Below, piece by piece: positions 1 through 32,000 of a stretch of 32,000 nucleotides of DNA. This DNA comes from Bacillus subtilis subsp. subtilis str. 168 (GTDB lineage: Bacteria; Bacillota; Bacilli; Bacillales; Bacillaceae): NCBI RefSeq assembly GCF_000009045.1, contig NC_000964.3, positions 2,220,001 through 2,252,000 of the forward strand. The letters run 5' to 3'. The notes under the pieces are model-generated. The model searched no databases. It was not told where the DNA came from and saw nothing but the letters and a program-made list of their open reading frames with translations. Made by a program: the position numbers and the translations under genes. Positions within the stretch are counted from its first letter, which is position 1. Every line of letters starts with the position of its first letter.

Positions 1-310
1 TCATGATTTTTATATACATATTTTTTATATTTGTGGTAAGTTATTTGTGTGTTGATGGATGGTATTAAGATGCCTTGTGTGCTGTTTGAATGAACAAGAA
101 TACAATTGGATTGGGAATTGATTAAGGATGCTTAGAGAGGTGTTATATTGGCTCTGAGAGCGTGTTAATGTATGAGTGTGATTAGGTGGAATGTATGATG
201 GGATCCGGTGTAAATTTTTCGTCTTCTTTCCTCAAGAAGTGAAATATGATACAAGGTAAAGCCTCCTACCAACAAAATAAAAACTTATGTTCGACTTTAT
301 TTTCTAAAGA

Positions 311-337
311 AAAGCCCCAAAATAGGGCTTGTTTTTA
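311..337. terminator. Bidirectional intrinsic-terminator hairpin at the 3' end of the lipoprotein gene
   Basis: Stem AAGCCC (312-317) / GGGCTT (325-330) with a 7-nt loop. T-run 332-336 on the + strand and a T-rich run on the - strand (complement of 301-311). Overlaps the yonS stop codon (335-337). Confidence 0.6.
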
Positions 338-946
338 ATGCTCTAAGTTAATTTTTAAGTCTAGCTTGTCCCCTAAATTCTTTAAGTCCTCATTAAATGG
401 AGAAGAGATTCTCAGCCGAATTGATTCTAAATCTTTTATATCCTCTTCGTTATCAAAAACATATATGATGGATCCACTATCATTTACTTTTCCTACGTAC
501 TCGTCGAGAAGCCTGTCACTTTCCAACAATGATGGCTCATCGATTTGTACCCCAGTGCTTGTTGCTAATTGTGCTAGACTTGGTCTGAAACGAACTACTT
601 CATCAGATGTATTTTCTGATTCAATTTGAACATCAATAAAAGGTAGTTGTTCGTTGGCAACAGCGGCAATTACTTTTTTTACAGTAAATTGGATCGGGCC
701 AGTTTTCACAGTGGTTTCTTTATTGCTGATGGCCATTACTTTAGCTGTACCACCATCAATTTCATAAACATCCCCAACTTTTTCAGGACCATTAACTGAG
801 ATGTCTTGGCTTTCTGATGTGTTGGTATCAGTTGCATTGTTTGTGTCTTCTGATGATGAAGAAGACTCTTCACTATTTTTGCAAGCTGCGAGCAATATCA
901 GTGAAGTGATTAATAGTAAAATCCCCAATTTTTTAAACAATTTCAT
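335..946 (-). CDS. yonS: Prophage lipoprotein, 203 aa
   Basis: N-terminus MKLFKKLGILLLITSLILLAAC is a signal peptide with lipobox L-A-A-C, followed by a Ser/Thr/Glu-rich linker. Lies downstream of yonR on the same strand. Symbol assigned from remembered SPbeta gene order. Confidence 0.85.
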   Translation of the reverse strand: MKLFKKLGILLLITSLILLAACKNSEESSSSSEDTNNATDTNTSESQDISVNGPEKVGDVYEIDGGTAKVMAISNKETTVKTGPIQFTVKKVIAAVANEQLPFIDVQIESENTSDEVVRFRPSLAQLATSTGVQIDEPSLLESDRLLDEYVGKVNDSGSIIYVFDNEEDIKDLESIRLRISSPFNEDLKNLGDKLDLKINLEH

Positions 947-1000
947 TTCCCCTTTTTACTCCAGTTATTTTTTCTTTTCTTTCATTTAACTTAATGGTGT

Positions 1001-1014
1001 TAAACAGTTTGTTT
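1001..1014. promoter_or_regulatory. Operator-like 14-mer in the yonR-yonS spacer
   Basis: + strand TAAACAGTTTGTTT is the reverse complement of AAACAAACTGTTTA. The identical 14-mer occurs on the + strand at 1510-1523, upstream of yonR. It contains the GAAA(A)C-N5-GTTTA half-site pattern. Confidence 0.35.
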
Positions 1015-1060
1015 TCTTTTTATTAAACAAATGTTTTACCAGAAGAATTAAGAATAGCTA

Positions 1061-1387
1061 CTAATGTTCTTCGAACTCTTTTTTTAAAAGATAATACAGT
1101 AACTCTTTAGCTTGCTCTTCCGAGATCATTCCATTATATCCAGCAATTAAAGTCTCTGGATCATTTAATATCTCATCGAGATCAAATTGTGCATGTGTGC
1201 CTTTTAGAAGAAAGTCAGTAGATACTCCTAATATATTGCTTAATTTAGTAAGGGTTTTTAAATCAGGTTCAGCCTTACCAATTTCATATTTCCCATATCC
1301 CTGTCTCGTAATTCCTAAGAAATCCGCCATCCGTTGCTGGCTATATCCTTTGGAGGTACGGCATTTTTTTAAACGTTCTCCAAACAT
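1061..1387 (-). CDS. yonR: Xre/Cro-type HTH transcription regulator, 108 aa
   Basis: MFGERLKKCRTSKGYSQQRMADFLGITRQGYGKYEIGKAEPDLKTLTKLSNILGVSTDFLL is a classic HTH_XRE signature. SD GAGGAA lies 8 nt before the ATG at 1387. The 1388-1450 extension in the ORF track overlaps the promoter and has no SD. Confidence 0.9.
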   Translation of the reverse strand: MFGERLKKCRTSKGYSQQRMADFLGITRQGYGKYEIGKAEPDLKTLTKLSNILGVSTDFLLKGTHAQFDLDEILNDPETLIAGYNGMISEEQAKELLYYLLKKEFEEH

Positions 1388-1411
1388 AGTAGGTTCCTCA
1401 CTTTGACAATT

Positions 1412-1440
1412 ATTATATAAGCAAATAGTTTCGTAAACAA
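1412..1440 (-). promoter_or_regulatory. SigmaA-type promoter of yonR-yonS
   Basis: On the - strand: TTGTTT (complement of 1435-1440), 17-nt spacer, perfect TATAAT (complement of 1412-1417). This is about 20 nt upstream of the yonR SD. Confidence 0.55.
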
Positions 1441-1473
1441 AAAGAAGCAAAAAGTTTCATAAAATATATCGGG

Positions 1474-1524
1474 AGAAACTAAAGGTTTCTTTAATTGTTA
1501 ACAGTGTAGAAACAAACTGTTTAC
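1474..1524. promoter_or_regulatory. Two operator-like inverted repeats in the region upstream of yonR
   Basis: Perfect AGAAAC-TAAAG-GTTTCT at 1474-1490 and GAAAC-AAACT-GTTTAC at 1509-1524, centres about 34 bp apart. A related GTTTACGAAAC (- strand, about 1428-1438) overlaps the yonR -35 and spacer. Confidence 0.4.
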
Positions 1525-1986
1525 AGAAGGAGATGTTGATTTGAAAAAGAGAACCTTAGTTAAAGACAAGTTGCTGACTACCTTTCAAGGCTGAGATGGT
1601 CAGTAAATACAAGGGTTATATATGAAGATATGATATAGTAATGTAAGTGGATAAGAATAAATTATGTCTTCGATTCCCTCGGATTCGTTATAAATACGAT
1701 TATTTTTAATGAATGGTTATTCATTTTTAAATTGAAAAACAATTTATTTTTTAAAAATTAATTCTTGTGTTTGACCTGGAATTATGATAGCATTGGTGCA
1801 GACCTGCCCAAGTCATTAAATGCACGTATAATGTTCCTTATACACGCATTACAATACCAATATATGGGGGTATATTTACATCTAATGGTAAAATTAAGGG
1901 AACAGATGTACCCATAGCACTTCCATTTCCACACCCTATCCAAATTTTCATTTTCCTAATTCCACCTCAAAATCACCCTTTTTCAC

Positions 1987-2213
1987 ATCGTAATCGCTAT
2001 CGTAAAAGCCTTAAATATCAACATTTTCCCCTCTTCAAATTTACTCGATTTCTTCAATATTTAGATAAAGCAACCACTTTCCCCTACTCTCACTTATGTT
2101 TTACGATCGTTTATCCCCTAATCACCATTCGATACAGCAAATCTCCTTATGTTTACTGGCTTTTTAAACTCTTTAATATTTTTTACGATAAGCATGTTTT
2201 TAGATTACGATAA
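1987..2213. repeat. Cluster of five TTACGAT / ATCGTAA heptamers (extended form TTTTACGATA) upstream of the yonP-yonO promoter
   Basis: ATCGTAA at 1987-1993 and 1999-2005 (12-nt spacing). TTACGAT at 2101-2107, 2183-2189 and 2205-2211 (last two 22 nt apart). The flanks recur: TTTTACGATA three times, and ATCCCC follows two copies. Confidence 0.4.
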
Positions 2214-2284
2214 TCCCCCCTTCTCTAAATGCTTCAGAATTCACCTCTTAACCTGGAGCTATTAACACACTAGCGAAAAAACAA

Positions 2285-2313
2285 TAGACAAATACAAATA
2301 ATATGTATATAAT
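2285..2313 (+). promoter_or_regulatory. SigmaA-type promoter for yonP-yonO(-yonN)
   Basis: TAGACA (2285-2290), 17-nt spacer, TATAAT (2308-2313). This is about 25 nt upstream of the strong SD GTGAGGAGG of yonP. Confidence 0.55.
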
Positions 2314-2339
2314 AAATCCATAAGTGAGGAGGTGAGATA

Positions 2340-2534
2340 ATGCAAAAGGATTCAGAGAAAGTAACGTACATGTTTAGTAATTTAATTGGATTTTTAGAGA
2401 CTGCTATTATTGAAGGAACTGCTTCACAAGAAGAAAACACTCTTTATGAGGACTATAAACTATTTGGAACAATCGATAAAAAGAGCTATACATATAAAAA
2501 TCTTGTACATAAGTATCTAAAAAGCGATTATTAA
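2340..2534 (+). CDS. yonP: Small acidic protein of unknown function, 64 aa, first gene of the yonO unit
   Basis: Strong SD (AGGAGGTG) 6 nt before the ATG. Sits directly upstream of yonO on the same strand. Confidence 0.75.
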   Translation: MQKDSEKVTYMFSNLIGFLETAIIEGTASQEENTLYEDYKLFGTIDKKSYTYKNLVHKYLKSDY

Positions 2535-2573
2535 ATCAAAAAATATGCATAAAAGTAATAAGGGGAGAATTTA

Positions 2574-5093
2574 TTGAAAGGAAAAAAAGACGGCCTAAAT
2601 AAACAAGTACATATTTACAGTATTGACACTTCTGCTTTTTATAATGATCAAGAAAACAAATTACATAACAAGATTTTAAAATCATATAGGTACAGAGATC
2701 ATCTCAGAAAACTTGAACATGTTGATAAAAAACATAAGAAGTACATAACGCAAAGGATTATTTCCTTAAAAGAAAAGCTTTATAACGCCTTTAACGATCA
2801 TAATCAAATAAGAACACTTAGAACAGATTCTCTGAAAGATAATAATGTGATTTCATTATTTGATTCAGTCTTAACTCGAACGCTGGGAATCAAAGAAAAC
2901 TCTCTCTCTGAAGAGATCATGGTTGTCCAAACTTATCACTTTCAAATTTTAAGGGACATTATTGATAAAGGATTCATACATAACAATGAGAAATACGTTT
3001 ATTTCACTAGCAGTGCCGGTCAAATAAGAACAAAAAAATCTTGTTTTATCAAACAAAGCACCTTAGATAAGTATCAAAATGCTTTAACTTGTGGTCTTAG
3101 TGTGGAGCATATCAATGCTCAAGGTGGAAGCAGCATAAACAAATGGAATAGCTACATGGCCTTATCGAATAGCGCCAGCAGTTCATGGGAAATTGATATT
3201 GATAAAGCAATTGTCGTAAATGACTTAGAAACAAATGTTTCCAGCCTAGTTGATTATATTGACCGGGATACATATGAAATCACACGTAAGATTATGGATA
3301 TTCCTATAGAACATACAGATGGTTGTGGAATGATGCTCCCTAGTTTGAGTCAGAAAAGCTTTATGGTCAGATTACCTTGGGTTAAGGGTCTACTTGTTCC
3401 ATTTGACTTTAGAAAGTTTGCTGAAAAACACAGTTCATTTATAGTTAAAGACGTCTACGGTAAAGAATGGGACATTATTAAAGATGATATCCAAATAATT
3501 TTTACGAAAAGCCAGTTTAAGATGTGGAAGTACTATGATTCTTGGGATGATTATCGCTATAAATTTAAAAAGTATGGATGTTTAGGAGCTAAATTAAATG
3601 AAGAAGATCCATCTGTTGAGGGAAAACTGACTTACCAGATGCTACAAACACTCACGGATATCACAGATGAGGAATTGAAACAAATCAGCTCAAAGACTGT
3701 TAGTGAGATTACTCAATTAGGCACTGATAAAGAAACAATGATGAAAGTTTTAGGGGCTACCGAGAAAAATAAACATAAGACAAGCCTTCAAGAAGCTCTA
3801 CTAATATATCCTGAGCTGCTAAATGATGATCACACCAAAGAAATCATTAAGAATAAGAAGAAGAGTATGATTAAGGACGCCAAATCAGGAAAATTACTTG
3901 TCAGTGACGCCCGGTATACATATTTATGTCCTGACCTATATGCTTTTTGTGAAAGATTGTTTCTTGGAATTGAGAGTCCAAAAGGACTACTTTCAGGAAG
4001 CGATGTCCATTGTTCTTTATATGATGAAGGGTATATTGATATCCTCCGCTCCCCTCACCTATTCAGAGAGCATGGTGTTAGGTGGAACAAGAAAAATGAG
4101 GAATATGAAAAGTGGTTCATTACCCCAGGTGTTTATACCAGCATTCATGATCCGATATCCAAGCTGCTGCAGTTTGACAATGACGGGGATAAGGCCTTAA
4201 TTATTTCTGATGAGCTAATCGTCAATATTGCCAAGCGTAATATGGCGGACATCGTTCCTTTGTATTATGAAATGTCTGTAGCCCAGAAACAAGAGATTAA
4301 TAGCAGAAACATCTATGAAGCACTAACTCTTGCTTATGGAATCAATATCGGGGAGTACAGTAACAACATCACTAAGATATGGAACAGTGACAATATAAAC
4401 CTGGACGTGATCAAATGGTTATGCATGGAGAATAACTTTACTATCGATTTTGCAAAAACCTTATTCATGCCCACCCGCCCTGATCACGTTGATGAGAAAA
4501 TCAAAGATTACATAAAAAATAAAGTGCCCCACTTCTTCATCAATGCAAAGGATAAAGAAGAACATAGCGTAGAATCGATTAATGAAAGTACAGTAAATAA
4601 GTTAGACTCCATTATCCCTTCTGACCGAATCAACTTTGCTGCAGTTGCAGGAAAATTTGATTACCGCTTCTTACTCAAAAACAAAGAGATTAAACTTAAT
4701 GAAGCCGTAATAAATGAATATAAACGTCTTGATCGAAATAAAAAATGGCTTATGAATGATGAAGAAGCTAAACCAGGACAAAAACTTTATGTCTATAAGA
4801 TTATCAAACAAAAACTATTGGAAATACATAATGATGACGGATTTATTACAGATGTATTGGTAAAACATCTATATAAGAAAAAAAGTAAATACAAATCGAC
4901 ACTGTGGGAGTGCTTTGGCGATATTGTACTGGAGAACATTAAGCATAATTTAAAGACCTTTAAAGGATGCTGTATTTGTGGAAAAGCTTTTAAGCCAACA
5001 TCTAACAAAGCGAAGTACTGTCAGTCTTGTGGAAAGAAAAAAGAACGTGACAAATACAAAAAATATAACAAAAAGAGAATTAACCACCGTTAG
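2574..5093 (+). CDS. yonO: Single-polypeptide two-barrel DNA-dependent RNA polymerase (YonO type), 839 aa
   Basis: TTG start with SD AAGGGGAG. Metal-binding motif [11 protein letters not shown] (DNDGD encoded at 4176-4190). C-terminal CxxC..CxxC zinc ribbon plus a Lys-rich tail. Size and context match SPbeta YonO as I remember it. Confidence 0.9.
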
Positions 5094-5336
5094 AAAGTGC
5101 CTTGAGCCTTACTCCCCCAAGGTGTACAGCGATTTTACCGAAAAAAACTTCAACAAAAAAGTGTCTTTATCCCTTGGTGCTACTGGGTTGAGAGCACTTT
5201 TGGAGATAATCGTCATAAGGGAGACAGAAAGCTAATTTCCACATAAAAGGGCTAGTACGTTTCCCCCGTCTATATAAAAGACAATCTTTATTGTTCATTT
5301 AGAATAAATTTAATAATACTTAGGAGGAAATTGATT

Positions 5337-5615
5337 ATGAATAAAACAGAACTAATCGCTAAAGTGGCAGAAAAACAAGGGGTATCTAAAAAAGAAGGAG
5401 CTCCCAGTGTCGAAAAAGTCTTTGACACTATTTCAGAGGCATTAAAAAGTGGAGAAAAAGTAAGTATTCCTGGTTTCGGAACATTTGAAGTTCGTGAACG
5501 CGCAGCTCGTAAAGGGAGAAATCCCCAGACAGGAGAGGAAATTGATATTCCGGCTACAAAAGCACCTGCATTTAAGCCAGCAAAAGCACTTAAAGACGCA
5601 GTCAAAGCTAAATAA
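5337..5615 (+). CDS. yonN: HU-family DNA-binding protein (phage paralogue of Hbs), 92 aa
   Basis: [12 protein letters not shown]...[44 protein letters not shown] is nearly collinear with bacterial HU. AGGAGG lies 8 nt before the ATG at 5337. The TTG at 5331 is too close to the SD. Confidence 0.95.
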
Positions 5616-5774
5616 TCAGTTAATGAGGACGACAGGAAAGGCTACCTGCACGCTTTGTCACAAAGAGCTTATGCTCCTAAAAGTGGCAGAGTTGGAAGTT
5701 ATGGAGGAAATTGTCGACCTCCCCTCTTTTCGCTTTTCATCTTCAACTCCGGGTTAATTAATTATAGTTATTTA

Positions 5775-7270
5775 TTTATGGCATGGGGGTGCCGTCAATA
5801 ATTAGTTGATTACTGATATTTGGGATATCAGTTCTCGACTAATGTTCATTTATGAAGGTAAAGACTAATCTAAATGAATATTAGTGGAGATTCCTCTCCA
5901 GTGTGAACTAGCTTTTCTCGATTAAACAATATCTACTCCCTTCTTTTCTGTATCATTCTGACACAAAACTGCGGCTGGTCATTGCAGTTAGTCGGATAAT
6001 AGTCATTTATGAGGGTGCGAGGTTAACTCGGATGTCTGTATCTTCAGGAGACAGATAAATGGCTATTATCGGGCTAAACATGTCGGTAAGACCTTTGCTA
6101 CTCAAGTTTTTTATGTAGGGTGAATCCCATCACAGTCTTACTATGGGTGACATGTATCCCTGAATATTAATTGCGGTGTACTGCTTCGGCTTACACTTAG
6201 GGAATGTAGATGCGTCTCCCTTCCCTTTAAATAATGCCCTTGTAAGCTTCGATGCTTATTATGCGGTCAACAAAATTTTTCCGGGTAAACGAGGCTTTGA
6301 AATTACATACCCTCGTAAAATAAGTGATATGGTTTTGGGCGCTTGATCACCGCTGTCATTTCACAGAAAAGGATTATTTTCGGTCTTGCCTTTTCCTTTC
6401 ACTTAGTAACATATTCGCTACTTTTCCTTCAAGAAACTTACCTTTCCCATGCACATACCTCCTTACACGGGTCAGAGAAAACTGTGCAAAATAAATGGCG
6501 AGAGTTTGAGACGCTTTGTTTCTCAATAAGGCGTGTAACCTGACAAGAGAGACTGAAAACGCCATTGAGAAGGCTTATAATGGGTCTTTCCTTCTCATTA
6601 TTGGTGTTTCGCCACCATAATGTGTCGAGGTTTAGAGTTAGTATTTCATTGTCTGATCGAGAGTAGCCGATTAATCCCGCGTGGGGGACACTAAAGATAC
6701 CGCGATACGTCCAGCTTTGGGATTCCTTCCATTGCCGCTACTAATCAAGGCTTCACTGTGAATTCAGAGATTTTACACAGTTCTTAAATGAATTAGCTCA
6801 TCTGCCATGTGCAGAAGGAGAATCAGTTTTCGCACAGCGATTACCGGTTTATATGCTCATGTACCATGATGTACAAGGAGTTCCTGAAGACGTTATTTTG
6901 GCGTCTTTTGATATTTCGACTTACTTATAGTTTGTCAACTGCAAAGGTTTCAGTCGCTGAACCCGTAATCAGCGTAATCCCTGTCGATCTGAAGGCTTGC
7001 GTCCCAACGTGAGCTAATGACGTAGGTGAAACGGGGTTAGAATGTAATCAGAACAAGGTCATCTAAATCGTTAGAAGGCCTTTTTGTGCTTGCGTTTTAC
7101 TGATCAGCCGGAATGTGTTTACGAGCCTTCCGGTACGCAAGTTATCAATAATCTCCTTCGGGCGTTTCCCCAACGCCTATCCGACTTATCTTTCATCTCC
7201 TTTATATCCCCTTCTCGGACGTTACCGATGCTTCGGATCATCGGGCTTCCGAAGGAGCTTATTGTACGTA
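5775..7270 (+). ncRNA. Candidate large structured noncoding RNA, or long structured 5' leader of the late operon (class unassigned)
   Basis: About 1.5 kb with no ORF that has an SD. G+C is 42-55% in hand-counted samples against about 30% in neighbouring genes. More than 15 helices, many nested or abutting, including 15- and 16-bp stems and C(UUCG)G loops. T:G pairs make sense only for a + strand RNA. No terminator before the yonK SD. Confidence 0.55.
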
Positions 7271-7296
7271 AATAGAAAATTATTGGAGGAATTTAA

Positions 7297-7488
7297 ATGG
7301 CAAGCAAAAAAGTACATCAAATTAATGTTAAAGGCTTTTTTGATATGGACGTAATGGAAGTTACTGAACAAACTAAAGAAGCTGAATACACATATGATTT
7401 CAAAGAAATTCTTTCAGAGTTTAATGGAAAAAATGTTTCAATTACTGTAAAAGAAGAAAATGAACTTCCTGTTAAAGGCGTTGAGTAA
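7297..7488 (+). CDS. yonK: Small acidic protein, 63 aa (YonK family), first ORF of the late block
   Basis: Strong SD TTGGAGGAA 7 nt before the ATG. Sequence and size fit the remembered SPbeta YonK small-protein family. Confidence 0.8.
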   Translation: MASKKVHQINVKGFFDMDVMEVTEQTKEAEYTYDFKEILSEFNGKNVSITVKEENELPVKGVE

Positions 7489-7504
7489 GGAGATGACTGA
7501 CTGA

Positions 7505-8722
7505 ATGATCGATCCTGTTCAAACTAAGCGTCACTCAGATGAAAACCTTAAAGAATGGAAAATAAGAATCTGCTCTAATAAAGACATTTATAATCTAAAC
7601 TGGGAAGAAATCAAAGAGTTAATCAACAAGGAAACTGGTGAATCTAAAGGTGAATCAGCTTATAGAAAATGGTTCAACAACTTCATTGAAGGAGTTGAAT
7701 ACCAACGAGAAAGGTCAGATGAATCAAATAATTCTCTCCTTGAATTGGAACTGAAAAAGGTTGAAATCATGGAAGAGAGAAAAAAGCTTCAAGCTGTAAA
7801 GCATGAAATACATAAAAACACACGCGTCAAAGGCCGAACAGAGCTGCTATATGAAAATGTAACTGAAGCAATTGAGAAAGTAGGTACTCTCCCTCCCCCT
7901 TCCTTCTATCCATTAAATAAGAACGAAAGAAAAAGAGCTGCTGTTCTAGGGTTTGGAGATGAACACTTCGGGAAGCAATTTAAAAGCAACAACAATGAAT
8001 ACAACGAACAGATTTATTTGCAGCGTATGAATCAGATTCTTTCTGAAACTGTTGAGTACATTCAAAAAGAAAATTTAGATGAGCTGGTCGTGTTAAATGG
8101 TGCTGACAGTGTTGAAGGTATGGCATTGCGCGTATCGCAATTAACTGCCCTTCAGTACGGGTTTATTGACCAAGTGATAAAATACTCTAGGTACAAAGCT
8201 GAATGGCTTTTAGAACTTTCTAAGCACGTCAAAATTAAGTACATACATATCCCTTCTGCAAATCATACTGAACTAAGATTACATAATACAAATCGCTCGG
8301 AAATGCCTAAAGAAGATGTAGAGCGTATTATAGCTACTTATATCCATGACGTACTCAAAGACAATGAGCGAATTGAAGTTCCTTTATACGACGAAGGAAT
8401 TGTGGATTTTAAATTACTTGAATTTGAAATTGTCGCATGTCACGGACACCAGATTAAAAACAAAAAGAATGCCATTCGTGACATCTCACAGATGAAACGA
8501 AAATTCTACGATTACATGTACATCTCCCACTTCCACCACGGAAACATGCTCACTGTAGGTGAAGCAGCCACTCATAATATCCAAGTTATACAACTCCCTT
8601 CTGTAATGGGTTCCGATGAATACAGTGACAGCTTAATGACAGGTGCCAAAGCTGGAGCAAACCTTTCAATTTATGAGTCCGGTAAAGGTCGGATTATTCA
8701 ATACGATTACATATTAAATTAA
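7505..8722 (+). CDS. yonJ: Calcineurin-like metallophosphoesterase (Mre11/SbcD-style motifs) with an N-terminal helical extension of about 130 aa, 405 aa total
   Basis: Ordered motifs GFGDEHFG, NGADSVEG, SANHTE, ACHGHQ and SHFHHG match the metallophosphatase signature D-x-H / GD / GNH(D/E) / GH / GHxH. Confidence 0.8.
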   Translation: MIDPVQTKRHSDENLKEWKIRICSNKDIYNLNWEEIKELINKETGESKGESAYRKWFNNFIEGVEYQRERSDESNNSLLELELKKVEIMEERKKLQAVKHEIHKNTRVKGRTELLYENVTEAIEKVGTLPPPSFYPLNKNERKRAAVLGFGDEHFGKQFKSNNNEYNEQIYLQRMNQILSETVEYIQKENLDELVVLNGADSVEGMALRVSQLTALQYGFIDQVIKYSRYKAEWLLELSKHVKIKYIHIPSANHTELRLHNTNRSEMPKEDVERIIATYIHDVLKDNERIEVPLYDEGIVDFKLLEFEIVACHGHQIKNKKNAIRDISQMKRKFYDYMYISHFHHGNMLTVGEAATHNIQVIQLPSVMGSDEYSDSLMTGAKAGANLSIYESGKGRIIQYDYILN

Positions 8723-8747
8723 AGAAGGCTCCTATTAGGCCTTCTTT
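8721..8747. terminator. Bidirectional terminator between convergent yonJ and yonI
   Basis: AAAGAAGGC (8721-8729) / GCCTTCTTT (8739-8747): 9-bp stem with a 9-nt loop. The A/T runs are part of the stem on both sides. Confidence 0.65.
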
Positions 8748-8755
8748 AATTAGGT

Positions 8756-9166
8756 TTATCTTGTAAATCCCTCTAAGTCTTTAACGTGAGTAGATACATC
8801 TTTTATAAAGTCAATTGTTTCAGGCGAATCATTCAAGTAATCAACTGTCAATAATTCCTTTTCTTTAATCTCACTGATGAGATTTCTAATAACATTTTGA
8901 AGCTCAGTTTTTTTATCTGTAATGAAATAATACTTAACTCGATTACCCTCACGTGAAATTCCTAATCGATCAACTGGCTGTGTAGATAATTTATTTAATA
9001 CACCTCGAAGAACTCCATTTCTATATTCACCATTCTTAACAAGTTCAGGTATCTTTTTTGCTAGTTCTTCAAGCAGCTCTTTTTCTGTAAGAGGGTGTTT
9101 TGAACCCTTTAAAATCACTGGTATATTTTTACGTACAAGATCTGATAATGTAACTTTGTTTTCCAT
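8756..9166 (-). CDS. yonI: Reverse-oriented gene inside the late block, 136 aa, unknown function (possible winged-helix N-terminus)
   Basis: ATG with SD AGGGGAG. It is the only minus-strand ORF between 7.3 and 25 kb and is bracketed by its own promoter and terminator. Confidence 0.75.
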   Translation of the reverse strand: MENKVTLSDLVRKNIPVILKGSKHPLTEKELLEELAKKIPELVKNGEYRNGVLRGVLNKLSTQPVDRLGISREGNRVKYYFITDKKTELQNVIRNLISEIKEKELLTVDYLNDSPETIDFIKDVSTHVKDLEGFTR

Positions 9167-9203
9167 AACGTGATCTCCCCTTTAGATATCGTAATACATA
9201 AAT

Positions 9204-9233
9204 AGTGTAATCCACTTTTTTATCAGATGTCAA
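9204..9233 (-). promoter_or_regulatory. Candidate sigmaA promoter of yonI
   Basis: On the - strand: TTGACA (complement of 9228-9233), 18-nt spacer, TACACT (complement of 9204-9209). Confidence 0.35.
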
Positions 9234-9366
9234 CATCCAATAGTGGATTTTTAAACCTAAAGTTAAACTATTAATCTTTTTTTGATAAAACTTTAATTTT
9301 ATTTAGATTGGAGTCGCATTAATGGTTGACTGCAAAAAGGTTTATTAAAGTAATACAAAAAAACGA

Positions 9367-9885
9367 TTGAGGATGAAGAAGAAAATGACGAATGAAGACT
9401 TTAAATATCTGAATAAGCACTTAGAAACACTTGCCCAACTCAAGCAGTCTGGATACAAATGTGATAAAGAGATATCTACTGTTATTAGTAAATTACATAA
9501 ACTAATGGGACTTGCATCAAAATCAAAAGTTAATTTTTACACTTTAGGTAGCAATGTTGAAAACGAAAACATTGCTGATTATAAAATAGGCGTAGATTCT
9601 CCAAAAGGAAATAGGTTGTTAATCGTTGATCCCCGGACAGATTGTACAACAGTTTTACTTGTTAATGTTAAAGACTCCAAATTTGAAAATATTAAAAGAA
9701 GAATAGCTTCTCAGACATTCGGATATCAAGCAGACCTATTGGTTCAGATTTTAAAAGAAAAACGCCCTGACAAACTGTTGATTGATACATGTGGAATTGG
9801 TAAAGGGTTAATGGACATGGTGATTGAAAAGTTAAAAACACAAGATATCGAAATGTCTCCCAGTGGTGATTTGACCTATAGTTAA
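9367..9885 (+). CDS. yonH: Unknown late protein, up to 172 aa (start ambiguous: TTG 9367, ATG 9373 or ATG 9385)
   Basis: Open frame with a GAGGA SD-like element at about 9369-9373. The C-terminal [16 protein letters not shown] resembles a motif in the large terminase (see findings). Confidence 0.7.
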
Positions 9886-9897
9886 GCACCTTTTTAG

Positions 9898-9948
9898 AAC
9901 GCCCAGCGAAGATTGCGGTACTCCCCTTCCGCTCTATTGCTGGGCGTT
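9898..9948 (+). other. GC-rich compound hairpin upstream of the putative small-terminase gene (terminator, attenuator or packaging-related structure)
   Basis: AACGCCCAGC (9898-9907) / GCTGGGCGTT (9939-9948) form a 10-bp stem enclosing GCGG (9915-9918) / CCGC (9929-9932). Only three T residues follow it. Confidence 0.45.
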
Positions 9949-9987
9949 TCGTAAAATGTGTTTACATAAACTTTATGGAGGTGAAAT

Positions 9988-10908
9988 ATGTCTGCTGAAA
10001 AAATAAAATGCTCATGCTGCGGCAAAGAACAAAATGCCAATCAATATTATATATCGGAATCTCCTTTCAATTCTGCAACAGGCAAACTGTCAGTATGTAA
10101 GAGCTGTCTCCAAAATGAATTCCAAAAAGACAAAGATAACTTAAAGAATGTTCAAAACATCTTAAGAATGATTGACCGTCCTTTTGTTTACGACTTGTGG
10201 GTTTCCGCTGTTAATGAATCAGAGTCCAAGAAAAAATCAGCTGGAAATGTGTTAGGTACTTATATGAAAAATATCGGAATGAAAGATTACAAGTCAAAAA
10301 CTTGGGCAGACAGTGAGTTTGACTTTGAAGAAGAACAAGAATATACAACACAATTGTTACTAGCTAAAAGTACAGAAGATATATCTAAGGAAGACATAGA
10401 TGAATTAATGCAATTCTGGGGTCGTGGTCTTGATGTTGAAGATTATATTTGGCTTCAGAATGAGTACATTGACTTCACGAATAGGTATGAATGCGACTCT
10501 AAGGGAATGGAACTTCTTATAAATGAAATATGTTTGACTCGGCTAGATATACGCAAACGGCGTGAAAATGGTGAAAAAGTCGATCAGCAGCAAAAAACTC
10601 TTCAAGATTTACTTGGGTCAAGTAATTTAAAACCCGTTCAAGAAACTGGAGCAAGTGGAGTTGAACAAGAGTCTTTTGGCACTCTGATCAAAAAATATGA
10701 GAATGAGAGACCTATTCCTGAGCCAGAGCCTAGATGGAAAGATCCTGATAAAATCGGGAAATACATTAAGGTATTTTTCCTTGGGCATCTGTCTCGAATG
10801 CTTGGTTTGAAAAATCAATATTCAGAGGAATATTGGGAAGAAATGAATAAGCATACTGTTGAAGAACCTGTTGCAGAAGAAGAGGATCGAGAAAATGACC
10901 TCACATAA
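9988..10908 (+). CDS. yonG: Zn-ribbon protein, 306 aa; small terminase subunit candidate by position
   Basis: N-terminal CSCCGK...CKSC four-Cys motif and an acidic C-terminus. Overlaps and immediately precedes the large terminase gene. SD GGAGGTG. Confidence 0.6.
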
Positions 10909-12664
10909 AAATTTTACAACAGATCGCAACAAGCACAGTCGAGGAATCAATATTTTTAAAAAGGGAAACAACTTTAAAAAGAAATCAAAATCTGAAAGAT
11001 TAATGGATGGTATCGGCGCATGGACTTCTTTCTATAGAGCAAACCCACATCGTTTTGTAAAAGAATACTTGGGTATTACACTTAAATTGTTTCAATGTAT
11101 TTTAATTTACATGATGGTACATAACCATTATTTTATGTACCTGGCCAGTCGTGGGCAGGGTAAAACTTGGCTAACCTCTGTATACTGCTGTGTGCAAGCC
11201 ATACTCTTCCCAGGTACTAAAATAGTTATCGCATCGGGCACAAAGGGACAAGCTCGTGAAGTCATAGAGAAAATTGATGACTTACGCAAAGAATCACCTA
11301 ATTTAAGGCGAGAAATTGAAGATTTAAAAACCTCAACAAATGATGCTAAAGTGGAGTTTCATAATGGCAGCTGGATTAAAATCGTAGCCTCAAATGATGG
11401 CGCCCGCTCCAAGCGTGCAAACCTCCTTATTGTAGATGAATTCAGAATGGTTGATTTTGAAATCATCAGTAAAGTACTTCGAAAATTCCTGACAGCTCCC
11501 CGTTCTCCTAAATATCTCGAAAAAGAAGAATACGCTCACTTAAAAGAACGAAACAAAGAAATTTACTTGTCTTCCTGCTGGTACAAGGTTCATTGGTCAT
11601 TTAACAGATTCATAACTTACTACAATGCCATGATGAAAGGATCAAAATATTTTGTGTGTGGTCTCCCTTATCAGATCGCAATTAAAGAAGGTCTTTTGGA
11701 TAAAGATCAGGTTAGAGATGAAATGGCCGAAGAAGACTTTGATCCTATCGGTTGGTCTATGGAAATGGAAGCTCTCTGGTTTGGTGAATCTGAAAAAGCC
11801 TATTTTAAATTCGAAGACATTGAAAAGAACCGCAAGCTTGCTTCTCCCCTCTTCCCTCCTGACTATTACAGTCTAATCAAGGATTCCAACTTCAAATATG
11901 AAGGCAAGAAACCAGGAGAAATTAGACTGGTAAGCAATGATATCGCTGGAATGGCCGGTAAGGATAATGATGCCAGTGTTTACACTGTATTCAGACTGAT
12001 TCCAAACTCCAATGGATATGATCGTCATATTGTATACATGGAGAGCATCGTAGGTGGTCACACAGGAACTCAAGCAACAAGAATTAGACAAATATACGAA
12101 GATTATGATTGCGATTATATTGTATTAGATACTCAAAGTATCGGACTTGGTGTGTATGATGCATTATGCCAGCCTTTATATGATAAAGAACGTGCAAAAG
12201 AATATGAGCCATTTTCATGTATTAACGATGAAAGAATGGCTGCGCGTTGTACTTATCAAAATGCTGAAAAAGTAATTTATAGCATTAAAGGTAATGCACA
12301 ATTGAACAGCGAAATTGCGGTATTACTAAAAGATGGATTCAAACGAGGAAAAATCAAAATTCCTATCAACGAAAATGAAGGAAAAGAATACCTGAAAAGA
12401 TTTAAAGGCTATGAAGGGCTATCTCCTGAAGTTAAAGGAAAATTCCTTTCAAGCTATGCTCAGATTACCCTTCTAATAAATGAAATGATCAACTTAGAAG
12501 CTGAATATAGCGATAACGGACAAGTTAAGCTTAAAGAGCCAAAGAGTAAACGAAAAGACAGATATAGCTCAGTGGCTTATGGCAACTATATTGCTACTGT
12601 ATTAGAAAGACAGTTAAACAAACAAACTGAATATGACGTTGAAGATGAATTAGTCTATTTTTAA
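10895..12664 (+). CDS. yonF: Terminase large subunit (ATPase + nuclease), 589 aa from ATG 10895
   Basis: Walker A SRGQGKTW, Walker B LLIVDEF and a C-terminal nuclease-type [23 protein letters not shown] lies 9 nt before ATG 10895. The TTG at 10859 in the ORF track has no SD. Confidence 0.9.
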
Positions 12665-12681
12665 AAGAAATGAGGTGAAAC

Positions 12682-14202
12682 ATGGTAACCTTAAATAAAG
12701 TTGACATTGAGTCTGAAGAGTATAAGCAAATGCTGAATGACTATTCAACTTATACTTCTACATTTGCTTCCGGCTTTATCTCAAATATGTTTTCCAATGG
12801 CATTGTTACGGAAATTGAGGCCGAACAATTAAAGAATTACTTTTCTAACCCCGATGAATTTCAAGAAGAAATTGAAGATCTTGCTCAGTATTTTTACATT
12901 TCGACTGCTGAGATTCACCAATTGTTTGAATTGATTGAAGCCCTCCCTACCCTCAACTATAAAATTGACTCCTTTAATAAAGTTAAGTCTTCAGATAAGC
13001 ATATTTCCCTTTTGAATAAATCCTTACATAAGGTTAAGCACAAAAGACTTACTAGGGATCTGTTAAAACAGGTAGCTACAGCTGGTACTCTTGTTGGTAT
13101 ATGGCTTGGGGATGCTAAGAGCCCGTATCCGTTTATTTTTGATGAAATTAAATATGTATTCCCCTCCTTTAGAAGAAACGGAGACTGGGTATGTGTAGTT
13201 GACATGGAGCTGTTCACTAAGTATAAAGATGATCAAAGAAACGAATTGTTAAAAAGCCTCTCCCCTTATATTAAACAAAGCGATTATGAAAACTTCATGA
13301 AAGATCGAGAGAAATATCGGTTTAAGGAATTGCCACAAGAAAGAACTTTTCCACTACGCACAGGGACGCTAAAAAGAAATCAAGGATTGGGAACATCTTG
13401 GGTTACACCAGGTCTATATGACGTTCTCCATAAAAAGAAACTTAAAGATGTTGAAAGATCGATTGCAAATAAAATTATTAACGCTGTTGCAGTTCTAACG
13501 ATTGGAACAGATAAAGGTAATGGCGAATACACAAACATGAAGCTGCCTAAAGCAGTTAAACAAAAAATTCATGGTGGCGTTAAAACGGCTTTGGAAAAAA
13601 ACCAAAAAGATGGAGTGACTGTAGTATCAATCCCTGACTTTGCTGATATCAATTTTCCAGATGTTAAAGCAGATGGATTAGATGGAGCAAAATTTGATCA
13701 TATCAATAGCGACATTCAATCTGCTTACGGATTATCCGGCTCTCTTTTAAATGGTGATGGCGGTAACTACGCAACTTCGTCATTAAACTTGGATACATTT
13801 TATAAGCGTATTGGCGTTTTAATGGAGGATATTGAACAAGAGGTTTATCAAAAGTTATTCAACCTTGTTTTGCCTGCTGCCCAAAAAGACAATTACTATA
13901 TGAATTACGATAAAGACAAGCCGCTCACTCTTAAAGAAAAAATGGACATCTTAATTAAATTAAACGATAAGGGCTGGTCTATTAAGCACGTAGTTGACAA
14001 TTTGGCAGGAGTGTCTTGGGAAAGTTACCTTGAACAAACTCTATATGAAACTGAAGAGCTGAAACTCCAAGAAAAAATTAGACCTTATCAAACTTCATAT
14101 ACCTTCACTGGGAATGAAGTTGGCCGCCCAAATGAAGGTAATAAAAACAACGACAACACAGTGAAGTCAGCTACATCCAACGGTAATGACAATCCTATTT
14201 AA
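12682..14202 (+). CDS. yonE: Portal protein, 506 aa
   Basis: Sits immediately after the large terminase with a size typical of portals. YonE is the SPbeta portal as I remember the literature. Confidence 0.8.
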   Translation: MVTLNKVDIESEEYKQMLNDYSTYTSTFASGFISNMFSNGIVTEIEAEQLKNYFSNPDEFQEEIEDLAQYFYISTAEIHQLFELIEALPTLNYKIDSFNKVKSSDKHISLLNKSLHKVKHKRLTRDLLKQVATAGTLVGIWLGDAKSPYPFIFDEIKYVFPSFRRNGDWVCVVDMELFTKYKDDQRNELLKSLSPYIKQSDYENFMKDREKYRFKELPQERTFPLRTGTLKRNQGLGTSWVTPGLYDVLHKKKLKDVERSIANKIINAVAVLTIGTDKGNGEYTNMKLPKAVKQKIHGGVKTALEKNQKDGVTVVSIPDFADINFPDVKADGLDGAKFDHINSDIQSAYGLSGSLLNGDGGNYATSSLNLDTFYKRIGVLMEDIEQEVYQKLFNLVLPAAQKDNYYMNYDKDKPLTLKEKMDILIKLNDKGWSIKHVVDNLAGVSWESYLEQTLYETEELKLQEKIRPYQTSYTFTGNEVGRPNEGNKNNDNTVKSATSNGNDNPI

Positions 14203-14232
14203 AACTTCACTTTTGAAGGGAGGTGAAATTAT

Positions 14233-15669
14233 TTGACAAAGAAGCAAAAGAAAAAACTATGCCAACTTCAATTGAATGAGATTAAAACATCAGATGACCC
14301 AACAAAGTTGTCATGTAGCTTTGTCATTTTTGATTTCGATGTCTCTCACAATAATACAGTAATTTCTAAGGATGTTGCTCTTGAAGCTGCTTCAACAATT
14401 ATTAATAAACCGATTGTTGCAAAATATTACGAGGTTGATGAATTAAATACTTCTACAGATGCATTGGGAACTCATGAAGCTTATCTAGACACAGATAAGC
14501 ACGGAGAACTTGAAGTAAAAAGAGATACTGCCCCAATCGGTGTCTTTACATCCGAGGGATACATAACTGAAATTGAAACCCCAGATGGCAAAAAAGAAGT
14601 ATTGGCAGCAGATGCAATACTTTGGAGCTCTCGATTTAAAGATGCATGTGAACTTTTACTTGAATGGTATGGTAGAGGCATCAACATTAATACAAGTTGT
14701 GAGATCCTTTATTCAAATTACACTGTGCAAGATGGTATCGAACACCTACAGTCCCCCATCTATTTCGAAGGTCATGCAATTTTAAATTCAGAGAAACGTG
14801 GAGAGCATGACATTGTCCTCCCCGCCTATGATTCTTCCAAACTTCTAAGCTTTAATGAACTTCAACGATTTGAAAGATTAGTGGCTCAAGCAGCTACAAG
14901 ACAAAATAATGAGGAAGGTGAAAAAATGAATAAGTTTAGAAAAGTGTTTGAATTGTCTCACTCTGACGTTCGGACGCTTCTATATAGCCAATTAGATCCA
15001 ACCCTTGATAAAGAATCAGATTCATTTATTGCAGATGTATATGATACGTATTTCATCGTAAACGTGTATAGCTGGTCAGATGAAAATAGCTATGACAAAT
15101 ACTTTAAGTTCAATTACACAAGAACAGGCGATACTGTTTCAATTGATTTTGACAGTAAAACTGAGGTATTCATGACGCGCAACTGGGAGGAAGTTGTTCC
15201 TGAGCCTATTCAATCACAACTTAACCAGAAAGATGAACAAATTAAAGATTTAACGAAACAAGTAAATCAAATCAATAAGGATAAGGTAGGAATTGAACAG
15301 CAATTCAACACTGCCAGTGAAAAGCTTGTGCAATTAAATTCTGAAGTGGAACAATTGAAGCCTTATAAAGAAAAACACGAGAAAACTTTATTAGAGCAAA
15401 AACTAAGTGAGAAAAATGAATTCTATAAAGCGAAATTTGAAGCTTTAAATGCTGAGGAAAAATTCAGTACAGAAGAAGTACAAAACCTTATCCATGCTTC
15501 GGTTAAACAAGATGAAGAAGGAGAAAAAGCTGTATTACAACTTAACACAATGTTAGTTGATTTAGTTAGTGTTCCTACTGAAACAAATACAACCATTAGA
15601 GAATTTTCAAGTAAACGGGAAAATTTAATCCCTAACGATGACTCTTTTGAATCACGCTTTTCACAATAA
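14233..15669 (+). CDS. yonD: Head-assembly protein with a long C-terminal coiled coil (scaffold and/or prohead-protease-like), 478 aa
   Basis: TTG start with SD GGGAGGTG. The C-terminal ~150 aa are heptad-rich (QLNQKDEQIKDLTKQVNQINKD...EVEQLKPYKEKHEKTLLEQKL). Lies between the portal and capsid genes. Confidence 0.6.
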   Translation: MTKKQKKKLCQLQLNEIKTSDDPTKLSCSFVIFDFDVSHNNTVISKDVALEAASTIINKPIVAKYYEVDELNTSTDALGTHEAYLDTDKHGELEVKRDTAPIGVFTSEGYITEIETPDGKKEVLAADAILWSSRFKDACELLLEWYGRGININTSCEILYSNYTVQDGIEHLQSPIYFEGHAILNSEKRGEHDIVLPAYDSSKLLSFNELQRFERLVAQAATRQNNEEGEKMNKFRKVFELSHSDVRTLLYSQLDPTLDKESDSFIADVYDTYFIVNVYSWSDENSYDKYFKFNYTRTGDTVSIDFDSKTEVFMTRNWEEVVPEPIQSQLNQKDEQIKDLTKQVNQINKDKVGIEQQFNTASEKLVQLNSEVEQLKPYKEKHEKTLLEQKLSEKNEFYKAKFEALNAEEKFSTEEVQNLIHASVKQDEEGEKAVLQLNTMLVDLVSVPTETNTTIREFSSKRENLIPNDDSFESRFSQ

Positions 15670-15693
15670 ATTTTAAACTTGGAGGAATAAAAT

Positions 15694-16230
15694 ATGGCTA
15701 CAAGATTACAAAAAGCCCTTACTGAAGTAGGTAATCATACTACTGGAAACTTGAATTCTTTAAAAATCAAAACAGTTGCTCACGGTGCAAAAGTGACTGG
15801 TTCAGACATTGATAACTTTATGCTTGTTGAACTTGGTTTTGATGCTGAGGGGAACCGTACAGCTTCGAAACTATCAGATAAAACAAAAAAAGCATATTTA
15901 ATTGCATCTCCTGAAGCACGCTACCTTGGTGAATCAATGAGAGATTTTTATAACGGTGTAGGAGAACATGCTCGAATTGTTATCCTTGAGCCAGCTTATA
16001 CTCGTTTTGATGTTTCTGCATTTTCATTTAATACAGGAGTGACTGAGGTTAAACAAGGTCAAGTGGCTCACTTTGATATTGCTACTCAAAAGTATATTCT
16101 TAGTGATCCTACTTCACCTCATGAGGATTATGCTGATTCTTCTGCTAAGTTCCTAGTTGTAAATAATGAAGATGACCTTGTTTACACAATGGGACAAAAA
16201 CTTGTTCGCCTTGAAGTAATCGAGGCCTAA
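15694..16230 (+). CDS. yonC: Head-module protein, 178 aa (decoration or auxiliary capsid protein candidate)
   Basis: SD TTGGAGGAA. Position is directly upstream of the major capsid candidate. Confidence 0.6.
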   Translation: MATRLQKALTEVGNHTTGNLNSLKIKTVAHGAKVTGSDIDNFMLVELGFDAEGNRTASKLSDKTKKAYLIASPEARYLGESMRDFYNGVGEHARIVILEPAYTRFDVSAFSFNTGVTEVKQGQVAHFDIATQKYILSDPTSPHEDYADSSAKFLVVNNEDDLVYTMGQKLVRLEVIEA

Positions 16231-16268
16231 TACATAACAAATAAATTTCAATAAAAGGAGTATTTTAA

Positions 16269-17285
16269 ATGAAATTAGATACTGTGAAAATCAAAGGCTT
16301 GTTTAGCCGTGTATTAAATAACAAAATGGACGGTACAGACAAAGCTGATATCCAAACTTACATTAAGAAAGTGTTTGGTGATGGCGGTACTACACCTGAC
16401 CCTTCCATGCTCCATCAATTTAATAACCTTGTCGTTGAACAAGCTGATGAAATTGCGAAACCAAAAGTAACACAGCTCCTCTCCCTTCTGGCCAATGTCC
16501 AACAAGAAAAACGAGGCAATATTAAAGAAATTAAAATTCCAAAAAAGAATAAAGCAAAAGTCATTTGGTCTGCTACAGGCTCTGGTGTTGATTTAGTTCG
16601 TGTTGAAGGACAAGAAACAGTTCCTGCTGTTCCGAAAACTATGTCAACAGGTTTCTATTATGAACCCCTAGATCTCGTAACAGATTCAATTGTTTACTTC
16701 AATAAATTGGTGAATGATATCGCAGATGCTAAAGTCCGTTTGTACCTCGATAAAATTCATCAATTAACTGCAAGCGCAATTACAGCTGGTAAAATCCCTG
16801 CAAAAAATGTTCAAACAGGCTCAAACCTTACTCTTCAACAATACAACAAAGTAGCTTCCGTGCTTCAACGTTATGGTGGAAAACCAATCTTCGTCGCTGA
16901 CACTCTTCTCATTGACTACTTCGCATTCCAACAAGGAACAGACTCTACGTTTAAGAACTTCTTAACAGAAGAAGTAAAAGGAGAGCTCCTTACTGCTCTA
17001 AATCCAACAACTATCGGAAGAACAACTGCTGTTAACCTCACTAACCCATTTACAGATGATACAAATAGTAAAGTCGAACTTCCTGTCAACAAAGGTTATA
17101 TGTTTGCCGGCGGCGTTTCTCAAAAACCATTTTCTGTTGTTGAGTATGGCGGACTGCGTCAATTGACAGAACAAGATATCGAAGATGAAAGAATCAAAAT
17201 GAAAATTGTTCAAGATGCTTCTGTTAACCTTCTTTTTGGAGAAGCAATCGGAATTATTGAAGAACAAGCTGCAGTATCTATCTAA
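16269..17285 (+). CDS. yonB: Major capsid protein candidate, 338 aa
   Basis: Strong SD AAAAGGAG, size and position (after portal and scaffold), and Ala/Gly/Val-rich composition typical of HK97-fold capsid proteins. Not verified by alignment. Confidence 0.65.
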   Translation: MKLDTVKIKGLFSRVLNNKMDGTDKADIQTYIKKVFGDGGTTPDPSMLHQFNNLVVEQADEIAKPKVTQLLSLLANVQQEKRGNIKEIKIPKKNKAKVIWSATGSGVDLVRVEGQETVPAVPKTMSTGFYYEPLDLVTDSIVYFNKLVNDIADAKVRLYLDKIHQLTASAITAGKIPAKNVQTGSNLTLQQYNKVASVLQRYGGKPIFVADTLLIDYFAFQQGTDSTFKNFLTEEVKGELLTALNPTTIGRTTAVNLTNPFTDDTNSKVELPVNKGYMFAGGVSQKPFSVVEYGGLRQLTEQDIEDERIKMKIVQDASVNLLFGEAIGIIEEQAAVSI

Positions 17286-17320
17286 ATCAAAATATGAGGA
17301 TTTTTTAGGAGGATGTAAAT

Positions 17321-17791
17321 TTGACTGAAAAAATTAAGTTAGCACGATACAGAAGTACGTCTTATTTTGTTGGGTATACCGGCGATGGTGGACATAAACA
17401 ATACACTTGGTCTGGTAGTAAAAATGGGAAGGCTGATATTAAAGAAGTTCCAAAAGAAGTTGTTGAATGGCTCACAATGAACAGCGTTTGTTTCGATAAA
17501 GGTGAATTAGTTATTGTTGAAGATAACGAGACAACCAAAGAGATTAAAGATTCTATTGTTGAGTCGGAGGCTTATGAAAATAACATTCATACCAAAGAAG
17601 AAATTGAAAAGATGATTAAATCGGGAAATATTGCTCAACTAAAAAATAAGCTCGATAAAATCACAGTGGATTCTGAGAAGCAATTTATTATTGACGTTGC
17701 TTCAGAATTTAGTGATGACATTGCTGCAGGCAAATTAAAAGTTTTGGCTGATTGGATGGGAGTCGCTGATCCTTCCCTTCTCTTTGACTAA
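17321..17791 (+). CDS. yonA: Head/connector-module protein, 156 aa
   Basis: TTG start 7 nt after TAGGAGGA. Tightly packed in the morphogenesis block. Confidence 0.6.
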
Positions 17792-17805
17792 GAGGAGGGA
17801 TTTTT

Positions 17806-18201
17806 ATGACATCTTATGATCAAATATGGGAAACCTTTTTAAACAACTGCGAGACGTCCGATTTTGATGTTCCTCAACAAGAAGAGGACATTTATAAATC
17901 AATTCGAAATGCAATCCTTCATTTCAATAACCGGCTTAGAGACAATTTAAAAGCTGATAATTCAACTGAAACTGTTAATCGAGAATTATCTGAGGATGAT
18001 CTTCTTATTCTTGCACACTTCTTGAGATACATCTTTTTGTTAAATAAAAAGACCTTGTTTGAGAATACGTGGCAGCCCTTCACGAATGACGTGGGGATCA
18101 AGAACTTTGGTACGCAACTCAATTCACTTAAACAAAGTGTAATGGATCAGAAAGACGAAATTGAGCGCTTGATATTGAACGCTGCGGTGGATTATCTATG
18201 A
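17806..18201 (+). CDS. Head-tail connector/adaptor candidate, 131 aa
   Basis: SD GAGGAGGG. ATGA start/stop overlap with the next gene. Confidence 0.6.
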   Translation: MTSYDQIWETFLNNCETSDFDVPQQEEDIYKSIRNAILHFNNRLRDNLKADNSTETVNRELSEDDLLILAHFLRYIFLLNKKTLFENTWQPFTNDVGIKNFGTQLNSLKQSVMDQKDEIERLILNAAVDYL

Positions 18202-18452
18202 GTACAATTAAAGTTAAATCGGCACATAAAGATGGACAAATAAAGCTTGAGGACTTAGATGTTGTTTGCAATAAACTGTGTAAAAGAAACAATTCAGTCC
18301 TCTTCAAATTGGAGAAATACCTTAATAAAAAGCTGCTAAGTGATCCTGAACTCACAGAAATCAGGGACACTATTTTAACAGTAAGTGGTGAATTAAGCAG
18401 ACTTAGGGATAACTTAGTAACAGACGGTGATTCGAATGAAGGACTACAGTAA
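18198..18452 (+). CDS. Small morphogenesis protein, 84 aa
   Basis: Translationally coupled (ATGA overlap at 18198-18201), in an operon with the connector genes. Confidence 0.6.
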   Translation: MSTIKVKSAHKDGQIKLEDLDVVCNKLCKRNNSVLFKLEKYLNKKLLSDPELTEIRDTILTVSGELSRLRDNLVTDGDSNEGLQ

Positions 18453-19086
18453 TTACCACAAGGTTAACATTAATAATAAACTTCTTCATGATGGTAAGCT
18501 TATTTTCCAACAAGGCCTTAAGGGGTTTGAATCTGAAAAAGTCACAATTGATGGAATCGAAAAAACAGTAATGATCACTTCTAAGTACTCTAGTGGCGAT
18601 GGTTCTGCAAGATATATATTAGGTGAAATTGCTGACATTTATCGTGGCGGAGTTGTTAAGTTTAATGATGAAACATGGCTCATCACCTCCCACCCTCTCA
18701 GTAATAAGATTTACAAAAAGGCTGAGATAAAAATATGTGGAACATCATTTTTTCTTACTTCAGAAGACAAGCTAATCGATACTGGCAAAATTAACGAAAT
18801 CACTGGTAAGCCAATTTATGAAAAAGTACCTGGCGAAAAAACTGAAGTCCCCTGCATATTCGAAAGGACAACTTCAATAAATGGCACTGAATTGGCGGTA
18901 AATCTTCCTGATGGTCAAGCAAACATTACAATTCCTTATCTTGTTCATGAAAAATTGAAAATCGGACTTACCCTCACCTTCTTTGGCGAAGATTATCAAG
19001 TCGATGATATAGACTATTCTAAAGTTTATGGAGACCACGGAACAATAAAATTGGTTGCCAAAAAGAAAGTTGGTGAAAAGACATGA
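18427..19086 (+). CDS. Head-tail joining / tail-completion candidate, about 216-219 aa (GTG 18427 or ATG 18436)
   Basis: Overlaps the upstream gene end. ATGA coupling to the next gene at 19083. Confidence 0.6.
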   Translation: MIRMKDYSNYHKVNINNKLLHDGKLIFQQGLKGFESEKVTIDGIEKTVMITSKYSSGDGSARYILGEIADIYRGGVVKFNDETWLITSHPLSNKIYKKAEIKICGTSFFLTSEDKLIDTGKINEITGKPIYEKVPGEKTEVPCIFERTTSINGTELAVNLPDGQANITIPYLVHEKLKIGLTLTFFGEDYQVDDIDYSKVYGDHGTIKLVAKKKVGEKT

Positions 19087-19589
19087 GCATGACTGTTGAA
19101 CAGATGACAAAAGTCTTCAGATTAGTTATGGATGATGTTGAACTGAATCGGCTCTTGTATTACAAAACTGATCCTCTCTCCCCTTCTCATCCAGATGTTC
19201 AATCACTCGAAAATTATTATGACTCCACAAATGACTCTCCCGCTATAATCAATACCATATTCAAGCGAGCACCTAAAACAGATGATCTATCGGATTCACC
19301 ATTATGTAGGATGTGTATTTATTTAGGGAATGCATTGCCTAAGCCGACAAACCAAAGCTTTATGTTGTTAAATCAAGAATTGATGATCGATGTATACACA
19401 CACATTAATACATTTGAGATATCTGAGTATCGAAGTTTGAAAATCATCGACAGGGTTTCAAAATTATTTTTCAATAAAAATATTGCTGGTTTTGGTGTAA
19501 CAGTAGATTATAAACGTTTGCTTATTAGTAATCCCCCTGACGGATATTTGGGCTACAAGATGATCTTTACTTTTGGAGCAAGTAAATGA
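19083..19589 (+). CDS. Tail-completion / neck candidate, 168 aa
   Basis: ATGA overlaps at both ends (19083 and 19586). Confidence 0.6.
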   Translation: MSMTVEQMTKVFRLVMDDVELNRLLYYKTDPLSPSHPDVQSLENYYDSTNDSPAIINTIFKRAPKTDDLSDSPLCRMCIYLGNALPKPTNQSFMLLNQELMIDVYTHINTFEISEYRSLKIIDRVSKLFFNKNIAGFGVTVDYKRLLISNPPDGYLGYKMIFTFGASK

Positions 19590-20296
19590 ATGAGTTAAAG
19601 GATTTCTTTTTCTTAGGAAAACCGATCCAGACTGAAATAGGAGAGATTGATTTCATCCGCTTAAAAGATTATCCTCTCTACACCAAAGAACTAAGCATGT
19701 TGAGGATGAATAAGAAAAGTCTTATTAAAGAATATTCAAGGTTTAATGAGGATGGCTCGCTTGACCCATTTATTATTGAAATGAAAAAGAGAGATCTTTA
19801 TGAAATTGTACATTCGGTACTCCCTGATTTTCACGAGGCTTATTTCAAAGTTTTTTCAAAAGTATTGATAAACAAGGATTCCCTATCGTTGATTGGAAAA
19901 CATAATTTTCCCCGTCTCCGAAAACTAATACTAGACATGCATTGTATCACTGAAGACAAGGTCGTTGACAATGATGAACTTCAGGAGTTCCATGATATAA
20001 GTAAATCACTCAAGCAACAAGATTCTCAAAGTGATTTAAAGGATATAGTAAGCTGTGTTGCTGCATTTAACGGATACACGTATGAAGAAATATCTGAAAT
20101 GACGATGTATCAACTATATTTGTCGTTCTACAGGATGGCTGAAGTTATGAATTATAACACAACCACACTTTTTGCTACCGTCTCTCCTGATGTCAAAGTA
20201 AGTGATTGGAGTAGTCACATTAATCTTTACAAGGAAGAGTCTTATCACCTGAGCACTAAAGATGCTAAAAATATCGAGCAATTATTTGGAGGCTAA
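19586..20296 (+). CDS. Morphogenesis protein, 236 aa
   Basis: Translationally coupled. Precedes the tail tube candidate. Confidence 0.6.
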   Translation: MNELKDFFFLGKPIQTEIGEIDFIRLKDYPLYTKELSMLRMNKKSLIKEYSRFNEDGSLDPFIIEMKKRDLYEIVHSVLPDFHEAYFKVFSKVLINKDSLSLIGKHNFPRLRKLILDMHCITEDKVVDNDELQEFHDISKSLKQQDSQSDLKDIVSCVAAFNGYTYEEISEMTMYQLYLSFYRMAEVMNYNTTTLFATVSPDVKVSDWSSHINLYKEESYHLSTKDAKNIEQLFGG

Positions 20297-20338
20297 TTAA
20301 CTTTAGTCTCTTTTTATTTTTATTTAGGAGGAAACAAT

Positions 20339-21136
20339 TTGGCAAAACAAACAGTAATCCATGAAGTTGGAAAAATTACAGCTAAACGTCTGAGCGATAA
20401 TAAGGTTATTGCTTCAGGTGTTACACAAATGACTCAGTTTTCCCAACAAGTTCAACAAGACTTTTTAAAAGGCGGATGGGGTAACCGAGACCTGTATGTT
20501 ATTAATTCAAGTAAAGAAGTATCGGGTAATGTCCGAAATGCTTTCTTTGATCTTGATTTCATGGCAATGCAGCAAGGTGTAAAAATTGAAAACGAAACAA
20601 TTTCTGTGTGGGAAGATGAAAGCTTAACAGTTAGTGATACTGGTACGGTTATCCTTTCATATCTCCCATTGTCTAAAGTTTCATTAACTAACGAAGATGG
20701 AGATCAAATTGAAGTTGACGCTGCATCTAAAACAGTTACTGTGCCTGATACCTTTGCAACCAAGGGTGAAGCTTTAGCAGTTCATTATCAAATTGAAGTT
20801 GAAGCCGAGACTGTTGAAATTAACGGTGAAAAATTCTCTGAGAATTACTACTTTGAAATTCACACAATTGAATACGATCCTAAGACTTCAAAAATCTACA
20901 GTGACCTTTATATTCAGCTCCCTAAAGTAAACTTCTCTGGTGAAGCAGATATGTCGTTTGAAGCAGGAAATGCATACACTCCGGAAATCGGCTATCGAGC
21001 CCTTGCTGATAATAACGGAAAAATCGGTAACTTTGCTCGTGTAAAACGTAAAGCTGATGGGACAAAGGGCGTTGTCACTAGTGATGAAGGAACTGGCTCA
21101 TCTCAAAGCTCAGATCTTGGCGGAACAACTGAATAA
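20339..21136 (+). CDS. Major tail (tube) protein candidate, 265 aa
   Basis: Strong SD TAGGAGGAAA with a TTG start after a 40-nt gap. Beta-rich sequence with a flexible Gly/Ser/Thr C-terminal tail. Position follows the head-tail connectors. Confidence 0.6.
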   Translation: MAKQTVIHEVGKITAKRLSDNKVIASGVTQMTQFSQQVQQDFLKGGWGNRDLYVINSSKEVSGNVRNAFFDLDFMAMQQGVKIENETISVWEDESLTVSDTGTVILSYLPLSKVSLTNEDGDQIEVDAASKTVTVPDTFATKGEALAVHYQIEVEAETVEINGEKFSENYYFEIHTIEYDPKTSKIYSDLYIQLPKVNFSGEADMSFEAGNAYTPEIGYRALADNNGKIGNFARVKRKADGTKGVVTSDEGTGSSQSSDLGGTTE

Positions 21137-21153
21137 TTAAGGAGGCGTTTATT

Positions 21154-21765
21154 ATTGCTTTTTTAAACCAGGACGGTGATAAATACACCTCTGCAAAAGA
21201 TGATGGGACAGGTAATCCCATAACAGCTGTATCAATTGAACGTTCCACTGTCCCCTTGGAGGTTGGTCTCAATAATGACCAGCCTCTTAATGTTAATGTG
21301 GCCAACACTGCACTTGATGTAAATATAACTAATACGGCTTCTGTCCCTGTTTTGGTTAAAAACACTGCAGCAATTAAAACCCAAGTTCAAAAATCCTATT
21401 CTGAATTTGTTGTTACTGATGCTGATACCGTAGCTACAGGTGCAACTAAGTCTTATACAGTTGATCTAATCGATTCACTTGGTGTTTTCAGAACTTACGG
21501 TGTTGCTATGTACACAACTCAAACAGACAGCTCAAACAGCAAAGTTTTAGCAAGTATTTATTCCGTACCGAAAAACATCCCATTTTATTCTGCAACTACA
21601 TCAGGTAATGATAATTCTGTTCTATTCAACAGCATTGTTTTTGTTCAGAATTACCCTTTACAAAAACAATTAACTTTCACTGCTCCAAAAATACATCTGA
21701 CAGTTAAAGCAGCCGGTACAGTTGATCTAACTGGGTTAAAAATCGTTGTTTGGGGGATGGAATAA
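21154..21765 (+). CDS. Tail-module protein, about 203 aa, probably initiated at a non-canonical ATT codon
   Basis: The frame is open from 21133. Perfect SD AAGGAGG (21139-21145) is followed 5 or 8 nt later by ATT ATT (21151/21154). The first canonical in-frame start (TTG 21256, as in the ORF track) has no SD. Confidence 0.55.
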   Translation: MAFLNQDGDKYTSAKDDGTGNPITAVSIERSTVPLEVGLNNDQPLNVNVANTALDVNITNTASVPVLVKNTAAIKTQVQKSYSEFVVTDADTVATGATKSYTVDLIDSLGVFRTYGVAMYTTQTDSSNSKVLASIYSVPKNIPFYSATTSGNDNSVLFNSIVFVQNYPLQKQLTFTAPKIHLTVKAAGTVDLTGLKIVVWGME

Positions 21766-21992
21766 TGACATTTGATGAAGTATGTGGTCTGTTCAAACAA
21801 TTTGATGGTTTGGAACAAAAATTCCTATTACTATCAGATGGATCCTATATCAGTGTTGATGATTTCAAGCAACGCTTTGAAGGCGACTTCAATGAGTACG
21901 AACCTTTAAGTTCGCTTCAGTCATCCCCTTCCTCTACCCCAGCTTGGGAAGGTATATGGAATAAGCTACAAGAGGATGGGCTTTTTGAATAA
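21765..21992 (+). CDS. Small acidic tail-module protein, 75 aa
   Basis: TAATG stop/start overlap at 21763-21767 with a GGGGGA SD-like run upstream. It is in the -1 frame relative to the upstream gene. Confidence 0.6.
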   Translation: MTFDEVCGLFKQFDGLEQKFLLLSDGSYISVDDFKQRFEGDFNEYEPLSSLQSSPSSTPAWEGIWNKLQEDGLFE

Positions 21993-22011
21993 GTCCTCCC
22001 CTCTTGTTTTT
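21971..22011 (+). terminator. Intrinsic terminator candidate inside the late block
   Basis: AGAGGATGGG (21971-21980) pairs with CCTCCCCTCT (21995-22004): 5 bp, a 2-nt mismatch, then 3 bp. Followed by TGTTTTT. Confidence 0.45.
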
Positions 22012-22052
22012 CTAGATAAAAGACAGTTTTTATTCAAATTAAGGAGGTGGAG

Positions 22053-22412
22053 TTGTTGACAGAAACGACTGAAAATGTCGTAATCACGATTCCAGACAAA
22101 ACTTCATTTACATTTCACGAAGCCGCAACTTCCCCATCTGAAGGTGAAGAATTTGTAGTGGGTCATTTTCGGGAACTTACTGTTAAGATCTCTGGTTCCT
22201 CAACTTCACGAGAAATAAAGTTTTATGCAGTTGATGAAAATGGCGAAAAAACTGCACTTAGTGGCACCAATAAAACAGACTTCCAACTTGGGAGCAGTAC
22301 TTTAAATACTAATGAGTATTGGGACTTCGACATTGCTGGATTGTTTAAAGTTATGTTCGAAGTAGTTTCTGTTACTGGTGATGTAACTGTTAAAGGGATT
22401 GTGGTGAGTTAA
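22053..22412 (+). CDS. Unknown structural-module protein, about 119 aa (beta-rich)
   Basis: AAGGAGGTG (22041-22049) followed by TTG TTG at 22053/22056. The GTG at 22047 in the ORF track lies inside the SD. Confidence 0.6.
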   Translation: MLTETTENVVITIPDKTSFTFHEAATSPSEGEEFVVGHFRELTVKISGSSTSREIKFYAVDENGEKTALSGTNKTDFQLGSSTLNTNEYWDFDIAGLFKVMFEVVSVTGDVTVKGIVVS

Positions 22413-22413
22413 G

Positions 22414-23631
22414 ATGAGCAGCAGTAAATACGTCGGTCAACTCAAACAAAACAATATTCAGATCAATTCATTAAGAGGATCCAATGACAGAGCTGAAAAA
22501 CATATGCTTGAGCATGAACAAGCATTAACAGAAAAAACAAATTTGTTTATGGAATATCAACAGAATGAGCTCAAGAAACATACTGATGATAAGTCTAATC
22601 CTCATTTAGTCACCAAAGAGCAGGTTGGTTTGGGCAATGTTTTAAATAATGTCCAAGCAACTAAAGAGGAATTTGACGAACATCTAAACGATACTCTCAA
22701 TCCCCATTCAGTAACTAAAAGCCAAGTTGGTTTAGCAAATGTCCTGAATGAAAAACAAGCAACTAAAACTGAATTTGATCAACATGCTCAAGATACAATT
22801 ATTCATATTACAGCTTCAGAGAGAACTACTTGGAATGCCGCGGAAAGCAATTCTAAAAAGTATACTGACGCACATTCTCAGAACACAAACAATCCTCATA
22901 AAGTAACTGCAATTCAGGTCGGGTTAGGAAACCTTACGAATGATAAACAAGCGACAAAATTAGAATTTGATGCTCACATAAAAGATAATGAGCGTCATAT
23001 CACTAGCACTGAAAGAAGTAAATGGAATTCTGCTCAATTAACTAAAATATCAAGCGATGATGGTCAACCACTAGTTTCTATAACAAGCGACTTTCATTCT
23101 GAACTTTTGAATTCTCCTACTTTAACATATTTCGGATATGATAAGGCTGCCTTAGAAGCACCTCCAAGTAACGGGCGGGGATTTTGGACATGTAGTGCTG
23201 ATAAACTTTATGGTCAAGCTATTGTTCTGACTAATGATAATAAGACTTACAGAAAATCATTGATAAACGGAGCATGGTCAAGTTGGGAACGATTGATAAG
23301 TAGCAGTGAAATTGATAACGTGCCTTGGTTAAGCGTTACATATAAAAATGGCGCAAAGACAGGCTCAAGGCCACTTCAATATCGTAAAGTAGCTGGGACT
23401 TTGCAGCTTAGTGGGCACGTTGTAACAAACCGAGATGTAGTATTTGCTTCTATTCCAACTGAATTTTCTCCAACACAAGGTGCTGTTAAGTCTGTTGAAG
23501 TGAGTGGAACTTTCGGCAGAAGTAAATTATTTGTAAACTCTAATGGTGACCTTCAGCTAAGTGGGGTATCAGCTGACAACAGTGCTGCAATAACGGGTTA
23601 CTACATAGATGTAGTTGTTCCGTTGAATTAG
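22414..23631 (+). CDS. Fibre-like protein with phage tail-fibre-type repeats, 405 aa
   Basis: Three NPHxVTxxQVGLxNxxNxxQATKxEFDxH repeats and two HIT(A/S)(S/T)ERxxWNxA motifs, then a beta-rich C-terminal domain. Confidence 0.75.
   Translation: MSSSKYVGQLKQNNIQINSLRGSNDRAEKHMLEHEQALTEKTNLFMEYQQNELKKHTDDKSNPHLVTKEQVGLGNVLNNVQATKEEFDEHLNDTLNPHSVTKSQVGLANVLNEKQATKTEFDQHAQDTIIHITASERTTWNAAESNSKKYTDAHSQNTNNPHKVTAIQVGLGNLTNDKQATKLEFDAHIKDNERHITSTERSKWNSAQLTKISSDDGQPLVSITSDFHSELLNSPTLTYFGYDKAALEAPPSNGRGFWTCSADKLYGQAIVLTNDNKTYRKSLINGAWSSWERLISSSEIDNVPWLSVTYKNGAKTGSRPLQYRKVAGTLQLSGHVVTNRDVVFASIPTEFSPTQGAVKSVEVSGTFGRSKLFVNSNGDLQLSGVSADNSAAITGYYIDVVVPLN
22597..22977 (+). repeat. In-frame tandem/interspersed repeat units of the fibre gene
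   Basis: Repeat units start at 22597, 22699 and 22891, each about 87-102 nt. They are clearly related at both the DNA and protein level. Confidence 0.8.
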
Positions 23632-23641
23632 GAGGTAAGTC

Positions 23642-23992
23642 GTGATACAAGTCTATAAATATGACGAAAATTTTATGTTCGTTGAACCCCTAGTTGTAAC
23701 TGAAATCGATGAAAAGGGAGATTATATTTTTCCCGATAATTGCACTTCTGTTCCATTACCTGACTCTCCCTCCTATTACCTTCCACGATTTGATTTATCA
23801 AAACAAGTTTGGATAGAAACAGCCTCTCAAGAATATATAGACAGCCTCTCACCGCCCCCTGAAGAACCTTCTGATGTGGAATTACTTGGACAATCACTAG
23901 CTGAAGCCAGAATTTTAATTTTAAAACAAAATCGCATAATCTTAAATTTACAAAATGAAGTTAAAAACTTGAAAGATGGGACAACAGCATGA
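23642..23992 (+). CDS. Small protein after the fibre gene, 116 aa (XkdW-like / fibre-assembly candidate)
   Basis: GTG start 6 nt after AGGAGG. Its position mirrors PBSX xkdV-xkdW-xkdX. C-terminal coiled-coil segment. Confidence 0.5.
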   Translation: MIQVYKYDENFMFVEPLVVTEIDEKGDYIFPDNCTSVPLPDSPSYYLPRFDLSKQVWIETASQEYIDSLSPPPEEPSDVELLGQSLAEARILILKQNRIILNLQNEVKNLKDGTTA

Positions 23993-24180
23993 GCAATTTT
24001 TGGGTTATAGCCCTAAACAAAAACTGGGCAACTCTTGATCAGGTTAAAGAAGCTTATTATTACGATGATGTAACTAAGGAAGAACTCAAAGAAGGAGTAG
24101 ACAATAACTTAATTACTCCTGAACAATATCAAGAAATTGTTGGGGAAGCCTATACTTCAGTTACCTTATCTACAGAATAA
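23989..24180 (+). CDS. XkdX-family small phage protein, 63 aa
   Basis: W..LDQVKEAYYYDDVTKEELKEGVDNNLITPEQYQEIVGE matches the remembered XkdX signature (..V..g.IT.eeY.eItG). ATGA coupling at 23989. Confidence 0.6.
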   Translation: MSNFWVIALNKNWATLDQVKEAYYYDDVTKEELKEGVDNNLITPEQYQEIVGEAYTSVTLSTE

Positions 24181-24229
24181 ACACGTTATCATTGTTTGCT
24201 CAAAATGAGGATATTAAGGAGGATATTAA

Positions 24230-24730
24230 ATGGCATCAAAAAAATTGAATTTAAGTTTAATTGAGGAAAGTGTCAATAAGTATGACAAGAAAGAAAAAGT
24301 CCAATTAACCGATGATGTACATGTATTCATCTACCCATACTTTTCTCCTTCTCGGTTAACAAAAATGCTAACTGAAATGATCTCTGATCAACAAAAAGCT
24401 GAAGATAAAGGTATTGATTTTAGTAAAATCAACACTGTTCAATGGGTATTCTTTTCAATTGTCAAAGAATTTTCAGATTTGGGGATTCCGAATGACATCA
24501 AAAATAAAGTTAAATGGTACCTTAAGCTTGTAGATTCCGAATTCTTCCCTATGATTATTAACAGTTTTCCAAAAGAAAGTATGAAGAAGCTTAAGGATGC
24601 AACAAAAGCTTTAGAAAAAATCACTGAAGACTTGTTAACTATGAGCCACCAGGAAATCAACAAGCTTATTCTAGAAAAGGTAGAAGAAATAGAGACTGGT
24701 TCTGGTGAAGTTAGTGGCGAAAACAATTAA
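24230..24730 (+). CDS. Unknown tail-module protein, 166 aa (tail assembly chaperone candidate)
   Basis: Strong SD TAAGGAGGA, helical acidic protein, lies upstream of the tape-measure region. Confidence 0.5.
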   Translation: MASKKLNLSLIEESVNKYDKKEKVQLTDDVHVFIYPYFSPSRLTKMLTEMISDQQKAEDKGIDFSKINTVQWVFFSIVKEFSDLGIPNDIKNKVKWYLKLVDSEFFPMIINSFPKESMKKLKDATKALEKITEDLLTMSHQEINKLILEKVEEIETGSGEVSGENN

Positions 24731-25133
24731 AGATATCAAAGCTATGGTTGAACAAGCTGCAATTCAATCAATTCATAAGTCTTCCTCTAATGTGAAACAA
24801 ATTATGGTAAAAACAGGACAAGAGCATATTGTTGAAGATGTTTACGGTGCATATGATCCCCTACTTTATGAACGCACAGGACAAGTTAAAGATGCCTTTA
24901 TAACCACCAACGAAAGCAACGGGGTGTCATTGGACAATATTAGAGAAGATGATGGAAAAGACATTGCTACAGTTATTGAAACCGGGCAGGGGTATACATA
25001 CCCTGATTCATATGGATATGGATACGGTAACCCTCGTCCTTTTATGAAGAATACCTCTGAGACCTTAAGAGATGGACGATTAACCGCAGCGCTAAAAAAA
25101 GATTTAAAAGCAGATGGTATTAAAACAGACTAA
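24705..25133 (+). CDS. HK97 gp10-like head-tail/tail-completion family candidate, up to 142 aa (start uncertain: GTG 24705, GTG 24714 or ATG 24744)
   Basis: The C-terminal GNPRPFMKNT...L motif resembles the gp10-family A.PF..P signature. Weak SD context. Confidence 0.5.
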   Translation: MKLVAKTIKDIKAMVEQAAIQSIHKSSSNVKQIMVKTGQEHIVEDVYGAYDPLLYERTGQVKDAFITTNESNGVSLDNIREDDGKDIATVIETGQGYTYPDSYGYGYGNPRPFMKNTSETLRDGRLTAALKKDLKADGIKTD

Positions 25134-25146
25134 TGGTGGTGAATTA

Positions 25147-26148
25147 ATGACCAAACCAATTGAAAAGAATATGCTCAGATCTCGAGCAATAAAACTCCCC
25201 GAGGTCACGGAATCAATGTGGGAGCAAGTAGATGAAGAGCACAGAAACTTGGTTCAAGAGTTTTTAGATGCTCATTCATTTAGAGATAAAACACGAAAGC
25301 AGTATTACTCCTCCCTTCGCCAATTCTTTTGGTGGGTACATACCTCTCTTAACGGGAAAAAACTTTATAAGATCTCAAAGCGTGATTTCATTAGGTATCA
25401 AAGTTTCTTAAAGAATCGTGGGATGTCTTCAAGTGGGATTGCTTTAAAAAAAGCCGGTGTATCATCGTTAAATAATTATATCGAAAATGTTGTTGCAGAA
25501 GATGATCATAATTATGAGAAATTCAGAAATTTCACCCGCGGGCTTCCAGCTATTCCTAAAACCACTACCTATGAAAAAGTTAAAGTTACATATGATGATT
25601 ATAAACTGATGATGGACGCCCTAAAAGAGGACGAAAATTATTTGGGGATGGCATGGCTTGCTACTGCCTTTAATGTTGGCGGGCGAAGAGCAGAACTCAT
25701 ACAGTTAAAAACAGAAATATTAGATTACCCTGTTCCAGAGGGTCAGTCATACGTGATGAGTCATAAGGTATTTGGAAAAGGTAAAGGTGAAGGAAAACCT
25801 CTTGAGTACATGATTAACACAGAAGCACTGGAGTATCTTCGCTTATGGCATGAAAAACGTGGCTATGATCATGAATACCTCTTCACTACTCAGTATGGCG
25901 GAGAGCCTAAACAGATGTCAGAGTCTTGGGCTGATTATTTTTGCTCTGATGTGTTATCAGACATCCTTGGTCGACGTATAAACCCCCACCTCTTTAAAGC
26001 TTCGTGCATCACTTATCTCCTAGAAGTTAAGAAAGTCAAAATTGAATTGATAAGCAAATATGTAGCTCATCATGAAGATGTCTCAACAACAATCAAACAT
26101 TATGATTTACGGGATTTTGAAGAAGAAAAAAATCAAATATTTGTTTAG
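25147..26148 (+). CDS. Tyrosine-recombinase (phage integrase) family protein with an atypical active site, 333 aa
   Basis: SAM-like N-terminal core-binding region (KTRKQYYSSLRQFFWWV). Box I GGRRAEL. Box II reads NPHLFKASCITYLL (H-x-x-K where H-x-x-R is expected). HHEDVSTTIKHYD supplies the His and Tyr. SD GGTGGTGA precedes ATG 25147. Confidence 0.8.
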   Translation: MTKPIEKNMLRSRAIKLPEVTESMWEQVDEEHRNLVQEFLDAHSFRDKTRKQYYSSLRQFFWWVHTSLNGKKLYKISKRDFIRYQSFLKNRGMSSSGIALKKAGVSSLNNYIENVVAEDDHNYEKFRNFTRGLPAIPKTTTYEKVKVTYDDYKLMMDALKEDENYLGMAWLATAFNVGGRRAELIQLKTEILDYPVPEGQSYVMSHKVFGKGKGEGKPLEYMINTEALEYLRLWHEKRGYDHEYLFTTQYGGEPKQMSESWADYFCSDVLSDILGRRINPHLFKASCITYLLEVKKVKIELISKYVAHHEDVSTTIKHYDLRDFEEEKNQIFV

Positions 26149-26150
26149 TT

Positions 26151-26480
26151 TTAAGCACCACAAATACATCCTGTTGAATCTCCAGTACTCCACCTTTTAC
26201 AAAATCTATTTCCGGTACAATCTCCAAAACAACCATTGTCCCCCATCGTTCCACAATGAACTAAGTTTAAATCAACTTCACTCGGTGAAATCCCTAAATA
26301 TTTTGCAACAATATGTATATATTCTTCCTCCTCCATCGGGGCCCAATAGTTCTTACCATCTATTTCGATAATTTTCCACCCGAATTTAGAATACATGTAT
26401 TCTGGAATGGATGGCATTTCAGTTTCAAAAAAGACTTTTTCTCCTTTTTCATATACTCTGATTCCATGGATTACTTTCAC
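26151..26480 (-). CDS. Small protein with a Cys-rich C-terminus, 109 aa from GTG 26480
   Basis: GGAGGAG SD 5 nt before the GTG. The last 34 aa carry six Cys (HCGTMGDNGCFGDCTGNRFCKRWSTGDSTGCICGA). Convergent with the recombinase gene; their stop codons are 2 nt apart. Confidence 0.65.
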   Translation of the reverse strand: MKVIHGIRVYEKGEKVFFETEMPSIPEYMYSKFGWKIIEIDGKNYWAPMEEEEYIHIVAKYLGISPSEVDLNLVHCGTMGDNGCFGDCTGNRFCKRWSTGDSTGCICGA

Positions 26481-26615
26481 GATATCTCCTCCAATTGATA
26501 ATTTGAGCTTAGTGTTAACCATTAGAGAAATTCTATTCAATTCAGCATAAAATCCCTCTTTTATTCAGAATCAAGATTCCTCGTTTGAGGGATTTTGCTT
26601 ATGTATAAAACAAAG

Positions 26616-26649
26616 AATCACTTTGTCCCCCGATAAAGACAAAGTGATT
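26616..26649 (-). terminator. Intrinsic terminator after the secreted-protein gene
   Basis: AATCACTTTGTC (26616-26627) / GACAAAGTGATT (26638-26649): 12-bp stem with a 10-nt loop. On the - strand it is followed by CTTTGTTTT. Confidence 0.75.
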
Positions 26650-26655
26650 TTAAAA

Positions 26656-27342
26656 TTAGCTATTAGGTAAATCTACTTTTGCAGGAGTACTAGTCCACGG
26701 TTTGCCCATTTTCTTTTTATGGGCTTTATCTTCAAAAAATTGAACTGTAGCATACTGATACCAACTATCAGTCATTGCTCCTTTTTCGTATAAATCATAT
26801 TTATAATACGCATCAGGGATTTGTTCTTTTGCCCAATAAGAGAATAAAATAGTGGCAGCCTTACTCCCCCATCCCAAGCCAGGGACAATACCGACTAATG
26901 ACATTGTAACTGATAACGCATTTTTAGCTGCTTTTGTATGCCCAGATAAAGTCCCCACATAATGGTATCCCTTTTTAGGTTTTGCAGCCTGTGTTGTGAA
27001 TTCATTTGATTTCAAATTATTGTTTTCATAATTTGTTCTGTTAGCAGCATTTTCATCATACTCAAAGTTTAAGCCTTTTTGTTCTATGCCATCGACTTTT
27101 ACAGTATGATCATTTCCGTTCATCTGAACTTTGTGAGTTTCATTTCCACTCACATACTCAATTTCAACTAATTTCCCGTTCGATGAAATCTTTTCACTTT
27201 TCATTTTGTAATGTAGAGCTAGTTCTTCGTAAGAAGGGGTTGTCTTAGAGTCCTCCTTTGCAGTAGCGTAACCTGCAGGTAAAAGTGAGCCTAAAGTCAA
27301 TGATGCAGCCATAACACAAGTAATAACTCTTTTCTTTCTCAA
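26656..27342 (-). CDS. Secreted protein of unknown function, 228 aa
   Basis: TTG start 7 nt after AAGGAGG. Signal peptide MRKKRVITCVMAASLTLGSLLPAGYATAKE. Confidence 0.8.
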   Translation of the reverse strand: MRKKRVITCVMAASLTLGSLLPAGYATAKEDSKTTPSYEELALHYKMKSEKISSNGKLVEIEYVSGNETHKVQMNGNDHTVKVDGIEQKGLNFEYDENAANRTNYENNNLKSNEFTTQAAKPKKGYHYVGTLSGHTKAAKNALSVTMSLVGIVPGLGWGSKAATILFSYWAKEQIPDAYYKYDLYEKGAMTDSWYQYATVQFFEDKAHKKKMGKPWTSTPAKVDLPNS

Positions 27343-27366
27343 TTGAAATCCTCCTTGTGTTACACC

Positions 27367-27543
27367 TTAAGAATCTGAATTACTAAATACTTGCTTAATT
27401 TTATAAGCAATTACAGCGAGGTATAAAATTGCAACAAACACTAAAACTCCAGTGCCATAATCAGTTTTTGCAACTAGAAAAAGACTTAACACACCGAAAA
27501 TAATGTACATTACAATATCAAAGATATTTTTCTTGTTGTTCAT
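27367..27543 (-). CDS. Small two-TM membrane protein, 58 aa, not in the supplied ORF track
   Basis: My translation: MNNKKNIFDIVMYIIFGVLSLFLVAKTDYGTGVLVFVAILYLAVIAYKIKQVFSNSDS. GGGGGAG SD about 5 nt before the ATG. Its stop is 24 nt upstream of the next gene's start on the same strand. Confidence 0.6.
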   Translation of the reverse strand: MNNKKNIFDIVMYIIFGVLSLFLVAKTDYGTGVLVFVAILYLAVIAYKIKQVFSNSDS

Positions 27544-27888
27544 TTAAACTCCCCCGTTTAGCAATTGATTCCAGGTGCATATTTGATTGCAGCCCCAGTG
27601 TATTAAATACTTACAATTTTGTCCAACCCGAACTCTCTGGCAATATTACTTTAATCATATTGCAAAATAATTTTTTGAATTATTTCAGCACACCTACTCT
27701 AACATGATTCTTTTTTGATTTACATAAAAAATCGAAAAATTGAGTCATTTTTCCTTGGAGAATGACTGTGTATAAATCTTAAAAAGGACTATTCATTCAT
27801 TTTGAAAATTAGAGAAACGTACTCTCAGAAACCTAATTTCCATTAAAATCCTTTGCGTATTTGTCGATAATATGGAGAGGTGATGAAA

Positions 27889-28335
27889 ATGTTCAATAAA
27901 AAAGTATTAAAGCACAATCTGGCTGAAATGAATCCTAAAGAATTAATAAAGTTTATCAAGCATGAATTTCCTATTAATGGACAAGATTATCATACACATG
28001 CAAGGAAAGTCCAAATAATAAAATCTTTAAGCCCGTCTGAATTATCATCTGCCATTGCAAGGATGGAAGGAATAAAATCGCAATATGATCCATCTAAAAC
28101 TTGGGGGATTGGAAGTTTGATTTTGGGAACATCGTTTATAGGATTTCAAGTATTATTTGGTGTGAATATATCAAAAATTACTGAGGGAAACCGATTGAAT
28201 GCATTAATTTACGTATTAATCACAATCATAATTTGCTTATGGACACTTCGTAATATTATAAAAGATAAAGAAAATGCTACAACTGCAGATTATCTCAAAG
28301 AACTGCTCATTCAGATAAAATCAGAAAAGAACTAA
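27889..28335 (+). CDS. Membrane protein, 148 aa (two predicted TM helices in the C-terminal half)
   Basis: GGAGAGG SD 8 nt before ATG 27889. Hydrophobic segments WGIGSLILGTSFIGFQVLFGV and ALIYVLITIIICLWTL. Confidence 0.7.
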   Translation: MFNKKVLKHNLAEMNPKELIKFIKHEFPINGQDYHTHARKVQIIKSLSPSELSSAIARMEGIKSQYDPSKTWGIGSLILGTSFIGFQVLFGVNISKITEGNRLNALIYVLITIIICLWTLRNIIKDKENATTADYLKELLIQIKSEKN

Positions 28336-28416
28336 TGATTTCACTTTCCATTTATACAGTTCTCCATGACTGGAAACAATGGTATAATGTAGGAAAATGA
28401 TACCGGCGGTGGTTGA

Positions 28417-29100
28417 ATGGGATATAAGTTTATGGCTTATGGTGGCTATTTTTTATTCTGTCTTTTCTTTTTGCTAATGGACGGCTGGAGAGGCATGGGA
28501 ATTTGCTTAATAATTGTAGGTTTAGCCCTATTAGCACTTGAGCCCTATAAAATTAAAGCCCAAAAAAATATAGATAAACTAAAAGAAAATGCGGAAACAC
28601 TTAAGCACTTCGACGGTGGTTTTAATCCAGACAATTTCTTTAATACTTACAAAACTAAAATTGCATTTAAGGAATCTGATTCCCTTGTGAAAATATATCA
28701 GCTTAATAAAGATGAACATATTGAAGAATACACAATCCCTTTTTCCAATGTTATAGAATCCGAAATTGCTTTAGACAATCAAATAATTTCTAAAGTATCA
28801 AAATCAGGAATCGTAGCTGGTGGCCTGTTAGCTGGAGGAATTGGAGCTGCAATTGGAGGGTTGTCTGCCTCTTCAATACAAAATGAAATGGTCAAATCTG
28901 TCACGCTAAAGATTACTGTTGAAGACCTCGGTAAGCCTATCCATTATATCGATTTTCTCCCCACACAAGAAGTTGAAGGGTATAATATTCAGGGGTATAA
29001 AAAAGATAGCAATGTCATTCAACAAGCACTTACGAATGCAGAATATTGGCATGGTGTTATGGATGTAATTATTAAGAAAGCAAACAAAGTCGCTCAATAA
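28417..29100 (+). CDS. Membrane protein, 227 aa, with two N-terminal TM helices and an internal glycine-zipper segment
   Basis: YGGYFLFCLFFLLMDGW and GICLIIVGLALLAL, then GIVAGGLLAGGIGAAIGGLSASS. Confidence 0.7.
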   Translation: MGYKFMAYGGYFLFCLFFLLMDGWRGMGICLIIVGLALLALEPYKIKAQKNIDKLKENAETLKHFDGGFNPDNFFNTYKTKIAFKESDSLVKIYQLNKDEHIEEYTIPFSNVIESEIALDNQIISKVSKSGIVAGGLLAGGIGAAIGGLSASSIQNEMVKSVTLKITVEDLGKPIHYIDFLPTQEVEGYNIQGYKKDSNVIQQALTNAEYWHGVMDVIIKKANKVAQ

Positions 29101-29115
29101 CTGAGTGGCTTTTTT
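29088..29115 (+). terminator. Intrinsic terminator immediately upstream of the tape-measure gene
   Basis: AGTCGCTCA (29088-29096) / TGAGTGGCT (29102-29110): 9 bp including two + strand G-U pairs, with a 5-nt loop. Followed by TTTTTCTTT. Confidence 0.55.
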
Positions 29116-29153
29116 CTTTGTCCTCTCCCCTACTGAAAGGAAGTGATTCTTAC

Positions 29154-32000
29154 TTGAGTCAAAACCTCAAAATTATACTAACCCCGCAAGCTGATACCTC
29201 ATCCAAAACTGTCGAACAGTTAAATCAGCAAATTAAATCCCTGGAAAAGAAACTCAACTCCCTCAAGCTCAATACAAACATTGATTCTACAACCTTAAAA
29301 GCTCTGCAAGAATTCTCCTCTGCTATCGACACATATCAGAAAAACCTAAAATCCTATAATCAAACAGTTAAAGAAACCTCAACAGTAATTAAGAATGCTG
29401 ACGGATCAGTTGAAAAGCTCACCCAGCAGTATAAGAAAAATGGTGAGATACTTCAACGTGAAACAAAAATAATCAACAATCGTAATACAGCATTAAAGCA
29501 AGAAACTCAAGAGGTTAACAAGCTAACACAGGCCACTGAGAAACTAGGACAGGTTCAAAAAAAGACTGTGCAGAGAAATCTGCAAGGACAGCCAACAAAG
29601 GTAGTGCAGAAAAACCGCCACGGGTTCGATGATATTGTTTATACAACTGATCCTAAAACTAATTCGACCTCCTCAAAAACTACAACTAATTATGACCAAC
29701 AAAGGAGAGCAATTGAGCAGCTTAAGCAAGATTTAGAGAAGCTTAGACAGCAAGGTATTGTTACTGATACGACCATCTCATCTCTTGGCCGAAAAATAAA
29801 CACAGCTCAATCCGCTCAACAAATTGAAGCACTGCAAAATAGGATAAGGATGTTAGATGATAAATCTGCGGCAGTTGCGAAGAACAATGAATTAAAGAAA
29901 ACCATTGAATTATATCAGCGACAGGCACAAGTAAATGTTCAAAACCTAAATACACGGTATGGCAGTTCTATGGGCTCTAGTAATAGACAAGCTGTTCAAG
30001 ATTATTTGAATGCAGTAAATAGTCTTAATGTAAGCACTGGAAGCAATAATATCAGATCACAAATTCAAAGCTTGAATATGCAATTTAGAGAATTAGCCTC
30101 CAACGCTCAAACAGCTGCTAATCAAGCCTCTTCTTTTGGAGCAGAACTAACCCAAACCTTCAAAAGCATGTCCACCTATTTAATCTCCGGTTCTTTATTC
30201 TACGGAGCTATCTCTGGACTTAAAGAAATGGTATCCCAGGCAATAGAAATTGATACTCTCATGACAAATATTCGCCGTGTTATGAATGAGCCGGATTATA
30301 AATATAATGAACTTCTCCAAGAATCTATTGACTTAGGTGATACACTTTCAAATAAAATCACAGATATTCTTCAAATGACAGGCGATTTTGGGAGAATGGG
30401 TTTCGATGAAAGTGAGCTCTCCACGTTAACGAAAACTGCCCAAGTTCTTCAAAATGTCTCTGATTTAACTCCCGATGATACAGTTAACACTCTAACGGCA
30501 GCAATGCTCAACTTTAATATTGCAGCAAATGATTCAATATCAATTGCAGATAAATTAAATGAGGTTGATAATAACTATGCTGTTACAACTCTAGATCTGG
30601 CCAATTCTATCCGTAAAGCTGGTTCAACTGCTTCTACATTCGGGGTAGAGCTAAATGATCTTATTGGTTATACAACTGCAATTGCTAGTACAACACGTGA
30701 ATCAGGGAATATCGTCGGGAACTCCTTAAAGACAATTTTCGCGCGGATTGGGAATAATCAAAGCTCAATTAAAGCGTTAGAACAGATTGGTATCTCAGTT
30801 AAAACAGCTGGTGGTGAAGCTAAATCAGCAAGTGATTTAATTAGTGAAGTTGCTGGTAAGTGGGATACGCTTTCTGATGCTCAGAAACAAAATACTTCAA
30901 TTGGAGTAGCTGGTATTTATCAATTATCCCGTTTTAATGCAATGATGAACAACTTCTCTATTGCTCAGAATGCGGCTAAAACTGCGGCTAACTCAACAGG
31001 AAGTGCTTGGAGTGAGCAGCAAAAGTATGCAGATAGTCTACAAGCTAGGGTAAATAAGCTTCAAAATAACTTCACTGAATTTGCTATTGCAGCTTCTGAT
31101 GCTTTTATTAGCGACGGATTAATTGAATTTACTCAAGCCGCAGGTTCTTTGCTTAACGCTTCTACAGGAGTAATCAAATCAGTTGGGTTCCTACCTCCCC
31201 TTTTAGCTGCAGTAAGCACTGCAACCCTTTTGCTCAGTAAGAATACCCGCACATTAGCCAGCAGCCTAATTTTGGGCACACGTGCAATGGGGCAAGAAAC
31301 TTTAGCGACTGCTGGGCTAGAAGCTGGTATGACTCGTGCAGCAGTCGCCTCAAGAGTTCTAAAAACTGCTCTTCGAGGGTTGCTTGTTTCAACTTTAGTT
31401 GGCGGTGCATTTGCTGCTTTGGGATGGGCGCTAGAATCATTAATTTCTTCTTTTGCAGAAGCTAAAAAAGCTAAAGATGATTTTGAGCAGAGCCAGCAAA
31501 CCAATGTCGAAGCAATTACGACCAATAAAGACTCCACTGATAAACTAATACAGCAATATAAAGAGCTTCAAAAAGTTAAAGAGTCAAGATCTTTAACTTC
31601 AGATGAAGAGCAAGAATACCTTCAAGTCACTCAGCAATTAGCACAAACTTTCCCTGCATTAGTTAAAGGCTATGATTCTCAAGGAAATGCAATTCTTAAG
31701 ACAAATAAAGAGCTTGAAAAAGCGATTGAGAATACTAAAGAGTATTTGGCTTTAAAGAAACAAGAAACAAGAGACAGCGCAAAGAAAACATTCGAAGACG
31801 CTTCTAAGGAAATTAAAAAGTCTAAGGATGAATTAAAGCAGTACAAACAAATAGCTGACTACAACGATAAAGGTAGACCTAAATGGGATCTCATTGCAGA
31901 TGACGATGACTATAAGGTTGCAGCTGATAAAGCTAAACAAAGTATGCTCAAAGCTCAATCTGACATTGAGAGTGGAAATGCTAAAGTTAAAGATAGCGTC
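29154..32000 (+). CDS. yomI: Tail tape-measure protein, N-terminal 949 codons (partial; continues beyond the window)
   Basis: I read the frame by hand from TTG 29154 (SD AAAGGAAG upstream) to 32000 without a stop. Coiled-coil N-terminus, then a conserved TMP core (MGFDESELSTLTKTAQVLQNVSDLTPDDTVNTLTAAMLNFNI...SIRKAGSTAS) and hydrophobic segments. The ORF track omits it, apparently because it has no stop in the window. The symbol (yomI = cwlP) comes from remembered SPbeta annotation. Confidence 0.9.
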   Translation, partial: MSQNLKIILTPQADTSSKTVEQLNQQIKSLEKKLNSLKLNTNIDSTTLKALQEFSSAIDTYQKNLKSYNQTVKETSTVIKNADGSVEKLTQQYKKNGEILQRETKIINNRNTALKQETQEVNKLTQATEKLGQVQKKTVQRNLQGQPTKVVQKNRHGFDDIVYTTDPKTNSTSSKTTTNYDQQRRAIEQLKQDLEKLRQQGIVTDTTISSLGRKINTAQSAQQIEALQNRIRMLDDKSAAVAKNNELKKTIELYQRQAQVNVQNLNTRYGSSMGSSNRQAVQDYLNAVNSLNVSTGSNNIRSQIQSLNMQFRELASNAQTAANQASSFGAELTQTFKSMSTYLISGSLFYGAISGLKEMVSQAIEIDTLMTNIRRVMNEPDYKYNELLQESIDLGDTLSNKITDILQMTGDFGRMGFDESELSTLTKTAQVLQNVSDLTPDDTVNTLTAAMLNFNIAANDSISIADKLNEVDNNYAVTTLDLANSIRKAGSTASTFGVELNDLIGYTTAIASTTRESGNIVGNSLKTIFARIGNNQSSIKALEQIGISVKTAGGEAKSASDLISEVAGKWDTLSDAQKQNTSIGVAGIYQLSRFNAMMNNFSIAQNAAKTAANSTGSAWSEQQKYADSLQARVNKLQNNFTEFAIAASDAFISDGLIEFTQAAGSLLNASTGVIKSVGFLPPLLAAVSTATLLLSKNTRTLASSLILGTRAMGQETLATAGLEAGMTRAAVASRVLKTALRGLLVSTLVGGAFAALGWALESLISSFAEAKKAKDDFEQSQQTNVEAITTNKDSTDKLIQQYKELQKVKESRSLTSDEEQEYLQVTQQLAQTFPALVKGYDSQGNAILKTNKELEKAIENTKEYLALKKQETRDSAKKTFEDASKEIKKSKDELKQYKQIADYNDKGRPKWDLIADDDDYKVAADKAKQSMLKAQSDIESGNAKVKDSV

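Follow-up and report, generated by a model that had tools for sequence, protein, structure and literature searches.

The locus is probably the early polymerase operon of prophage SPbeta, controlled by the MrpR switch, in which a conserved signal behind yonO would open the region transcribed by YonO. It lies within a window of 32,000 nucleotides of the Bacillus subtilis 168 chromosome (NC_000964.3, positions 2,220,001 to 2,252,000); coordinates below refer to this window, and features are on the + strand unless stated otherwise. Positions 2200-7600 are 100% identical to phage SPBc2/SPbeta, in which yonP, yonO and yonN are annotated. The locus is already known as the published YonO RNA polymerase gene of SPbeta with a small upstream gene and an HU-like neighbour, and most of its biology has been published. 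The motif behind yonO, a position-conserved hairpin and the deletion in phage SPbetaL2 are new here and absent from Forrest et al. 2017 (PMC5467207). A first-pass annotation of the sequence had listed the promoter, yonP, yonO with its DNDGD site and zinc ribbon, and yonN, all of which were recovered at matching coordinates. Its interpretation stood for the identity and fold of YonO, the expression from sigmaA and the downstream start, but was partly outdated, and its claim of a single transcription unit is doubtful. About 80 yonO loci served for comparison (80 for the HU counts and 81 for the motif).

The sigmaA-type promoter of the yonP-yonO operon (2285-2313) consists of the -35 box TAGACA (2285-2290), a 17-nt spacer and the -10 box TATAAT (2308-2313), the elements noted before, and matches 11 of 12 positions. 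It was the top sigma-70-like match within 1800-7600 in the sequence scan, but the scan as a whole gave fewer sites than shuffled sequences, and the promoter call is therefore based on context. YonO protein was detected only upon mitomycin C induction (Forrest et al. 2017, PMC5467207), which agrees with the earlier proposal that host RNA polymerase makes the transcript. That promoter picture was correct in its sigmaA type and incomplete in leaving out an operator. The spacer and -10 box are filled by the SPBRE repeat ACAAATACAAATAATATGTATATAAT (2288-2313, strand not assigned), the operator of the master repressor MrpR/YopR, and the prophage has about 10 occurrences of this 15-26-mer with no more than 2 mismatches. 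An MrpR ChAP-seq peak has been reported at the yonP promoter (PMC10516654). With the repeat and the peak, the site shows no difference from the known SPBRE/MrpR (YopR) system of SPbeta. In the lysogen, MrpR sits on this operator within the near-consensus promoter, and upon induction host RNA polymerase transcribes yonP and yonO, two steps that are published and that the present analysis bears out. This corrects the earlier view of the locus, as the operon belongs to the MrpR/SPBRE lysogeny switch.

The first gene, yonP (2340-2534), is an ORF of 64 aa assigned to PHROG 20387; no named family was found for YonP or YonO in Pfam, NCBIfam or PHROGs. YonP relatives are confined to close Bacillaceae prophages, and the small ORFs 5' of yonO belong to at least three unrelated families across lineages. 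YonP was rejected as a universal partner of YonO, being restricted to close relatives, and this lineage specificity makes a role as obligatory subunit of the polymerase unlikely.

The yonO gene (2574-5093) starts with TTG, where the yonO cloning primer of Forrest et al. (PMC5467207) also begins, and encodes a single-chain two-barrel DNA-dependent RNA polymerase of 839 aa. It is 100% identical to SPBc2 yonO, bearing out the earlier identification as SPbeta YonO, and its protein sequence does not differ from that of the YonO whose processive, DNA-dependent RNA polymerase activity was shown biochemically (Forrest et al. 2017, PMC5467207). In the same study, YonO was needed for plaque formation, deletion of yonO silenced 37 late genes, and the listed primers include a pair for changing Asp to Asn in yonO. 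The catalytic metal-binding loop DNDGD within FDNDGDKA (4176-4190; D535/D537/D539) and the C-terminal CxxC...CxxC zinc ribbon (4968-5030; C799/C802/C816/C819), which in the AF2 secondary structure is followed by a Lys-rich helix, are both where the first-pass annotation had seen them. D535, D537, G538, D539 and the four zinc-ribbon cysteines are invariant in 63 homologues sharing 43-69% identity.

A first AlphaFold model of YonO, computed with 17 close homologues, had a pLDDT of 59 and was replaced by an AF2 model from the 63-sequence alignment (pLDDT 91.1, pTM 0.84). When this model was compared with the PDB by Foldseek, the best 21 matches were all RDR2 (7W82, 7EU1, 7RQS) or QDE-1 (2J7N, 7Y7x) with a probability of 1.00, E values of 6e-19 to 5e-13, TM scores of 0.41-0.57 and about 800-900 aligned columns, whereas bacterial beta-prime subunits reached merely E 0.05-1. 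YonO is predicted to adopt the QDE-1/RDR2 fold with two double-psi beta-barrels over its whole length, and the relation to QDE-1 suggested earlier came through the structure comparison that had been named as its check. The YonO sequence and the 63-member profile found nothing meaningful among PDB chains. The Pfam RdRP family PF05183 matched 7 of 17 homologues (56-85% identity; best E 3.2e-14), and several database homologues carry a precomputed match; YonO itself had no match to this family at E<=1. YonO resembles QDE-1 and RDR2 in its single chain, two barrels and DxDGD loop, and it differs in sequence (11-14% identity), in its C-terminal zinc ribbon, and in transcribing double-stranded phage DNA rather than acting in RNA silencing.

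Two hairpins follow yonO. The first, CCTTG...CAAGG (5097-5125), stands directly 3' of the stop codon and is annotated as a stem_loop in NC_001884; its sequence is kept as far as B. pumilus, and related CCCTTGATACATAAGGG+T hairpins occur in distant loci. The second, GGTGCT...AGCACT with a TTTT tail (5176-5201), is terminator-like, and it was missed by a simple terminator scan because its loop is too long for the scan rule. These two conserved hairpins would bound the yonP-yonO transcript at least partly. Since both hairpins and the family-wide motif described below lie between yonO and yonN, yonN resembles the head of the next unit. From this arrangement, yonN probably heads the next transcription unit instead of forming the tail of the host-transcribed operon, and would be the first gene of the YonO-dependent region. 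Thus, the yonP-yonO-yonN unit of the first-pass annotation retains its features but is doubtful as a single unit.

The yonN gene (5337-5615) encodes an HU-family DNA-binding protein (Pfam PF00216 Bac_DNA_binding, E 1.8e-36, residues 3-92), and this full-length match confirms the HU paralogue called before. YonN has 66-68% identity to host HBsu (66% over 71 aligned residues). Its scores for the NCBIfam HU and IHF equivalogs are under their cut-offs, indicating an HU-family paralogue and not an orthologue of a named subunit. Purified YonN untwists supercoiled DNA and behaves as a non-specific HU in vitro (PMC3258159).

Conservation and positional enrichment revealed the motif GAGATAATCGTCATAAGGGAGAC at 5205-5225 ('copy C'), whose GGGAGAC pairs with 5259-5265. 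Copy C is almost invariant in SPbeta-like phages and B. pumilus. Of 81 loci, about 50 have the motif TAATnGTCnTAAGGGAG 3' of yonO; these prophages span Bacillaceae, Paenibacillaceae and Clostridia within the Bacillota, and in 22 loci the motif stands upstream of an HU gene. The family consensus, TAATnGTCn(T)TAAGGGAG, lies directly behind the post-yonO hairpins. In 58 loci outside profile building, 23 of 35 matches were on the yonO strand and 50-500 nt downstream of the gene (expected 1.7%, p 1.8e-32), and a second profile round added about 10 further loci with the motif. The profile itself is weak, with 130 matches at E<200 in the 168 chromosome among which copy C ranks about 16th; its significance therefore comes from position alone, and its use as a genome-wide promoter predictor was rejected as too unspecific. 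A role as ribosome-binding site for some conserved small ORF was also rejected, since in SPbeta no start codon is suitably spaced from the motif and the ORFs behind it in other loci are unrelated or merely 3 codons long. Rfam gave nothing at 5090-6100 even at E<=1, its sole match in the window being DUF3800-VIII at 6975-7040. Phage Goe14 has a 'skipping-rope' RNA annotated behind hup, but Rfam 15 recovered it neither there nor in the window.

The post-yonO motif is a candidate for the YonO promoter, and in the proposed mechanism it would mark the start of the YonO-dependent region. Judging from sequence conservation, this signal of roughly 20 nt may even serve the entire YonO family as its promoter or initiation signal, with HU as the first YonO-transcribed gene, a tentative proposal that could well fail. 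If it is true, the terminators between yonO and yonN would stop host RNA polymerase and not YonO, the phage HU would help a sigma-less two-barrel polymerase open DNA, and the late genes of SPbetaL2 would run from the post-yonO copy alone.

The YonO-dependent start of the late operon, from which 37 late genes are transcribed, was mapped in 2017 to genome position 2225998 (5998 in the window, offset 2220000), and the primer-extension primers used in that study bracket 5877-6119 (Forrest et al. 2017, PMC5467207). It is the single YonO start reported there, and none is documented at copy C or at copy A described below. The start lies 383 nt beyond yonN, so that the hairpin-rich downstream DNA singled out in the first-pass annotation as a candidate region does contain it. 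The list of open questions in that annotation was overtaken on two points, the late start having been mapped and YonN having been purified and found to untwist DNA.

The mapped start lies within 'copy B' (5988-6098), which comprises the invariant GTCGGATAAT, the motif TAATAGTCATTTATGAGGG at 5997-6015 and a long helix, P1, enclosing two inner hairpins, with 96% of cells paired and 3 compensatory pairs in P1. The copy B sequence GGATAATAGTCAT..GAGGG resembles GAGATAATCGTCATAAGGGAG of copy C, and a diverged copy of the motif is thus present at the mapped start. GATAAT at 5995-6000 was rejected as a sigmaA -10 box, as the start falls inside it. Copy B has 54 strong matches in SPbeta-like contigs and is single in the 168 genome, and the matches of its covariance model R1 were confined to the groups of B. 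subtilis and B. pumilus, with none in distant YonO loci. 'Copy A' (5813-5913; R1 match 5831-5913, E 6e-5), which is also present in relatives, is made up of the hairpin CTGATAT-TTGGG-ATATCAG followed by TCGACTAATGTTCATTTATGAAGG and a long stem. Phage SPbetaL2 is without window positions 5618-6171 and has no R1 match anywhere in its record, while copy C is retained.

Folding in relatives revealed a further hairpin at 5967-5989, fixed in position and variable in sequence, which ends 8-9 nt upstream of 5998. Across 27 distinct contexts, five unrelated stem sequences all fold in register before GTCGGATAAT, with stems of 7-8 bp, loops of 3-7 nt and G-T pairs on the non-template strand; taken by itself, the SPbeta hairpin has unexceptional stability (z -1.0). 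Hairpins also precede copies A and C, and in diverged relatives similarity sets in abruptly about 30 nt 5' of the mapped start. We infer that in the SPbeta lineage the post-yonO signal was duplicated beyond yonN to give copies A and B, with a hairpin before each. YonO transcribes the late genes from the single mapped start at copy B, as is published and borne out here.

The mapped start is at the 5' edge of the copy B motif, hence the motif is transcribed, and an element of the RNA would account for it at least as well as a promoter. It is conceivable, though we consider it rather improbable, that the motif behind yonO and its copies work at the RNA level and that the true YonO recognition sequence is elsewhere, for example in the upstream hairpin. 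RNA-level roles could be a 5'-proximal, Shine-Dalgarno-like stabiliser of the STAB-SD type with 5' stem-loops shielding long late RNAs from RNase J1, or that of a leader or an attenuator, and these too seem doubtful. In Paenibacillus loci, HU genes have the purine box AAGGGAG as a real ribosome-binding site. GGGAGA pairs with a TCTCCC further 3' that often has a T-run behind it, with the compensatory variants GGAAGA/TCTTCC and GGGAAAAGGC/GCCTTTTCCC, and P1 shows, on the + strand, G-U pairs as well as compensatory changes. Several P1 pairs, one of them compensatory, nevertheless are located 5' of the mapped start and cannot form in the late RNA, TAATnGTC is conserved without a conserved pairing partner in copy C, and a pure stabiliser would not have to be kept at one fixed site right behind yonO in about 50 loci. 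The five unrelated stems held in one register, together with the hairpins before copies C and A, recall instead the hairpin promoters of phage N4, a precedent already raised in the first-pass annotation. HU proteins favour distorted DNA, and YonN, which untwists supercoiled DNA, might stabilise a hairpin extruded from such DNA whose shape YonO recognises. N4 vRNAP reads its hairpin on the template strand, where the G-T pairs found here on the non-template strand become A-C mismatches, so that they favour the non-template strand or RNA. The stems and loops also exceed the 5-7 bp stem and 3-nt loop of N4, the Foldseek matches show that YonO is not a T7/N4-type enzyme, the hairpins before copy C resemble ordinary terminators, and the SPbeta hairpin has no unusual stability. 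The shape and position of the hairpin before the start thus fit the precedent, but recognition of the N4 kind is improbable. The likeness to N4 virion RNAP promoters is limited to two points, a hairpin just 5' of the start that keeps its shape and place while its sequence varies, and an accessory DNA-binding protein that may assist (SSB for N4, possibly HU here).

An HU gene follows yonO by 160-413 nt in 24 of 80 loci. Related prophages share ancestry, and synteny alone is no proof of a functional link. The pairing of yonO with HU might simply be inherited, YonN serving compaction, replication, recombination or packaging and YonP being an early gene without relation to them, for example a host-takeover factor; we regard this as possible but not the likely case. 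No HU gene lies within 6 kb in 50 of 80 loci, the yonJ exonuclease and yonK are syntenic with yonO as well, YonN is non-specific in vitro, and the upstream small ORF varies in family between lineages. However, in three families HU adjoins yonO even where YonO identity has dropped to about 44%, loci with a changed gene order (L043, L046, L047 and L076) still have it nearby, and the conserved motif stands exactly between the two genes. YonN, which untwists DNA, would plausibly help the sigma-less YonO open or bend the DNA of this region, without being a universal partner.

In phage T7, host RNA polymerase makes the phage polymerase, which reads late genes from short, specific promoters (TAATACGACTCACTATAGGGAGA), and the RNAs begin with a GGGAGAC...GUUUCCC stem-loop at their 5' end. 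The regulatory logic is the same in SPbeta, where the first candidate phage-polymerase signal also comes right behind yonO. Together with its GGGAGAC/GTTTCCC stem, the motif TAATCGTCATAAGGGAGAC resembles the T7/T3 promoter and leader, a likeness that serves as a lead and not as a test. The polymerase folds are unrelated, the YonO-family motif is about 5 nt shorter, and the mapped start at copy B is 14 nt upstream of GGG and not at GGG. Another phage HU homologue, TF1 of SPO1, prefers hydroxymethyluracil DNA and represses early promoters of the host RNA polymerase. YonN shares with TF1 the HU family and a place beside transcription genes, but is non-specific so far.

YonO is the only studied bacterial-virus member of the single-chain relatives of cellular RNA polymerase and enters discussions of the ancestor of multi-subunit polymerases as a model. 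The way in which this minimal, sigma-less enzyme finds and opens its promoter has been a question since 2017. SPbeta is the one phage with a mapped YonO start, and linking this start to the family signal, the hairpin and the deletion variant yields short and concrete templates and mutants, on which the purified YonO and YonN that already exist could settle the promoter question.

The YonO system and its basic logic are already known. YonO is a processive DNA-dependent RNA polymerase that is induced by mitomycin C, is required for plaque formation and is needed by 37 late genes (Forrest et al. 2017, PMC5467207). The same study left the YonO promoter sequence open and published a YonO-dependent start, corresponding to window position 5998, with primer-extension primers bracketing 5877-6119; our literature search found no later paper defining the promoter. 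Within the window (B. subtilis 168, genome 2220001-2252000), region 2200-7600 matches phage SPBc2/SPbeta at 100% identity, and the phage annotation names the three ORFs yonP, yonO and yonN. The promoter TAGACA-17-TATAAT (2285-2313), yonP (2340-2534), yonO (2574-5093, TTG start) with its DNDGD motif (4176-4190), CxxC...CxxC ribbon and following Lys-rich tail, and the HU-family gene yonN (5337-5615) were all found where the first-pass annotation had placed them. Its interpretation was largely right, but it was partly outdated, as the start site, the MrpR operator and the biochemistry of YonN had already been published, and its single unit of yonP-yonO together with yonN is doubtful.

Sequence methods left YonO unnamed: Pfam, NCBIfam and a sequence search of the PDB yielded no match, although the Pfam RdRP family PF05183 was hit by 7 of 17 close homologues. 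The three catalytic Asp and four Cys residues were invariant across an alignment of 63 homologues (62 other genomes, 43-69% identity). With this 63-sequence alignment as input, AlphaFold gave a confident model (pLDDT 91.1, pTM 0.84), whose best 21 Foldseek PDB matches were throughout plant RDR2 or fungal QDE-1 (E 6e-19 to 5e-13, about 800-900 columns), while bacterial beta-prime subunits ranked behind them with E values of only 0.05-1. Given these matches, the proposed assignment of YonO as a two-barrel, QDE-1-type polymerase holds for the predicted structure.

The 243-nt spacer between yonO and yonN is conserved as strongly as the flanking genes, out to B. pumilus. It contains a hairpin following the yonO stop codon (5097-5125), a second hairpin with a TTTT tail (5176-5201) and the sequence GAGATAATCGTCATAAGGGAGAC (copy C, 5205-5225), whose GGGAGAC pairs with GTTTCCC at 5259-5265. 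The same motif, with the consensus TAATnGTCn(T)TAAGGGAG, was found ahead of HU in 22 YonO loci of Bacillaceae, Paenibacillaceae and Clostridia; its G-rich part pairs with a C-rich stretch downstream, with compensatory variants, and a T-run is often next. A profile built from these 22 instances was searched against all loci, and the statistics were restricted to the 58 loci outside the training set because that set had been picked by eye. There, 23 of 35 matches (22 loci) fell on the yonO strand in a zone 50-500 nt past the gene, which makes up 1.7% of the sequence searched (binomial p 1.8e-32, the loci being related prophages and the counts not independent events), with yonO ends taken as tblastn match ends. 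The matches include Lachnospiraceae and Oscillospiraceae loci in which no HU gene follows, which argues that the signal goes with yonO, not with HU. A second profile round added about ten further loci; the profile alone was too weak for genome-wide site prediction. In a Paenibacillus prophage (locus L022:8700-9070), a hairpin-plus-motif unit (CCTTGrTAyATAAGkCTTT..GATAATGGTGTTTAAGGGAGAG) stands in tandem duplicate after yonO, which parallels the duplication of the signal in SPbeta.

SPbeta has two further, diverged versions of the post-yonO motif: copy B (GGATAATAGTCATTTATGAGGG), located at the mapped start, and copy A (CGACTAATGTTCATTTATGAAGG). Among SPbeta-like phages and prophages diverged in this spacer, similarity has a sharp onset about 30 nt ahead of 5998 and extends to about 6095. 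A 7-8 bp hairpin, at 5967-5989 in SPbeta, immediately precedes an invariant GTCGGATAAT; it is fixed in position and variable in sequence, and it folds in all 27 distinct contexts with five unrelated stems (SPbeta/Goe14, G007, L176, B. pumilus and copy-A/SPbetaL4; shuffle p per type 0.08 to <0.001). The SPbeta and Goe14 stems are related by G-C to A-T compensation. Downstream, the long helix P1, with two small hairpins inside, is paired in 96% of cells and shows compensatory changes at 3 pairs. R1, a covariance model of the copy-B element, recovered 54 strong copies in SPbeta-like contigs and one in the 168 chromosome, and places copy A as a tandem paralogue 160 nt upstream (5831-5913). P1 has G-U pairs on the + strand, and some of its pairs fall ahead of the mapped 5' end, so a 5' structure of the RNA starting at 5998 is not enough to account for it.

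The post-yonO motif may act as DNA, in the role of a promoter, or as RNA, in that of a 5' stabiliser, a leader or an attenuator. The start at copy B sits on the 5' edge of the motif, which speaks for RNA, whereas its TAATnGTC, conserved in sequence yet unpaired, and its fixed place behind the polymerase gene point to recognition as DNA. Read as DNA, the motif is a concrete candidate for the promoter of YonO or the region where it initiates. T7 and T3 promoters carry ..TATAGGGAGA with a GGGAGAC/GUUUCCC 5' stem, and the resemblance of the motif to them is only a lead. The idea of an N4-type hairpin promoter, for which the first-pass annotation cited phage N4 as precedent, is weakened, as the hairpins have a different geometry and place their wobble pairs on the non-template strand, and YonO is a different kind of enzyme. 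Among natural variants, phage SPbetaL4 and one Bacillus genome have only one copy, an A/B hybrid. In phage SPbetaL2 (L104, OQ921342.1, 3727-3735), the HU stop codon is fused directly to window 6172, a natural 554-nt deletion (5618-6171) that removes both hairpin elements and the published start and retains copy C; a search of its whole 134-kb record with R1 gave no match. If the assembly is right, this phage, which was isolated and sequenced, can thus do without the element at the mapped start. The promoter or initiation candidate and this deletion variant are what the analysis adds.

The master repressor MrpR gives a ChAP-seq peak at the yonP promoter, and the SPBRE repeat was identified as its site (Kohm et al. 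2023, PMC10516654); the repeat ACAAATACAAATAATATGTATATAAT (2288-2313), with about ten occurrences in the prophage, occupies the spacer and -10 of the promoter at 2285-2313. In the best-supported picture, MrpR would leave this SPBRE-covered sigmaA promoter, and host RNAP would make a yonP-yonO RNA that is ended at least partly by the post-yonO hairpins. The conserved motif would then begin the YonO-dependent region, with HU its first gene in most relatives. In the SPbeta lineage, a duplication would have placed the signal beyond yonN as well, before an untranslated leader of 1.3 kb, and the mapped start lies there.

A further motif match, TAATGGTAAAATTAAGGGAAC (1883-1901, +), lies between yonR and yonP on the same strand as yonO, near the published packaging start (bioRxiv 2021.11.22.469490), and its conservation extends to B. 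rugosus (L003:4513). The match may be coincidental, or the polymerase operon may itself be preceded by a YonO-type signal. Since a preprint (10.1101/2021.11.22.469490) places the opening site of the packaged genome in the yonR-yonP gap, the TTACGAT heptamers noted there earlier (1987-2213) may serve packaging rather than transcription.

HU is a frequent, non-obligatory neighbour of yonO: in 24 of 80 loci its gene follows at a distance of 160-413 nt, in 6 more it lies elsewhere within 6 kb, and 50 loci lack it in the 6-kb flanks. Purified YonN untwists supercoiled DNA, as HBsu does (PMC3258159), so that help in promoter opening is plausible. YonP-like proteins are restricted to close relatives, and the small ORF in this position elsewhere comes from families with no relation to YonP (11 Lachnospiraceae and 6 Paenibacillus, beside 5 YonP-like). 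These are a conserved small protein (..HTTFGGVIYPSDFNT..ASRIAQDxRFD..) in Lachnospiraceae (L061-L082, e.g. L081:54-290) and a small acidic 'YYDG' protein in Paenibacillus, neither with detectable similarity to YonP.

In phi3T, SPR, Goe11/14, BUCT083, several SPbetaL phages and B. rugosus, yonO is interrupted at an invariant I624-D625|F626-A627-K628 motif, equivalent to window 4449 in codon 626 (L101:2394-2792, L001:3752-5040, L102:2554-2952, L103:2394-3682), and databases annotate the halves as separate genes. The inserted DNA spans 330-400 nt, and about 1290 nt where it carries a 300-aa GIY-YIG ORF, and its weak full-length group I intron match (E 0.011, under the gathering score) supports an intron; yonO of SPbeta itself has none. 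In the late leader, parts 6172-6596 and 7133-7296 are common to every SPbeta-like phage examined and gave no Rfam match; pieces 6168-6216, 6434-6593 and 7154-7282 can still be recognised in B. pumilus. The leader also holds a DUF3800-VIII RNA (Rfam RF03075, 47.5 bits, 6975-7040, +), and this piece of about 60 nt recurs in related Bacillus genomes on different contigs, a pattern that would fit mobility.

Follow-up and report, generated by a model that had tools for sequence, protein, structure and literature searches.

AbiD/F systems have been described as type III toxin-antitoxin systems in which an RNA binds and blocks the toxin, and AbiF with RCd22 and AbiF with AbiFr are RNA antitoxin systems of this kind. 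The antitoxin role was demonstrated in AbiF clades other than the one treated here, with RNAs of the Rfam abiF type (RF03085), and in the systems studied so far the toxin gene is preceded by its RNA. The family is now known both as a type III toxin-antitoxin and as the ancestor of Cas13. [quoted passage not shown] Weinberg et al. (2017) tied the DUF3800 and skipping-rope RNA motifs to nearby genes and noted terminators after them. Forrest et al. (2017) located the late start site that depends on the phage polymerase YonO at position 2225998 of Bacillus subtilis 168 and mentioned "an unannotated non-coding RNA" upstream of yonK.

Apart from this passing mention, the largest gene-free stretch of the model phage SPbeta has had no explanation. 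We analyzed this unannotated spacer, which is flanked by yonN (HU-like) and yonK, within a window of 32,000 nt (the whole stretch of DNA under analysis, in which all positions are counted). Positions 5616-7296 are 100% identical to 59153-60833 (minus strand) of SPBc2 (NC_001884), and the source phage of the window is Bacillus phage SPbeta. A previous reading of the letters alone, called the sequence-only reading below, had described the spacer as poor in ORFs, which was upheld. The longest ATG/GTG/TTG ORF touching it has 79 codons and extends into yonK, the longest stop-free frame (99 codons) lies on the minus strand, and, among 12 related phages, frames free of stops over at least 45 codons remained open in 8 at most. 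The G+C contents counted by hand were exact (0.417, 0.417, 0.55, and 0.467 for samples of the spacer, 0.30 for coding DNA at 2581-2640). Overall, G+C amounts to 41.6% in the spacer compared to 35.8% in the window and 34.2% in yonO. ARAGORN detected no tRNA or tmRNA in the 32-kb window.

The structured, non-coding character that had been proposed for the region was likewise supported. All 17 helices with equal arms that had been listed by eye are 100% complementary, the five T:G pairs were found, and the 6176-6196 hairpin was borne out in an alignment of relatives (A4). The proposed helix 6157-6163/6197-6203 is complementary in SPbeta but competes with the covariation-supported helix 6199-6204/6221-6226. 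For folding in windows of 120 nt, z-scores averaged -1.44 within the spacer as against -0.15 for the coding DNA on its flanks (Mann-Whitney p = 0.001). This excess is local, with peaks at 5798-5903 (-4.7), 5966-6075 (-6.5), 6880-6915 (-3.3), and 7146-7265 (-3.2), whereas the remaining modules reach merely -1.3 to -2.3. Covariation provides the stronger structural evidence. Across P1, P2, and X (Table 1), 68 pairs were 94.9% paired with 13 compensatory pairs (slid controls, at most 5), and the 34 pairs of Y were 97.5% paired with 17 compensatory pairs (alignment A3, 55 distinct sequences; slid controls, at most 7). Because the covarying helices are rich in G.U pairs and stability is strand-asymmetric, the + strand is the RNA sense, as the sequence-only reading had argued; the fold energies of the + and the other strand were -42.3 and -24.1 kcal/mol for P1, and -20.2 and -9.4 kcal/mol for the DUF3800-VIII element. 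P1, P2, X, and Y are four new structured RNAs, supported by covariation and absent from Rfam 15, in which none of them found a match.

Comparison with relatives revealed a mosaic: the spacer consists of ten or more modules that fold independently of one another and are gained, lost, and reordered; they are real conserved RNA structures that are reshuffled among phages. The same breakpoints recurred across 12 phages and another 31 loci. The arrangements comprised P1-P2-X-E-Y, P1-P2-X without Y, X and Y abutting, and each of Y, X, and P1 on its own, and the homologous spacer of three loci (L031, L038, and L041) carries a tRNA-Trp(CCA) gene. Two modules resemble Rfam families, one passing the threshold (DUF3800-VIII) and one below it (skipping-rope). 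The sequence-only reading had missed both motifs, as well as the identity of block X as the partner RNA of AbiD/F toxins, and its statement that no terminator precedes yonK was wrong: terminator-like hairpins with a U-rich tract behind them lie at 6886-6908 and 7055-7082.

Table 1. Modules and other features of the yonN-yonK spacer of SPbeta (positions in the window)
Feature	Positions	Strand	Description and evidence
Module A, skipping-rope-like RNA	5621-5741	+	directly 3' of the yonN stop codon; Rfam RF02924, 29.6 bits
Module U, three strong hairpins	5798-5903	+	z = -4.73; 0/200 shuffles fold as well
YonO-dependent late start-site interval	5900-6092	+	text and primer table of Forrest et al. 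(2017)
Module P1	5966-6075	+	z = -6.49; alignment A4, 45 distinct sequences
Module P2	6076-6158	+	outer helix 6078-6084/6149-6155, inner helix 6086-6092/6135-6141
Module X, two-hairpin small RNA	6163-6233	+	HMM match and covariation
Module E, linker block	6232-6436	+	5 compensatory pairs in 50 distinct sequences; slid controls, at most 3
Module Y, multi-helix RNA with pseudoknot	6450-6599	+	alignment A3
Block G0	6600-6793	+	closest SPbeta relatives only; hairpin 6597-6621 and G+C-rich stretch
Module G	6794-6975	+	terminator-like hairpin 6886-6908 followed by UUUUGAUAUUU; hairpin 6955-6960/6969-6974
DUF3800-VIII RNA (Rfam RF03075)	6975-7040	+	47.5 bits (gathering score 40.2), model positions 1-64 of 64
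Module T, intrinsic-terminator-like hairpin	7046-7098	+	core stem 7055-7082, A/U-extended 7049-7088, running into CUUUUUGUGCUUGCGUUUU
Module K	7087-7141	+	hairpin 7089-7095/7135-7141 around 7108-7113/7128-7133
Module Lp, proximal leader domain	7146-7265	+	16-bp long-range helix 7146-7161/7250-7265; z = -3.15

Module X links the spacer to a known class of defence genes. Its first hairpin (6176-6180/6192-6196 plus 6183-6184/6189-6190) is capped by UUCG, the second is formed by 6199-6204/6221-6226 and 6208-6210/6215-6217, and the segments GCGGUG and GAUGCGUC are invariant. An HMM built solely from seven Abi_2-linked copies retrieved 6163-6229 (+) with E = 6e-12 as its only match in the 32-kb window. 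In the alignment of the family (A5, 17 sequences), 95% of the cells were paired and 11 of 20 pairs showed compensatory changes (53 cells), compared to at most 7 pairs and 12 cells in slid controls. The family adjoins AbiD/F (Abi_2, HEPN) toxin genes in seven of the nine distinct gene lineages examined (Abi_2 neighbours in loci L181, L183-185, and L198-L202), and X has its own promoter in every lineage of which the flank was read. A prophage of B. subtilis has X in front of its Abi_2 gene, complete with a -10 box and a terminator that belongs to X, so that a strain of this species carries X together with the toxin; an X-linked AbiD-like protein of B. subtilis is WP_172480879.1. In L183-185, X lies downstream of the gene for a 46% identical protein and has the -10-like box TATGTATAAT. 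The same downstream position, together with TTGCAT-like -35 and TATAAT-like -10 elements, was found for all five further homologues (55-82% identity), including that of Desulfosporosinus orientis.

The proteins encoded next to X matched Pfam Abi_2 (E = 5e-31 and 9e-34) and PADLOC AbiD (E = 1e-24 to 1e-27). A profile of them retrieved a single PDB entry, 8VZ6_A (PbAbiF), with E = 9e-9; this required the profile, as a single-sequence search of the PDB with an X-linked Abi protein gave no match. They share an invariant RNxxxH motif (R216, N217, H221), which conforms to the RxxxxH pattern. X did not match Rfam abiF (RF03085) at E<=10, either in 6150-6250 or in the copy of L199, and no match at E<=0.1 was obtained in L181-L183. 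With tblastn, no Abi_2 homologue was found in the window or in SPbeta-like loci; 34 phage records contained homologues, none of them from Bacillus. Thus, X of SPbeta is, by sequence and structure, a homologue of the small RNA beside AbiD/F-type toxin genes, and the SPbeta copy is an orphan with no adjacent Abi_2/AbiD gene.

The 5' part of the spacer contains the start site of YonO-dependent late transcription. The sequence-only reading had predicted the start signals in the spacer, and the start site had in fact been published (Forrest et al., 2017). The forward primer used in that primer extension corresponds exactly to 5876-5899 and the RT primer to approximately 6092-6118, which brackets the start site as given in Table 1. 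Conserved sequence sets in at approximately 5954-5968, and the start site is at the 5' edge of P1, the first new module. Just upstream of the bracket lies module U, with hairpins 5801-5809/5835-5843 (around 5812-5819/5825-5832), 5838-5852/5871-5885, and 5888-5901. An alignment of 37 sequences covering 5742-5966 contained 5 compensatory pairs (slid controls, at most 1); 5851-6051 is missing from phages L7 and L4. Module A, further upstream, matched RF02924 over its full length with a 31-nt insertion, at a score below the gathering score of 36.7 bits (E = 2.4e-4). Its 3' end, hairpin 5703-5707/5718-5722 followed by CCUCUUUUCGCUUUUC, has the look of a terminator, on which the terminator scan made no call. 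The element is annotated as skipping-rope ncRNA in phage Goe14 and present in about 27-29 of 111 loci, and 16 close copies displayed no compensatory changes.

P1 is composed of hairpin 5968-5972/5984-5988, the invariant segment GUCGGAUAAU, and the 16-bp helix 5995-6010/6055-6070, which encloses 6018-6021/6027-6030 and 6036-6039/6051-6054. Its helix 1 covaries (CUGC/GCAG, CUAC/GUAG, CACUUC/GAAGUG, GCUGCU/AGCAGC), and U.G pairs occur in 29-35 of the A4 sequences. In P2, the same alignment revealed three compensatory pairs in the outer helix and one in the inner helix, and the pairs of a candidate pseudoknot (6126-6130/6143-6147) are invariant. The variable hairpin 6098-6118 is not borne out by the alignment (42.6% paired), but other lineages have alternative hairpins at this place. 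Pattern scans of viral contigs retrieved neither P1 nor P2 outside SPbeta-like leaders.

Module E, with hairpins such as 6243-6247/6254-6258 and 6289-6294/6311-6316, separates X from Y in SPbeta-type phages and is absent where the two abut, that is, in B. pumilus-type phages and Bastillevirinae. In Y, helix H1 (6451-6455/6483-6487) encloses 6457-6460/6469-6472 and is joined by H2 (6495-6500/6560-6565), H3 (6506-6511/6521-6526), and H5 (6567-6573/6590-6596). The pseudoknot 6463-6468/6533-6538 covaries (UUACAC/GUGUAA vs UCACAC/GUGUGA). Y occurs alone upstream of the late (HNH-terminase) operon in unrelated prophages, and in Bastillevirinae it precedes the portal gene. In the 'Y-alone' prophages, T is separated from Y by about 55 nt and from the first late gene by about 45 nt.

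The DUF3800-VIII element scored 51.8-58.8 bits in homologous loci (L017, L027, L031, and L033) and is annotated as ncRNA in Goe14. A Pfam scan of 22 proteins from the 32-kb window, part of a 134-kb genome, found no DUF3800 protein. Six nucleotides past the motif begins the covarying hairpin T with its U-rich tract; its 27 distinct versions comprise at least four unrelated stem sequences between conserved flanks (z = -2.27). Lp is the most widely conserved block (about 86 loci), with compensatory change in 2 pairs (28 cells). Inside its closing helix are a C/U-rich loop and two hairpins (7161-7177, 7225-7244), and the ribosome-binding site and start codon (7297) of yonK come after it.

If X is a stray copy of an AbiD/F toxin-silencing RNA, the phage may disarm that defence with it. 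We rate at about even the chance that the spacer is a late-transcribed array of + strand RNA modules that includes an orphan antitoxin mimic, the function of which we infer. Such an array would double as the 5' leader, of approximately 1.2-1.4 kb, of the SPbeta late operon and would be transcribed by YonO at a high level after induction. Judging from its homology, X might bind an AbiD/F toxin of the host or a prophage, which would then stay inactive when host transcription falls off and the labile cognate antitoxin dwindles. Other modules may, by analogy, act likewise on other systems; the DUF3800-VIII and skipping-rope families would fit, as families defined by neighbouring defence-type genes, which are absent here. 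The terminator-like hairpins would end transcripts of the host polymerase as discrete small RNAs, and YonO would read through to yonK. A wider version seems possible but rather doubtful to us, namely that the whole spacer is an RNA-only anti-defence island, in which a shuffling set of partner-RNA mimics (X for AbiD/F toxins; DUF3800-VIII and skipping-rope for the genes tied to them; Y, P1, and P2 for further partners; a tRNA in relatives) is transcribed by YonO so that RNA-neutralized host toxins stay silent after host transcription collapses, with similar arrays leading the late operons of Bacillus phages from several unrelated groups.

Several observations speak against the mimic array. The antitoxin role was shown only in other AbiF clades, with RNAs that do not match X, and is putative for X; X is mostly downstream of the toxin gene, as opposed to upstream in the studied systems; none of the modules Y, P1, P2, E, G, and Lp has a known protein partner; the skipping-rope match is under the Rfam threshold; and phage SPbetaL2 lacks P1, P2, and the mapped start-site region. 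As three unrelated groups of phages consistently have Y right in front of genes for late functions, packaging, or structure, a cis-acting leader role fits this module at least as well. That the spacer as a whole is purely a cis-acting leader of the late operon, with folded domains that affect no transcript but their own, possibly through antitermination or insulation (admitting only the right polymerase past terminators G and T to yonK), mRNA stabilization, or control of yonK translation by Lp, we regard as unlikely, though still a serious contender. The YonO start site heads the array, with no other promoter evident before yonK, and Y is always on the late-gene strand upstream of late genes, be it in SPbeta-like phages, Bastillevirinae, or small HNH-terminase prophages. 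In the latter, the order of Y, T hairpin, and first late gene is that of attenuation or antitermination, and the most conserved block, Lp, abuts the ribosome-binding site. Against such a leader stand the existence of X beside toxin genes as an independent gene that has a promoter and a terminator to itself, the classification of DUF3800-VIII and skipping-rope as small RNAs followed by terminators, and a tRNA gene in the same spacer of relatives. Furthermore, the set of modules changes much more quickly than the late genes around it, phages whose polymerases are entirely different share the same modules, and no Rfam cis-regulatory family was matched.

The sequence-only reading had proposed a giant structured RNA, with GOLLD and ROOL as precedents, or a late-operon leader. 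The spacer shares with these RNAs its phage context, size, lack of ORFs, abundance of helices and pseudoknots, and strong conservation of unpaired nucleotides; it would be one transcript from the YonO start site, and a tRNA gene lies alongside in relatives, as is often the case for GOLLD and ROOL. No Rfam model of either matched 5500-7400 at E<=10 with permissive filters, however, and none reached its gathering score in the whole window. Every helix was local to one block, terminator-like hairpins interrupt the region, and the spacer is modular rather than of one fixed architecture. Since the blocks occur separately, in other orders, and with spacers of 0-200 nt, also in unrelated phages, the spacer is not one giant RNA in the sense of the earlier proposal, and a single ornate particle of approximately 640-1300 nt folded from P1 through Y is highly improbable. 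Still a little less probable is a signal at the DNA level, such as a packaging site, a replication origin, or a YonO promoter made up of DNA hairpins. The start-site bracket is directly preceded by inverted repeats (5798-5903), in which either strand folds well (z = -4.7 and -4.8), and the mode of promoter recognition by YonO is unknown (Forrest et al., 2017). Most modules, however, display the G.U-rich covariation and strand-asymmetric stability of RNA, X and Y are also present in phages without YonO, and a packaging site in the spacer was rejected because packaging starts upstream of it, between yonR and yonP. Decayed coding sequence or chance structure is scarcely credible: several phage records annotate short hypothetical ORFs here, but no frame is kept open across relatives, and the compensatory changes are far above controls.

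Returning to the mimic array, X resembles the RNAs of AbiF/AbiD systems (RCd22 of C. difficile; AbiFr of Prevotellaceae AbiF, PDB 8VZ6; Rfam abiF RF03085) in being small, hairpin-rich, and encoded with its own promoter beside an Abi_2/HEPN gene whose product matches Abi_2, PADLOC AbiD, and the 8VZ6 protein. It differs from them in the lack of a match to the abiF covariance model, its mostly downstream position, and, in SPbeta, the missing toxin gene, and its antitoxin activity is putative. X represents a second, distinct class of putative RNA partner for Abi_2 proteins, downstream-encoded and without a match to the abiF motif. Like X of SPbeta, the pseudo-ToxI that phage PhiTE has against ToxIN and the hairpin in the sk1 cos site are antitoxin-like phage RNAs without a toxin. 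Unlike these, X is plainly homologous to the cognate partner RNA in sequence as well as structure, albeit with putative activity, and resides in a late-operon leader together with other RNA modules. It is carried by wild-type temperate (SPbeta-like) and virulent (Bastillevirinae) Bacillus phages rather than by escape mutants. If phage X is an antitoxin mimic, it would constitute a natural and widespread RNA counter-defence against AbiD/F, and a functional lead would be gained for the long-orphan DUF3800 and skipping-rope motifs. Two modules correspond to these motifs (Weinberg et al., 2017), one passing the DUF3800-VIII model and followed by the terminator-like hairpin T, with no DUF3800 gene among the 22 window proteins scanned, the other skipping-rope-like, under the gathering score, and with a candidate terminator hairpin at its 3' end. 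All components exist in B. subtilis, which makes the idea directly testable. Phage clusters of tRNAs and small RNAs likewise consist of tandem same-strand RNA genes with variable content among relatives, some of which here have a true tRNA-Trp; the SPbeta spacer itself has no tRNA, and most of its units are new structured RNAs.

Some observations concern single modules. Of 32 metagenome pattern matches for Y, five were real, all resembling SPbeta-type leaders, and a wide distribution of Y was rejected on these grounds. A PIN toxin was likewise rejected as a partner for Y: in the two prophages where a PIN gene adjoins Y, it encodes an ordinary type II toxin and has a small upstream ORF of its own, as do its homologues, which have no Y nearby. 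Twenty copies of K displayed no compensatory change, and in the three loci with a tRNA-Trp(CCA) gene K is relocated to a position after block E, followed by that gene. G0 was confined to about 21 loci (8 distinct copies, 96% identity). Module G showed 6 compensatory pairs (slid controls, at most 1) and z = -3.31 at 6880-6915; its segment 6794-6820 is repeated at 6855-6881, and 6916-6976 is also present in the unrelated phage KLEB27-3.

The spacer between yonN and yonK (5616-7296) is an array of independent RNA modules on the + strand, at whose head lies the start site of YonO, the phage RNA polymerase. It is 100% identical to the minus strand of SPbeta (SPBc2) NC_001884, positions 59153-60833, and contains no annotated feature in the reference record. 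The longest ORF touching the spacer has 79 codons, as the sequence-only reading had claimed, and no coding frame was conserved: of the stop-free frames with at least 45 codons, none persisted in more than 8 of the 12 related phages compared. The G+C values counted by hand in that reading were exact on recount; the spacer as a whole has 41.6% G+C versus 35.8% for the window.

Features of the yonN-yonK spacer and its surroundings (window coordinates unless a compared locus, L, is named)
Feature	Position	Strand	Local folding z	Remarks
yonN	5338-5615			HU-like, 5' neighbour of the spacer
A	5621-5741
Skipping-rope, sub-threshold	5621-5730	+		Rfam, 29.6 bits vs gathering score 36.7
U	5798-5903	+	-4.7	z peak
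P1	5966-6075	+	-6.5	z peak
P2	6076-6158	+
X	6163-6233	+
E	6232-6436	+
Y	6450-6599	+
G0	6600-6793
G	6794-6975	+
Segment in G	6880-6915	+	-3.3	z peak
DUF3800-VIII	6975-7040	+		Rfam, 47.5 bits vs gathering score 40.2
T	7046-7098	+
K	7087-7141
Lp	7146-7265	+	-3.2	z peak
yonK	7297-7488			3' neighbour of the spacer
tRNA-Trp(CCA)	L031 3498-3569; L038 3484-3555; L041 3621-3692	late		right after block K

All 17 previously proposed helices that were compared as given were fully complementary, and the five T:G pairs named with them were all as described. The expected excess of structure over shuffled controls held for the folding energy of the spacer, but it was unevenly distributed along the length. The mean folding z-score was -1.44 within the spacer versus -0.15 in the flanking genes (p = 0.001), with four local peaks (Table) and values between -1.3 and -2.3 in the rest of the modules. 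Covariation was then judged by compensatory changes, in which both partners differ and pairing is kept, relative to controls with shifted pairings. An alignment of 55 distinct sequences of Y comprised 34 pairs, with 97.5% of the cells paired and 17 pairs compensatory (controls, at most 7), and revealed a covarying pseudoknot of 6463-6468 with 6533-6538. For P1-P2-X (5966-6233; 45 distinct sequences), 94.9% of the cells in 68 pairs were paired and 13 pairs were compensatory (controls, at most 5). This alignment confirmed both the 16-bp helix 5995-6010/6055-6070 and the UUCG-capped hairpin of the sequence-only reading, and it added a covarying outer helix, 6078-6084/6149-6155. Compensatory pairs also occurred in 5742-5966 (5), 6232-6436 (5), 6794-6975 (6), and 7140-7296 (2), with at most 3 in the controls for these blocks, and a long-range helix of 16 bp (7146-7161/7250-7265) closes the proximal block. 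That the + strand is the RNA was borne out by G.U pairs at several positions in dozens of sequences and by the much more stable folding of P1, DUF3800-VIII, and T on the + than on the - strand. We conclude that the spacer blocks are genuine RNA structures of the + strand. The invariant loop of Y (6457-6468, UACCUCCUUACAC), part of which enters the pseudoknot, has a CCUCCU core that we take to resemble the anti-Shine-Dalgarno 3' end of 16S rRNA.

The idea of a single giant RNA did not survive the comparison with 12 SPbeta-like phages, 31 YonJ-anchored loci, and loci found by DNA patterns, since modules are reshuffled, relocated, and turned over in a way unlike one RNA of fixed architecture. Kinship with GOLLD or ROOL was not found either (no Rfam match at E ≤ 10). 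Breakpoints recurred at 5742, 5851, 5982, 6051, 6172, 6231, 6395, 6440, 6600, 6794, 6855, 6916, 6978, 7056, 7080, and 7140. Among 149 loci scored with profile HMMs, the arrangements were P1-P2-X-E-Y (SPbeta type), P1-P2-X without Y (B. glycinifermentans/licheniformis type), and X directly abutting Y (B. pumilus type and virulent Bastillevirinae, where the X-Y pair sits upstream of the portal gene), as well as Y, X, or P1 alone. Block K was relocated in three phages, in which a true tRNA-Trp(CCA) gene comes next in the same spacer.

Several smaller rearrangements were observed. Phage SPR carries a 1.25-kb insertion after Y (L010 3560-4807, minus strand), whose 415-aa product matches nothing in Pfam. 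A 27-nt direct repeat (6794-6820/6855-6881) stands on either side of a 61-nt segment that not all relatives have, resembling the scar of a local duplication or insertion. The 61-nt block 6916-6976 recurs at 86-88% identity in a jumbo phage that is unrelated, vB_BauM_KLEB27-3, as well as in SPbeta-like phages of the B. pumilus type and, judged by this similarity, is another travelling module.

The primer-extension primers of Forrest et al. map to 5876-5899 and approximately 6092-6118; because they bracket it, the YonO start site, published as position 2225998, falls within 5900-6092. The sequence-only reading had correctly placed a late-operon leader and YonO start signals here, both of which were already published (Forrest et al.). 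Its statement that no terminator precedes yonK was wrong. A terminator scan revealed a terminator-like hairpin at 6886-6908, followed by UUUUGAUAUUU, and block T, directly 3' of DUF3800-VIII, folds into a hairpin whose flanks are conserved (ACGCAAUCAGAAC...CUUUUUGUGCUUGCGU) and into whose stem at least four unrelated complementary sequences have been swapped among 27 versions. Small HNH-terminase prophages have the order Y, ~55 nt, T, ~45 nt, first late gene. Block T (also L067 12236-12322) is nearly palindromic including its A-rich/U-rich flanks, and its own profile matches both strands; it could be a bidirectional terminator. In SPbetaL2 (L011 1994-2062; also L019 3484-3545), the spacer starts at X, 7 nt past the HU gene stop, and lacks modules A, U, P1, and P2 as well as the stretch in which YonO starts in SPbeta, so the late promoter of this phage must be elsewhere or different. 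A packaging site within the spacer was rejected, as it sits between yonR and yonP. In two prophages (L099 10350-10919; L053 2175-2744), a PIN-domain gene is inserted between Y and T. Homologues of this gene in other places are preceded by a small ORF that overlaps them, which makes it part of a type II toxin-antitoxin system; it was rejected as a partner of Y, being an ordinary type II toxin.

Module X also occurs outside phage leaders, next to genes of the Abi_2 family. One copy, in a B. subtilis prophage, is flanked by a YolD-like gene and by the gene for WP_172480879.1 ("Abi family protein [Bacillus subtilis]") and has a -10 box and a terminator of its own; the host species of SPbeta hence carries an Abi_2 toxin together with X. 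In a lineage whose protein is 46% identical to this one, the gene is followed 60-110 nt downstream by X, which has a -10-like box (TATGTATAAT). Five of five further homologues (55-82% identity), including that of Desulfosporosinus orientis, have X downstream, each copy following a TTGCAT-like -35 and a TATAAT-like -10 box. No X was found in the flanks of two other homologue loci, L182, with only ~210 nt of downstream sequence, and L186. When phage and Abi-linked X were aligned together, both hairpins were retained, with 95% pairing and 11 of 20 pairs compensatory, and an HMM built from the Abi-linked copies alone matched 6163-6229 (E = 6e-12) as its sole match in the 32 kb. On these comparisons, the homology of phage X with Abi-linked X is firm. 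The adjacent proteins match Pfam Abi_2 and PADLOC AbiD, have an invariant RNxxxH motif, and as a profile match a single PDB entry, 8VZ6, which is the solved AbiF-ncRNA complex (E = 9e-9); they are predicted AbiD/F-type toxins. Identity of X with the Rfam abiF motif was rejected for lack of a match. Because no Abi_2 homologue is encoded in Bacillus phages (collection of 50,697 records), the window, or SPbeta-like loci, the phage X copies are orphans, and SPbeta X is an orphan homologue of the AbiD/F partner RNA. A G+C-rich stretch containing repeated GAUUUGAAAUCCG units (L183 1700-2000), which precedes the 46%-identical Abi_2 gene, looks structured and has no Rfam match.

In published work, AbiD/F proteins (Abi_2, HEPN) are toxins of type III toxin-antitoxin systems, bound and blocked by a small RNA. 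[quoted passage not shown] We give about even chances to a reading of the spacer as an array that includes an antitoxin mimic. The phage's own polymerase would make X, and perhaps other modules, late; this X would keep RNA-neutralised abortive-infection toxins inactive, and the array would double as the late-operon leader. DUF3800-VIII and skipping-rope, both annotated as ncRNAs in the record of phage Goe14, belong to families defined through association with nearby genes. Such genes are missing from the scanned set of 22 window proteins, and the two motifs may fit the same mimic logic. Some modules may also act in cis, above all Y and Lp, which keep their place ahead of the late genes in three phage groups. 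As an account of the whole spacer, a purely cis-acting leader seems rather unlikely, and each remaining reading is highly improbable.

Variation extends to the genes upstream of the array. In Goe14 (L001 1-2459), SPR (L010), phi3T (L008), and L013, yonO consists of two ORFs separated by a further gene. This gene encodes 300 aa with GIY-YIG and NUMOD3 domains and is on this basis a homing endonuclease, which points to an intron or a mobile insertion of another kind in the gene for the phage RNA polymerase. Homologues of yonN are 47-100% identical among SPbeta-like phages, with the flanking yonO and yonK-yonJ nearly identical, and yonN appears to be exchanged among them as a cassette.

Follow-up and report, generated by a model that had tools for sequence, protein, structure and literature searches.

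The region between the tail-completion genes and the tape-measure gene of prophage SPbeta (positions 25147–29153 of the window, i.e., of the whole 32,000-nucleotide stretch of the Bacillus subtilis 168 chromosome that was analysed) is a composite of conserved phage backbone and insertions rather than a single inserted island. The best joint explanation, which we regard as probable, is a composite locus with interchangeable cargo expressed in the lysogen and with a proposed exclusion at the membrane by YomJ. The initial annotation had suspected prophage-expressed moron genes here, such as exclusion or defence genes, which is largely right and was mostly published before; new in the present analysis are the exact breakpoints and the recognition, from sequence comparison, of youB-yomL as a mobile two-gene cassette with a second copy at the yddT locus.

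The window was 100% identical to SPbeta NC_001884 (SPBc2), whose annotation names yomM, yomL, yomK, yomJ ("immunity protein d") and yomI; the stretch is the yomM-to-tape-measure part of this well-studied prophage. The locus was compared in 15 SPbeta-like phages (SPbeta and 14 others). The sequence features described initially were all present, at or near their described places, with the exception of the island borders. The locus comprises:

24705–25133, plus strand: yomN, conserved late gene, left backbone flank (15 of 15 phages, 79–99% amino acid identity)
25147–26148, plus strand: yomM, divergent tyrosine-recombinase-like core late gene (profile matches; 15 of 15 phages)
26151–26480, minus strand: yozP, orphan 109-aa protein with a six-Cys tail (ORF; GTG start behind GGAGGAG)
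26548–26610, no strand: 63-bp conserved block with a hairpin (26572–26597), left border of the cargo slot (14 of 14 other phages)
26616–26649, minus strand: intrinsic terminator of the youB-yomL unit (15-bp stem and T-rich tail)
26656–27342, minus strand: yomL, 228-aa protein, Sec-secreted as judged from a predicted Sec-type signal peptide
27367–27543, minus strand: youB, 58 aa, two transmembrane helices, yomL partner (ORF; conserved pairing)
27544–27888, no strand: divergent regulatory region (candidate promoter and inverted repeat)
27889–28335, plus strand: yomK, 148 aa, two predicted transmembrane helices, variable cargo (ORF)
28371–28416, plus strand: conserved yomJ promoter and RBS block (46 nt), right border of the cargo slot (predicted from sequence conservation)
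28417–29100, plus strand: yomJ, historical "d" immunity gene, membrane PH_gly_zipper protein (annotated "immunity protein d")
29086–29112, plus strand: yomJ intrinsic terminator (11-bp stem, then TTTTTTCTTTG)
29154–32000, plus strand: yomI/cwlP, tape-measure and lytic transglycosylase gene (5' part), right backbone flank (annotation; core)

Conserved backbone and borders of the variable DNA

The genes yomM, yomN and cwlP are core in SPbeta-like prophages, and yozP, yomL, youB, yomK and yomJ are non-core (Kohm et al. Table S4). YomN matched phrog_19892 in the PHROG profile search, and on the other side the sequence from 29041 on was conserved across all 15 phages. The idea of one 4-kb island spanning 25147–29153 had to be abandoned, since yomM is conserved backbone, yomJ is near-universal and the variation is confined to 26151–26547 and 26611–28370.

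The tyrosine-recombinase-like gene noticed beside the tail-completion genes is yomM, whose product matched the phrog_1 integrase profile (E 2e-30) and XerC TIGR02224 (1.5e-10) and scored 26.4 bits with Phage_int_SAM_4, under the cutoff of 27. Two alleles, 64% identical, were spread over the 15 phages. Alignment with CodV and RipX gave the active-site residues R-K-H-K-H-Y, with HxFKA replacing HxLRH, so the catalytic Tyr is kept and Lys stands instead of the second catalytic Arg. Its placement among the cargo was not borne out, as it is core in all SPbeta-like prophages and its expression in lysogens is at background (Kohm Table S5). YomM and the master repressor MrpR/YopR, which has a tyrosine-recombinase fold, are both conserved recombinase-like proteins of SPbeta and neither is the integrase, a role held by the serine recombinase SprA (PMC10516654; Kohm preprint). 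Unlike MrpR/YopR, YomM is the product of a late gene silent in lysogens, with the Tyr retained and Lys for the second Arg.

On the left, homology with the 14 other phages stopped at 26141–26150. The yozP gene sits on a 397-bp segment (26151–26547) found only in SPbeta and phi3T among the 15 phages, and this segment is a small insertion distinct from the slot, immediately left of the hairpin block. All six Cys of YozP lie within its last 34 residues; the protein formed a single cluster among 5.8 billion searched and had no family match in Pfam, PHROG and PADLOC profile searches. The Cys-rich 109-aa minus-strand ORF thus exists as proposed, but does not qualify as lysogen-expressed cargo, yozP being at background level in lysogens (Kohm Table S5). 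The 63-bp block lies directly 3' of yomM in every phage without the yozP insertion, and in SPbeta it separates this insertion from the cargo slot. Its hairpin (folding energy −16.7 kcal/mol, z = −3.8) has conserved arms and a variable loop (GTTT, TTTT, AACT, AGTT, AAAC, AATC). On the right, homology was regained at 28371 (11 phages) or 28375 (L1), 12 phages being homologous from 28371–28375 or without a break; for phi3T and BUCT083, homology over the long right flank began again only at 29041.

Exchangeable cargo and the youB-yomL cassette

The variable slot between these borders is 1.76 kb long (26611–28370) and holds yomL, youB and yomK in SPbeta. The comparison across SPbeta-like genomes suggested initially revealed a polymorphic locus with defence-like cargo in other phages. 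L6 and L7 carry a Ser/Thr kinase matching PADLOC PD-T4-6 and mad6 (E 1e-35 to 1e-45), BUCT083 a RelE/ParE-like toxin and phi3T an IS element, and the remaining phages have unknown genes. The B. licheniformis relatives have 7–9 kb at the slot, including PemK-like, kinase and Bro-N genes. Among SPbeta's own genes at the locus, none matched the PADLOC defence models. Universal conservation of the cargo genes in relatives is contradicted by viable phages lacking yozP, yomL, youB and yomK.

The minus-strand unit of a 58-aa two-transmembrane protein and a 228-aa secreted protein corresponds to youB-yomL. Its terminator, placed correctly between the secreted-protein gene and the Cys-rich gene, has a stem of 15 bp instead of the 12 bp first reported (−17.6 kcal/mol, z = −5.0). 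The signal peptide of YddT, near-identical to that of YomL, was functional as a Sec signal in a published library. The YomL family is small, Bacillales-only and characterized by a C-terminal ...LPNS, with 18 relatives among 1.84 billion representatives; YomL had no match in Pfam, PHROG, PADLOC or PDB. A youB-like gene preceded every yomL homologue examined, and the pair was also found on ~8-kb Mob plasmids of Priestia and, in B. siamensis, adjoining a SUKH immunity gene. A second copy of 1.37 kb, 95% identical including the promoter region, occupies the yddT locus of the strain 168 chromosome and ends exactly at the 26572–26597 hairpin. Judged from these sequences, youB-yomL is a mobile two-gene cassette and may constitute a portable envelope module of a tiny membrane protein and a strongly expressed secreted protein; its contexts suggest a part in lysogenic conversion or competition.

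A promoter-like element TTGGAC-18-TACACT was located at 27626–27597 on the minus strand of the divergent region, with its hexamers kept in four of four copies of the region; its reported likeness to the yonI promoter is genuine (yonI, TTGACA-18-TACACT). The inverted repeat GCAATAT-N10-ATATTGC (27640–27663) is present as described, but it is unremarkable: the 345-nt region contains six inverted repeats of 7 bp, against 1.15 expected, and this one is perfect in SPbeta only, with T27661 changed to C in the three other copies. Across the region, yomK homologues of 28–41% identity were identified in L1, L3, L6 and L7; the gene is absent in 6 of the 15 phages, and YomK had no family match in Pfam, PHROG and PADLOC searches.

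Three cargo types were each found with both yomM alleles, and the hairpin variant tracked the cargo type independently of the yomM allele. The occurrence of the same cargo behind both alleles points to reshuffling by recombination through short conserved blocks, so that accessory genes would be interchangeable between the 63-bp hairpin block and the 46-nt yomJ promoter block. A site-specific capture of cassettes, in which YomM would use the adjoining hairpin for inserting or swapping cargo, loosely as in an integron, appears very unlikely. In its favour, the conserved recombinase-like gene adjoins the slot directly, the arms of the inverted repeat at the border are conserved around a variable centre, and the chromosomal yddT copy ends precisely at this repeat. 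However, no second hairpin site was present at the right border or elsewhere in the window, the compared loci or the genome; YomM has the Arg-to-Lys replacement, and its gene is silent in lysogens and part of the late operon. Moreover, the whole region is mosaic, and ordinary homologous exchange through conserved blocks suffices for the pattern.

The location within the morphogenesis operon, adjoining the tape-measure gene, might also indicate that yozP, yomL, youB and yomK encode tail-assembly or structural factors merely resembling cargo. This is extremely improbable: many SPbeta-like phages that lack these genes form plaques, three of the four genes run opposite to the operon and have a terminator of their own, and yomL and youB also occur outside phages, on plasmids and in chromosomes.

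Expression of the cargo in lysogens

Published array values for uninduced strain 168 were 9.98 for yomK and 10.5 for yomJ, and 7.3–7.6 for yomM, yozP and yomI (Kohm Table S5). In two RNA-seq data sets from the same table, yomJ reached 13418 and 16181 NPKM, with flanks at 1800–3100 and 800–2200. The RNA-seq values for yomL (128004 and 45411 NPKM) and for youB are confounded by the yddT-locus copy, since only the SPbeta subset served as mapping target for the reads and the chromosomal copy of youB-yomL is 95% identical, promoter region included; the array has no values for yomL and youB. The expectation that 26151–29100 is expressed in lysogens with silent late flanks was therefore correct for yomJ and yomK but not for yozP.

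The single YonO-dependent late operon begins at genome position 2225998 (PMC5467207), about window position 5998. A general promoter scan gave no excess of promoter-like sites (22 vs 21.1 in shuffled sequence). From their sequences, we infer that the cargo genes resemble units of the host polymerase (sigma-A type) that end in intrinsic terminators; they lie within the long operon started by the phage polymerase YonO. Such units of their own would allow the cargo to be transcribed in the lysogen, where the late genes are silent; after induction, YonO presumably transcribes through the cargo terminators.

The view of 26.6–29.1 kb as moron cargo expressed from the prophage gains support from the polymorphism, the private units and the lysogen expression data. 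Late-operon morons and hot spots of the lambda, HK97 and mycobacteriophage style are likewise self-contained promoter–terminator units between conserved late genes, prophage-expressed, variable among relatives and with cargo including defence-like genes (kinase, toxin–antitoxin). In contrast to them, the SPbeta slot lies in an operon read by a single-subunit phage RNA polymerase, YonO, and has as a border a conserved hairpin that lies next to a recombinase-like core gene.

YomJ and a proposed membrane-level exclusion

The two plus-strand membrane proteins ending in their own terminator are YomK and YomJ, with the terminator at 29086–29112 (previously placed at 29088–29115; −15.3 kcal/mol, z = −3.0). 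The yomJ gene was 92–100% identical in 13 of the 15 phages. A predicted extended −10 element, TGnTATAAT (28380–28388), and a GGCGGTGG RBS were kept in 14 of 14 yomJ copies regardless of the upstream DNA. The gene carries a predicted promoter and a terminator of its own, and its product is made in the lysogen.

With a 100% identical sequence at 28417–29100, yomJ is gene d of SPbeta (McLaughlin et al. 1986, J Bacteriol 167:952). According to the accounts of that work in PMC8270828 and the Kohm preprint, cells expressing yomJ from a plasmid resisted SPbeta and close relatives, with a YomJ dose that may have been unnaturally high; yomJ can be deleted without prophage induction (PMC8270828; Kohm preprint).

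YomJ has a precomputed Pfam match to PF27000, PH_gly_zipper. Its AlphaFold2 model (pLDDT 76) contains two transmembrane helices and a PH-like domain (beta-sandwich with a C-terminal helix cap). Conservation within the family peaks at the invariant GxxxG-type glycine zipper G131-S150, which the model shows as a flexible insertion into this domain, with pLDDT of only 33–34. Foldseek searches of PDB returned bacterial PH domains (probability 0.98 to 3dcx), a weak similarity with a best E of 0.013; Foldseek also matched phage proteins labelled "Short C-terminal domain" at E 2e-8. The fold of the model resembles bacterial PH domains (DUF1696 3dcx and 3hsa; bPH 3b77) and PF27000; YomJ differs from these by an additional hairpin of two membrane helices at its N terminus. 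The model depicts an inner-membrane protein in which this hairpin precedes a PH-like domain that is probably cytoplasmic, an architecture that fits membrane-level superinfection exclusion. Most likely, YomJ would block superinfection by SPbeta-type phages at the step of genome entry or shortly afterwards, backing up the repressor immunity from MrpR/YopR. As phi3T is able to superinfect SPbeta lysogens, any exclusion at the prophage expression level is narrow or weak.

An abortive-infection effector, the zipper of which would form a pore or depolarise the membrane so that infected cells would die or stall without giving plaques, is an unlikely alternative. The zipper tops the family conservation as a flexible PH-domain insert, and plasmid-borne resistance is compatible with either exclusion or abortive infection. 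Nevertheless, YomJ matched no PADLOC abortive-infection or effector model, it is constitutively made in healthy lysogens, and no conserved trigger or partner gene adjoined yomJ in the SPbeta-like phages, the B. licheniformis relatives or the distant family member. A role in maintaining or establishing lysogeny, instead of excluding incoming phage, has a very low probability. The title of the 1986 paper contains the words "control of lysogeny", which may reflect post-entry effects seen by the authors; a passage in PMC8270828 names a "lysogeny management component", and yomJ is expressed in the lysogen. On the other hand, YomJ is predicted to be a membrane protein, neither the profile search nor the model revealed a DNA-binding domain, the deletion causes no induction, yomJ is non-core, phi3T has no yomJ yet lysogenises, and the demonstrated master repressor is MrpR/YopR (PMC10516654).

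The proposed exclusion at the membrane by YomJ has a close parallel in HK97 gp15, which, according to the citation in PMC13190303, blocks genome entry in a tape-measure protein-dependent manner (Cumby et al. 2012, 2015). Each is a small inner-membrane protein encoded by a prophage moron in a siphovirus late region and protects against the same phage type, but the two share no sequence or fold relationship, YomJ having 227 aa and a PH-like domain, and the entry block was shown for gp15 alone. The adjacency to the tape-measure gene, taken initially to suggest an injection block, is weak evidence: in the B. licheniformis relatives, the yomJ homologue and the tape-measure gene lie four genes apart, and a distant YomJ-family member follows a lysis cassette in an unrelated prophage. 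Published work treats gene d as a factor in immunity or lysogeny and gives no mechanism; to this the present data add a modelled architecture of a membrane PH-like protein with a glycine zipper, a private predicted extended −10 promoter block and a position that is fixed in nearly all SPbeta-like phages of B. subtilis.

Conserved and variable DNA between yomM and the tape-measure gene

The 6.5 kb around the locus were 100% identical to Bacillus phage SPBc2/SPbeta, the window corresponding to positions 2220001-2252000 of the B. subtilis 168 genome. GenBank names the genes yomN, yomM ('site-specific integrase'), yomL, yomK, yomJ ('immunity protein d') and yomI (tape measure), and yozP and youB are additions from the B. 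subtilis annotation. All sequence elements described in the initial annotation were found again by ORF listing, terminator scanning and folding. Its reading of the interval as morons with an immunity function was right for yomJ; for the other three genes, yomL, youB and yomK, it is plausible. The main biological points were published from 1986 on, with updates in 2021-2022, and current knowledge is not overturned by any of the present results; these add the exact architecture of the cargo slot, a structural interpretation of YomJ, the finding that youB-yomL is mobile and duplicated, and a caveat on published expression values.

SPbeta was compared at this locus with 14 further SPbeta-like phages by blastp and blastn. 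As anticipated, the locus was polymorphic, with yozP, yomL, youB and yomK absent from some of the 15 phages; yomM showed no such variation.

Features of the locus (window coordinates) and their distribution among the 15 phages
up to 26141-26150: yomN and yomM; in 15/15 phages, yomM in two alleles (64% identical)
26151-26547: yozP insertion, 397 bp; limited to SPbeta and phi3T
26548-26610: hairpin block, 63 bp; in 15/15 phages, adjoining the end of yomM where yozP is missing
26611-28370: cargo slot, 1.76 kb (yomL, youB and yomK in SPbeta); content varies from phage to phage
28371 (28375 in SPbetaL1) onward: yomJ promoter block, yomJ and tape-measure gene; homology restarts here in 12 phages
28417-29100: yomJ; 92-100% amino acid identity in 13/15 phages

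The interval 25147-29153 had been regarded as one 4-kb accessory island. A small insertion and the 1.76-kb slot did vary, but a single island was not found, as yomJ was nearly fixed and yomM, being present in all phages, belongs to the backbone and not to the cargo. In Table S4 of Kohm et al., covering about 60 prophages, yomM, yomN and cwlP (yomI) are core genes and the five genes between them are non-core.

The slot was filled differently in other phages. In SPbetaL6 and SPbetaL7, it contained a gene for a 350-aa Ser/Thr kinase (Pfam Pkinase, E 7e-41) recognized by the PADLOC single-gene defence models PD-T4-6 and mad6. The kinase gene lay at 4302-5354 and 4326-5378 of the respective extracted loci and at 218-1273 of a third one (L025), preceded by a gene for a 167-aa and followed by one for a 60-aa protein, neither with a family match. 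The BUCT083 slot (3869-4408 of its own locus) encoded a 60-aa protein and a 118-aa RelE/ParE-like toxin, the latter under Pfam cutoffs, and the phi3T slot was occupied by an IS element. Slot genes of SPR, Goe11, SPbetaL2, L8, L3 and L5 were without a family match, and in SPbeta-like prophages of B. licheniformis the slot was larger, spanning 7-9 kb and including PemK-like, kinase and Bro-N genes. Three cargo types were each found behind both yomM alleles and the arm/loop variant of the hairpin tracked the cargo type, which argues for exchange through short conserved blocks. In its behaviour, the slot is a moron hot spot. With its short conserved borders, 26611-28370 is a practical place to search SPbeta-like prophages for new defence and conversion genes, and cargo can be inserted there safely.

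For the SPbeta genes themselves, a defence function received no support from PADLOC-DB 2.0, as no defence model was assigned to the interval and nothing scored better than E 0.02. Searches of all interval genes against Pfam, PHROGs, NCBIfam and PADLOC gave matches limited to yomM, yomN, yomO and yomJ, and an Rfam search of 24000-30000 gave no real match.

The youB-yomL pair and its chromosomal copy

A 1.37-kb segment of the window (26572-27942) was found duplicated with 95% identity in the chromosome of strain 168 at 556168-557530, i.e. at the yddT locus (5169-6531 of the extracted locus), between an MFS transporter gene and ydeA/cspC. Included in the copy are the hairpin, the terminator of yomL, both genes of the pair, their complete regulatory spacer and ~54 nt from the start of yomK. 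That the chromosomal copy retains the phage hairpin and part of yomK suggests that the segment moved from the phage into the chromosome. Since the promoter region was duplicated too, both copies are probably active.

The YomL family was confined to Bacillales (18 matches among 1.84 billion representatives). All members, about 210-250 aa long, had a signal peptide, and their conserved C-terminal domain finished with LPNS. Every yomL homologue was preceded by a youB-like gene, which encodes a membrane protein of two helices. Outside SPbeta, the pair was located on ~8-kb mobilisable (Mob) Priestia plasmids, in B. siamensis and at the yddT locus. Next to the B. siamensis pair lay an immunity gene of the SUKH type and what is probably an orphaned fragment of an HNH-type toxin; at 6286-7407 of that locus, a 176-aa ORF with an HNH-like end (HHVLPLKYGG...N) was followed by the SUKH/SMI1 gene, and judging from the sequence the two resemble the orphaned tip of a polymorphic toxin and the matching immunity gene.

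The YddT signal peptide, one residue apart from that of YomL, drives Sec secretion in a published library. A Sec-exported product beside a small membrane protein in a mobile context, as expected of a bacteriocin with membrane immunity, was thus seen for YomL and YouB, and no match of either to known bacteriocins was obtained in Pfam, PHROG, NCBIfam or PDB searches. The PDB sequence search with YomL returned chance GFP matches only, and its model, built from a five-sequence alignment (pLDDT 50.7), gave no credible fold match. Any part played by the pair in converting the envelope or in competition is conjecture.

A higher ampicillin MIC (100 µg/ml) was described for SPbeta and Goe13 lysogens by Floccari et al. 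2025 (PMC12361552) and was not kept with Goe11 (25 µg/ml), Goe14 (50 µg/ml) or phi3T, which was lowest. SPbeta carries yomL-youB-yomK; Goe11, Goe14 and phi3T do not. Goe13 matched the stretch with the same coverage, identity and coordinates as Goe12, a phage with the SPbeta cargo. The MIC tracks this cargo as a correlation over five phages only, in hosts that may carry their own yddT copy.

Transcription in the lysogen and the yomJ product

The cargo units had sigma-A-like predicted promoters and strong intrinsic terminators. The 46-nt block before the yomJ ATG contained TGnTATAAT and an RBS in 14/14 copies irrespective of the upstream DNA, indicating that yomJ travels with a minimal extended -10 promoter; its terminator was placed at 29086-29112. 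For youB-yomL, a minus-strand TTGGAC-18-TACACT element was kept in 4/4 copies of the region, with a terminator at 26616-26649. The activity of both promoters is predicted. A general promoter scan showed no enrichment relative to shuffled sequence and missed the yomJ extended -10 promoter.

The proposed resemblance of TTGGAC-18-TACACT to the yonI promoter was confirmed, the latter being TTGACA-18-TACACT at about 9205-9234. The yonI gene lies on the minus strand within the late operon (8756-9166) and in published data of uninduced lysogens had an array value of 10.2 and NPKM of 7403 and 15812. With its own promoter and lysogen expression, yonI probably represents a second moron. In the spacer, the inverted repeat noted at 27640-27663 was real, but perfect only in SPbeta, three other copies of the region having a C at 27661. 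The 345-nt spacer contained six inverted repeats of 7 bp, this one included, against 1.15 expected. The repeat was rejected as an operator because it was neither conserved nor exceptional.

Expression in uninduced strain 168 was taken from Table S5 of Kohm et al., which combines an array and two RNA-seq sets.

Expression in uninduced strain 168 (array, log2; RNA-seq set 1, NPKM; RNA-seq set 2, NPKM)
yomM: 7.3; 2705; 826
yozP: 7.5; 3087; 915
yomL: no value; 128004; 45411
youB: no value; 23023; 15190
yomK: 9.98; 3278; 3344
yomJ: 10.5; 13418; 16181
yomI: 7.55; 1819; 2193
yopR (repressor, for scale): 12.0; 29348; 44181

According to these data, yomJ was clearly on and the late genes were off. The yomK gene was modestly raised on the array and near background in RNA-seq, and yozP was silent. 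Reads were mapped in that study to the SPbeta subset alone, which cannot separate the SPbeta genes from the 95%-identical yddT-locus copies, so the very high yomL and youB values may include yddT reads. The chromosomal copy is a warning that published expression values of both genes are ambiguous. The expectation that 26151-29100 is expressed in lysogens between silent late flanks was thus borne out for yomJ, held for yomK on the array only, was confounded for yomL and youB by the yddT copy and failed for yozP; yomM, to the left of this stretch, was at background as well. Forrest et al. (PMC5467207) showed that 37 late genes form a single operon, read by the phage RNA polymerase YonO from genome position 2225998 (5998 in the window). 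In the lysogen, the cargo terminators would bar host polymerase from the late genes, and YonO would read through them after induction.

The yomJ gene is identical with gene 'd' described by McLaughlin et al. 1986, which when expressed from a plasmid gives resistance to SPbeta and close relatives, as recounted in PMC8270828 and the Kohm preprint. It is deletable and non-core, and MrpR/YopR is now the accepted master repressor (Kohm preprint; PMC8270828; PMC10516654). In SPbeta, the model temperate phage of B. subtilis, immunity is now credited to MrpR and the older d/yomJ result has been left unexplained.

Homologues of YomJ were nearly all from the B. subtilis group. The BUCT083 allele was only 33% identical and sat, like an allelic cassette, between conserved segments corresponding to 28371-28412 and 29041 onward; phi3T has lost yomJ, beside its IS element. 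A precomputed match to PF27000 (PH_gly_zipper) was recorded for YomJ and 26 of 27 listed homologues, and the glycine zipper from G131 to S150 was invariant in the alignment (G131, G135, G140, G141, G143, G147 and G148). The AlphaFold2 model (pLDDT 76) comprised two N-terminal helices and a beta-sandwich (strands at 73-128 and 162-179) that was capped by a C-terminal helix (199-226), with the zipper as a low-confidence insert. Foldseek found bacterial PH domains (3dcx, 3hsa and 3b77; best E 0.013, probability 0.98) and phage proteins (E 2e-8), and a PDB sequence search gave no match. Kinship between YomJ and YomL was considered, and profile comparison showed none.

As a predicted membrane protein without a DNA-binding domain, YomJ is unlikely to be a repressor. 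Its two N-terminal hydrophobic helices are predicted and the gene is expressed by the prophage (array 10.5, NPKM 13-16k), as expected of a superinfection exclusion protein. The Lys-rich segment after the second helix, read with the positive-inside rule, suggests a cytoplasmic PH-like domain. Known superinfection exclusion proteins include HK97 gp15, T4 Imm, lactococcal Sie and the Ltp type. By analogy with HK97 gp15, the simplest reading would be exclusion at or just after genome entry. A broad block of entry, for which the position beside the tape-measure gene had been considered suggestive, is a different matter: phi3T superinfects SPbeta lysogens, the resistance was shown from a plasmid and the adjacency of the two genes was not kept in more distant relatives, all of which count against it. 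Read as a membrane protein with a PH-like domain, a glycine zipper and its own promoter, YomJ would provide a testable second, membrane-level layer of immunity.

YomM, yozP and the hairpin block

The start codons chosen for yomM (ATG at 25147 behind GGAGGTGA) and yozP (GTG behind GGAGGAG, giving 109 aa) were sensible. A homologue search with YozP (5.8 billion sequences) found its own cluster alone, marking yozP as an orphan gene.

PHROG and NCBIfam profiles revealed homology of YomM to both the core-binding and the catalytic domain of tyrosine recombinases, with matches to phrog_1 (E 2e-30, residues 45-339) and XerC TIGR02224 (1.5e-10, residues 55-327). In the Pfam search, PF13495 scored 26.4 bits, just below its cutoff of 27, and PF00589 was not matched; the PDB sequence search gave weak Cre matches only, in the N-terminal half. 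A MAFFT alignment with CodV, RipX and one chromosomal integrase showed Arg-I, the beta-hairpin Lys, His-II, His-III and Tyr kept and Arg-II changed to Lys in both 64%-identical alleles (HxFKA versus HxLRH in CodV, RipX and the integrase), so that instead of the complete catalytic set R-K-H-R-H/W-Y, YomM reads R, K, H, K, H, Y. The yomM gene is a core late gene, though the SPbeta integrase is the serine recombinase SprA.

The hairpin block after yomM had conserved stem arms and a loop variable between cargo types in the 15 phages, and might serve as terminator or insulator or be bound by a protein. An integron-like system was not borne out, as sites flanking each cassette on both sides were lacking and the motif was single in each phage. 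That the hairpin is the target site of YomM, the two forming a phage-borne cassette-capture device, is highly improbable, since a second site was never found at the right border, with one copy per phage and one at the yddT locus. If true, capture would explain why genes for defence, toxins and envelope proteins accumulate at one fixed point of the late operon, and also why the chromosomal youB-yomL copy ends exactly at the hairpin. Within the block, at 26548-26610, a 10-mer occurred in two direct copies and one inverted copy (AAAATCCCTC, AAGATTCCTC and GAGGGATTTT), and the SPbetaL4 block carried a change that strengthened the A'-B stem.
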